Positions 1 through 41,630 of a DNA stretch of 41,630 nucleotides are shown here, piece by piece. A program made the position numbers and the translations under genes. Within the stretch, counting starts at the first letter, position 1, and each line of letters starts with the position of its first letter. The DNA is from a virus, in the IMG/VR virus record IMGVR_UViG_3300015265_000006, positions 1 through 41,630 of that record; one strand, written 5' to 3'. Below the pieces are notes generated by a model. The model was not told the origin of the DNA, did not search any database, and saw only the letters and a list, made by a program, of their open reading frames with translations.

Positions 1-123
1 CGCCACTACACCTTCCAAGAACTGCTCAACCGCATCGACCTCGAATACTGGCGCGTCGTTGAGCATGACGAGATGAACTACACCTTCATCCCAATCAAGT
101 ATTGGGGAGGCAACCCATGAAAC
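1..123. repeat. Terminal overlap copy 1 (identical to 41508-41630); circular closure of a 41,507-bp genome
   Basis: Hand alignment: nt 1-123 (cgccactacaccttccaagaac...caacccatgaaac) match nt 41508-41630 base for base. The match runs to both window edges and lies inside a small ORF. Confidence 0.9.
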
Positions 124-233
124 AACTCTTCTGGATTCTCGCCGCAGGCCTCTGCGTCCTGATGCTTCAGTACGGACTGTTCAAGGAGAACGGCGAGCCT
201 CGCGGTCTTCCTGTTGTGGCGGTGGTGAAATGA
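117..233 (+). CDS. Small hypothetical membrane protein (38 aa)
   Basis: ATG 117 overlaps the previous stop as ATGA and its own stop overlaps ATG 230 as ATGA. Hydrophobic core FWILAAGLCVLML. Below the ORF-track cutoff. Confidence 0.3.
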   Translation: MKQLFWILAAGLCVLMLQYGLFKENGEPRGLPVVAVVK

Positions 234-421
234 GAAAGACCAAAGAAATGATGGATGCCACGCACAAGCGGCATGAAAAAACGCAGATTGACCCCGTCGA
301 GCTTGGTGAGACAGATGCAGAGGCTCATGAAAATGTCGTCTGTGCTCGCTGCAAAGGCGACGGGCTTATATGGCATCGCATGAACTCAGTGTTCATCGAT
401 TGTCCGGACTGCTGCCCATGA
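230..421 (+). CDS. Small Cys-pair (zinc-ribbon-like) protein
   Basis: ORF track, 63 aa. Contains CARCKGDG...CPDCC (two CxxC pairs). ATGA coupling at both ends. Confidence 0.55.
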   Translation: MRKTKEMMDATHKRHEKTQIDPVELGETDAEAHENVVCARCKGDGLIWHRMNSVFIDCPDCCP

Positions 422-534
422 CCAACCAACAACGCGCCCGCCGCCTACTCCTCTGGCGCGGATCGTTCCCTGTACTCGCCATCTTCACCATCTGGATGCT
501 GGCCAGCGCCTACGTCGGTCAGCTCACTCAATAA
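418..534 (+). CDS. Small hypothetical membrane protein (38 aa)
   Basis: ATG 418 overlaps the stop at 419-421. Translation MTNQQRARRLLLWRGSFPVLAIFTIWMLASAYVGQLTQ has a basic N-terminus followed by a TM-like segment. Confidence 0.35.
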   Translation: MTNQQRARRLLLWRGSFPVLAIFTIWMLASAYVGQLTQ

Positions 535-543
535 GGAAGTCCC

Positions 544-1053
544 ATGCCACTCGATCCTCGGGCGAACGCCCCCGAGCGCATTGCTGCGCCAGCACCGCTG
601 CCACACGTCAGCCGCCGCGCACTCAAACGCGTGAAGAACCCAATCCCCGCGCCGACCTCTTGCCGCTACTGCGGCGATGACGTCCACCTGGTTTGCAACT
701 GTGAGATCTACAACGGCAGAACCTACGGCGACTGGCCGTATGCATATTTATGCCAAGGCTGTCGGGCTTATGTTGGTCTTCACCCGCAAACAGACATCCC
801 GCTCGGAACGCTGGCTGACGATAAGCTGCGCGCAACTAGAAATCGCAGCAAGAAAGCATTTCACGATTTCATGGAAAAGGCAGCGATGAGCAGGACAGCG
901 GCCTATCAATGGCTGGCCAAGCAGATGGGAATCGACGTCGGCGTTTGCCACTTCGGATGGTTTGACCACGAAGAGTGCGTATCCGCAGAGCGAATCGTCC
1001 AGAACGCCAGACCAAACACCGCAATGGCCCAAGCATTCGTAAAAGCCCAATAA
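544..1053 (+). CDS. Zinc-ribbon phage protein (DUF3268-like)
   Basis: ORF track, 169 aa. CRYCG...CQGCRAYVGLHPQTDIPLGTLADDKLR matches my recollection of the DUF3268 signature. AAGGA lies upstream of the ATG. Confidence 0.7.
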   Translation: MPLDPRANAPERIAAPAPLPHVSRRALKRVKNPIPAPTSCRYCGDDVHLVCNCEIYNGRTYGDWPYAYLCQGCRAYVGLHPQTDIPLGTLADDKLRATRNRSKKAFHDFMEKAAMSRTAAYQWLAKQMGIDVGVCHFGWFDHEECVSAERIVQNARPNTAMAQAFVKAQ

Positions 1054-1093
1054 CCCGAACTCACACGCCGCCTGCATGGCGGGGAGAACCGTC

Positions 1094-1840
1094 ATGTCTG
1101 CACAAAATCAAGGCGTTGTACCGCTGAAACCAAAAAACCTCTCAGCTCGCATGGCTGAGCGCTTCGGCGTTGACCCTGGCGAGATGCTGGCGACCCTCAA
1201 GGCCACAGCATTCAAAGGCAATGTGACCGATGCGCAGATGCAGGCGCTGATGATCGTAGCCGACCAGTACTGCCTGAATCCTTGGACGAAAGAGATCTAC
1301 GCCTTCCCGGACAAGGGCGGCATCGTCCCTGTCGTCGGCGTTGACGGATGGGCGCGGATCATCAACGAGAACCCGGCATTCGATGGCATGGAGTTCTCGA
1401 TGGACAAGGACGGCACCGAGTGCACCTGCAAGATCTACCGGAAGGACCGCGGCCACGCCATCAGCGCGACTGAGTACATGGCCGAATGCAAGCGAGGTAC
1501 GCAGCCGTGGCAGTCCCATCCGCGCCGCATGCTGCGCCACAAGGCAATGATCCAGTGCGCGCGACTGGCATTTGGGTTTGCCGGCATCTACGACCAAGAC
1601 GAGGCCGAGCGGATCGTCACCAGCGACGCTCCTGCGCCTTCTGCTGACGCTGGCCCAGCAATCGAAACCATCCGTAACGCTCAGTCGATGGAAGAGCTGC
1701 AAGCAGCATTCACGGCGGCGTGGAAGGATCTTCCAACCGAGCGCGCCGCACTCACCAAAGCAAAGGACGACCGCAAGAAGGAATTGTCCGAGCCGGTCGA
1801 CGCCCAGTTTGAGGAGGTGCCAGATGCAACAGGGGAGTGA
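1094..1840 (+). CDS. bet: Bet/Red-beta family single-strand annealing recombinase
   Basis: Long near-identical blocks to lambda Bet as I recall it (LNPWTKEIYAFPDK..IVPVVGVDGW.RIINEN, WQSHP.RMLRHKAMIQCARLAFGFAGIYD.DEAERIV). ATG 1094 follows GGGGAGA. The ORF opens at 1076. Confidence 0.9.
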   Translation: MSAQNQGVVPLKPKNLSARMAERFGVDPGEMLATLKATAFKGNVTDAQMQALMIVADQYCLNPWTKEIYAFPDKGGIVPVVGVDGWARIINENPAFDGMEFSMDKDGTECTCKIYRKDRGHAISATEYMAECKRGTQPWQSHPRRMLRHKAMIQCARLAFGFAGIYDQDEAERIVTSDAPAPSADAGPAIETIRNAQSMEELQAAFTAAWKDLPTERAALTKAKDDRKKELSEPVDAQFEEVPDATGE

Positions 1841-2453
1841 AGAGTGGATTCGCGCGCGCTTGGGGAAAGTAACAGCCAGCAAGGTCAAGGACGTGATGAC
1901 CAAGGGGCGCGGCAAGGAGCCATCTGCAACCCGGCGCAACTACATGATGGATCTGCTTTGTGAGCGCCTGACTGGCAACCAGAGCGGCCCCGACCTGTCG
2001 CGCAATATTGCGGTTCAGCGCGGCACCGAACTGGAGCCAGTGGCGCGCTCGGCCTACGAGATCGACAAGGGGCTGATGATTCAGGAAGTCGGCCTGATCG
2101 ACCACCCTGTTATCGCCGGGTTCGCAGCTTCCCCAGATGGGGTTGTAGGCACTGGCGGCCTGATCGAGATTAAATGCCCACTTACCGCAACCCACGTCGC
2201 AGTGATTCAGGCCGGGAAGCACGACAGCCAATATGAGTGGCAGATGCTCGCCCAGATGGCCTGTACCGGGCGTGCATGGGTCGATTTCGTCAGCTTCGAC
2301 GACCGCATGCCAGAAGAACTGCAGTACGCCTGCTTCCGGTTCGAGCGCGACGACAAGCGCATCGCCGAGATGGAAGCTGAGATCAAAGCCTTTCTGGAAG
2401 AACTGGCGGAACTGGAACAGGAAATGCGGGGCCGAATGAGAGGTGCAGCATGA
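1824..2453 (+). CDS. exo: YqaJ/lambda-Exo family 5'-3' exonuclease (PD-(D/E)XK)
   Basis: In-frame ATG 1824 after GAGGAGG, within ORF 1572..2453. Contains EEWIRARLGKVTASKV and SPDG...GLIEIKCP, and is paired with bet. Confidence 0.8.
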   Translation: MQQGSEEWIRARLGKVTASKVKDVMTKGRGKEPSATRRNYMMDLLCERLTGNQSGPDLSRNIAVQRGTELEPVARSAYEIDKGLMIQEVGLIDHPVIAGFAASPDGVVGTGGLIEIKCPLTATHVAVIQAGKHDSQYEWQMLAQMACTGRAWVDFVSFDDRMPEELQYACFRFERDDKRIAEMEAEIKAFLEELAELEQEMRGRMRGAA

Positions 2454-3094
2454 ACGCCTACATCAGCAGCGACATCAACATGGTCAAGGAGCTAGACCCG
2501 AAACGTCATGAGCTGGCCCTGCTGCAAGCGGACTGGCTTGAAAAAGGAGGGACTATTGAGGTGCTGGCCGGCCCGAGTTTCAAGCCGGCGCCGGTTCGAT
2601 ATGAGCCGCCGCCTACCAAGAAGGTGGTTAGGCAAGAAAAGATAGCGGCTACAGACACGCCATACATGGACAAGATCACCCGGCGCGACATGGAACGCGA
2701 GGAGCGAATCGCGCAACGGACCAAGGAAAAGGTCGACCATCTTGAGCGGATCCGAAAACTGTCCGAGACGATGACCTATGCGCAGGCCATTGAACAGACC
2801 GGGCTGACCAAGCGGCAACTTCAGCGTCTAGCAGTAGAAGGCGGATTCTACTTCCAGGCCGCCGAACATGGCAGCAACCCTCGCAAGGCGCGCCTGACCG
2901 AGGCGCAATGCGCAGCATATGCTGAAAGGCTCAAGTCGTTCAAAGAAATCGGCCTTACCCGCAACCAAGCAATGGGCAAGCTCGGCGTAACTTTCAAAAC
3001 CTTCAACAGGCTGCTTGAGCGATTCGCCATCGACTATCCGAAGTCTACAAGAGGGCCTCAACCGGCCTTCTTGCCGAAAACGCCGAAGCAGTAA
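2450..3094 (+). CDS. Hypothetical protein with HTH-like segments
   Basis: ORF track, 214 aa. ATGA overlap with the exo stop. No family recognised. Confidence 0.6.
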   Translation: MNAYISSDINMVKELDPKRHELALLQADWLEKGGTIEVLAGPSFKPAPVRYEPPPTKKVVRQEKIAATDTPYMDKITRRDMEREERIAQRTKEKVDHLERIRKLSETMTYAQAIEQTGLTKRQLQRLAVEGGFYFQAAEHGSNPRKARLTEAQCAAYAERLKSFKEIGLTRNQAMGKLGVTFKTFNRLLERFAIDYPKSTRGPQPAFLPKTPKQ

Positions 3095-3111
3095 ATCAAA
3101 CTGGAGTAAAC

Positions 3112-3936
3112 ATGAATGAGTTGGCTCTTTTCGCTGGCGTTGGTGGAGGAATACTCGGCGGCCACCTCTTGGGATGGCGCACCATCTGCGCCGTTGAGCG
3201 TGATGCCTACGCAGCACAAGTTCTGGCGCAACGACAAAACGATGGACTCCTCGAAACTTTCCCAATTTGGTCTGATGTGTGCAGTTTTGACGGAAGACCA
3301 TGGCGAGGCCTTGTTGACGTGGTTTCGGGCGGATTCCCGTGTCAGGACATATCGGCTGCCGGGAATGGTGCCGGCATTGATGGCGCCAGATCAGGGTTGT
3401 GGCGAGAAATGGGCAGAATCATCGGCGAGGTACTGCCTGAGCTCGTCTACTTGGAAAACTCACCAATGCTTGTGGGAAGAGGACTTGCCCTGGTCCTCGG
3501 TGATCTTGCCGAAATGGGGTATGACGCGCAGTGGTGCATTGTTTCAGCATCCGACGTTGGAGCGCCCCATCAGCGCGACAGGATCTGGCTTGTTGCCACG
3601 CCACTGGCAGGGGACAGCCGGAGGGGGGGATTGCCTCTCGGAGCGGATGCGACGATCGCCAAGCCTAGTGTCGGCACAGAGAAATTGGCCAACACCAGTT
3701 GCAAGCATGGCGAAGGGATCATCGCCAGCAGCGCTGACAAGGAAGTCCGGAGCGGACAGGTCAAACGATCGGCTAGACCATGCGGTGATGGCTTCGGACG
3801 GTGGGCAGCTGAACCCGGAATGGGTCGAGTGGTTAATGGACTTCCCCATCGGGTGGACAGAATTAAAGCCCTTGGCAACGCTCAAGTTCCGCGAGTGGCA
3901 GCAACAGCATTCACCATCCTCTCGATCGACGACTGA
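3112..3936 (+). CDS. dcm: DNA (cytosine-5)-methyltransferase
   Basis: Motifs seen: I FAGVGG (3130-3147), IV GFPCQ (PCQ 3337-3345), VI ENS (3454-3462), VIII QRDR (3571-3582) and X GNAQVP (3874-3891). GGAG lies 5 nt upstream of the ATG. Confidence 0.9.
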   Translation: MNELALFAGVGGGILGGHLLGWRTICAVERDAYAAQVLAQRQNDGLLETFPIWSDVCSFDGRPWRGLVDVVSGGFPCQDISAAGNGAGIDGARSGLWREMGRIIGEVLPELVYLENSPMLVGRGLALVLGDLAEMGYDAQWCIVSASDVGAPHQRDRIWLVATPLAGDSRRGGLPLGADATIAKPSVGTEKLANTSCKHGEGIIASSADKEVRSGQVKRSARPCGDGFGRWAAEPGMGRVVNGLPHRVDRIKALGNAQVPRVAATAFTILSIDD

Positions 3937-3946
3937 CGCCGCATAA
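3116..3946 (+). CDS. Fully overlapping +1-frame ORF (276 aa) with WPTP and LNPEWVEWLMDFPIGWT motifs
   Basis: ORF track. ATG 3116 is 4 nt after the dcm ATG and shares its SD. No stop for 276 codons, and it ends 10 nt after the dcm stop. The motifs resemble phage methylase-associated proteins from memory only. See findings. Confidence 0.45.
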   Translation: MSWLFSLALVEEYSAATSWDGAPSAPLSVMPTQHKFWRNDKTMDSSKLSQFGLMCAVLTEDHGEALLTWFRADSRVRTYRLPGMVPALMAPDQGCGEKWAESSARYCLSSSTWKTHQCLWEEDLPWSSVILPKWGMTRSGALFQHPTLERPISATGSGLLPRHWQGTAGGGDCLSERMRRSPSLVSAQRNWPTPVASMAKGSSPAALTRKSGADRSNDRLDHAVMASDGGQLNPEWVEWLMDFPIGWTELKPLATLKFREWQQQHSPSSRSTTDAA

Positions 3947-3988
3947 CAACTCCTTCCCTTTCAAAACCTCACCCATCCGGGAGGCCTT

Positions 3989-4150
3989 ATGTCATCCAAA
4001 GGAAGGCTCAGCGCCGGCTATTTGGAGTTGCACTACGGCTGCGAGATATGCGGCCGCCCGCGCACCAAAGGCAACCACGAACGCTGCTCGAAAGCACGCC
4101 AGCAAGAACACGCTAGGAGGAATAGCCATGACCACGAAACTGTCGCCTGA
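3989..4150 (+). CDS. Small hypothetical Cys/His protein (53 aa)
   Basis: GGGAGG lies 4 nt upstream of ATG 3989. Translation MSSKGRLSAGYLELHYGCEICGRPRTKGNHERCSK... Overlaps the next gene by 23 nt. Below the ORF-track cutoff. Confidence 0.3.
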   Translation: MSSKGRLSAGYLELHYGCEICGRPRTKGNHERCSKARQQEHARRNSHDHETVA

Positions 4151-4430
4151 CTCGATCGGGCTGATTTTCACGATGCACGCAGCCGGGCACCCTGCAGAAA
4201 ACATCGCTGATGCGGCCGGCTGCGCGTACTCGACGGTTATCCGCTACCTGAATGCGGCTGGGATCAAGTTGGGGAACAAGGGCAAGCCGCGCCAGTGCAC
4301 TGAGCAGTACCTCTCGATGGCGCAGAACATGCGCGCCAATGGCTCGACTTGGTACGAGGTGGAGCGGCACATCGGCTTCCACCGCTCAACGTTCCATGCG
4401 CGGCTCAGGGCCGAGAGGGCTTCGACATGA
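4128..4430 (+). CDS. Hypothetical HTH DNA-binding protein
   Basis: ORF track, 100 aa. HTH-like ENIADAAGCAYSTVIRYL. AGGAGG lies upstream. Confidence 0.6.
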   Translation: MTTKLSPDSIGLIFTMHAAGHPAENIADAAGCAYSTVIRYLNAAGIKLGNKGKPRQCTEQYLSMAQNMRANGSTWYEVERHIGFHRSTFHARLRAERAST

Positions 4431-4494
4431 TCATCAAGTACGGACTGCTCTGCATCGTCACCTTCTGGCTTCCGCTGGGCTATTGGATCCTGTC

Positions 4495-4725
4495 ATGAGC
4501 GGCTGGATTGATTGCTGCGAAAGGATGCCAGAGGTCAATTTGAACGGCCCAAAGTACGCACAGCGCGTTCGGGTGATTGCCGGCAACTCCCGATACGTCG
4601 GCGAACTTGAGTACGGCACCAACGCCTACGCAGGCCGCGCTGACCTCCACTGGCAGCAGTCAAACGGCCGCGAATCTGTCTGGACGCCAACCCACTGGCA
4701 ACCGCTCCCGGAGTGCCCGAGATGA
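4495..4725 (+). CDS. DUF551-like protein
   Basis: In-frame ATG 4495 within ORF 4252..4725, ATGA-coupled to a 23-aa micro-ORF (4427-4498). WIDCCERMPE...THWQPLPECP is the DUF551-type pattern. Confidence 0.6.
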   Translation: MSGWIDCCERMPEVNLNGPKYAQRVRVIAGNSRYVGELEYGTNAYAGRADLHWQQSNGRESVWTPTHWQPLPECPR

Positions 4726-4804
4726 CCCCTCAAACACTGTGCGCAATCTTCTTAGGTCTGGCCTGCCACGGTCTTCCGCAACTTATTCAATGGGGTATTG
4801 AAAA

Positions 4805-5323
4805 ATGGATGATGTGAAGCGTTACGGGATGAGCGGCTTTGGTGGCGGCATGATTGAAATGGACGATGGGCGGTTTGTTGAATCCGATGACTTCGACGCC
4901 CAACGCCTGCGCGCCGATACGGCTGAGGCTGAGCGGGATAAGTACCGCAAAGTGAACGATTCGCTTATGGCGCGGAATCTCGAATTGCAGGCCGCCGAGC
5001 AGCGCAATGCGGAGCTAACCGCCCTGCTGCGTGAAGGTATCGATGCTGTGGAAAGGCTCAGTACGACGCCTAAAGAATACAACCAAGAGCAATGGGTGGA
5101 TTTGCACGCATGGACTTCCAATGCTGACGCCGCCCTCAACCCCAAACCCGAGGCAGGAAGTCAATCGGACTACCTAGAGTCATGTAAAGCTGCCGAGAGG
5201 GCGTTAAGCCTTGAAAACCAGCGCATCCTTCCGGCGCGATTCAAGTGTTTGGCCTGCGGTGAATACCACGAAGGGTCGGGGAATCTGCCTTGCCCTAAAA
5301 CCATTCCCTACGCAGGTATCTGA
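4805..5323 (+). CDS. Hypothetical coiled-coil protein
   Basis: ORF track, 172 aa. Heptad-like central region with a C-terminal CLACG...CP. Confidence 0.6.
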   Translation: MDDVKRYGMSGFGGGMIEMDDGRFVESDDFDAQRLRADTAEAERDKYRKVNDSLMARNLELQAAEQRNAELTALLREGIDAVERLSTTPKEYNQEQWVDLHAWTSNADAALNPKPEAGSQSDYLESCKAAERALSLENQRILPARFKCLACGEYHEGSGNLPCPKTIPYAGI

Positions 5324-5325
5324 CC

Positions 5326-5586
5326 ATGACCAATAACCCAACGACCGGCCCAGCTGACGATGAATGCGATCACAGCTACGCCAACAACATCGGCTGTCCA
5401 GAATGCGGTGAGCTGATGCAAAAGTCATGTGCATGCCCTGGCTGCGAAAAGCCGCGTAAAGGCGGATCACTCTTTTGTCCGCCGCACCAGCATTCGGATA
5501 GCCGGTTGCGCTTCATTGCGAAGACGCCAAGCCCGACCAATGTGCAGCTTGCTTACATGATGCAGCGCGATGGAGAACAGCAATGA
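5326..5586 (+). CDS. Hypothetical Cys-rich protein
   Basis: ORF track, 86 aa. Contains CPECG...CACPGC. Shares its first 19 nt with the next gene. Confidence 0.55.
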   Translation: MTNNPTTGPADDECDHSYANNIGCPECGELMQKSCACPGCEKPRKGGSLFCPPHQHSDSRLRFIAKTPSPTNVQLAYMMQRDGEQQ

Positions 5587-6326
5587 CCAATAACCCAACG
5601 ATTGACGGCGTGTCGCTGGAGTTGCTTGCAAACTTCATCGAATACAGCGCGCCTATCAGCAGCACAGACCAGCAGTGGCACAGGGACAAACAGGCATTGC
5701 GCGCCCTGCTGGATGCCCCTGTCGTCGAGCGCCGGCCAGTGGACGACCCGCTGAGTCAAGGTTTTTACACCACACAGTCCGGTGGCGGTCATTACTCGAT
5801 CAACATCGGGTTCCGCACTTTGGCTGAAATGCAGGCCGCCGATAAGCAACTGCTCGACGTATTGCGTGATCGCTCCGAAGTCGCCGCCCTGCAATCCACC
5901 ATCGCCCAGCTACAGGCGCGCATCGCTGAGCTGAAGGGTGGGCAGGGTGAGCCGGTGGCGTATGCTGACCCGATAGCATTTGAAAACTTCAAGAATCACG
6001 CGCACAAGGGCGGTCACTGGGATCATGAGTGGATGTGGGCTAAACCTGATTCAAGAATGGTGCCGCTGTTCACCGCCCCGCCAGCGCCGGTCGCGGTAGT
6101 TCTTCCTCCGTTTGCCGAAAAGGTCATCAGCAAGTTGCGCCGATGCGAAGAGTGCTTCAGTGACTTTGAATCCTGCGGCGTAGACATCGGCCGGCATTGG
6201 CTGGACTTGCTGACGCAGCTCGGCCTGCTCAATCGAGTGCAGCGCAGCCCTGCAATGTGGGGAATCACTCAACAGGGCGAAGACTGCCTCGACGCCACCG
6301 CTGCGCCGAATGAGGTGCGGAAATGA
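5583..6326 (+). CDS. Hypothetical protein
   Basis: ORF track, 247 aa. ATGA overlap with the upstream stop. Confidence 0.6.
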   Translation: MTNNPTIDGVSLELLANFIEYSAPISSTDQQWHRDKQALRALLDAPVVERRPVDDPLSQGFYTTQSGGGHYSINIGFRTLAEMQAADKQLLDVLRDRSEVAALQSTIAQLQARIAELKGGQGEPVAYADPIAFENFKNHAHKGGHWDHEWMWAKPDSRMVPLFTAPPAPVAVVLPPFAEKVISKLRRCEECFSDFESCGVDIGRHWLDLLTQLGLLNRVQRSPAMWGITQQGEDCLDATAAPNEVRK

Positions 6327-6371
6327 TCGCCCTCACCTGGTTCTACTTCGTCTACGTCCGCTGAGGCTCCG

Positions 6372-6533
6372 ATGAATTATCAGCCCAAGGGCGGCATGTG
6401 CGCGGCATGTGTTCATGCTCACCGCAACTGCAGCAAACTACCCTTCAGCACCATGCCGCCGCTATCCCGCGACGAACAGACCGTCATCGTTCGCTGCACT
6501 GACTTTCAGCGCCGCGCACAGCCTCAGTTGTAA
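6372..6533 (+). CDS. Small hypothetical protein (53 aa)
   Basis: ATG 6372 follows GAGG. Translation MNYQPKGGMCAACVHAHRNCSKLPFSTMPPLSRDEQTVIVRCTDFQRRAQPQL. Below the ORF-track cutoff. Confidence 0.35.
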   Translation: MNYQPKGGMCAACVHAHRNCSKLPFSTMPPLSRDEQTVIVRCTDFQRRAQPQL

Positions 6534-6585
6534 ACCCCTAGTTGACTACTTACTGCTTGCGATTTGTCGCGAGCGAGGAATCCCC

Positions 6586-6879
6586 GTGTCTGACTTACAA
6601 GTTATGGCGGCCGAGGCTGCACTAAAAAAGATGGTGGACAGCTCGCATTTCAGCATCTGCACGCTCGACAAAATCATCGAAATGATGGGTGTGAAGCCAG
6701 ACAGAGAGGCGTACAGAATCCTGAGCACCTTGCATTGCGTCGACTACAACCAAATGCGGCCAGAGCTTCTGCAAGCGCTGCCCGACCTGATCGCCACGGT
6801 ACTGCGCTCACCTTCGCTTGAGGCTAGCCGCATCAATATCGTGTCGGACGGTAAAGCCCTGCGAATCATCAAACACTAA
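6586..6879 (+). CDS. Hypothetical protein (start uncertain: GTG 6586 or ATG 6604)
   Basis: 3' part of ORF 6409..6879. GAGGAA lies upstream of GTG 6586. The 5' part of the ORF overlaps the 6372 ORF. Confidence 0.45.
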   Translation: MSDLQVMAAEAALKKMVDSSHFSICTLDKIIEMMGVKPDREAYRILSTLHCVDYNQMRPELLQALPDLIATVLRSPSLEASRINIVSDGKALRIIKH

Positions 6880-6921
6880 CCGCCCCCCCTGCTTGCCGCC
6901 CCGCGCGGCCGGAGCATCGCC

Positions 6922-7128
6922 ATGTCTCATATCGAAGAAAGAGAGGGCCGCCTATATGCGGTAGCAATGCTTGCATCTGCCGTTCACCTGCCGCGCTGCA
7001 TGTTTGATGAGCGCGGCCCAGTTGAAACGATGGCCTGCAATCTAGAACTCGCTGCTCAGGTAAGGCCGGCTGACTACGCCAAGGGGATCAATCAGGTATT
7101 GGAGGTAGTGCGCCATGGCAGCATATGA
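6922..7128 (+). CDS. Hypothetical protein
   Basis: ORF track, 68 aa. Part of the same-strand early gene array. Confidence 0.5.
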   Translation: MSHIEEREGRLYAVAMLASAVHLPRCMFDERGPVETMACNLELAAQVRPADYAKGINQVLEVVRHGSI

Positions 7129-7327
7129 CATTCACGCACAGAACGCCGATGGTAGCCCGGGCAAGCTGCTCGACGTCATCGACCGCGTACCAGAACACCG
7201 CAAGGCCGGCCAGTTCGTCGAGTTCGACGGCGAGATGCACAAGGTCATGACGGGGATTCGCAATTTCATCATCGTCACCCAAGAGCGCTGGGCGCGGGTG
7301 GCGGCTGCTAGCTGGAGTAAATCATGA
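7115..7327 (+). CDS. Hypothetical protein
   Basis: ORF track, 70 aa. Stop overlaps the next start (ATGA). Confidence 0.5.
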   Translation: MAAYDIHAQNADGSPGKLLDVIDRVPEHRKAGQFVEFDGEMHKVMTGIRNFIIVTQERWARVAAASWSKS

Positions 7328-7587
7328 GCGACAAGATGCGGGAAGAGTTTGAGGCGTTTGCTTGTGCGCGGACTGGTGGGACTGCAGAGGAGATTGCTGC
7401 TGAGCGCCGAGAGGATTCTTACCAGGATGGCGACCTGGCTACAGGATGGTTTGTATGGAAAGCCTCCCGCGAATCGCTGGTGATACCTTCAAACTTTTGC
7501 GTCTACAAGTTTGAAGGCTGCCAATACTACGACGCCGATTCAGTTGATGAAGCCCTTGAAGATCTGGGCCTGAAGGTGAAGTCATGA
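7324..7587 (+). CDS. Hypothetical protein
   Basis: ORF track, 87 aa. ATGA coupling at both ends. Confidence 0.55.
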   Translation: MSDKMREEFEAFACARTGGTAEEIAAERREDSYQDGDLATGWFVWKASRESLVIPSNFCVYKFEGCQYYDADSVDEALEDLGLKVKS

Positions 7588-8036
7588 GCGACTTGATTTG
7601 CAGGAAAACGATGCGCCGCTGCGATACCTCGGGGATGTGTTCGCCATACGGCGGCTGCCAAGCACCGCAGAGTGACCAAGACCGCAAGATCATCGCCCTA
7701 GAAGCAACAGTCGCCCAGCAGGCCAAGATGATCGAGCACCTGCGCGGCGGCCCTACTCCGCTCTACACCGCCGTAGACATGGCCAATGCGGCGCGGGACG
7801 GGTTCAGGGATGGGGCGGCGAGTTACAAAGCCGAGAACGAGGCGCTGCGCTCGAAACTTGCCACCGTGCACTTCGTCTGCGATCAACTGCCGGGCCCGGA
7901 TGGCTGCCGATTCATCGAGCTGGAGAACCCGCAGGGCGAAAGTCTCGGCGATGAATCTGGTAAGTGGGAGATTCGCCAGGATGGTCTGGCTCAGCTGGTA
8001 GTGACGATCGGCGGCGCCATGAGCAAGGAGGGTTGA
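7584..8036 (+). CDS. Hypothetical protein
   Basis: ORF track, 150 aa. Cys-rich N-terminus and a coiled-coil middle. Confidence 0.55.
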   Translation: MSDLICRKTMRRCDTSGMCSPYGGCQAPQSDQDRKIIALEATVAQQAKMIEHLRGGPTPLYTAVDMANAARDGFRDGAASYKAENEALRSKLATVHFVCDQLPGPDGCRFIELENPQGESLGDESGKWEIRQDGLAQLVVTIGGAMSKEG

Positions 8037-8037
8037 G

Positions 8038-8289
8038 ATGGGGGACGAATCAGAAATTATCTATATCGATGGACTGGGGCGGATGCTCGGCAGAACGGAA
8101 GCGGCGGTGCGCCAGGGCTTGAGTCGTGGCGTCGACTGGCTGCCCAAGAGCTTCAAGATGGGAAGCCGGCATTGCTGGCTACGGGAAGACGTGCGGGAGT
8201 TCTTGCGGGGATGTCGAGACGGGGAGAACAAGGCGCCGAAGGTCGGCAGGAAGCGGTTGCCGCCTCCGACACTGCGCGGGGTGGCGTGA
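8038..8289 (+). CDS. xis: Excisionase / AlpA-like HTH protein
   Basis: ORF track, 83 aa. Pattern ...LGRTEAAVRQGLSRG..LPKSFKMGSRHCWLREDVREFL fits AlpA/Xis-type HTH. Lies directly beside int. Confidence 0.6.
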   Translation: MGDESEIIYIDGLGRMLGRTEAAVRQGLSRGVDWLPKSFKMGSRHCWLREDVREFLRGCRDGENKAPKVGRKRLPPPTLRGVA

Positions 8290-8291
8290 TG

Positions 8292-9269
8292 CTACCCCAG
8301 CTTCTCGGCGAGGTTGCTCGGGCAAAGGTGCGTGTATCGGCGAAGCATCGACAGAGTTTTGTGTCCGGTGATGCTCGCCACCTCCATCATGGAAAGTCCG
8401 CGCTCGAACATCCGGCTCGTTGCTTCATGGCGCATATCGTGAAGGCGGAGGTCTTTGATCTTCGCCGCCTCGCACGCCAGCGCGAAATAGTTGCTCACGC
8501 TGTCCAGCTTCAGATGAAAGAACCGGCCGCCGTCGATGGGCGTCGGCAATCCCTCCAAGAGTTCCACCGCGCGCTTCGATAGCGGAACGGATCGGCGCTC
8601 GCCATTCTTCGTGTCTTCGAGGAATGCAACCCTCCCCCGGATTTGATCCTTCCTGAGCATGACCAGCTCAGACCGGCGCATGGCCGTCTCTACGGCAAGT
8701 TCAATAATCACTGGAAGCTCGGCGTTGATGTCGCCTGCGTGCTTGTACAGCGCCTTCAGCTCGGCAGAAGTTGGCCGGCGCTCGCGCTGCTTGCTGCCCT
8801 TCGGCATCCGGATTGCGGTGCACGGGTTTTTCAGCCCCTGGATGCCCCAATCTTTCGCTGCGACGGTATAGAGGTGACTGATCAGCGCCAAATTTAGCCG
8901 GACGGTGGCGGTGGACTTCCCGGCCTTCAGCTCAGCATCACGGTACGCGGCCATGTCACTTGAGCGGATTGCGGCCAACGACTTGGTGCCCCACTCCGAC
9001 TTCTGCCACTTCTTGGCCCGCACCTTTTCCTGCGCCGATCCCTTCTTCGACTCGCTCACCTCATTGACGTAGCGTTCCAGCGCTTCGCTGAGCGTGGTGC
9101 TTTCCGCCTCTCGGGTGTCGACGAATCGCTTGCGCGACATATCCCCCTCAACTTCGGCAGCCCAGCGCTGGGCTTCTGCCTTGGTGTCGAAGGTGGCGGA
9201 GAGGGTTGGATATCCCTTGCGTCGAATCTGGGCGCGCCATGCGTCGCCGCGTTTTTCGTAATAGGCCAT
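8292..9269 (-). CDS. int: Tyrosine recombinase / phage integrase
   Basis: ORF 8292..9350. C-terminal catalytic pattern ...LHDMRHEATSRM...GHKTLSMLRRYTH. Start set at ATG 9269 (MAYYEKRGDAWRAQIRRKG) because 9291-9335 carries the same repeats as noncoding 9547-9577. ATG 9314 is an alternative. Confidence 0.85.
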   Translation of the reverse strand: MAYYEKRGDAWRAQIRRKGYPTLSATFDTKAEAQRWAAEVEGDMSRKRFVDTREAESTTLSEALERYVNEVSESKKGSAQEKVRAKKWQKSEWGTKSLAAIRSSDMAAYRDAELKAGKSTATVRLNLALISHLYTVAAKDWGIQGLKNPCTAIRMPKGSKQRERRPTSAELKALYKHAGDINAELPVIIELAVETAMRRSELVMLRKDQIRGRVAFLEDTKNGERRSVPLSKRAVELLEGLPTPIDGGRFFHLKLDSVSNYFALACEAAKIKDLRLHDMRHEATSRMFERGLSMMEVASITGHKTLSMLRRYTHLCPSNLAEKLG

Positions 9270-9348
9270 TCTGGAATATTGGCGGGTGCTTGGGGGAATC
9301 GCAAGAGAAGCCATTCCCCCCGATTTCCCCCAATCTACAACCAAATGC

Positions 9349-9385
9349 AAAAAGGCCCCGAGGCGGTTAAGCGCTCTGGGCCTTT
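9349..9385 (-). terminator. Intrinsic terminator downstream of the tRNA-derived segment
   Basis: Minus strand reads AAAGGCCC-(19 nt)-GGGCCTTT followed by TTTTT. The long loop has inner pairing. Confidence 0.5.
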
Positions 9386-9390
9386 AAATA

Positions 9391-9462
9391 TGGCGGAGAG
9401 ATAGGGATTCGAACCCTAGGTACCGGTGAAGGTACAACGGATTTCGAATCCGTTTTCGACCA
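9391..9462 (-). other. Truncated tRNA-Ser(CGA): 3' part only (attP core)
   Basis: Minus strand reads ACGGA-TTCGAAA-TCCGT (anticodon CGA), then a long variable arm GTACC..GGTAC, T arm TAGGG-TTCGAAT-CCCTA, and acceptor 3' strand TCTCTCC-G-CCA. No complementary GGAGAGA 5' acceptor strand lies upstream. Confidence 0.75.
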
Positions 9463-9611
9463 TAATGATCGCTGGCCGCATTTCCTGCGACCCCCTTAAG
9501 GGCCTATCTTTCGATGCATCACCGTCACACATGATTAATCATGTTTTGGGGGAATCATTGCACCAGATTTCCCCCAACACCATCTAAGGCGTTCTGCCGA
9601 ACAAATTCCCA

Positions 9612-11117
9612 TCAGCTTGGCATCCACCTCAGACGAGATAGCATCACTTCAGTCGGCGAACCGGATACGCTCTTAATGACAAGATTGCCCAAGGGAGTGA
9701 GCACGCAAAGGATGCTACCCGTATTGCACTCAAGAGATATCGACTCATTAAGCAACGGCCCGCAATTGGCTACCGCGCTGAATACATTGAGGATGGTCGT
9801 CCCTGCTGAGAGTGTCCCGGGCTTTATCGACCCGCGACCAGAGATATAGCCCGACTCTTCCACGACAAGTTGAGGCGGCATGTAGGAAGGATCAAAATTC
9901 AACCATCCATTTTGCAGGACAAGGTTTCGCCCGATGCCTGTGAACTCTGTCCACGTCCCTGGGGCGCTGCTGATACTGTGCCGGCGATGGACTTTGATGA
10001 CGCTGCGGTTATCGGCCGTCAGCTCTTGCGTTACGACACCGTCTACAGATTTCTCTACAACCACGATGCCGCTGGATGGCCAACCAGCCAGCTCCGCACG
10101 GTAGATTGAGCGTCCCAGCGGGAAGTCAGCCGGCGCGGCGTATATCGAAAGCTGCATATGCGCAGCGCAGATATTACGGTAACCGTTGGTTGCACGCTGA
10201 CTCAGGCAGCTAGGGAAAATATATTCAGCCAGCTTGCCCCAAATCCACATGTTTCCAAACGCATTCGGATGGATGTTGGTGTCGACCTCTACGCCGTCCT
10301 GCTGGACGTATTTCAGGGTGTCCATCCAGAGATAAGCGGAATTTCTTGAATCCCGGTAAAGGGCATAGATGTCAAGGAAATAGCACTGAAACTCCCTGGC
10401 GAGACGACGGTAAACGGGGGCGATCTGCTCGTGCCACAACTGTGACCTGCCGTTGGGCCAGTCACTTGTGCTGTTTGAGCCCTTTATGATGATGGTCAGG
10501 CTCTGAACATTTCGTGCGTCACGGACGGTCTTGAGGCGTGCCGCCATGTTGTTGTAGAAGTCTTCAGCCGTCCCAACCGCTGGATCATTGATCCCGTAGC
10601 TGACGATGATGCACTTCGTGGAAAGGTCAGAAACAATGCTGCTTGTGTCCCACTGATAGGCGGTTGTTCCGCTGACGGCGAGGTTCGTAACAGACATCCC
10701 GGCGACGCCGCGAGCCAACGCCTGATCAACCAGAATTTTTTGCGGTTTGTAATCAGCAGGAACGCCAACACCAAAAACGGTGCTGTCGCCATACAACTTT
10801 ATTTTTACGCTCCCCTGCATGGAAATTTCGTTGTGAAGCGCGTAGAGATATTCTTTGCCGCAATCGTAAGTCAGCTGGTCAGCATAGCTATTAATTATAT
10901 TGAAAGAAGATGATAACGTCGAAGTCTGCTCAACTAAATCTCCGCCAAGAAAAACGATTCCTGTTGGATTAGGTACTTTGCCAACGTAATGCGTGCCGGG
11001 CGGGAGGATTATCGTCTTGGCACCAGCCGCTTTTGCATTGGTTATCGCAGTGGTGAGATTTGCAGTTGTAACGCCTGAACCAATGAACGCATCATCAAAA
11101 CTGTTGCTCATATTCAT
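9612..11117 (-). CDS. SGNH/GDSL-type esterase with fibre/receptor-binding-like ends (putative tail spike/fibre)
   Basis: ORF track, 501 aa. Block I LYGDSTVFG and block III SYGINDP. N-terminus AITNAKAAGAKTIILPPGTHYV is pectate-lyase-fold-like. C-terminus LQNGWLNF...GYISGRGSIKPG is fibre-tip-like. AT-richer than its neighbours. Confidence 0.7.
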   Translation of the reverse strand: MNMSNSFDDAFIGSGVTTANLTTAITNAKAAGAKTIILPPGTHYVGKVPNPTGIVFLGGDLVEQTSTLSSSFNIINSYADQLTYDCGKEYLYALHNEISMQGSVKIKLYGDSTVFGVGVPADYKPQKILVDQALARGVAGMSVTNLAVSGTTAYQWDTSSIVSDLSTKCIIVSYGINDPAVGTAEDFYNNMAARLKTVRDARNVQSLTIIIKGSNSTSDWPNGRSQLWHEQIAPVYRRLAREFQCYFLDIYALYRDSRNSAYLWMDTLKYVQQDGVEVDTNIHPNAFGNMWIWGKLAEYIFPSCLSQRATNGYRNICAAHMQLSIYAAPADFPLGRSIYRAELAGWPSSGIVVVEKSVDGVVTQELTADNRSVIKVHRRHSISSAPGTWTEFTGIGRNLVLQNGWLNFDPSYMPPQLVVEESGYISGRGSIKPGTLSAGTTILNVFSAVANCGPLLNESISLECNTGSILCVLTPLGNLVIKSVSGSPTEVMLSRLRWMPS

Positions 11118-11145
11118 ACTCGGTGAATTGACGGGCTGAAGTGTT

Positions 11146-11661
11146 TTATTTCGTCAATGAATCAAACGATTGCTCGCAAGTTATTCCTCGGGCATGGCTG
11201 TCCTGAGCATATCCTGCCAGCTCGCCCGCTCTTTCATCAGCGCGCTTGAACACGTCGGCAAGCACCATGACGGCACGGGAAGCTGCCGCGCTTGTGGCGG
11301 CAGTGCAGGAATGGCCGCCGGCCTGAATGGCTGCGAGGCGAGCGGCAAGCTTGTCGGCTGTGAGCTGCACGCCGTTACGAGAAGCGCGCTCAGCAGCAGC
11401 GTCAGCAGTGAGTTGATCGATCGTGCGCTGGCCATCTTGAACCACCTTGTCTATTGCATGTTGGTAGGATTGTTCGCGCGCCCGTGCGGCAGACTCGTTT
11501 GCGGCCCGGGCGGCGACGTCCAGCGTGTCGCGAGCTGACCATTTGGCCTGCCATGTTGCGTCTGTGACGCTTACGCCGTGATGGTAGGCGCCGAACAGAG
11601 CGCCAAGCACCAGCAGCACGGCGGCTATATAAGGAAGAATTCGCAGGCAGACGGCGCTCAT
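11146..11661 (-). CDS. Rz: Rz-like inner-membrane spanin
   Basis: ORF track, 171 aa. N-terminal TM segment ILPYIAAVLLVLGALFGAY followed by a coiled coil. ATGA overlap with the endolysin stop. Confidence 0.8.
   Translation of the reverse strand: MSAVCLRILPYIAAVLLVLGALFGAYHHGVSVTDATWQAKWSARDTLDVAARAANESAARAREQSYQHAIDKVVQDGQRTIDQLTADAAAERASRNGVQLTADKLAARLAAIQAGGHSCTAATSAAASRAVMVLADVFKRADERAGELAGYAQDSHARGITCEQSFDSLTK
11181..11435 (-). CDS. Rz1: Rz1-like outer-membrane lipoprotein spanin, embedded in Rz
   Basis: ORF track, 84 aa, in a different frame wholly inside Rz. Signal peptide plus lipobox LLVTAC. Pro-rich mature part. Confidence 0.75.
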   Translation of the reverse strand: MASARSINSLLTLLLSALLVTACSSQPTSLPLASQPFRPAAIPALPPQARQLPVPSWCLPTCSSALMKERASWQDMLRTAMPEE

Positions 11662-12080
11662 GGCACGTCCTTGTAAAAGGCGTGACCGCCCAACTTCAGA
11701 GTCTGCTTGGCCTTCGCGGCCCAGGCCGGGGCCTTGATGCTGGTAGCGTAGTAATGCGTGGCGCCGCCGGTAGGGTCAGGCACCTTGTCGTCGATCACCT
11801 GGTCTGCAGCGATTCGGCATTGCGCCAGCTCGCGAAACGGGATCTGTTTAACACCGATCAGAAACTGATAGTTCGGATCGGTCTTGTTCCAGCAACTAAA
11901 CTGCCACGGCTTTTGGCACACCCCGGCGTAACCCTCACCCCACCACGATTTTTCCTTGCCGTCGAATACGCGATTTTTGATAGCCCAGGCCACGGCAATT
12001 TGGCCGGGTGTTCCCTCACCGCGCGCTTCTCCCCAGATCGTGCGCGCCAAGATATCGCGGTCTTTTTCTGATACAGACAT
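11658..12080 (-). CDS. Endolysin, SleB/Hydrolase_2-type cell-wall hydrolase
   Basis: ORF track, 140 aa. Contains ILARTIWGEARGEG...AVAWAIKNRV...CQKPWQFSCWN. No signal or SAR segment. Confidence 0.8.
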   Translation of the reverse strand: MSVSEKDRDILARTIWGEARGEGTPGQIAVAWAIKNRVFDGKEKSWWGEGYAGVCQKPWQFSCWNKTDPNYQFLIGVKQIPFRELAQCRIAADQVIDDKVPDPTGGATHYYATSIKAPAWAAKAKQTLKLGGHAFYKDVP

Positions 12081-12163
12081 AACTTTTCTCCAGATGAATA
12101 AGACTGGCCTGAGAATTCAGGTTAATATTTGGCAAAATGCAGATTCATAAAAGGGACTTTCCA

Positions 12164-13276
12164 ATGCACAATAAAAACCTGGACGGCCTGCGGGGCTGGG
12201 CAGCCTTCATAGTGGTGATCTACCACGCCATACTTCATTTCGACACTGAAAGTTGGTTGCGGCTAGCAATGGCGCCCATGTCATCGTTCAGCGGTTTGAA
12301 TGACTGGGTAACAGGACTCTCATTAGTGATATTCAACGGCGACACTGCTGTTGTTGTGTTCTTTGTTATGAGCGGAGTTGTTTTGCATGAGTCATTGATG
12401 AGGTCAAAAGAAAACTGGCTCAAGACATCGGCTATATTCATGCTAAAACGAGCATTCCGAGTTTATCCAACCGTTATTTTTGCTGTTGTTTTTCTGGTTT
12501 TGTTGATTGAAGCTTATAAAATCCTTGGCATCCCGGCCGCAAGATTCTCCATGACGGATATCGTTCAGAACATGACATTACAGGGGAATGTTTTGCTCGG
12601 AGTATCTTGGACGCTGACAGTGGAAATACTGGCGATAGTTTTCATCCTCCCTGTTTTTTTCTTGACCCGATCGTTCGGAGTGCTTGCCACGATGCTGGCG
12701 GCTGCCTACGCCATGCTGGCTATCGACAACCCTGTACTGGTGTTGAAAGTCGACAACATGCATCAAGCAATGCTGGCATTCATTGCAGGGATGTCCGTCG
12801 CCTTACCGCAAGCGCAGAAGTTCTTTGCAAGGTTCGGCCCGCTTGCATGGATACCAATCCTGTTGCTGCTGGTCTTCGGTAGTCACGTAAATGCCGCTTG
12901 GCAAACATCGTCCGTGATCCTGCGCATCATGGCAGCGACTATGCTGGTCGGAATCATGCGCCACTCCAGAAGCTCTGGCCTTGACCAGTTCCTGACGTGC
13001 AAATTATCCCAGTTCCTTGGGAGGATCAGTTTCAGCTTCTATCTGCTCGCTGCGGTAGTGATGTACGCAGTATTCACCCTCACGCCAAGTCTGCCGGCGC
13101 ACTACGCAGTGCTGGCAGGGATTCCCTACGGGCTGCTCATAGCCGCCATCACCACGCCCATGGCCGCACTGACTTACATGATGATCGAAGCCCCCGCCAT
13201 GCGGTTTTCTAGGCAATGCGCTAAAGCTGTATCAGGTCAGCGGGCCGCGCCTGTTACGCCAGCGCCAGATCGATAG
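12164..13276 (+). CDS. Acyltransferase family 3 membrane protein (O-antigen/polysaccharide O-acetylase-like)
   Basis: ORF 12137..13276. ATG 12164 follows AGGGA. N-terminus LDGLRGWAAFIVVIYH plus about 10 hydrophobic segments. AT-rich. Opposite strand to the surrounding late genes. Confidence 0.85.
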   Translation: MHNKNLDGLRGWAAFIVVIYHAILHFDTESWLRLAMAPMSSFSGLNDWVTGLSLVIFNGDTAVVVFFVMSGVVLHESLMRSKENWLKTSAIFMLKRAFRVYPTVIFAVVFLVLLIEAYKILGIPAARFSMTDIVQNMTLQGNVLLGVSWTLTVEILAIVFILPVFFLTRSFGVLATMLAAAYAMLAIDNPVLVLKVDNMHQAMLAFIAGMSVALPQAQKFFARFGPLAWIPILLLLVFGSHVNAAWQTSSVILRIMAATMLVGIMRHSRSSGLDQFLTCKLSQFLGRISFSFYLLAAVVMYAVFTLTPSLPAHYAVLAGIPYGLLIAAITTPMAALTYMMIEAPAMRFSRQCAKAVSGQRAAPVTPAPDR

Positions 13277-13439
13277 GAGGGGTGTATATATCCCCGTCGT
13301 ATGCCCAGCCGGGGCCAGTTGTTTCGCCAGGCTTCAGCATAATCGCCACCGAACCCTCTGGTGGGTTCCAATCGCTTTCTCCATCCCACTCTACAACGTT
13401 TTCGACGACGCCTTCACGCACGACTGCATAAGCTGCCAA
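13254..13439 (-). CDS. Small conserved phage protein downstream of the fibre gene
   Basis: ORF track, 61 aa. TTG start with GGGAG 9 nt upstream. The pattern AAYAVVREGVVENVVEWDG...WNPPEG recurs after phage fibre genes. Its 3' end overlaps the acyltransferase 3' end convergently. Confidence 0.55.
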   Translation of the reverse strand: MAAYAVVREGVVENVVEWDGESDWNPPEGSVAIMLKPGETTGPGWAYDGDIYTPPIDLALA

Positions 13440-14204
13440 TTATGAATACTCCCAAATAATAAGGATTCCCCCAGCACCGACACCGCCGTTGTATGGCCCG
13501 GATGATGGGCCGGCGAGCGCGCCAGTTGCGCCAGTGCCCCGGTTGGAGCCATTGGTACCATTGCCAAAGCTCCCTGTTGGTCCAGGCCCATATTGTGATT
13601 GAGCGCCGGCCACGTTGAAGATAATCGTTGTACTCTGGGCCAGTTGCGCTTGAGCTACAAACCCAGAGGCCGAAACGATATTCCCACCTGTAATTGAGAT
13701 TCCCCCAGCACTCGAACCGCCACTTGATCCAGGAGGCGTAAAGCCCACGCCGGCACCGCCACCAGCCCCGCCGCTTGCGCTGATAATGGCGCCAAGGCTT
13801 GTGGTGCCACCGGTACCACCGACGCCGCCAGCGGTACCGCCAGCGCCGATAGTGATAGTTGCCCCAGAGAACCCCGTAGTGAATCGCCCCTTGGCATACG
13901 CGCCACTGCCGCCGTTACCTCCGGATGAGATTTGTCCAGCACCGGCTGCGTTCGCCCCGCCACCACCGCCACCACCGCCGATGCATTCGGCAATAATCGA
14001 AGTAGTACCAGTTGTCGGGGTATAGGTGCCGCTGGTGGTGAAAACCCGAACATTTAGGAGTCTGCCCGGGTTATCGCGCAGAATGGCGATGTAAGATGCG
14101 TATGTGCGCAGATAGTCGTCGATTAGTCCCGGAGATTCCGAGCCGGCCGGGCTATTGCTGCCAGCAATTTGTGACAGATCGTTGATCGAGGAAGGGAGCG
14201 GCAT
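13440..14204 (-). CDS. Glycine-rich tail fibre-like protein
   Basis: ORF track, 254 aa. N-terminus LPSSINDLSQIAGSNSPAG...DDYLRTYASYIAILRD, then Gly-rich repeats including a G8 run. Confidence 0.7.
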   Translation of the reverse strand: MPLPSSINDLSQIAGSNSPAGSESPGLIDDYLRTYASYIAILRDNPGRLLNVRVFTTSGTYTPTTGTTSIIAECIGGGGGGGGANAAGAGQISSGGNGGSGAYAKGRFTTGFSGATITIGAGGTAGGVGGTGGTTSLGAIISASGGAGGGAGVGFTPPGSSGGSSAGGISITGGNIVSASGFVAQAQLAQSTTIIFNVAGAQSQYGPGPTGSFGNGTNGSNRGTGATGALAGPSSGPYNGGVGAGGILIIWEYS

Positions 14205-14217
14205 GTTTTGTCATCCC

Positions 14218-14244
14218 AATAAAAAGCCCGCACTAGGCGGGCTT
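14218..14244 (-). terminator. Intrinsic terminator upstream of the fibre gene
   Basis: Minus strand reads AAGCCCGC-CTAGT-GCGGGCTT then TTTATT. This is 20/21 identical to the cI terminator hairpin. Confidence 0.6.
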
Positions 14245-14339
14245 GGAGGTGTTGGTGGAATTCGGATTTACTGACTTCATGATCTGGAAGGGCGTAGCGG
14301 TTGTTTTGGCGTTCTGGATCTACTGCTTCTGGCGTGGAC

Positions 14340-16058
14340 TCACTGGCCGTTGATCAGCTGAGGCGCCAGTAGCGGGAGTACCTTGTTGGCCTTCTCCGCG
14401 CCGATGGATAACAGACCCGCCCCCTGACTTGGCTGTCGTAACAGCATGCTTTTCATCGCATTACTGTTCAGGGCTGCATTTGCCCCTCTGCCAGCCGCCA
14501 TAGCGCCGCCGAACAGAAGCGGTGACACAAATCCAGATCCAGCACCAGCTGCACCAAGACCTCCCAACATGATTCGCTGCATGGCTCCGTGCGGACTTTC
14601 GCGAGACTTTAGGAACTGCGCGCTGATATCAGCCAAGTCTTGAAGATCCGGGTTCCCGATGTTCTTCATGTTCGCAAGTCGTGCGATTGAGATGTCCCCG
14701 TCAGCACCGTTCTGCGCCATTTTCTTCAGGTCGAGCATGGTTCCGTATTGCTGGCGAACCTTGGCGAAGGACGCAGCCTCTTCAGGGCTGAGCGAGCGGT
14801 TCAAGGCGCCCATCAATGACTTGCGCAGATCACTGGCGTAGTAGGCTTCCGGGCTGTTGCGCTGGCCGATCCGGTCGAGCGTTTTCTTGATGTTGTAGGC
14901 CGCTTGCCCATCGATTTCGCCGTTCTGCGCTTTCCCGAGGATTTCCTCGATCTGCTTTTGAATGATGCTCGCCTGCCCGGTCTCAAGCTCACTCGTGGCG
15001 CGCTGTCCTTGTTCGACCAGATCATTCAGAAATTGATCATCGACCTTGACCTTGTTGTTCTGCAGAACAGTGTCGAACTTCCCGCCAAGATCGCCTTGAG
15101 CCTTGCGCAGCGCCATGGTGACGTTGTCCGAGTCTTGCCCGAACGTTTTTGAAACTGCGCGGTTGAGCTGGTTCTGCATTTTTTCGAGCGTGGCTGTGCG
15201 CCCACTCAAGGGCATGTACTCCAACGAAGCGGCCAGTGCGTTCAGCGGCTTGCTGTTGACCATGCGATCCGCGGGAACTTGAATGCCCAGGCTGCCAGCT
15301 TTTTGGGCTAGCGACGCAACTTCAGGGCTTACTTCTCCGCCTCGGATAGCTCGGCCAAGTCCTGCGGCTGCGTTTCCGCCAAGCGCCATTGCCCCGGGTA
15401 CAGCGCCGCCAACCATTGCACCAACACCAGCATCTTCAGGGTTGACCAAGCCGGCAGATGCTCCGCCAGTGATAGCGCCGCCAGCAGCACGAGTTGCAAG
15501 ACCTCCTAGACCCTGCATGCCGCCCGCACGGAAGCCGCCAGAGCCGATAGATTCGATAAGAGGCGCAATGTTCGCGGCGCCGGGTAGCATCGCGGCGCCC
15601 TTAGCAATCAGGCCACCCGCACCAGCAGTTCCGGCAATCTCCGCGCCCAGCTTGCCACCCTTGAACGCCATCGAATCAGGCTGAGCACCAAGATCCTGAA
15701 GCGCCCAATCCATATCGGAGCGGCGCTGGCGGTTGGAGTCTAGCGAGAGGCCTTTACCTGCGCGCAGATCCTGCACGATGTCGTAGGGCGCTACCAGAGT
15801 GGCGCCAATGCTGCCAGCGCCGCGCACCGCACCGCCAAGGAGGTTCCCGGCATCCTGCATCAGTTCCTTGCCGGCGTTCGACGGTAGGCGCGTCAGCAGG
15901 TTGCCGAAGCGCCCGGCCTGCGGAGCGGGAGCGGTCGGCGCGGCCTCAACTGGATCAAGTGCAGCCGCTGCCTGAGCGGGAGCGTCGTCCCAAGTGATAC
16001 CAGCAGGATCAATCTGCGGCGCGTCATCCCACTGAATCGAGCTTGGATCAATTGCCAT
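14340..16058 (-). CDS. Virion structural protein (Gly/Ala-rich; internal or tail)
   Basis: ORF track, 572 aa, within the structural block. Confidence 0.6.
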   Translation of the reverse strand: MAIDPSSIQWDDAPQIDPAGITWDDAPAQAAAALDPVEAAPTAPAPQAGRFGNLLTRLPSNAGKELMQDAGNLLGGAVRGAGSIGATLVAPYDIVQDLRAGKGLSLDSNRQRRSDMDWALQDLGAQPDSMAFKGGKLGAEIAGTAGAGGLIAKGAAMLPGAANIAPLIESIGSGGFRAGGMQGLGGLATRAAGGAITGGASAGLVNPEDAGVGAMVGGAVPGAMALGGNAAAGLGRAIRGGEVSPEVASLAQKAGSLGIQVPADRMVNSKPLNALAASLEYMPLSGRTATLEKMQNQLNRAVSKTFGQDSDNVTMALRKAQGDLGGKFDTVLQNNKVKVDDQFLNDLVEQGQRATSELETGQASIIQKQIEEILGKAQNGEIDGQAAYNIKKTLDRIGQRNSPEAYYASDLRKSLMGALNRSLSPEEAASFAKVRQQYGTMLDLKKMAQNGADGDISIARLANMKNIGNPDLQDLADISAQFLKSRESPHGAMQRIMLGGLGAAGAGSGFVSPLLFGGAMAAGRGANAALNSNAMKSMLLRQPSQGAGLLSIGAEKANKVLPLLAPQLINGQ

Positions 16059-17265
16059 ACTCGATTCTCCCGTCTGAATACTGGATTACCTTGCGGCCAG
16101 TGGCGTCCTTACCGGTGCGTACAATCGTGGCTTTGCCGGCCGGCTGAGCGGCCTGCTGCGGCTGAGATGGCGCACCACCACCGACATAGCGCTTGTTCAT
16201 CTCCTCTACAGCATCAAGAGCAGCCATTCTCTCAGCAATAGGAAGGGTTGAGTCTCCAACGCGCCCTGCCATCATCTCGTAATTTCTTCTATCCGCATCC
16301 GATTGCGGCCCTTCCATTCTCGGCATAAGCATCATCATGTTTCCGCCGAGCGCGCTCAGTTTGGCGGCCGCTTGGGCTTCTGGAGTAGTGCGGCCAAAGA
16401 ACCGATTTACCTCATCGCGCTTCGTTCCAAGACCGCTCGCGGTAGCCCCAGGAAGAATCTGGCGAGCCTGATTGATGAGGTCTCCAAGCTTTCCAGCGTT
16501 GTTCTGATTCTTTACGGTCGCCTCTGCCAATGGCCCTGATTGAACGGTGCCCCCGCCCTGAATCTGCGCTGGACGGGCCTCCCCTGTCCCCTTGTCGACA
16601 AGATAACTTTGGCCGTCAGCACCCTGCACGATCTGAACACGCGCCGCCTCTTTGTTGATGTTGTTCGCGTCGTTCATGATGTTGTTCTGCTGACGCTGAT
16701 TGGCGATGCTTGCCCAGCCGCGTGAGTTAGCTGCCTGCTCGCCCGGAGACATGCTCATAGTGAAGCTCTCGCCAGCTTTTGGGATGGCGAACTGCTTGGC
16801 GCCGCCAGTATCGACCAGCTGCGGCGCGACGTAGGAATCAATGGCATTGCCTACCGGACGCCCATACTCGTCGTACTGCATGGTCTGCTTGCCGCCGTCA
16901 GCGCTAGGAATGTCGACGGTGCGGGCTACCTTGGCCATAGAGGCCATGGGCAACTGCGAGAGAGTCATCATGTCCTTGGCAGGCAAGCCAAGCGCGGCAC
17001 CGCGTTTAAAGTCGAATTTAGTGTTGCCGGCCTCGTCCGTGGAATACAGGCTCGGAAGCTGCTCCATTTGTTGCTGCTTCATCTGAAAAGCTTGATTCTT
17101 CAAGGCGTTAGACCCGGCAGCGGAGTACCCAGCAAGCCCCGATAACCCTGCAGCGCCAAGCGTATTCATCGGGCCACCACGACCAGCCGTAGCAAGGCCG
17201 CCAAACGCAGCGGCCAAGAGGCCCTGCCCTGCCGGAGACTTTACGAAATCAAGAAGTCCGTCCAT
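16048..17265 (-). CDS. Virion structural protein
   Basis: ORF 16048..17343. ATG 17265 (MDGLLDFVKSPAG) lies 1 nt after the upstream stop. Confidence 0.6.
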   Translation of the reverse strand: MDGLLDFVKSPAGQGLLAAAFGGLATAGRGGPMNTLGAAGLSGLAGYSAAGSNALKNQAFQMKQQQMEQLPSLYSTDEAGNTKFDFKRGAALGLPAKDMMTLSQLPMASMAKVARTVDIPSADGGKQTMQYDEYGRPVGNAIDSYVAPQLVDTGGAKQFAIPKAGESFTMSMSPGEQAANSRGWASIANQRQQNNIMNDANNINKEAARVQIVQGADGQSYLVDKGTGEARPAQIQGGGTVQSGPLAEATVKNQNNAGKLGDLINQARQILPGATASGLGTKRDEVNRFFGRTTPEAQAAAKLSALGGNMMMLMPRMEGPQSDADRRNYEMMAGRVGDSTLPIAERMAALDAVEEMNKRYVGGGAPSQPQQAAQPAGKATIVRTGKDATGRKVIQYSDGRIEYGN

Positions 17266-17266
17266 A

Positions 17267-17833
17267 TCAACCCCACAGAGTTCGGTGCTGGGCCTGCATC
17301 TGTTGCCTACGAGCCAACAGAGGATCTTGGGAGCCTTGCGCAAGCTGCGCCAAGGTTTGCGAACCGCTTGCGCTCAAGGGTTGCATTTGAGGCGCCTGTT
17401 GCTGACCTTGGCCACCGCCTAAAAGGCTTGCCGCCGTCATGCCGGTTGATGCTGCGTCCATGAATGGTTTGGCAGAACTGGCAAACTGCCCTGCCTGCTG
17501 GCCGAGCGTACCAAGCAGTCCAGCAGATGGAGCCGCGGAAGCTCCGCCGGCAATCGTGGCAGATCCCGCAGTGCCAGAAGCCAACGACTGGCCAAGGCCA
17601 AATCCGACGCCACTACCAGCGCCTCCAGCGCCCGCTGCTCCTGCTCCTGCGGCACCTGCACCAGCCGCTCCAGCGCCTCCGGCAGCAGCTCCACCAGCCA
17701 AAGCAGCGCCGCCCAGCAGGCCGCCACCAGCACCCATCGCACCGCCCATCATCGCCCCTTTCAAAGGCTTGTCCTTGTTCGACATCGCGCCAGCAATAGC
17801 GCCAATTGCGATTGGAATCAGTAATGGGAGCAT
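17267..17833 (-). CDS. Gly/Ala-rich small virion protein with N-terminal hydrophobic segment
   Basis: ORF track, 188 aa. Starts MLPLLIPIAIGAIAGA and contains (GAGAAG)n low complexity. Confidence 0.55.
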   Translation of the reverse strand: MLPLLIPIAIGAIAGAMSNKDKPLKGAMMGGAMGAGGGLLGGAALAGGAAAGGAGAAGAGAAGAGAAGAGGAGSGVGFGLGQSLASGTAGSATIAGGASAAPSAGLLGTLGQQAGQFASSAKPFMDAASTGMTAASLLGGGQGQQQAPQMQPLSASGSQTLAQLAQGSQDPLLARRQQMQAQHRTLWG

Positions 17834-18711
17834 TATTTGCCGCCTCCTGAAGACTTCGTAGACGATGATTGGCCAAGGCCAGAATCAAAAACGCCGGACA
17901 TGGCGGCAAGTTGCTTGTATGGGAGGTTTTGCTGATCCAGATAGCTCTGGTAGTTCGTATCAAGCTTCTGCTGTTCGTTGTCTTGCCATTGAGTGCCGAG
18001 TTTCAGGAACTGCCCAGCATCCGTATAGGCCTGGTTGCCGTAGGTTGGAGCAAGGTTCATGTACTGTGATTTCAGGTTGTCGTTCCGGCTCGCATAGTTT
18101 TCTGCGAGCTGTTGCTGCGCCGTGTAGTCCTGCATGCGCATGCCGGCCGCAGTGTTGCCAAGGTTCTTGGCCAGGTCATTCATGGCGTTCTGGGTCGTCG
18201 CTTGAGCGCCCGTGTTCCCGAACGAGCCAGAGCTGACCATCTGGCCCGTGAGGCCTGGAGCTACGGCGTTGTTGTAGTTGCGCGTAATATCGCCGAGCGC
18301 GGCGTCGATATTCTGTTGCAAGTACGGATTGGCGCCTGCGTACCCGTTTTTTGTAGCCGCATTACCGGTTTCCAAGCCATTTTGCATCGTGCTTTTAGCC
18401 TGATTCATCAGCGAATCGCCACTGAATGCCCGGTTGGCAATCATGTTCGCGCCTTGATCTTGGGCCCAGTTCATGTCGGCAACCTGCTGGCCGCCATAGG
18501 GCTGATACCCCTGATTGGACAAATCCATGGCCTTGTTGGCGTACGCGGACGCCAGTGGCTTCAACTCGGTAGGAATGGTCTGGGTCGTCGTGCTAGATCC
18601 ACCACCGCCCTTGCGAGGCTTCAGACGCCCACCCATATGATCGGGTAGCGAGCCAATGGCAGGGCCGCCGAACTCAGCGCTAAGCTGATCATTCAAGGCA
18701 TCGATATTCAC
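17833..18711 (-). CDS. Virion structural protein (Gln/Asn-rich)
   Basis: ORF track, 292 aa. GTG start overlapping the upstream stop. Confidence 0.6.
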   Translation of the reverse strand: MNIDALNDQLSAEFGGPAIGSLPDHMGGRLKPRKGGGGSSTTTQTIPTELKPLASAYANKAMDLSNQGYQPYGGQQVADMNWAQDQGANMIANRAFSGDSLMNQAKSTMQNGLETGNAATKNGYAGANPYLQQNIDAALGDITRNYNNAVAPGLTGQMVSSGSFGNTGAQATTQNAMNDLAKNLGNTAAGMRMQDYTAQQQLAENYASRNDNLKSQYMNLAPTYGNQAYTDAGQFLKLGTQWQDNEQQKLDTNYQSYLDQQNLPYKQLAAMSGVFDSGLGQSSSTKSSGGGK

Positions 18712-19118
18712 AGTTCAACCTCCAAGACTTGGTAGACGGGTGCAAATCCGCACCGCTGGCGATAGAGGCGCTCTTGCGCAGGCTTTGCCGCGCAGCGAAG
18801 TCTCAGGCAGCCGAATGCATGCGCCATGGCTTTTATTTCGTCGAAGAACTCTTCGAAGTGACCGTGCGGGGCATACATCTCGTAGACGTACAACACGCGG
18901 AAATTAGGGAGCTGCTCTACGCCAACGACGCCCCATCCGGAGATGACGTCGTCTCGATCTAGTCGAACCAGCGTGCGCTCGCCGCGACTGAGCATCATCT
19001 TCAATTGATCGCCTGTGATCTCGCCGCCGGATGTCGCGCAGGCCAGCCCGAGCTTGTCGGCGCCTTCCTTCCAGGCCACATCGATGTGCGTTGTGGGTAC
19101 CACAATGACTTTATTCAT
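18708..19118 (-). CDS. Hypothetical protein in the virion module
   Basis: ORF 18708..19184. ATG 19118 (MNKVIVVPTT) overlaps the upstream TGA by 1 nt. Confidence 0.5.
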   Translation of the reverse strand: MNKVIVVPTTHIDVAWKEGADKLGLACATSGGEITGDQLKMMLSRGERTLVRLDRDDVISGWGVVGVEQLPNFRVLYVYEMYAPHGHFEEFFDEIKAMAHAFGCLRLRCAAKPAQERLYRQRCGFAPVYQVLEVEL

Positions 19119-19411
19119 CAGTTCCCCGTCAGGAAGCGTTTTTGCACCCAGGTTCCAGGCGTTCCGGAGGCAACACAGACCCACCCCTCGATCACGTACT
19201 TGGAGCCGGCAGTGCCAAGCTCTGTAGGCGTGGAATTTTTCACCGAGTCGCCTTGCATGTTCGTGCCACTCGTTGGTACTGATGTGAGCGCGGTATATGA
19301 ACCAGCAATCCGCCCTTCTGAAATCAGGTTGATCTGTACCGCGTGCTCGCGCAGCTCTCGCTGCAATACCGGGTCATTTGTTCCAACCCTTGGCGTGGTA
19401 TTGGCTTTCAC
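19118..19411 (-). CDS. Small structural protein (fibre-tip-like C-terminus)
   Basis: ORF 19118..19498. GTG 19411 lies 9 nt after GGAG and just after the upstream stop at 19414. C-terminus GWVCVASGTPGTW. Confidence 0.45.
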   Translation of the reverse strand: MKANTTPRVGTNDPVLQRELREHAVQINLISEGRIAGSYTALTSVPTSGTNMQGDSVKNSTPTELGTAGSKYVIEGWVCVASGTPGTWVQKRFLTGN

Positions 19412-19413
19412 GG

Positions 19414-20859
19414 TCAACGTCTCCCGGAGGCGGATAAGCTGGCGTCCATGTGGGTGATTCGGACAGGCCCGACGAAGCTGAACGTCGCCTTGTGCCACCG
19501 CGCGGTCTGACGCAAGTCAAACTTTCCATCGAGTACTGAGCCAGTGGCACCAGCGGTGAAACCGACACCGGAATTCATCTGAATGAAGGTCTGCACGGAA
19601 GAAGACGTAGGAGCCAATGCATAGCGCAGGCGGATTTTGTTCAGCGAGGAAACGCCATCGTCATCACCCACCTCTCCGGTGGTCATGGAGCTGGACAGCG
19701 AGGCGCCCGTCATCGACTGAAGCTGGTGCGACGTGTTGAAGATCGACATCGACTTGCCACCGGTTAGCCAGAACTGCGAGTCAAATGAATATGAGGCCAG
19801 ACCATCTATGGTCGCGGAAATAGACGGCAACCCGTCGATTGTCACGCCATTGGAGATGTAGTTGAGCGCAGCCTCAATGCTGCGGTTGGCTACCCCCCAC
19901 TTCTTGGCCGTGACGTGGTAGACCAAGGCCGAATCGGGAGTGGTAGAACTCAGCGACGGGTAAAACACCCAAACCAGATTCTTCTGCCGATCAAAGACGC
20001 AAATGGTCTTGTACCGATAAGACGGGTTGGAGCGATCGAAGAAGAACTGACGAACAAACCCATCCGCCACCGGAACCGGGCGCGTGCCGTCAAAAATCCA
20101 TAGATTGTCATCACCAACGAAGAAGTGGGCGCCGCCGATATCGCAGATCGCCTCTTTGCCAATGCAGCCCGCCTCACCGCCTGGAACCTGAATCCAGTTC
20201 CATACAGTGGGCGCGCCGACATATTGGCCAAGGTAGATTGACTTCGTTTTGTAGGCGATGGCGTACTCGCCAAGCCGCATGCCTGCCGTGAGCTTTCCAG
20301 AAGTCGCAACAAGGCGCCCTGACGTAGCCTGAGTGGCGAGACTTGGCGTCCAAGACGTGTCATCGAACGCGGCGCAGCAATGCCAGCCATCCGGCTTTTC
20401 AGACCCGTCATTGGTGTTCAATGCCATGACGAACGCGCCAACACTAAACAGAATCTCTGCTTTCGGCGCAGTGGCCACATCAGCAAAAGCCGCGCCGGTT
20501 GAGCGCTGAATCACATCAGCCCGGTTCGCGCACAGAGTCGCGTCGCCGAACTGAGTGATAGACCACCGGGTATCAACGCCGCCGTTGTAGGCTGCAGCCC
20601 GGCCGATATCTACCCAGGAACCCGCCGACAGCTCGTAAAGCTTTGTGGTGGTTCCAGCGATGATGCGGCGCGTATCGTCCAGCTTTGTGACGACGGCAGC
20701 ACCAATACAGGCAGCGGCAAGCGCAGGCGTAGCAGCAGGCGTCACAGGATCTGGCGCACCCTCCATGCCATTCAGGTACGGGATCAGGTTGACGCAATCA
20801 GTCAACAGGCCCGGCGTGGTCACGTCGGCATCTGGCGCGAAGCCTACGAGAGGGATCAT
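19414..20859 (-). CDS. Virion/tail structural protein
   Basis: ORF track, 481 aa, within the structural block. Confidence 0.6.
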   Translation of the reverse strand: MIPLVGFAPDADVTTPGLLTDCVNLIPYLNGMEGAPDPVTPAATPALAAACIGAAVVTKLDDTRRIIAGTTTKLYELSAGSWVDIGRAAAYNGGVDTRWSITQFGDATLCANRADVIQRSTGAAFADVATAPKAEILFSVGAFVMALNTNDGSEKPDGWHCCAAFDDTSWTPSLATQATSGRLVATSGKLTAGMRLGEYAIAYKTKSIYLGQYVGAPTVWNWIQVPGGEAGCIGKEAICDIGGAHFFVGDDNLWIFDGTRPVPVADGFVRQFFFDRSNPSYRYKTICVFDRQKNLVWVFYPSLSSTTPDSALVYHVTAKKWGVANRSIEAALNYISNGVTIDGLPSISATIDGLASYSFDSQFWLTGGKSMSIFNTSHQLQSMTGASLSSSMTTGEVGDDDGVSSLNKIRLRYALAPTSSSVQTFIQMNSGVGFTAGATGSVLDGKFDLRQTARWHKATFSFVGPVRITHMDASLSASGRR

Positions 20860-21461
20860 CTGGCGCGAACCTTCATAGTCGAACCGCTGTACCAGTCAAC
20901 CCCGTTGATGCTTTCAATAGCCGCCGAATAAAGCTGGCCCCAGACCTGCAGGCGCTCATCGTTCATGATGAATGGAGTGGCGGCCAGCAAAGAGGCATAC
21001 AGGTAGGCATTAGGCCAACTGGTCAAAAGCCAGTTGGTGGTGTTCGCATCAGAAAGTGCCGGAATCCTCTGCTGATAGGTCAGCTCCAGCGAATACACCG
21101 CATCAGGGATTGGTGCCAGCTCAACATTCGAGCCTACGACCGTAAAGACAACGGGCTGCCCCGATCCGTTTGCTGCATAGTCGATACTCAGCTCGTCCGG
21201 AGAACGGTAGGACAGCGGCTGGTTGTAGGTGCCAGCAACTTGCAGGCGGCGCATCTCCAACATGTCAGACGGCAGCGCGACGGTCTTTGTACCGGCAACC
21301 GTTGAGAGCGTCACCTTGGCCTCCATGGCGCGAGTCTTGAGGTCAGTGCTGAGCTGCGCCTCGGCCAAAGTGATGAAGTCGGGGATATTGACCGTCAGGT
21401 CACTACGGTTCAGCCACGATGCTACCGACGCTTGTAGCTCCGAGTAGTTGGTGATGCTCAT
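20856..21461 (-). CDS. Head-tail connector/adaptor-like protein
   Basis: ORF 20856..21476. ATG 21461 (MSITNYSELQASVASWLNR) overlaps the upstream stop as ATGA. Confidence 0.55.
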   Translation of the reverse strand: MSITNYSELQASVASWLNRSDLTVNIPDFITLAEAQLSTDLKTRAMEAKVTLSTVAGTKTVALPSDMLEMRRLQVAGTYNQPLSYRSPDELSIDYAANGSGQPVVFTVVGSNVELAPIPDAVYSLELTYQQRIPALSDANTTNWLLTSWPNAYLYASLLAATPFIMNDERLQVWGQLYSAAIESINGVDWYSGSTMKVRAR

Positions 21462-21745
21462 ACTTTGCCCTTCCATACCCGAAATGCAGACAGGTCAGGG
21501 TCGTTCAGCATCCGGCGCATATGCTCCTTGTTGCTGATGCACTCGTGAAAGGTGATCGAATTCTTGTTGCAATAGCCCTCGATAATCACGAACGGAATGC
21601 TGGCCGCGTGTTTCATTTCCGAGCTGCCATGATGACCACCGTTGTGCAGCGCCTTCATGCGCTCCGCAATGGCGGTGCAGTCCTGAGTGCGCTGAACGGT
21701 CATCTTGCCGTCATGGAAATGGAACTTCGTTTCGAGGTCGATCAT
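21458..21745 (-). CDS. Hypothetical protein
   Basis: ORF track, 95 aa. Confidence 0.55.
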   Translation of the reverse strand: MIDLETKFHFHDGKMTVQRTQDCTAIAERMKALHNGGHHGSSEMKHAASIPFVIIEGYCNKNSITFHECISNKEHMRRMLNDPDLSAFRVWKGKV

Positions 21746-22054
21746 TTACATGTTCTCCAGCGGAGAGACTTGCACCACGCCAGCAGCCGTCACTTGCAGC
21801 GCGGCAATCTTCGTCAGGTTGCACACGGCGATGATTACGGCGTCGCCCGGCTGAACCATCATGTCGGTATTGACCGCCGTTACCGTGCCGTTGCCGATGC
21901 GCACATACGCACCCGTGCTGGCCGTGATCCGGATGTAACGAGGCAGCTCGCCGCTCGACATGTTGGGGATGGTTGCGCTGGCAGATGTGCCAGTCGTAGG
22001 AATATTGACGCCTGTGGCCACAACCATGACCGCGCCTTCGAACGTATTGCTCAT
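21746..22054 (-). CDS. Small head-associated protein
   Basis: ORF track, 102 aa. Lies downstream of the capsid genes. Confidence 0.55.
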   Translation of the reverse strand: MSNTFEGAVMVVATGVNIPTTGTSASATIPNMSSGELPRYIRITASTGAYVRIGNGTVTAVNTDMMVQPGDAVIIAVCNLTKIAALQVTAAGVVQVSPLENM

Positions 22055-22096
22055 TGGAGCTTCCTCAAAGGGAGCCGCCCCCGAAGGGGCAGCGGA

Positions 22097-22519
22097 TTAG
22101 GCAGGGTTGAGGGTGATGGTGATGTTGCCAACTGCCGATGTGGCAGTACCGGTCAGGTCGAAGCAGATCGAGTCTCCAGCAGCGAGCAGGAGGTCACTCG
22201 GAGTGGTGGACAGGGTCAGCGCTTGCTGGGCGTTGGCGGTGCCGACGAGGTTGAAGCTGCCGGTGTGCAGAGCGGTTCCAGAAGTGATGGCGGTGCCGCT
22301 CGGCACTTTGCGCATCACGGCCGTACAGGCGCCGCCAGTGCCAGCCACATCAACGCGGCCGCGAACGGCCTTGACGACGTAAGGACGATCAGCAGTGAAC
22401 AGGGTGCAATCGACCGTGGACGCGGTGTAGATCAGGACAACCGGGACAAAACCGCCGTCGCCGCCTGCCGACCCTTCGATGCCCAGCGAGCTATCGCCAA
22501 GCTGTTTGATCTGAGGCAT
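22097..22519 (-). CDS. Head decoration/cement-like protein
   Basis: ORF track, 140 aa. Lies immediately after the capsid gene. A TTCG-tetraloop hairpin follows its stop. Confidence 0.5.
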   Translation of the reverse strand: MPQIKQLGDSSLGIEGSAGGDGGFVPVVLIYTASTVDCTLFTADRPYVVKAVRGRVDVAGTGGACTAVMRKVPSGTAITSGTALHTGSFNLVGTANAQQALTLSTTPSDLLLAAGDSICFDLTGTATSAVGNITITLNPA

Positions 22520-22532
22520 TTGGGTTTCTCCT

Positions 22533-22561
22533 AAAAGAAAAGGGGAGCCGAAGCTCCCCTT
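22533..22561 (-). terminator. Intrinsic terminator/attenuator after the major capsid gene
   Basis: Minus strand reads GGGGAGC-TTCG-GCTCCCC followed by TTTTCTTTT. Confidence 0.7.
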
Positions 22562-22579
22562 GGGTTGTTGCCGTCAGGA

Positions 22580-23503
22580 TCAGGCGACGTCGTAGACTGC
22601 GCCGCTGGCCTTCGGTGCGCGTGCGGTCACAGTCCATTCCACGACCAGCTCGCGCTGCATGGCGTCGCCGGTTTGAGCCAGCTCGATGGTCTGGAACGGA
22701 CGCAGGTAGTCGATAGACCATTTACCGGATTCCAGAACAAACACGTCGTTCGCGTCCTGGAAGCGGGAAGGAATGGCCTTCAGCTCACCGAAGTCCGATA
22801 CATACACGTCGACCGAGGCGTACAGCTTCGAGTCTTCGCTCTTGTCGAAACGAGTCGAGTTACCGGTGAAGGTCGAGAAGGTCTGCTTCGCGGCAGGAGG
22901 CAGCAGGATCGAATCCGGATCGCCACCAGCGGTGAAACACTTCTGCAGCACGTCCTTCAGGCGCGCTTCGGTGAAGGCAATCGCGGTGCCCTTGGTACGG
23001 CCGGTGTTGCCGGTGTACGAAGCCAGAGTGCCGCCGTTGCGGTTCACGTTGTCCACGACCCAGCCCACCAGCCCACGAGATTGACGCGGAGCAGTAGCGG
23101 TGACGTCGAGCTGGGTGGCCGAGCTTTCCATATCGCGGCGCAGTTCCAGCGCAGCCAGGCTCAACTGGTAGGCCAGCTCGTCTTTACGACCTGCCGGGTT
23201 CATCGCCTGTTGAGTGCCGGACACGATCACGGTTTTGGTCGAGATCTGGGTACGGTTGTTCAGGCGAACAGTCGGGGTAACGGTCTTGGCCGAAGCGTTG
23301 TCGCCTTCAACCTGGGCGTTGTTGGTCACGGCAGAGGCCAGATCCTGGGTTTGCCACTCGTGCAGGGTGTTGGTCGCCTTACCCTTGGCTGCCAGCGAGA
23401 TGAACGGTGTGGCAGTCGGGGAAATGCGGTAGATGGTGTCGGTCAGGTCTTCACGGTTGCCGATTGCGGCAGTGGTGAGGAAAGTATTGCTGGGTGCGGC
23501 CAT
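22580..23503 (-). CDS. Major capsid protein (SU10/DUF5309-type)
   Basis: ORF track, 307 aa. IGNREDLTDTIYRISPTATPF...HEWQTQDLA is the signature as I recall it. Lies after the scaffold gene. Confidence 0.8.
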   Translation of the reverse strand: MAAPSNTFLTTAAIGNREDLTDTIYRISPTATPFISLAAKGKATNTLHEWQTQDLASAVTNNAQVEGDNASAKTVTPTVRLNNRTQISTKTVIVSGTQQAMNPAGRKDELAYQLSLAALELRRDMESSATQLDVTATAPRQSRGLVGWVVDNVNRNGGTLASYTGNTGRTKGTAIAFTEARLKDVLQKCFTAGGDPDSILLPPAAKQTFSTFTGNSTRFDKSEDSKLYASVDVYVSDFGELKAIPSRFQDANDVFVLESGKWSIDYLRPFQTIELAQTGDAMQRELVVEWTVTARAPKASGAVYDVA

Positions 23504-23518
23504 GATTGTGCTCCGAAA

Positions 23519-24505
23519 TTAAAGGAATTGAGCGAATACGGCGGCGGCAGATTCAACGGTGCCGTTCTTGGCATGGTTCTTCGCGGCGGTCGTGCGACCG
23601 TCTGCGTTTCCGTTGGAGGTGACGCCGGGCTTGACCACTCGCTGCGGGGCTTCTTGAACCTTCTTGGCTTGCACATTGGCTTTGGCCATCAGTTGGTCGT
23701 AAAGCATCGCTTTGCGGGCCACGAGAACGTGGCGGTGGTCGGCAATGGACGAAATGTCCTCAGCCTCGAAACCCTGCTCTTGCAGGAACTTCGAGATAGC
23801 GGCTTTTTCGGCTGCGGCCTTTGCATCGTCTTTCCAGTCCGGGAGCTTGGCGAGGAGGTCTTCCTGCTGCTTGGCCAGATAACTTTGGTGGGCTTGTGCC
23901 TGTTCGTTCTGGAACTGCTGCGCGAGTTTTTGTTGTTCCTGCATGTTTTGCTGATACAGCGCTTGTCTCTGTTGAAAGAGTTGCTGCTGCTTCAGGTACT
24001 CCATCGGATCGGACTCAAGCAGAGCTTGCCAGTCGATTTGACCCTGTTGTTCCAACACGCCTTCGAGCTGTACGGCCATGCGCTGGAGTTCGCCGGCATA
24101 TTGCTGGCGCTCCTGCTGTGCCGTCTGCATCACGGCGTCTGCTTCTTTGCGTTGTTGCGCGGCTTCCATCGTCTTCTTGGTGTAGTCAGACTGACGTTGG
24201 TAGCCATTCTTCAGCTCGTCGAGCGATACCTCGACCTCCTTGCCGTCGATCTTGACGGTGAAGGTCTGCGGCTCGTCCTCTTGCTCGCTGGATTCTTCTT
24301 CCTGCTCCTGCTCGGCCTCGACTTCAGGCTCGTCAGGCAGCTCTTTGTGTTCTTCGGAGCCGTGCTCCTGCTCTTCCGCAGCAGGCGGATCAAGCAACGC
24401 AGCGAACGCCGCCGCGCCGCCGTCAACGGTCAGTGCACCGCCGCCATCGCCGACGGATTCGTTCATGAGTACGTGGCCCAGCATGCGGTTAATAAACAAG
24501 CTCAT
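23519..24505 (-). CDS. Scaffolding protein
   Basis: ORF track, 328 aa. Acidic, Gln-rich coiled coil between the portal and capsid genes. Confidence 0.65.
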   Translation of the reverse strand: MSLFINRMLGHVLMNESVGDGGGALTVDGGAAAFAALLDPPAAEEQEHGSEEHKELPDEPEVEAEQEQEEESSEQEDEPQTFTVKIDGKEVEVSLDELKNGYQRQSDYTKKTMEAAQQRKEADAVMQTAQQERQQYAGELQRMAVQLEGVLEQQGQIDWQALLESDPMEYLKQQQLFQQRQALYQQNMQEQQKLAQQFQNEQAQAHQSYLAKQQEDLLAKLPDWKDDAKAAAEKAAISKFLQEQGFEAEDISSIADHRHVLVARKAMLYDQLMAKANVQAKKVQEAPQRVVKPGVTSNGNADGRTTAAKNHAKNGTVESAAAVFAQFL

Positions 24506-24565
24506 TGATTGTCCCCTATGGGATTCAGTTGCGAATGATTACGGACTGGCCCGTGAGGAACGCTT

Positions 24566-24856
24566 TCAAAGCCGCAAGCTCTCTTTTGCGCGCTCCATGA
24601 GCGTTTGCTGGTAGATCCGGTTCGACTCCGCCAGCTCGCCCGACTCCAGACTGGTCGTCAGCGCTGCCTTCAACCTGTCCAGAAGCTTGAGCGTCAGGAA
24701 GATCTTTTCCCTTCCCTCCACGTCCCTTGCCGGTGAGGTTTGCCATGCGTTGGTCAACTCCTGCTTGATGCCTTCAAAGGCCCAGTTGAACGCCTCGTTT
24801 TCGAGGCACTCCCGAGCGCGATTGCCGTCATAGATCTGTTCTTCAAGCGTCGCCAT
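24566..24856 (-). CDS. Hypothetical head-module protein
   Basis: ORF 24566..24877. ATG 24856 lies 7 nt after AGGAG and overlaps the portal 3' end by 14 nt. Confidence 0.5.
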   Translation of the reverse strand: MATLEEQIYDGNRARECLENEAFNWAFEGIKQELTNAWQTSPARDVEGREKIFLTLKLLDRLKAALTTSLESGELAESNRIYQQTLMERAKESLRL

Positions 24857-27119
24857 TCGCTGGCTCCTGCTGTTCAAAATCCTGCGATGCCTTCATCTGC
24901 GCCGAGCTGAGCGTGGCCTGCTGTGCGATCTGCGCGACGGCGATCTTGGTTTCTGCGTCGAGTTCCGCCTTCCAGCGGTCGAACTCCAACTGCATCGCGA
25001 GCTGCTGGGTCTTCTGCTCGTCCTTCATCGCGTCGAGCTTGGCCTGTTGCTGGCTCTGCAGGGTCTTCTGGTCGGCCTCAACCTGCTGGCGGTTCGCGTC
25101 GACCTGCGCCTGCATGTTCATCTTGGCCGTTTCGAGCTGAAGCTCATGGTTGCGCTTAGCCTCGTCGAGCTGGGCGTTGTGCTGCAGCTCCATCTGCTTG
25201 AGCTGCATGCTGGCTTGAATCTTGGCCTGCTCGCCCTGCATTTGAGCATGAGCCTTCATTTGCTCAGGGTCAGGCTTGTCTTGCGGTGGCTGCTTGGCCG
25301 GGTCAGTGAAGAACTTGTCAGGACTCTTGAAGCCAAGTTGCTTGGCCAGCTCAGTCGCGGCGTTGAAGATGTTGTCAGGGGTAGCAATGCCGATCTGCAT
25401 GCCCTGTGCCTGGATGGCGCCTAGCATCTGCAGGTGCTGGATCTTCTGATCTTTGTTGCCAGTGCCAATGCCGACGTTGATGCACACGTCAAACTGGTTG
25501 CTCCACTCGCGCGGGTCGATTGGCACCCAGCCGCCGGTCAGCTTCACGATCTGCTCTTTCTGCTGGTACTGGCAGACCAGCTTGAGGATCAGCTTGAACA
25601 GGTCGACGTAGCCCTCGGAGAAGTTACGGGCGATCAGGTCGAGGCGCATGTCGGCGCGGTTGGTGATGACGTTCACGCCGGTCGCGGTGTCGTTCAGCGA
25701 ACCACTGTCATTGCCTTGGCTATAGCGCGTCCAGCCGGTCTTGTTCTCCAAGTCCTGCTGCATGTACTCCATCATCTGCATGGAGTTGCCAATGTCTGGT
25801 GCGCCCTGATCGAGACGGCCTACAGCGCCTTGGCGCTTGATCCGCACGACACCACCCGGGCGCGAGGTCAGCAGGTCGTCAAGGTTCACCTGCCCTTCTT
25901 CGGCAAAGTACCGGCCATTGACGGCCAGATACATGTTGTCGAGCTGGGCACGCAGAATGCTGGTCTTGGTCTTCTGGCTTTCCATGGCCAAGTCAGCGAT
26001 GGACAGGCCGAAGAACTGGTGCGGAAGCGGGACTGGCGTGATCGACACGAACGGAATGCAATCGACCGGTTCGTTGTCCAGCAGCGTGTTGCCGGCCATG
26101 GTGACCTTGCGCAGCTCGGCAATGCCATCGCCGTCATAGTCGCAGCGCATGTAGGCCTCAAGCACCCACACGTTGTTCTGGCTTTCTTCGTTCGACGCAT
26201 CGTTGTCGATGTAGGCGTTCCAGCTCACTCGCTGAATACGCTCCGAGTTCATGGCCTGACCCGAATCTTCAGAGCCAAGATCATCCACGTTCTTGTAGCC
26301 CATGGACTTCAGCTCAGACTTGGTGCGCTGTACCCTGTGGGCTACGAACTTGGCCGTCTCGATGTCCTTGGCGTTGCGGGCGATCAGGAACTCTTCTGGC
26401 GGGACGTTATCGATGCAGATCTTGCCGGCCTTGTTGGTTCGCTTGCAGACCACGTCGTACACCATCACCGGTGGCTTAGACTCGATCTGCTGGATTTGCT
26501 GCATCACCTGAGGCGCGGACTGCGGCTGAGCCTGTGCCTGCTGCATCAACTGCATGATGGCCTGCTGGCGTTGCTCCTGATCGTCCTCGTCGACGCGGAT
26601 GTTCTGCTCGACGACCTCCACCTCGTCATCTTCCAGCAGCTGGGTCAACTCCACCTCGGAAAGCCCGCGATATTCTTCTCGGGTTTCCTCATGGCGGGTG
26701 TCCCACCAGACCTTGATGATGCCGTTCTTCTGCAGCAGCGCGTCCTTCATCCATGTGTAAGCGATGCGGTGACCGTTGTTCTTCTTGTAGAACAGGTAGT
26801 TGACGTATTCAGTGGCCTGCTCGGCCTTCTGCTCATCGCCGGGCTTGGTCGCTTCGAACTCGGCCACAGTGTCGGAGCCGACGAAAGTCACCATGAGCTG
26901 GGGCAGCATTGATTCGATAGTGTCCCGCACGTCAGTCGAGACAACCGACGAGCGCCCATCCACCTCTGGCGGCGACAAGTCACCAACCGGCATGCCGAGG
27001 TAGTAGTACATCGACTTCTGACGCTGCATGCTCAGCTTGGACGATGAATACCCAAGCGACTGGCGCATCTCGGCCCCGACCAGGGCTTTGAGTTCGTCCT
27101 CGGTCAGACCCTTTGTCAT
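24843..27119 (-). CDS. Portal protein
   Basis: ORF track, 758 aa. Lies immediately downstream of TerL. Long Gln-rich coiled-coil C-terminal barrel-like tail. Confidence 0.85.
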   Translation of the reverse strand: MTKGLTEDELKALVGAEMRQSLGYSSSKLSMQRQKSMYYYLGMPVGDLSPPEVDGRSSVVSTDVRDTIESMLPQLMVTFVGSDTVAEFEATKPGDEQKAEQATEYVNYLFYKKNNGHRIAYTWMKDALLQKNGIIKVWWDTRHEETREEYRGLSEVELTQLLEDDEVEVVEQNIRVDEDDQEQRQQAIMQLMQQAQAQPQSAPQVMQQIQQIESKPPVMVYDVVCKRTNKAGKICIDNVPPEEFLIARNAKDIETAKFVAHRVQRTKSELKSMGYKNVDDLGSEDSGQAMNSERIQRVSWNAYIDNDASNEESQNNVWVLEAYMRCDYDGDGIAELRKVTMAGNTLLDNEPVDCIPFVSITPVPLPHQFFGLSIADLAMESQKTKTSILRAQLDNMYLAVNGRYFAEEGQVNLDDLLTSRPGGVVRIKRQGAVGRLDQGAPDIGNSMQMMEYMQQDLENKTGWTRYSQGNDSGSLNDTATGVNVITNRADMRLDLIARNFSEGYVDLFKLILKLVCQYQQKEQIVKLTGGWVPIDPREWSNQFDVCINVGIGTGNKDQKIQHLQMLGAIQAQGMQIGIATPDNIFNAATELAKQLGFKSPDKFFTDPAKQPPQDKPDPEQMKAHAQMQGEQAKIQASMQLKQMELQHNAQLDEAKRNHELQLETAKMNMQAQVDANRQQVEADQKTLQSQQQAKLDAMKDEQKTQQLAMQLEFDRWKAELDAETKIAVAQIAQQATLSSAQMKASQDFEQQEPANGDA

Positions 27120-27128
27120 TTCGTGCCC

Positions 27129-28388
27129 TTATGCGTTGTTGAGCTTGCGATAGTTGAGCTGGCCGCCCCACTCGTCGTTGCTGAGCTGGTCAGCCACAAG
27201 TGCGAGGTAGCGCATAACGTCCGCACCGTGGCTGTACTCGTCATGCAGCGGCGCGCCCGGTTCGTTGGTCTGTTGGTTGATCTGCCGGCGGTAGCGCTTC
27301 AAGCACTCCACGAGGCGAGCCGTGCGGTCACGGTTGAAGTAGGTGCGAGGGAAGACCTCGCGAACCCGGTTGATGCCCTGCTCAACGTGCATGTTCGGCA
27401 CAGGCATCACAGTCCATCCAAGCTGGCCCATGACCTCGGCGTCTGACTTGCCGCTCTGGTGGCGCTTGTGATAGCCGTCGTGTGGCAGATAGACGTTGCC
27501 CCAGTTCATTGGCTGATCATCCAACTTAAGCTCTTTCAGCTCAGCGCTGTACTCAGCCAGCGTGCGCTGATGACCTTCGATGTAGTGAACGATGCGGATC
27601 TCGCCGGCCATCTTCTGGGCCAGTATGATCGTCATCGCATCGTTCCAACCAAGGTCAAAGATGACGTGTGTCTTCAGCAGCCCATCGTGCGGCACGTTGG
27701 CGATGCGCGACTCGGTCTGGCTCATCTGTTCAAAGTAGATGGCGCCTTCAACTGCCGGCATGCACTTACCTTCCCAGATGTGAGCGTATTGTTCTGGCTT
27801 CATGGTCGCCTGAGCGTGCAAGCGCTCCTGCTCCAGCACTGCGGGGAACCATGGGTTGTCATTGTAGTTCATCAGCACTGACACACAGTCAGGCGCAGGC
27901 TTGGTCACGAAGCGCTCGTGCGTCTCGTCAGACTCAAGCTGAGGGTTGTACGTGACCCAGATCTCAGAGCCCGGCTTGCGAATGGTCGGGAGCAACACGT
28001 CCCAACTCTTCTTCACTACCGCGTGCGCTTCCTCGATCCAGACAATGTCGACGCCCTCGTAGGACTTGATCGAATCGACTGTATGTTGCTGTAGGCCGGC
28101 GAAACTGAACTCAGTCCCGTTCTTGCCCTTGATGTAGGCCTGCTGAACCTCGTAGAAGCCACCCAGCTTTAGGCTGGCGATCTGATCGGCCAGAAGCTTG
28201 TGTACCGAGTCAGCAATGCTCTTCTGGATCTCACGAGTGCACAGGATGCGCATCGGCTTCTGTGCGCCCTGGATCAGCAGCGATCTGGCAAAGCTCCATG
28301 ACTTCCCGCTGCCTCGCCCGCCGTACGCCACCTTGTACCGGTGCGGCTCGAACAGGAACGCGAGCTTGTCGGGGAACTCAATTGCCAT
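27129..28388 (-). CDS. terL: Terminase large subunit (PBSX/Terminase_3-like)
   Basis: ORF track, 419 aa. Walker A YGGRGSGKS and TREIQKSI, with a downstream nuclease-half pattern. Confidence 0.9.
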   Translation of the reverse strand: MAIEFPDKLAFLFEPHRYKVAYGGRGSGKSWSFARSLLIQGAQKPMRILCTREIQKSIADSVHKLLADQIASLKLGGFYEVQQAYIKGKNGTEFSFAGLQQHTVDSIKSYEGVDIVWIEEAHAVVKKSWDVLLPTIRKPGSEIWVTYNPQLESDETHERFVTKPAPDCVSVLMNYNDNPWFPAVLEQERLHAQATMKPEQYAHIWEGKCMPAVEGAIYFEQMSQTESRIANVPHDGLLKTHVIFDLGWNDAMTIILAQKMAGEIRIVHYIEGHQRTLAEYSAELKELKLDDQPMNWGNVYLPHDGYHKRHQSGKSDAEVMGQLGWTVMPVPNMHVEQGINRVREVFPRTYFNRDRTARLVECLKRYRRQINQQTNEPGAPLHDEYSHGADVMRYLALVADQLSNDEWGGQLNYRKLNNA

Positions 28389-28902
28389 TGGATGGCTTGA
28401 CGAACTGGATTGTCAGGCTTGCGTCGGCTGATTCGCCACCTTCAGGCTCAGCATCAATGTTGTAGGCCTGACGCTGCGCCTTGATCACCTTCAGCTGTGC
28501 ATCAACACCAGCGTTCAACGAGCGGGCAAAGTCACCGTGCGTCTTCTCATCGATGTCGGCCTCAGCCAAGAACACGCTGAGCTTGGTTGCAATGACCTGC
28601 CACAGCGCCAAACTGCCTCGGTGAGCGAGGATCAGTGACGCTGCCTTGTCCGACGCCTCAGCAACAATCGAGGCCTCAGTAACCAATGAGTCCTCAGTGG
28701 TGCCGATGGTTACCGATTTGGTTACCTTGCGCTGAGTCGCCGCTCTGACCTGCTCAGTCAGGTCTCGCTCCCACCCGTGCTTCTTGGCCCGCTTCAGGAT
28801 CGTGGCGTGGTTTGCAGCATGCAACTCACCAATGGCTCGGATCGAAAGAGAACCAGCCCGGTAGGCGCGTTCAATCGCCTCCCAATCAGGCTTGGCTGTC
28901 AT
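28378..28902 (-). CDS. terS: Terminase small subunit
   Basis: ORF track, 174 aa. N-terminal HTH-like SIRAIGELHAANHATILKRAKKHGW. Overlaps the terL start. Confidence 0.7.
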   Translation of the reverse strand: MTAKPDWEAIERAYRAGSLSIRAIGELHAANHATILKRAKKHGWERDLTEQVRAATQRKVTKSVTIGTTEDSLVTEASIVAEASDKAASLILAHRGSLALWQVIATKLSVFLAEADIDEKTHGDFARSLNAGVDAQLKVIKAQRQAYNIDAEPEGGESADASLTIQFVKPSNGN

Positions 28903-28917
28903 GTTGTATTCCTTCTG

Positions 28918-29103
28918 TTACTCGGAGCCGATCAGCTTTTGCTCATCGATCACTTCAAACTCACCTTCTACGAACTGCTGCTTGCAGAATTCTGGAGGTT
29001 CTTGACCAAAAGCGCGGTACTGCGCGGCTAGCTGTGAATTGGCGCAGTCCTGCATGTGTTCTTGCTGGTCCTTGTAAACCTTGTGAGATATCGATCCCAT
29101 CAC
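28918..29103 (-). CDS. Hypothetical protein
   Basis: ORF track, 61 aa. ATGA coupling with the upstream ORF. Confidence 0.45.
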   Translation of the reverse strand: MMGSISHKVYKDQQEHMQDCANSQLAAQYRAFGQEPPEFCKQQFVEGEFEVIDEQKLIGSE

Positions 29104-29258
29104 TCAACCTCTTTGTAACGCGTGACTTGCTTGGCCTGAGCGCGGATGACGTCTTTGTCGACCTCAAGCCCAGTCATGTAGGCGAATGCGTAGACAGCGT
29201 GAACGTAGGCGCGGAACCACCATGGAAGGTAGGCGCGGACGTTTATCTGGCGAGGCAT
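29100..29258 (-). CDS. Small hypothetical membrane-associated protein
   Basis: In-frame ATG 29258 within ORF 29100..29309, 1 nt after the upstream stop at 29260-29262. Confidence 0.4.
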   Translation of the reverse strand: MPRQINVRAYLPWWFRAYVHAVYAFAYMTGLEVDKDVIRAQAKQVTRYKEVE

Positions 29259-29259
29259 G

Positions 29260-29463
29260 TCACGCGGCCGGCTCTTGCTTGATGATGCGGCCAAGGATGA
29301 CTGCAGCACCGAGGAATGCGTTCACAGTGGAGAACACGCCGGGCGATACGACGCCTTGCAGAGCTGGCCAGTAGGTGGCGGCAGCGTTCAATGCAACGAG
29401 GACTGCAGCGATCTGAACGCTGTACAGCTTCCAGAGCTGAGACCATTGTGGGATGAGGTTCAT
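29260..29463 (-). CDS. Holin-like protein, two TM segments
   Basis: ORF track, 67 aa. TM segments VQIAAVLVALNAAATYW and VFSTVNAFLGAAVILGRII. GGAG lies 6 nt upstream. Confidence 0.6.
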   Translation of the reverse strand: MNLIPQWSQLWKLYSVQIAAVLVALNAAATYWPALQGVVSPGVFSTVNAFLGAAVILGRIIKQEPAA

Positions 29464-29476
29464 GGCGAACTCCGAA

Positions 29477-29890
29477 TTACTGAGGATTGATCGAGCCGGT
29501 GACGGTCTTCTTCAGCTCCGTAAGATCCGTGGCGAGTTCAGCCAGATCCTTGTCCTTGCGATTCTCGGCCCACTTGAACCAGGCGCGAACCAATACCCAT
29601 GCTGGAAGGCCGCAGACGAAGATGATGCCGCCTATAGCGATCAGACCGATATCGTCATGCGCCCAACCTCCAAGATCGAACCAGCGCACCACGAAGGCGC
29701 CTCCGCAGATGCTGGAGACGGTTGTACTGATCATCGCGACAACGAACTCGCGAACAGTCTTGGGCAGCGTCATCGCCATCACGACAATGGCAGCCAGCAC
29801 AGCGACGAACCCAAAGGCGCCGAGCTTGTAAAGCGCGATGCCACCCAAAGCGGTAAACGGGCCGGGTTCTGACATGGCTTGCGATCTCAT
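29477..29890 (-). CDS. Holin-like protein, three TM segments with charged C-terminus
   Basis: ORF track, 137 aa. Three hydrophobic segments then KWAENRKDKDLAELATDLTELKK. It is the first gene after the late terminators. Confidence 0.6.
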   Translation of the reverse strand: MRSQAMSEPGPFTALGGIALYKLGAFGFVAVLAAIVVMAMTLPKTVREFVVAMISTTVSSICGGAFVVRWFDLGGWAHDDIGLIAIGGIIFVCGLPAWVLVRAWFKWAENRKDKDLAELATDLTELKKTVTGSINPQ

Positions 29891-29920
29891 AGGCGCCTCG
29901 TTGGTCTCGGCGTTGGGGGA

Positions 29921-29944
29921 TAAAAAAGGCGCCGGGTGGGCGCC
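29921..29944 (-). terminator. Intrinsic terminator 2 of the late leader
   Basis: Minus strand reads GGCGCC-CACCC-GGCGCC then TTTTTTA, about 30 nt upstream of the holin start. Confidence 0.75.
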
Positions 29945-29982
29945 AAAGTCCGCTGGGGAGCGGAGTGCGGGAAATAAATCAG

Positions 29983-30147
29983 CTAGTGAACGGTGTTGGT
30001 GTCTCGGATGCTTTGGGCGAGCAGGTCAGTCGCGGCCTTGGCGAATGTATCAGCGAGCTTCGTCATGCCGCTCTCCTTGCACTGCGATGCCGTAGCCGCG
30101 AGACACTGGGCAATCTCGATGAGCTTGGCGTCGACGGTTACTGTCAT
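29983..30147 (-). CDS. Small helical hypothetical protein (54 aa) between the two late terminators
   Basis: ATG 30147 follows GAGGTAGG. Translation MTVTVDAKLIEIAQCLAATASQCKESGMTKLADTFAKAATDLLAQSIRDTNTVH, stop TAG at 29983-29985. Below the ORF-track cutoff. Confidence 0.4.
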   Translation of the reverse strand: MTVTVDAKLIEIAQCLAATASQCKESGMTKLADTFAKAATDLLAQSIRDTNTVH

Positions 30148-30170
30148 GGCCTACCTCGTGGATTGCGGGC

Positions 30171-30200
30171 ATAAAAAAGCCCCGCACTGTGGCGAGGCTT
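30171..30200 (-). terminator. Intrinsic terminator 1 of the late leader (tR'-like)
   Basis: Minus strand reads AAGCCTCGC-CACAGT-GCGGGGCTT, a 9-bp stem with one G-U pair, followed by TTTTTTAT. Confidence 0.8.
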
Positions 30201-30383
30201 GGAATTGGTTGCACGCACCTTGTACTCGCTAGCGGCGTGCCGGCGCTGTTTGGTGCAGATGGCCGGCGCTGATCTCCGGCTTCACGGGTTTTTCACCGCA
30301 CGTACGAGTCACAATGACCGCGTACTCGCGCATCAGCCTGCGCATTCATCTGCTTTCGAAGCGGTAAAACCGCATCTTTGGGC

Positions 30384-30412
30384 AATATGCCATTCGGAAG
30401 TTAACACGTCAA
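30384..30412 (-). promoter_or_regulatory. Late promoter candidate (pR'-like)
   Basis: Minus strand: TTGACG (30412-30407), 17-nt spacer, CATATT (30389-30384). Lies just downstream of the Q operon, about 200 nt before terminator 1. Confidence 0.6.
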
Positions 30413-30422
30413 GTGGATTGAC

Positions 30423-30773
30423 CTATTTATGCACATATTGTGATGCGTACAGATCGCGCTGTTTCTTCTTCTCATGGTCTGCGACAGCAAGCACGATGGC
30501 GCGCCTCATAGACTGGGCGCGATCGCGCCCAGTCACTGCCTCTCTCCACCCATAGTTTGTTACAGCTATGCACGTATAGTCTGCGCTGGCGTCTGCCTGG
30601 ATATGCAACGCCAAAGCAAGGCGGAACGCATCGCCGTCGTCCTCTAGCGGGTTCCAGTAGTAAGGGGCATTGTGCGGAGCGGATACCTCAAGCCCGCACT
30701 GGAAATCGTAGTGACCGGTAGCCCTCAGGCCGGCAGCATTCGCGGCCATTTCCAGCAATTCACGATCAGTCAT
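30423..30773 (-). CDS. Conserved prophage protein (WNPLEDDGDAFRLA motif)
   Basis: ORF track, 116 aa. ATGA overlap with the Q stop. Confidence 0.6.
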   Translation of the reverse strand: MTDRELLEMAANAAGLRATGHYDFQCGLEVSAPHNAPYYWNPLEDDGDAFRLALALHIQADASADYTCIAVTNYGWREAVTGRDRAQSMRRAIVLAVADHEKKKQRDLYASQYVHK

Positions 30774-31129
30774 GCCGCCACCCTCATTTCAAGACAAGCC
30801 TCAATGTACGCGTGCCCGGCGATGATGTACTCGCGCACCTTTAGCCGAGATTCACCTACTTCCTTGCCTACGTCCGCCATGGTTTTGTCCAGACCGCGAT
30901 AGTACACCCGAACGCACTCGGCCATCTTGGCATGCTTGCGGGCCATGCGGGCGACGAAGTGGTCAACCATCATAGCTTCCTCGTCCGTGATGTCTGCAGT
31001 AGGGAAACTGTCGAACTGCTCCACGTTGTCGCGCATCAGGACGTAGGAAGGTGACGTGCAGCGCGGGATGCCGACCTGTTGGCGGCTCCAGCGGCCCCAG
31101 TGGGTAAGAAGGTCTTCGGCGTCTCTCAT
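30770..31129 (-). CDS. Q: Q-type late antiterminator
   Basis: ORF 30770..31216. ATG 31129 is ATGA-coupled to the upstream ORF. THWGRWSRQQ...YYRGLDKTMADVGKEVGESRLKVREYI fits Phage_antitermQ as I recall it. Its position before the late promoter agrees. Confidence 0.7.
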   Translation of the reverse strand: MRDAEDLLTHWGRWSRQQVGIPRCTSPSYVLMRDNVEQFDSFPTADITDEEAMMVDHFVARMARKHAKMAECVRVYYRGLDKTMADVGKEVGESRLKVREYIIAGHAYIEACLEMRVAA

Positions 31130-31311
31130 TCCGAATCCTTCTTTTCGAAGAAGCCACTCCCAGAAACCTTGCCGCAACGCTTGCACCAGTCTGCTGGGAT
31201 ATAACGAAGCGCCCAACCTTTCAAAGCGCCAGACATTATTTTGGAACCCATATCGTTGATAACCATAACTTTTTCAACATCATGGCCTTTAAAAAGACAT
31301 TTGATATTCAT
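31126..31311 (-). CDS. Small Cys protein (DUF1660-like)
   Basis: In-frame ATG 31311 within ORF 31126..31518, with ATGA coupling at both ends. Contains MNIKCLFKGHD...CKRCGK. AT-rich. Confidence 0.5.
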   Translation of the reverse strand: MNIKCLFKGHDVEKVMVINDMGSKIMSGALKGWALRYIPADWCKRCGKVSGSGFFEKKDSE

Positions 31312-32447
31312 GCGGCTACCTCTTTCAACATGGACGGGTGAACGGTGTGGCGCGCGACTTCGCCGTGCTCGCGGTGCAGGACGATTGCCTTCATGTTCTG
31401 GCGCGATCTCCAGCCGCCTGCGTGCGCGTAGCTGTCGCCCGGTGCCAGGGTGTTGAAGGACTCGACGGTGCAGCCAGGGTATTCCTTCTTGCTTTCGTGG
31501 TGGATGTGGCCTGTCCACCAGTAGCGATGCTCGGTATCGCCCCAGTCCTTGGCACGGTCGGTCGCCATGACGCCCGGCAGCTTGTCGGCCTTACTGGTGT
31601 GGCCGTGGTGCATGCCGATCAGGTTGTTGCCCCAGCGGTAGTAGCTGAAGACGCTTGGCGAGACTTCGACGGTGACGCGCGGCTCGTTTTTGTAGACATG
31701 GGCAAACAGACGACTCAACCAGACGGCGCCGGTCTCATCGTGGTTCCCGATGACGTTAACCACGTGCACGAACTTGTGCTTCGTTAGTGCCGACTCAATG
31801 CACTGGCGCATGGCGAGTATCAGGATGTCGACCATCTTGGCGTAGCGGCTGTCTGCGTCCAGGTGGTGGCCAGTGCGTGGCGTTACGGCAGCCATGGAAT
31901 CGTAGTGAGCTGCGTCACCGAGATTGACAATGATTGCCGTCTCAGTCGGCGGTGCAGACTCAACCAGCGAAGCCATGGCCGCACAGTGCACGCGCTCGGC
32001 AATGCTGAGGTCCCAGTCTTCTCCACACTCGGCGGCCCAAATGTACTCCCCGAAGTGCGGATCGCCGATTGGGTAGGCAGTCATCAGGTCAGGCAGGTAG
32101 TTGCCAGCGAATGGTCGCGCCGGTACGTGAGGCAAATCCTTTACCGCGGCGTCACATGAGGCCCGAATAAGTGCCTCCAATGCTTCGCTGTCAGTATTTG
32201 TCTTGACCCAAGAAAGCAGCGGCTCGGTTTCTCCGCGGCGCATGAGCTGGGAAGTTCCGCGGATCTTGAGGAATGGCGGCAGCTTTGACTCGATGTGCAT
32301 CTCCGGGATGTGGCCCTTCAATGCAAGCTTTGCCTTGCGGCGCTCGATGCTGCGGCGATCCATATCGAAGTGCTTGGCTGTCTGGCCGACACTCATGGTC
32401 TGGAAGGCTTCGATCAGCTGCTCGTCGGTTACTTTGCGCTCAGCCAT
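31308..32447 (-). CDS. HTH-fused metallophosphoesterase (calcineurin/Mre11-type motifs)
   Basis: ORF track, 379 aa. Motifs GDPHFG, GDAAHYD, GNHD, HHGH and GHIHH. N-terminal HTH-like VGQTAKHFDMDRRSIERRKA. Confidence 0.75.
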   Translation of the reverse strand: MAERKVTDEQLIEAFQTMSVGQTAKHFDMDRRSIERRKAKLALKGHIPEMHIESKLPPFLKIRGTSQLMRRGETEPLLSWVKTNTDSEALEALIRASCDAAVKDLPHVPARPFAGNYLPDLMTAYPIGDPHFGEYIWAAECGEDWDLSIAERVHCAAMASLVESAPPTETAIIVNLGDAAHYDSMAAVTPRTGHHLDADSRYAKMVDILILAMRQCIESALTKHKFVHVVNVIGNHDETGAVWLSRLFAHVYKNEPRVTVEVSPSVFSYYRWGNNLIGMHHGHTSKADKLPGVMATDRAKDWGDTEHRYWWTGHIHHESKKEYPGCTVESFNTLAPGDSYAHAGGWRSRQNMKAIVLHREHGEVARHTVHPSMLKEVAA

Positions 32448-32722
32448 TATTGAGCCTCCGCGAGTGCTTCAGCCTTCAGGGCGGCGTAAGCAACACAGTC
32501 TTCGGCGGAATCAGCGTGGTAGGCCGGGTTCTGCCATTGGCGCACGTCCTTCAGGATCTGAAGCAGAAGCCACCCTTCCGCCTCGGTCAGGGATTGGCCG
32601 GTGATGGTGTTGAACGCGCTCACAGTGGTCGCCATGCTGCGCTCGCCTTCTGGCTTGTCGTACTGCTTGCCGCGTTCCAGCATGAGAGCCTGGGCCTTAC
32701 CGAGAAATTCGTGCGCTTTCAT
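32447..32722 (-). CDS. Conserved nin-region phage protein
   Basis: ORF track, 91 aa. Contains RGKQYDKPEGERS...LKDVRQ...HADSAEDCVAYAAL. Confidence 0.55.
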   Translation of the reverse strand: MKAHEFLGKAQALMLERGKQYDKPEGERSMATTVSAFNTITGQSLTEAEGWLLLQILKDVRQWQNPAYHADSAEDCVAYAALKAEALAEAQ

Positions 32723-32922
32723 GCTGAAACCCTCTGTTTCGATTCAAGATGTGTGACGCATGCGGCCTTGGCGGCCTTTTCGTTCTCGCCGGAGTAGAGA
32801 ATCTTCGAGGCAGGCGCTGGTGTTCTGGCGATGAAGGCGTTGGTCGACTGCATCCGGTACCGGCTGACCAGATAGCCTTCCTCGGACGAGAGGCAGTTGG
32901 TGCTGATGCCTTTCCAGTTCAT
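32719..32922 (-). CDS. Hypothetical protein
   Basis: ORF track, 67 aa. ATGA coupling. Confidence 0.5.
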   Translation of the reverse strand: MNWKGISTNCLSSEEGYLVSRYRMQSTNAFIARTPAPASKILYSGENEKAAKAACVTHLESKQRVSA

Positions 32923-33146
32923 GGCTTCACCTCGTCAGCAGTATTTTCACGCCACTGGTATTGGCAGGTGCGGCAGTGCTTGCGCAGATGATCTTTTGCG
33001 GCTAAATGCTGCCAGTAGAAGTCGTATTCGTTGGATGTCACGAATTCGTCCTCAATCTTGCGTCGACCTGAATGATCAATGAGGTTGCCTTTTGGCGTGA
33101 ATGTCACCCACAGATCAACGCCAGAGCATTTCGGGCACTTGCTCAT
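32919..33146 (-). CDS. Small zinc-ribbon protein
   Basis: In-frame ATG 33146 within ORF 32919..33281. Translation MSKCPKCSG...CRTCQYQW (CxxC...CxxC). Confidence 0.5.
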   Translation of the reverse strand: MSKCPKCSGVDLWVTFTPKGNLIDHSGRRKIEDEFVTSNEYDFYWQHLAAKDHLRKHCRTCQYQWRENTADEVKP

Positions 33147-33246
33147 TTCACACCCCGCGCAATCCGATCTTTCCGCAGAATCCGGCGGCAGCCTTCGAGC
33201 AGACCTCCGGCGAGTAACAACATGAAGAGGAAGTAGAGGTGGAGGA

Positions 33247-33417
33247 TCATGAGTAATCCTCCACTGCGTATGCGCGCTCATAGAAATATGGTTGGCCCTT
33301 TACCCAAAACCAGCCCAGTGAAGGCTGTGATGGCCCGGGGCCGATTAGAAACCATGCCCCTCCGCGAAGCCGCCGATACCATTTAAATTCGCCAAACGCA
33401 TAATCGAGAATCTTCAT
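33247..33417 (-). CDS. Small hypothetical protein (56 aa)
   Basis: ATG 33417 is ATGA-coupled to the ninG stop. Its stop is ATGA-coupled to a 35-aa micro-ORF (33143-33250). Translation MKILDYAFGEFKWYRRLRGGAWFLIGPG... Confidence 0.35.
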   Translation of the reverse strand: MKILDYAFGEFKWYRRLRGGAWFLIGPGPSQPSLGWFWVKGQPYFYERAYAVEDYS

Positions 33418-33995
33418 GCTGCTCTCCTGAGTTCACGGGTCTTGGCGCGGTATTCGGCGGTGAGGGCCTTGAGATCTTCGATGGTGTAGCGCTTGGGCTC
33501 ATGGGGGCCTTCTAACCACTCGACCTGCTCGGCGCCGATGCGCTTCACCAGCTCGATTCGGTATTCAACGATTGCCCCGGACTTCCCCATGTTGCAGTTG
33601 CGGTTGCACTGCAGGTGGACGTTCAGCGGCTCAAAGCGCAACTCTGGGCACGACTTAACGGTGCGGTAATGGCCGGCTGCGTACTGGACATTTGCAGTCG
33701 TCCCGCAAGAGATACATGGTTTTCCAGCGTCTCTGGCGCGTATCCAGGCGTTGAAAGCGGTCTGGCAGTCACGCATGTACTGCCCCTTCGTCTTAACGCG
33801 CTCCTTGGCCGCTCTCAGCTCCTTGCGGCCTACATCGGCGAGGGCCTTTCGAGCCTTGTCGGCGTTCTCTGACTTGATCGCCAGTCCACAGGCTGGGCTG
33901 CAGACCTTCTGACCGAGGCGATGAGGCGCGAATGAGGCCCTGCACTCTGGGTTGGCGCAGGTCTTTGGTTTGCGGGGCTTGGATGGGAGGGTCAT
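33414..33995 (-). CDS. ninG: NinG/Rap family recombination endonuclease
   Basis: ORF 33414..34007. ATG 33995 is ATGA-coupled to ninB. Contains CANPEC...CSPAC, AFNAWIRARDAGKPCISCG and AGHYRT...LQCNRNCN. Confidence 0.85.
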   Translation of the reverse strand: MTLPSKPRKPKTCANPECRASFAPHRLGQKVCSPACGLAIKSENADKARKALADVGRKELRAAKERVKTKGQYMRDCQTAFNAWIRARDAGKPCISCGTTANVQYAAGHYRTVKSCPELRFEPLNVHLQCNRNCNMGKSGAIVEYRIELVKRIGAEQVEWLEGPHEPKRYTIEDLKALTAEYRAKTRELRRAA

Positions 33996-34456
33996 GCAGC
34001 CTCCCACTGTTCTGGCATCTGCCCTTTAGGCTCGCTCCAGACCACGCCTTTCTCAGCACCGAAGGCATACATGCACTCGATCACGTCGCCAAGCTCGGAC
34101 ACGGTCATGCGCTTGGTGCTTTCGCCCAGCATGACCACGCCGCCGTTGATGCCTTGGGCCATGCGGATCTCTTGGCGAGCCGCAGCGGTCATCAGCGCTT
34201 TCCAGTCCTCGCTGTCGAGCTTCTGCATCACACCGTTGACCGGCCAATCGACTTGGCGGGAGATGTCGCCCAGCATCGCCCAGAGCTTGGCGTTCTGCTC
34301 AAGGGTGCGGCGGGACTTCACCGGGCGGACGATGATCTCGACGGCGCTGGAGACGGACAGCTCAGCGGCGAACTGGAAGGCCAGCTTGAACACGTCGCGG
34401 ATGCGATTGGCTCCGGCTGACCAGAAGTGACGAGGTTTGACGATGACGTTACCCAC
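33992..34456 (-). CDS. ninB: NinB/Orf family recombination mediator
   Basis: ORF track, 154 aa (GTG start after AAGGGGG). Contains RTLEQNAKLWAMLGDISRQVDW...EDWK. Confidence 0.8.
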   Translation of the reverse strand: MGNVIVKPRHFWSAGANRIRDVFKLAFQFAAELSVSSAVEIIVRPVKSRRTLEQNAKLWAMLGDISRQVDWPVNGVMQKLDSEDWKALMTAAARQEIRMAQGINGGVVMLGESTKRMTVSELGDVIECMYAFGAEKGVVWSEPKGQMPEQWEAA

Positions 34457-34667
34457 GACGCACCCCCTTCGCCTTCAGCTCCACCAAAGCCCCACAAGGC
34501 GCGCAAAGCTTCACGCCCTGAACCGCAGCGCGGCGATCCTCGGGAATCTCCTCTCCGCAGTCCTCGCACTCTTTGGCGCTGATGCCGGTGTAAACGGTGC
34601 GAGTAGCAATTCGGTGGGCCATGTCGGCCTCGATGCGCTCTTGCGCGATATCGATGTCATCGGCCAT
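34449..34667 (-). CDS. TraR/DksA-family C4 zinc-finger protein
   Basis: ORF 34449..34673. ATG 34667 lies 8 nt after AGGAG. Contains CEDCGEEIPEDRR...LCAPCG. Confidence 0.75.
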   Translation of the reverse strand: MADDIDIAQERIEADMAHRIATRTVYTGISAKECEDCGEEIPEDRRAAVQGVKLCAPCGALVELKAKGVRRG

Positions 34668-36046
34668 CAGCATTTCTCCTTGCTTGCGTAGCGGCTGGCG
34701 AGAGGCGTCACCTTGGCGGTGGTCTCTACTGGTTCGGCTTTCCAGCCGGCGGCGAGGTTTTCAAAACGGTTGTACTGACCGAGGAATGCAGCGCGAACGG
34801 TTCCGGTTTCAACGTCCCGGCCCTTGCCGATAATGATTTCGGCTACGCCCTTGTATTCGCTGTGCTCGTTGTAAACCTCATCGCGGTACACGAAGAGGAT
34901 CACGTCGGCGTCCTGCTCGATGGCGCCTGACTCACGCAGGTCTGACGGGATCGGGCGTTTGTTCGGGCGTTCCTCGCATTTCCTGGAGAGCTGACTGAGC
35001 AGCACAACGGGGATGCCCAGCTCACGAGCAAGGAGCTTGCAGCCACGGCTGATGCTGCTGACCTCTTAGGTGCGGTTGCCGCCCTCGCCTTCCATGAGCT
35101 GCAGGTAATCGACCATGAGGATGTCGAGGCCGTAGCGCATTTTGTGGCGCCGTGCGAGCGAGCGAATGCGCCCGACTGTTGCGCCGGCACGGTCAGCGAT
35201 GAAGAGCTTGGACTTGTGAATCCTCGATGTGGCGACGGAAAGCTGATGGCTGTGCGTCTCGCAGGCGGTGCCGTTCTTGATCAGGCTGAGCGGAATCTTG
35301 CCTTCAGACGCCACTGCGCGGTCGATCAACTGGCCCTTGCTCATCTCCAGGCTAACAACAAGGCCGGATTTTGCTTGGCGAATCGCAGCGTTGATCACGA
35401 ACCCCATGGCAAGAGTGGTCTTGCCCATCGCTGGACGGCCGGCAACGATGATTAGCTGCTCGGGCTGCAACCCGCCAAGCACTTTGTCTAGGTCATCCAG
35501 ACCAGTAGACAGGCCGATAAGTGTCTCGCCTTTCAGGTAGCGGTCATACCGATCCTGCCAGACCTCGACCTGATCACCGATGATGTCGGAAGCGCGCACC
35601 ACATCATCCGAGCCGGCGCCGCTGTCGAGCGCCATCGCAGCAGCTTGGATTGCGGAGATTTTCGACTGGGTATCCTGCTCGCTCTGCGCTATGTCCATCG
35701 CATTGCTGCCCAGATCGTACAGAGCGCGGTCTATGGCGCGCTCACGGACGATTGCAGCGTAGGTTGATGCGTTGGCCACGCTTGGGGTGTTATCGACGAT
35801 CTCAGCACAGTAGCCGAGCCCACGGACGCCATTCGGCAGTACACCGATGTGTTCTCCGACCGTCAGGAAGTCCACGGACTGGCGCAGAGCGCGGACAGCC
35901 ATGATCCCGCGATAGACCTCGGCATTCTCTGGGAAGTAGAACGACTCGGCAGACAGATCGTCGCTCAGGGTTTCGATCAACTCAGGGCGCTTCATCATCG
36001 CGCCCAGCAGGCCGTGCTCGGCCTCGATGCTGTAGGGATCACGCAT
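34667..36046 (-). pseudogene. dnaB: DnaB-type replicative helicase interrupted by one in-frame TAA (35066-35068)
   Basis: ORFs 35066..36064 and 34667..35005 are in the same frame. Hand translation across the gap gives [42 protein letters not shown]. Walker A GRPAMGKT lies upstream and [14 protein letters not shown] downstream. Confidence 0.85.
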
Positions 36047-36839
36047 TGTAATTGCCCTCCACAACCTTCACGAAGTTGCTTGGGGCAATCAGCCAGTCGA
36101 AGGAGGCGCGGAACGACTTCCCACCGTTGCGGCCTGGAACGCGGCCCATCAGGAAGTCAGAAGTCTTTACTTGGAAAAAGTAATCAGCCCAGAACTCAAG
36201 GTCTCGGTGAACAGGGCTTTCACGCCACCGAGCTTGCAGCGAGCGCTTGCGGCTGTCGTTGAGCATTGCTACTGCTGGCAGCTCAGGGAGCGCTTGGTGG
36301 TACAGGTTGACAATGGCCTGATATGGGCAAGCTTCGATTGCCGGCGCCTGACGGGAAACTTTCTCCGCTTGCTCTGGTTGACGCTCGGCGTCGACGACTA
36401 CTCCGTTAGGAGTAGTATTTGTATTTCTTTCTTTAATGTGTGTAGTTTCCAACACAGTGGAGTGTATGTTTTTTACACAGTGTGTAGATTTCGACACGGT
36501 AGGTTTTGGGTCTACTTTCCATTCTTTTGGAGGGAGGAAAGTGATCGGATCTCGACTGCCACCGTCACGGAAAAGTACCCGCTGACGGATCAGCGAATTG
36601 ATCGCTCTGGAGACGTTTGCGCGTTCGTTGCCGGCGCCGCTCTCGCCGTACATCATCTTGGCGATATACATGGCCGCCACCTTCACGGCTTCCTTGTTGT
36701 AGCCGGCAGTGAGCCGATGTACAGCAAGAGCGACGCGCAGTTCACGACCAGACAGTTCAGCCCCAATTAGGGCCTCATACAGCTCGTTGTCCATCCGGGT
36801 AAAGCCCCCGGCCGATTTCAGTTGGATGACGTTGCTCAT
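36039..36839 (-). CDS. Replication initiator, lambda O-like N-terminal domain
   Basis: ORF 36039..36887. ATG 36839 is ATGA-coupled. FTRMDNELYEALIGAELSGRELRVALAVHRLT fits the Phage_rep_O N-domain. The iterons lie in the inter-domain linker. Confidence 0.8.
   Translation of the reverse strand: MSNVIQLKSAGGFTRMDNELYEALIGAELSGRELRVALAVHRLTAGYNKEAVKVAAMYIAKMMYGESGAGNERANVSRAINSLIRQRVLFRDGGSRDPITFLPPKEWKVDPKPTVSKSTHCVKNIHSTVLETTHIKERNTNTTPNGVVVDAERQPEQAEKVSRQAPAIEACPYQAIVNLYHQALPELPAVAMLNDSRKRSLQARWRESPVHRDLEFWADYFFQVKTSDFLMGRVPGRNGGKSFRASFDWLIAPSNFVKVVEGNYNA
36398..36497. promoter_or_regulatory. Candidate replication origin inside the O-like gene (iterons + AT-rich tract)
   Basis: GTGTGTAGTTTCCAACAC (36438-36455), GTGTATGTTTTTTACAC (36462-36478) and GTGTGTAGATTTCGACAC (36480-36497). 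AT-rich tract at 36409-36437. Hairpin CTACTCC-GTTA-GGAGTAG at 36398-36415. Confidence 0.6.
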
Positions 36840-37027
36840 GCCGATTCCCCTTCGTGCGACAGGGATGCCTTCAGGTGCTGGAGGCATTCACGGCGAAACT
36901 TGGTCTTGGAGTCGTTGGTGTATTGGAAGCGGATCATGCGGGCGGCATACATCGCGGCGTGCTGGTGAAAGCTCACGGCGTGCGATGTAAATACCGGGGG
37001 GTTGACGCTGGTATCGATATTGGTCAT
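36836..37027 (-). CDS. Hypothetical protein
   Basis: ORF 36836..37051. ATG 37027 lies 6 nt after GGAG. Confidence 0.5.
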   Translation of the reverse strand: MTNIDTSVNPPVFTSHAVSFHQHAAMYAARMIRFQYTNDSKTKFRRECLQHLKASLSHEGESA

Positions 37028-37065
37028 TATTCGCTCCAGAACGTTGTGCAATACGTTGTGAAAGA

Positions 37066-37092
37066 AACCAGGCCGTGAACCTGGTTTTTTTT
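37066..37092. terminator. Bidirectional intrinsic terminator inside the PR operon (tR1-like position)
   Basis: AACCAGG-CCGTGAA-CCTGGTT is followed by T8 on the plus strand. The minus strand has the same stem followed by TTCTTTC. Confidence 0.6.
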
Positions 37093-37105
37093 CGCCTGTG
37101 ATTTG

Positions 37106-37312
37106 TCATTGATCATTTTTGAGTCCCTCTTTAGGGTCTAATTGGTACAGCTTTGCCTTCGGTCGCCCGAGTTTTGCCGGGCCTCCCATCGCCAGAAACT
37201 CAATGGCGATTTCCTCAAGCGCTTCATCGATGCTCAGGCCCTTCTTGAGGGCGTATGCAGCGATCCTTTCCTTCGAGCGGCTAGACAGGCGCTCGTAATC
37301 AATTTCAGGCAC
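37106..37312 (-). CDS. Hypothetical protein
   Basis: ORF track, 68 aa. GTG start 4 nt after GGAGG. Confidence 0.5.
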   Translation of the reverse strand: MPEIDYERLSSRSKERIAAYALKKGLSIDEALEEIAIEFLAMGGPAKLGRPKAKLYQLDPKEGLKNDQ

Positions 37313-37330
37313 GTGACCTCCAAAGGGCCT

Positions 37331-37531
37331 CTAGGCCGCGCTAGACTTCTGGTCGTCCTTACTCAGTGCTTCGATTGCTCCGTTTTCGACGGCCCACTCG
37401 ATCATTTCGTAGAGGTATGTGGCGTGTTGCATTTCGGCGCGCTCAGCAGCACGGACCAGAATCCGGTCGAGCGTTTTGTTGAAACGAACCTTCCGAGGTG
37501 TGTCGCGCTTGTGGGATTGATCTGCGTACAT
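37331..37531 (-). CDS. Small regulator-like protein (RHH-like; cII position)
   Basis: ORF track, 66 aa. PRKVRFNKTLDRILVRAAERAEM resembles a ribbon-helix-helix N-terminus. It is the second gene after cro. Confidence 0.45.
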   Translation of the reverse strand: MYADQSHKRDTPRKVRFNKTLDRILVRAAERAEMQHATYLYEMIEWAVENGAIEALSKDDQKSSAA

Positions 37532-37561
37532 CGGTGATTTCCTTTCGTGGCTGGGAATTGG

Positions 37562-37756
37562 TTAGGCGGCAGGAGTAAGGAAGCGCATGGCATCTTCGGA
37601 TGCTTTGAGTGCGCCGCCAGTGATCGCCTGCAACTGAAGCTGGCGAAGGGGAGGCACCGATTCAGGCCACTGAGAAACCGCTCCAGGGCTAATGCCCAGA
37701 GCCTCAGCAACCTTACTGACGCCTTTGAAGTGGTTGAGAACCTCAGTCTTTTTCAT
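37562..37756 (-). CDS. cro: Cro/YdaS-type HTH repressor
   Basis: ORF track, 64 aa. HTH VSKVAEALGISPGAVSQW. Divergent from cI across the operator region. GGAG lies 5 nt upstream. Confidence 0.8.
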   Translation of the reverse strand: MKKTEVLNHFKGVSKVAEALGISPGAVSQWPESVPPLRQLQLQAITGGALKASEDAMRFLTPAA

Positions 37757-37780
37757 AAGTGCTCCACTTGGTTTGGTTGA

Positions 37781-37855
37781 ATTTAAGCATGCTTAATCAA
37801 CCAGCGCAAGACGGCACTGCATGCTTAAGTACGCGGGAATTAAGCTGGCTTAAAT
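37781..37855. promoter_or_regulatory. OR operator cluster with PR (leftward) and PRM-like (rightward) promoters
   Basis: Operators: TTAAGCATGCTTAA (37783-37796, perfect palindrome), CACTGCATGCTTAA (37815-37828) and TTAAGCTGGCTTAA (37840-37853). PR on the minus strand is TTGCGC (37809-37804), 17-nt spacer, TTAAAT (37786-37781). A plus-strand TTAAAT lies at 37850-37855. Confidence 0.7.
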
Positions 37856-37873
37856 TTTGACGGGATTCATCTG

Positions 37874-38602
37874 ATGATATTTTTCGGGCGGGAGATCGCT
37901 GAGCCAGCCGGGCGGCATGAACGCGTCGCATTGGCGATAGAGCACAGCAAACTGTCAAAAACCGAGATGGCGAAGCGGTGCGGGGTATCACCGTCCGCCG
38001 TAACGCAGTGGACGACTGGTGAAACCGCATCTATAAGACCAGAGAACCTTTTCGCGCTTGCGTCCGAGTCTGGAGTAAGCGCAAGGTGGATCGCGACTGG
38101 TGAAGGAACCCCAGAGCCGTACAGGCCGGGTAACAATGTGATTGCGTGGGAAGCGCCTGAGGATCTTCCAGATGACCAGTTTATTATCGTGCCTCGGATA
38201 GAGGTGAGATTTGCTGCAGGGACGGGAGAGATGGTGATAGAGGAAGTGCACCAGGATCAGGGAAATGCGTACCGGATGGATTGGATAAGGCGAAAGCGGC
38301 TGAACCCCAAAAACTTGTCAGACTTCATCGTAACTGGAGAGTCAATGGAGCCAACTCTCCCGCAAGGCGCAAAGGTCACACTGGACTTAAGCAACACCGC
38401 GATTCAGGACGGGAAAGTCTACGGCATCCGATATGGAAATGAATTGCGGATCAAGAGGCTATATAAGAGGTTCGATGGTGGGCTGATCATCCGCTCCGAC
38501 AATGCCACGAAGAACCCAGACGAAAGCCTTAACCCCGACCAGCTTGAGCACGTAACTGTCATTGGACGGTACGTTGCGCACAGCTTCGACGGCGATATCT
38601 AG
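37874..38602 (+). CDS. cI: CI-type repressor (HTH + S24 LexA-like peptidase domain)
   Basis: ORF track, 242 aa. HTH LSKTEMAKRCGVSPSAVTQW. S24 domain GESMEPTL...LRIKRLYKR.DGGLIIRSDN. Confidence 0.9.
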   Translation: MIFFGREIAEPAGRHERVALAIEHSKLSKTEMAKRCGVSPSAVTQWTTGETASIRPENLFALASESGVSARWIATGEGTPEPYRPGNNVIAWEAPEDLPDDQFIIVPRIEVRFAAGTGEMVIEEVHQDQGNAYRMDWIRRKRLNPKNLSDFIVTGESMEPTLPQGAKVTLDLSNTAIQDGKVYGIRYGNELRIKRLYKRFDGGLIIRSDNATKNPDESLNPDQLEHVTVIGRYVAHSFDGDI

Positions 38603-38630
38603 TCCGAAAGTCGTATTGCGTGACCCACCG

Positions 38631-38655
38631 AAGCCCGCCTAGCGCGGGCTTTTTG
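38631..38655 (+). terminator. Intrinsic terminator after cI
   Basis: AAGCCCGC-CTAGC-GCGGGCTT followed by TTTTG. Confidence 0.75.
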
Positions 38656-38666
38656 CTGCCTCATGG

Positions 38667-38727
38667 TTAAGCTTGCTAAATTATTTTCATCAGCATGCTT
38701 GACGCGACCTTTTAAGCAAGCTTAAAT
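38667..38727 (+). promoter_or_regulatory. OL operator cluster with PL promoter
   Basis: Operators: TTAAGCTTGCTAAA (38667-38680), ATCAGCATGCTTGA (38689-38702) and TTAAGCAAGCTTAA (38712-38725). PL is TTGACG (38699-38704), 17-nt spacer, TTAAAT (38722-38727). Confidence 0.7.
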
Positions 38728-38986
38728 GACCTCAAGCCGAACGAAACACAGGCCCGCAACAAGGCAGCGATGAACCGGCCTCAACGGTTCAGAGGGTTGG
38801 CAACTGACCCGGGTGTGCAGCGTAAAGCACCGAAAGCAGTTTTCTGGCGGACAGGGTCGCGGCTGGAAGAACAATCTGAGATTCAAGCCGGTGACCGACG
38901 CCAGTAGCGGGTCACGGAGATACACCCACAGATTTACTGATGCCGCTTCGATGAGGCGGCATTGGAAATCAACGGAGGGTAAGACG

Positions 38987-39217
38987 ATGACGCAAACATT
39001 TGAACAAGGATGGGCAGCTCGCTCGTTCTCAGAGCAATTCCCAGGCATGGATGCGAAAGATGCTGAACGTCTGGATCGCCTGAATCATGCGATCTCAGAC
39101 CTGTACATGGCCGACATGCTGACGGATAGCCAACTCCAGGCTATCAGGGAGAAAAAGATGCCAAAGGCCGTCAGCAAAGCAGTGGCAAAGATGAAAGCAA
39201 GCGCTACGTCAGCCTGA
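38987..39217 (+). CDS. Hypothetical protein, first well-supported gene of the PL operon
   Basis: In-frame ATG 38987 within ORF 38813..39217, 5 nt after GGAGGG. 76 aa. Confidence 0.55.
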   Translation: MTQTFEQGWAARSFSEQFPGMDAKDAERLDRLNHAISDLYMADMLTDSQLQAIREKKMPKAVSKAVAKMKASATSA

Positions 39218-39448
39218 ACCATCTTCCTGCGCATTCCCAGAGTGCGCAGCGGGATGCGGACGAAAGCAACCTCCGCGCAACGCGGCCCCTGCATCAATCA
39301 CCACTGACGAAACACCCAGTCGCGCCTCCAGTAGAGAGCGACCGGATATCAGATGGCTTCCTGCTGTTTCAGGATCGCCATCTTGCTTTACAAATGCCTC
39401 TCAAACCCCGGGAGGCATTCGAAAGCCATAAACGATGGAGAAAGTGTG

Positions 39449-39751
39449 ATGAGAGAATTCAAAGGCACGCCGGGCCCGTGGCAGCACTTAGGGGACCCTG
39501 ATGATGAGTGCCGTGTACGCCAAACAGCCTCTGTGCGGCACGGCGACGGCTACTGCTCAGAAATCACGATTTGCGAGAGCATCAGCTCAAAAGACAATGC
39601 CAGGCTGATCGCCGCCGCGCCTGAACTGCTGGCGGCATTACAAAAGCTCCACGCATCGCTGAAATCGCTGAACGACTGTGGTGATGCAGGCCGGATGGTC
39701 GAAGAAGACGTTGAAACGGCCCGCGCAGCCATTGCGCTGGTACTGGAATAA
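39449..39751 (+). CDS. Hypothetical protein (GTPGPW...NARLIAAAPELL motif)
   Basis: In-frame ATG 39449 within ORF 39353..39751, after GGAGA. 100 aa. Confidence 0.55.
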   Translation: MREFKGTPGPWQHLGDPDDECRVRQTASVRHGDGYCSEITICESISSKDNARLIAAAPELLAALQKLHASLKSLNDCGDAGRMVEEDVETARAAIALVLE

Positions 39752-40040
39752 CCCACTCCATCGTCCGCCGTACGCAACGGCCCGATATCTCTCTGGGGAA
39801 ACTCGTTTAGAGAGTGCGCCTGTATCGGAGAGCACCTTGTGTAAATCGCGAATAGCTGGGCGCCACAGTGATGTCGCGGATCAAGGTGTTCTACCAATGC
39901 AGGTACAGCTGCAAGCGCCCGATTGGACGGCGTATTTACCCTGTACGACAACGCGGAGGATTTGCAGCCATGTAACAGACAGCCAAGCCCTCCAGCAGGA
40001 GGCAAACACCTCTCACGTAGGGTGGTCTTCGTGAGTGAGT

Positions 40041-40070
40041 AAAGCCCGGCATACGTGTCGGGCTTTTTAT
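40041..40070 (+). terminator. Intrinsic terminator inside the PL operon
   Basis: AAGCCCG-GCATACGTGT-CGGGCTT followed by TTTTATT. It lies about 20 nt before the SD of the next gene. Confidence 0.75.
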
Positions 40071-40090
40071 TGGGCGATTGGAGGTGAGTG

Positions 40091-40339
40091 ATGAGCAATA
40101 AAGGCGGTGGGCCGGCGTTCCCGGTTGCAGATTACGACCATCAAATTTTTCAGCCGAAGAATGAACTGGAGGCGAAGCGTTATTTATCCGGTATGTCCCT
40201 GCGCGATTACTTCGCGGCTAAGGCTATGCAGGCCTATGTCACAAGGGGCGGCTATCCAGATGATGGTTTTGATGAGCTCATCTCGAAATGGGCTTACGAG
40301 ATCTCGGACGCAATGCTCGAAGCGCGGGGCCAGCCATGA
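40091..40339 (+). CDS. Hypothetical protein (GGPAFP...GMSLRDYFAAKAM motif)
   Basis: ORF 40088..40339. ATG 40091 lies 6 nt after GGAGG. Confidence 0.6.
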   Translation: MSNKGGGPAFPVADYDHQIFQPKNELEAKRYLSGMSLRDYFAAKAMQAYVTRGGYPDDGFDELISKWAYEISDAMLEARGQP

Positions 40340-40461
40340 AACGCACAACCCCACCCCTCCCCCGCAAGCCCCGCCCCGACGTCCACGACTGCGCCAAAGG
40401 TCGGATGCATGACGCGCCGAGGAAGATCGTTACCACTATGCCGGGCGGGTATATCGCCTAG
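40336..40461 (+). CDS. Small basic hypothetical protein (41 aa)
   Basis: ATG 40336 is ATGA-coupled to the upstream stop. Translation MKRTTPPLPRKPRPDVHDCAKGRMHDAPRKIVTTMPGGYIA. Confidence 0.3.
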   Translation: MKRTTPPLPRKPRPDVHDCAKGRMHDAPRKIVTTMPGGYIA

Positions 40462-40470
40462 GAGATTGAG

Positions 40471-40704
40471 ATGAGCGAATGGATCAAGTGCAGCGAGAAT
40501 CTGCCAGAAAGCGGTGAGCCAGTCCTGATCAGGTTCGAAAATGGAGCTCACCAAGTTGGCGCGCTGTTCTGGGACGAGCCGATCCAGCCGGAAGAAACTT
40601 TCGAGCCATACCGCTACTGGGATGATCAAGACAACGACGGAAGCGGCTGGGACTCTGATCGTATCACCCACTGGATGCCGCTCCCTGCTCCGCCAACCAA
40701 ATAA
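40471..40704 (+). CDS. DUF551-like protein (second copy of the family)
   Basis: ORF track, 77 aa. Contains WIKCSENLPESGEPVLI...ITHWMPLPAPP. Confidence 0.65.
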   Translation: MSEWIKCSENLPESGEPVLIRFENGAHQVGALFWDEPIQPEETFEPYRYWDDQDNDGSGWDSDRITHWMPLPAPPTK

Positions 40705-40724
40705 CCCCGCCACTACTGGAGGCA

Positions 40725-41153
40725 ATGATGAACGCACGATTTGATATCTGTCAGGCCGCGCACGACGCGAAGTTGCCTCCAGCGGTCAGTGAGACGCCGG
40801 AAGAGTTGGCGCGGGCTGAGTGGCTGTATGACGCGGCTGAGCAGCTGATTCGCGGCTGCGACGTCATGTTCCAACGCCGCATGAACCCGCAGCAGGGTGT
40901 TCGGTTTCGCGACTTCGCACTGGCGGTTGATGCGCATGTGAATGCCCGCCTCGCTGATTGCCAAGTCCCAACCCCATCGCTCGGCTACCTGCTGATCGAA
41001 ACCAAGCGCGGATGCGCCGACAAGGTGTCTGCTGACGAGTTGCTTGGCTACAGCGACCACTCACTCGGCATGCTCGGCGAAATCGCTGAGAAGCTGCTAC
41101 AGCCGCTCGTAGACGATGCGCTGATTGCTCAGGCAGAGGATCTGGAATTATGA
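40725..41153 (+). CDS. Hypothetical protein
   Basis: ORF track, 142 aa. GGAGG lies just upstream, so ATG 40728 is equally possible. Confidence 0.55.
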   Translation: MMNARFDICQAAHDAKLPPAVSETPEELARAEWLYDAAEQLIRGCDVMFQRRMNPQQGVRFRDFALAVDAHVNARLADCQVPTPSLGYLLIETKRGCADKVSADELLGYSDHSLGMLGEIAEKLLQPLVDDALIAQAEDLEL

Positions 41154-41344
41154 GCGTTCACATTCTGATCGACGAAGACCTCGACGAACTCAGTCACGCC
41201 GGCTGCCCGGACAAGTACGAGATCCTGGTACTGCGCAACATCACGGCCTTCTATACCGCCAAGGCCATCACCGAAGAAGAATTCCACCACTACTGCAAAC
41301 GGCTGAATGTCGCCATCGCGAACCGGCCAAGGAGTGCGGCATGA
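41150..41344 (+). CDS. Hypothetical protein
   Basis: ORF track, 64 aa. ATGA coupling at both ends. Confidence 0.5.
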   Translation: MSVHILIDEDLDELSHAGCPDKYEILVLRNITAFYTAKAITEEEFHHYCKRLNVAIANRPRSAA

Positions 41345-41493
41345 ACAGCATGACTCTGGCGTTCACCCACAAATCATGGCTCGGCGCCCTCTCTCTGGCC
41401 TACGACGCCGGCATTGAAAACGTTCACGCATGGTCGCGCCGAGCCTGCCTGTGCGGTGAGTGGACTGTGGCGTACGAGGTGAAGACAACATGA
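41341..41493 (+). CDS. Small hypothetical protein (50 aa)
   Basis: In-frame ATG 41341 within ORF 41125..41493. ATGA coupling at both ends. Confidence 0.4.
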   Translation: MNSMTLAFTHKSWLGALSLAYDAGIENVHAWSRRACLCGEWTVAYEVKTT

Positions 41494-41627
41494 AAATCCA
41501 CGCCACCCGCCACTACACCTTCCAAGAACTGCTCAACCGCATCGACCTCGAATACTGGCGCGTCGTTGAGCATGACGAGATGAACTACACCTTCATCCCA
41601 ATCAAGTATTGGGGAGGCAACCCATGA
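41490..41627 (+). CDS. Small hypothetical protein (45 aa); its 3' 120 nt are also present as nt 1-120
   Basis: ATG 41490 is ATGA-coupled. Translation MKIHATRHYTFQELLNRIDLEYWRVVEHDEMNYTFIPIKYWGGNP. It spans the terminal overlap. Confidence 0.4.
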   Translation: MKIHATRHYTFQELLNRIDLEYWRVVEHDEMNYTFIPIKYWGGNP

Positions 41628-41630
41628 AAC
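41508..41630. repeat. Terminal overlap copy 2 (identical to 1-123)
   Basis: Same hand alignment as for copy 1. Confidence 0.9.

Follow-up and report, generated by a model that had tools for sequence, protein, structure and literature searches.

M.EcoHK31I was reportedly described by Lee, Kam and Shaw in 1995. Two later accounts present this enzyme of Escherichia coli HK31 (YGGCCR) as a natural heterodimeric C5-methyltransferase, with the beta polypeptide read in a second frame from within the gene for alpha; alpha carries motifs I–VIII and X, beta carries motif IX, and the target recognition domain (TRD) is stated to lie in alpha (PMC2836561; PMC3404938). According to the former, alpha without beta is inactive and the assembly of alpha with beta was shown experimentally (PMC2836561). 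M.AquI is a split C5-methyltransferase in which an overlapping second ORF lies in the +1 frame, and its division is linear, alpha containing motifs I–VIII plus some of the TRD, and beta what remains of the TRD with motifs IX and X. Programmed-frameshift genes such as dnaX, prfB and the phage tail chaperone G/GT also feed a conserved protein sequence from two frames. To our knowledge, bacteria and their phages very rarely show conserved overlaps of whole genes on the same strand, and a literature search for cytosine methyltransferases of phages with such an overlap or with frameshifting found nothing specific.

We analysed a window of 41,630 nucleotides (positions 1 to 41,630 of IMG/VR virus record IMGVR_UViG_3300015265_000006), in which a pair of ORFs on one strand, overlapping from end to end, probably encodes a two-subunit DNA (cytosine-5) methyltransferase. 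As in M.EcoHK31I, one stretch of DNA read on the same strand in two frames would give two polypeptides of a single C5-methyltransferase: the second ORF occupies the +1 frame within the alpha gene, motifs I–VIII and X fall in the alpha frame and motif IX in the beta frame, and the N-terminal part of beta appears dispensable or weakly constrained. In contrast to M.EcoHK31I, which is compared here by description, the second ORF is not internal but spans the whole gene (276 versus 274 codons) from a start 4 nt from that of alpha, and codon-level selection and likeness to phage DLane place the TRD in the second frame. Whereas M.EcoHK31I belongs to a restriction-modification (R-M) pair, the present family is phage or prophage borne and apparently orphan, outside any such pair; in E. 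coli the gene occurs in 4 of 5426 genomes, always in prophage context. The overlapping +1 ORF is shared with M.AquI but the linear split is not, since motif X is back in the alpha frame, so that the division follows structural domains. The frameshift genes share the use of two frames for conserved protein sequence, but here both frames are open end to end, each has its own start, and the same nucleotides are selected in both.

Layout and conservation of the two reading frames

Frame A (positions 3112–3936, + strand) is a stop-free ORF of 274 aa, proposed to encode the alpha or catalytic subunit, and frame B (3116–3946, +) is a stop-free ORF of 276 aa, proposed to encode the beta or target-recognition subunit; the third + frame is interrupted by 17 stops within this span. 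The tandem overlapping starts, ATGAATG (3112–3118, +), are supplied by ATGAATGAG at 3112, the source of both ATG(A) (3112) and ATG(B) (3116). A Shine-Dalgarno core, GGAG (3103–3106, +), ends 5 nt upstream of ATG(A) and 9 nt upstream of ATG(B), a position that suits both. The original prediction had pointed out the two starts behind a single GGAG and the uninterrupted frame B, and these are confirmed in the sequence, as is the position of every peptide that it quoted.

The start ATGAATGAG is found in 135 of 138 non-identical loci, a count which, like the sampling of loci, is biased by a scan pattern that contained MNELALFA; the remaining three begin with GTGAATGAG, giving GTG for A and ATG for B. 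A Shine-Dalgarno core is recognisable in 111 of the 138, and in 99 of these it ends 4–5 nt before ATG(A), which is 8–9 nt before ATG(B). An independent tandem arrangement, ATGTCATGG, in which the B start comes first and the A start 5 nt later, is observed in three loci (L032, L117 and L120). The N-terminus of frame B is conserved as MSWLFSxAL, and in these three loci MSWL(F/I)S is written in other Ser codons over a different frame-A sequence. A change of ATGAATGAG to ATGAACGAG is silent in frame A (Asn) and removes ATG(B).

This layout is shared by over 150 loci of phages and prophages, in which usually a single frame is annotated, and the contigs that carry it represent Proteobacteria, Verrucomicrobia, Planctomycetes, Chloroflexi and Bacteroidetes. 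Of 158 loci fetched via frame-A homology, 147 (~93%) keep both frames open and close them with stops no more than 100 nt apart, and the third frame of the homologous loci contains 8–33 stops in nearly all cases. These loci are not copies of one sequence, as identity falls to 45%. When the synonymous codons of the selected frame were resampled in 129 homologues, 4.1 stops were expected in frame B over the N-terminal part and 4.4 in frame A over the middle, with a probability of zero stops of ~2% per segment per sequence. The openness of both frames is selected, and the argument in the original prediction that chance was an unlikely explanation is borne out: about four stops per segment are expected, yet frame B stays stop-free alongside frame A in relatives of the locus.

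Separate searches of a protein database with the two translations returned at least 8000 homologues for frame A, the named ones among those listed being nearly all “DNA cytosine methyltransferase”, and more than 4000 for frame B at E ≤ 0.001. Most of the 120 frame-B homologues listed cover 96–100% of the query; the homologues all lack a Pfam domain and are “hypothetical” wherever named, and a search of Pfam and NCBIfam with frame B itself matched no family. The candidate recognition subunit is left unannotated or as a “hypothetical protein” because pipelines keep a single frame, although in one locus (L004) it is frame B that is the annotated ORF.

Division of the methyltransferase motifs between the frames

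Frame A encodes motif I, FAGVGG (3130–3147, +), motif IV, GFPCQ (3331–3345, +), motif VI, ENS (3454–3462, +), and motif VIII, QRDR (3571–3582, +), followed by an unselected linker and then by motif X, ALGNAQVPRVAATAFTIL, which includes GNAQVP (3868–3921, +) and is overprinted with the frame-B tail KFxEWxxxH. The catalytic motifs I, IV, VI and VIII thus lie in one polypeptide, as in PF00145, which matches residues 4–163 only (E=4e-29; 102 bits, cutoff 22). TIGR00675 likewise extends to residue 163 only, with a score of 74.7 that is below its cutoff of 100.65; phrog_363 matches the full length of frame A (3.5e-64). M.HhaI chains were matched by profile over motifs I–VIII (E=7e-20). The original prediction of an ORF of 274 aa at this position holds, but not its “full C5-MTase motif set”, as frame A has no recognisable TRD and no motif IX; that frame A alone is without these parts follows from the single-chain actinophage relatives, which hold the same parts in one frame. 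In neither frame of the locus are the TRD and motifs IX and X all combined with motifs I–VIII in a single polypeptide.

Motif IX, LNPEWVEWLMDFPIGWTELKPL, is encoded in frame B (3809–3874, +), with LNPEWVEWLMDFPIGWT falling within the same span. Frame B residues 67–221 match phrog_1008, “DNA methyltransferase” (1.5e-16), and residues 228–265 match phrog_26627. In AF2 models built from shallow alignments the mean pLDDT is 59 for frame A and 54 for frame B. Block means over frame A residues 1–170 are mostly 70–85, with four ten-residue blocks at 51–61, and pLDDT is below 50 over residues 180–258, reaching 30–36 in the linker that overlaps the TRD. In frame B the ten-residue blocks over residues 101–130 average 70–80, declining to ~60 by residue 150, and the sole confidently folded part of the model is the segment encoded by the first of the dual-constrained stretches described below. 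Confidence is low outside residues 1–170 of frame A and 100–145 of frame B, so these shallow-alignment models lend no structural support to the folding of the frame-B domain or of the C-terminal part of frame A.

Codon-position diversity from 138 loci and difference counts from 51 independent pairs show that the selected frame changes along the gene in the order A, B, A. Over 3121–3429 (+), which contains motifs I and IV, frame A is selected and frame B is open and mostly unconstrained: the differences at A codon positions 1/2/3 number 465/205/1153 (51 pairs), and 1073 changes are synonymous in A only versus 278 in B only. Local frame-B constraints are nevertheless present in this segment (Phe3286, TTT 94%; Val3313, GTT 95%; Arg3232, xGA 89%). 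The frame-B leader of ~105 codons shows little protein-level constraint, which counts against a two-subunit model. In contrast, frame B is selected over 3598–3799 (+), which encodes a TRD with PTPxA repeats: differences at A positions 1/2/3 are 1085/611/569, A position 1 being B position 3, and changes synonymous in B only number 866 versus 368 in A only (51 pairs). Frame A is open here as an unselected linker that is predicted to be disordered, and the TRD/linker region varies in length among the loci, from 52 to 205 codons. Frame B remains dominant over 3800–3875 (260/126/122), whereas the counts of 101/61/224 from 3876 onward identify frame A as the selected frame. By these counts frame A is not a complete methyltransferase with an additional frame in its shadow, since over ~3598–3875 it is frame B that is selected and that carries the ancestral TRD and motif IX.

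Dual constraint is evident in three stretches. The first (3430–3597, +) encodes motifs VI–VIII in frame A and RYD..SSxWKTxQC and LPKWGMTRxG..SGLWP in frame B; frame-A codons here are fixed to the single synonym that preserves the frame-B residue, as seen at Gly3517 (GGG 99%, background 13%), Ala3508 (GCC 100%, background 37%), Arg3433 (CGA 98%, background 40%) and Val3451 (GTG 100%, background 20%). In the second (3800–3875, +), which encodes motif IX in frame B and WxxEPxxGRVxxGxxxRVDR(I/L)K in frame A, it is the frame-B third positions that are limited so that frame-A residues survive. Thus Val3824 is GTC or GTA in 100% (background GTG 41%) and Thr3857 is ACC or ACA in 98%, each preserving a frame-A Arg, Gly3800 is GGT in 80% (background 11%), preserving the frame-A Trp3802, and Pro3869 is CCC or CCA in 97%, preserving the frame-A Leu or Ile. 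The third stretch (3876–3912) again shows site-specific fixation of unusual synonymous codons, Val3895 (GTG 99%) and Ala3907 (GCA 92%) preserving Trp and His in frame B. Unusual synonymous codons that preserve the other frame are fixed at no fewer than 12 sites, which indicates overprinting with purifying selection on both frames, and, on a point that the original prediction proposed to check, the synonymous sites of frame A are abnormally conserved, site by site, within the dual-constrained stretches. This fixation requires each nucleotide in the three stretches to be read in both frames, which favours two full-length polypeptides from tandem starts over a product of two frameshifts.

The original prediction also held that the nucleotides at about 3823–3862 encode a conserved motif in each frame. 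This is correct for frame B, but GRVVNGLPHRVDR of frame A is mostly a shadow of the frame-B sequence EWLMGWPxGWT, only a few frame-A residues (Arg 3826, Arg 3859 and Trp 3802) being maintained by selection on their own frame; that both were taken as conserved can be ascribed to the thousands of calls of each frame held in databases.

Single-chain relatives and a two-subunit model

Sequence comparison shows homology between the middle of frame B and the TRD and motif IX that single-chain relatives carry in frame. Frame B residues 171–203 share 55% identity with the TRD that lies in frame in Mycobacterium phage DLane gp65, and the C-terminal end of a hybrid sequence, with motif IX from frame B and motif X from frame A, is collinear with the IX...X region of DLane, PFR1 and Phanphagia (z = 7.3 to 12.3). 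PF00145 reaches model position 312 of 324 on Propionibacterium phage PFR1 gp45. Along the DNA the elements keep the order VIII, TRD, IX, X, but no single frame holds all motifs as in monomeric C5-methyltransferases (M.HhaI, M.HaeIII) and in DLane gp65 and PFR1 gp45, and the spacer between motifs IX and X is 9 residues shorter and crosses the change of frame. Nucleotides 3493–3608 show 73–80% identity to Mycobacterium, Gordonia and Propionibacterium phages, and the frame-B motif of the first dual-constrained stretch is also found in the +1 frame of actinophage methyltransferase genes.

We propose that ribosomes initiate at either of the two starts, 4 nt apart, using one Shine-Dalgarno sequence. 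Frame A would give alpha, comprising the AdoMet-binding and catalytic large domain (motifs I–VIII), a disordered linker and a C-terminal motif X helix. Frame B would give beta, in which the MSWLFSxAL N-terminus and a largely unconstrained leader would be followed by a small beta-rich module (SWKTxQC...LPKWGMTRxG), the PTPxA-repeat TRD and motif IX, the last two together forming the small domain of a C5-methyltransferase. Alpha and beta would then assemble into the active enzyme, as in M.EcoHK31I. From the codon-level evidence we infer that both frames are translated, with approximately 1:1 synthesis on the same mRNA and formation of a heterodimer, and that both polypeptides would be needed for methylation. 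Of the alternatives offered in the original prediction, conservation and dual constraint support the first, true dual coding from tandem starts; its overall interpretation holds for dual coding but not for frame A as a complete enzyme. On balance, though with some reserve, we extend this model to the whole cross-phylum phage family, which would be an obligate alpha/beta C5-methyltransferase encoded by ~830 nt in two frames with tandem starts, ownership alternating by domain (the large domain in A, the small domain in B) and the two chains being made side by side on one mRNA.

Alternative readings and wider occurrence

A single hybrid chain containing motifs I–VIII, the TRD, IX and X would require two recoding events, a +1 shift after motif VIII (~3595–3598, between WLVA and TP) and a -1 shift after motif IX (~3865–3868, A_AAG). 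Such a chain would follow the path of strongest selection (A, B, A) and would be collinear with the single-frame actinophage methyltransferases, but it leaves unexplained the stop-free first 160 codons of frame B and the 50–200 codons of the frame-A middle, the conserved start and N-terminus of frame B, and the constraint in both frames at 3430–3597 and 3800–3912, which a chain read once cannot produce. Three exceptional loci would fit a frameshifted single chain and count against two subunits: in L160 the first junction is hard-wired, the N-terminal part of frame A being fused in frame to the middle of frame B, and in L103 and L109 frame A is closed by a TAA lying four codons downstream of motif VIII, although substitutions in the motif X region are still of the frame-A type (8 of 13 at position 3). 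AAAG is a known bacterial -1 slip motif and in the window it occupies the second junction, but it is found in only ~80–85% of loci and is absent from L001, L002 and L014 as well as from L103, L109 and L160, and the first junction is without a conserved +1 slippery site or in-frame stop. RNAalifold, applied downstream of the junctions, gave 0 pairs at the first and 9 invariant pairs at the second (-5.3 kcal/mol) without covariation, and two inefficient shifts in series would give a very low yield. With no conserved slip site or structure, and with dual constraint, the frameshift hybrid that the original prediction listed as an alternative is disfavoured, and we regard it as unlikely. Homology searches with hybrid sequences are uninformative for motifs IX and X: an artificial A-B-A hybrid scores 102.3 bits against Pfam, versus 102.4 for frame A alone, with a model that is insensitive to the short C-terminal end, and a profile of 32 hybrids finds M.HhaI and M.HaeIII as its best PDB matches, covering motifs I–VIII only, with weak DNMT3A matches (E ~1e-4) that reach position 248 of 267.

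It is unlikely that frame A alone is an active methyltransferase and frame B an overprinted protein of unrelated role, such as a regulator or an anti-defence protein. Annotation pipelines all name frame A the methyltransferase, and frame B falls into no Pfam or NCBIfam family and has a leader and tail without counterpart in single-chain methyltransferases; yet motif IX is absent from frame A, which is also left without a recognition domain since no selected frame-A sequence lies between motif VIII and ~3800, while the selected middle of frame B is homologous to sequences of DLane and PFR1, namely their in-frame TRD repeats and motif IX. M.EcoHK31I, in which alpha is inactive without beta, argues in the same direction (PMC2836561). 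It is highly improbable that an untranslated frame B is open merely as a by-product of composition, codon bias or copied indels. The sequences are moderately GC-rich, and gene callers choose either frame (frame B in L004), which could inflate apparent “families”, but the third frame of the same sequences has 8–33 stops, the probability of zero stops is ~0.02 per segment, synonymous codons are fixed site by site so as to preserve frame B, and frame B is itself selected over 3598–3875. The compensating indels or annotation artefact suggested in the original prediction are rejected because the layout is found in more than 150 independent assemblies, both isolates and metagenome contigs, from many taxa.

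A run of seven G residues (3623–3629, +), encoding GGG in frame B inside the variable recognition region, was considered as a site of slippage or phase variation and rejected, as the homologue columns are gapped or variable. Four loci (L055, L156, L091 and L130) were likewise rejected as natural hybrids; they carry either indels beside motif I's GGN-GGN-GGN run or nonsense mutations in catalytic motifs, and are most likely errors or pseudogenes.

If the two-subunit model is correct for the family, thousands of frame-B “hypothetical proteins” would be missing recognition subunits, and M.EcoHK31I, a single experimental oddity, would be generalised into a widespread design; the placement of the TRD here suggests that its assignment in M.EcoHK31I may merit re-examination. 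On the two-subunit reading, specificity predicted from frame A alone would be meaningless, and codon optimisation or other recoding of a frame-A construct would abolish the second subunit, the enzyme made from it being probably inactive. The more than 150 loci would also serve as natural replicates for the study of two proteins co-evolving on one sequence.

In actinophages, an independent lineage, the same enzyme is encoded by gene pairs in which a +1-frame gene overlaps one in the 0 frame, both annotated “DNA methylase” (Phanphagia gp65/gp66 and Wizard007 gp76/gp75). Taken with these pairs, the two-subunit model, if true, would mean that many phage “orphan” single-gene cytosine methyltransferases are two-subunit enzymes. 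The actinophage +1 ORFs resemble frame B in their FSxTxPxSGMTRxG...LPTP module, PTPxA repeats and EWMMGWP motif IX. Phanphagia and Wizard007 fit the linear split (alpha with motifs I–VIII; beta with the TRD, IX and X), which the window locus does not, and their annotated overlap ranges from 11 nt (Wizard007) to ~250 nt (Phanphagia), whereas here it is complete. A gp66-like protein occurs in 578 phage records, and two methylase genes are annotated in most of the 40 that were sampled.

Two open frames at the cytosine methyltransferase locus

At 3112 the sequence ATGAATGAG supplies two start codons spaced 4 nt apart, with GGAG upstream at 3103-3106. Two stop-free plus-strand ORFs begin here, frame A (3112-3936, 274 aa) and frame B (3116-3946, 276 aa), while the third forward frame carries 17 stops across the locus. 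Re-reading of the window sequence therefore bears out the tandem starts and paired open frames of the original prediction. A blastn search retrieved four diverged phage homologues (Acinetobacter, Salmonella and Pseudomonas phages and a spring metagenome; 74-80% nucleotide identity), all with both frames open and one with frame B as the annotated gene. Homology to frame A brought in a further 160 loci, of which 158 were usable, drawn from viral contigs and one genome per species, with amino-acid identity down to 45%. They represent Pseudomonas, Acinetobacter, Pantoea, Chromobacterium, Nitrosomonas, Bradyrhizobium, Akkermansia, Planctomycetes, Anaerolineales and Flavobacteriales. Both frames run from tandem starts to stops no more than 100 nt apart in 147 of the 158, so frame B does stay stop-free in homologous loci, and in nearly every one of these the third frame contains 8-33 stops. 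Because MNELALFA was among the scan patterns, the sample overstates how conserved the exact start is.

Resampling of synonymous codons in the selected frame gives an expectation of ~4.1 stops in frame B across the first 161 codons, and of ~4.4 in frame A across the middle segment (probability of none ~0.02 in each case). Given this expectation, the openness of both "shadow" segments, read in the unselected frame, is maintained by selection. The two-frame openness at 3112-3946 is confirmed as a real, strongly conserved feature. In 3112-3936 and its homologues, stops in the third forward frame exceed the number expected from synonymous resampling (N part, 9.9 observed and 6.5 expected; middle, 6.5 observed and 3.9 expected), and frame-A codon usage is unusual for the hosts (GTT 52%, GGA 44%, CGA 40%); both are probably the price of frame B staying open.

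Division of the conserved motifs between the frames

Frame A matches the C5-methyltransferase (C5-MTase) model PF00145 (4e-29) only over residues 4-163, and its TIGR00675 score is under the cutoff for that model. Motifs I, IV, VI and VIII are present, with motif X at the end of the frame. Frame A had been credited with the full motif set; this holds for I-VIII and X, but the target-recognition domain (TRD) and motif IX sit in frame B. Pfam and NCBIfam scans of frame B returned no family, and its PHROG matches include one family named DNA methyltransferase.

In codon alignments of 138 non-identical loci, nucleotide diversity is highest at frame-A position 3 from 3112 to ~3590 (selected frame A), at frame-A position 1, which is frame-B position 3, from ~3598 to ~3871 (selected frame B), and again at frame-A position 3 from 3876 onwards (selected frame A). 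The pattern is confirmed in 51 phylogenetically independent pairs, where differences at frame-A positions 1/2/3 number 465/205/1153 in 3121-3429, 404/215/602 in 3430-3597, 1085/611/569 in 3598-3799, 260/126/122 in 3800-3875 and 101/61/224 in 3876-3921. Junction 1, the switch to B after motif VIII, maps to 3594-3598 (A ...RDRIW(I/L)VA; B G-L-(W/L)-P-T-P), and junction 2, the return to A after motif IX, to 3871-3876. Taken together, these data trace the path of strongest selection from A to B to A. Frame A thus encodes the large domain of a C5-MTase (motifs I-VIII plus X), and frame B the small domain, comprising the PTPxA-repeat region (TRD) and LNPxWVEWLMGWPxGWT (motif IX).

A single frame contains I-VIII, PTPxA repeats, F.EWMMG.P.G and LR..GNG..PQ in Mycobacterium phage DLane gp65 and in Propionibacterium phage PFR1 gp45, and the Pfam alignment of PFR1 reaches model position 312 of 324. 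With the DLane TRD, which is in frame, frame B shares 55% identity over residues 171-203. The C-end of an artificial A-B-A hybrid is collinear with IX...X of DLane (z = 7.3), PFR1 (z = 12.3) and Phanphagia (z = 8.2), with a spacer 9 residues shorter than in single-frame relatives, whereas either frame alone aligns more poorly (z = 3-6). By this likeness, the ancestral module for recognition and motif IX is the middle of frame B. Frame A from motif VIII to ~3800 is an unselected linker of 52-205 codons among loci, predicted by AF2 to be disordered.

Frame-A synonymous sites, whose abnormal conservation had been proposed as a check, are indeed constrained at specific positions. Within 3430-3597, which also codes for the essential motifs VI-VIII of frame A, Gly3517 (residues carry window coordinates) is GGG at 99% against a background of 13%, Ala3508 GCC at 100% (37%), Arg3433 CGA at 98% (40%) and Val3451 GTG at 100% (20%), choices that keep the frame-B motifs RYD..SSxWKTxQC and LPKWGM. 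Within 3800-3875 it is frame-B codons that are restricted: Val3824 (GTC or GTA 100%, background GTG 41%) and Thr3857 (ACC or ACA 98%, background 44%) keep frame-A Arg, Gly3800 (GGT 80%, background 11%) keeps Trp3802, and Pro3869 (CCC or CCA 97%, background 49%) keeps Leu/Ile. In the tail, frame-A Val3895 (GTG 99%, background 20%) and Ala3907 (GCA 92%, background 37%) keep frame-B Trp and His.

Two chains or one recoded chain

The best-supported mechanism, which we consider likely, is translation of two completely overlapping frames into the two subunits of one methyltransferase. Both ORFs would yield polypeptides, and the two chains would assemble and both be needed for activity. Shadow openness, dual-frame constraint on the same nucleotides and an independent frame B start all favour this reading. 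A Shine-Dalgarno core is recognisable in 111 loci; in 99 of these the distance from its end is 4-5 nt to ATG(A) and 8-9 nt to ATG(B). In three loci A starts with GTG and B with ATG. In three others (L032, L117 and L120) the B ORF opens with MSWL(F/I)SRAL, 13 codons ahead of motif I; this peptide is specified by different Ser codons over unrelated frame-A sequence, and the two starts stand in tandem here as well, ATGTCATGG (L032, 1480-1510), A following 5 nt after B. The frame B start is thus a feature in its own right. These start regions show a ~39-nt duplication-like insertion, which places MSWLxSRAL ahead of the usual ..LAEEY shadow of motif I.

The main rival, a doubly frameshifted single chain, is in our judgement improbable. 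Such a chain needs neither the first 160 codons of frame B nor the frame-A linker to be open, yet both are kept open, which argues for two chains; nor does it sit well with nucleotides constrained in A and B simultaneously, or with a frame B start that behaves as a separate conserved feature. Junction 1 is without a slip motif, AAAG occurs at junction 2 in only ~80-85% of loci, and RNAalifold found no conserved structure downstream of either junction. Some recoding is nevertheless favoured by an Akkermansia MAG locus (L160, ~1980-2000), in which the frame-A N part is joined in frame to the frame-B middle exactly at junction 1 (..RKRMWVLA-TPPVIHN..), with motif X still in the -1 frame. It is favoured also by two diverged metagenome contigs, L103 (625-630) and L109, 88.6% identical, which share a TAA in frame A codon 166, four codons past motif VIII. 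Downstream of this stop the motif X region is conserved, 8 of 13 differences falling at frame-A position 3, for which the two-subunit model does not account.

Actinophage gene pairs, known enzymes and neighbouring genes

Most of 40 sampled records, from 578 actinophage records with a Phanphagia gp66-like protein, have two adjacent genes annotated "DNA methylase". Phanphagia gp65 (I-VIII) and gp66 (+1 frame; TRD, IX and X) overlap by 250 nt. Wizard007 gp76 stops 6 codons past motif VIII, and the +1 ORF of gp75 is open for ~60 codons before its annotated GTG, as also in L165, L166 and L167. In Mycobacterium phage Wizard007 (L168, 830-1022) this upstream stretch codes for FSGTFPTSGMTRSG...SSLLPTP, the module that frame B has at residues 128-161. 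A module FSxTFPTSGMTRSG...SSLLPTP is conserved in L165-L168, overlying motifs VI-VIII of the first gene, and the annotated second-gene starts in these pairs are probably too late. By blastn, actinophage genomes align to the window only over the dual-coded stretch 3493-3608 (73-80% identity). These pairs, an independent lineage, likewise speak for two chains.

Two natural two-chain C5-MTases, M.AquI and M.EcoHK31I, are described in passages of PMC2836561 and PMC3404938. M.AquI has I-VIII plus a portion of the TRD in alpha and the remaining TRD with IX-X in beta, a linear split that the actinophage pairs resemble. According to the same passages (citing Lee, Kam & Shaw 1995), M.EcoHK31I, whose beta chain is encoded in a different frame within the alpha gene, has I-VIII, X and the predicted TRD in alpha and motif IX in beta, both chains are needed, and alpha-silent removal of the beta start codons abolishes methylation. 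Compared by published description, the family in the window is alike in its division of motifs, but differs in its whole-gene overlap, tandem starts behind one Shine-Dalgarno and recognition region selected in the second frame. A search of the open-access literature found no description of this whole-gene two-frame arrangement. Two-chain C5-MTases in overlapping frames are known but very rare, and the present arrangement differs from those described.

A frame-A protein identical to the one here is recorded from a 41,648-nt JGI/ENA contig, so that the window amounts in essence to one complete metagenomic phage-like contig. The neighbouring genes form a phage early recombination module, with a Bet/RecT-like protein, a RecE-like exonuclease and small DNA-binding proteins. 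Within 1076-2453, the ORFs of the Bet/RecT-like annealing protein (1076-1840) and of the exonuclease (listed from TTG at 1572) share ~270 nt; the real exonuclease start is probably further downstream. Within 3989-4725, the start of a DNA-binding ORF (4128-4430) lies inside a small Cys-rich ORF (3989-4150; CxxC...C, phrog_17140). The DNA-binding ORF in turn overlaps ORF 4252-4725 by ~180 nt in a different frame; PHROG matches of the latter are confined to its C-terminal half.
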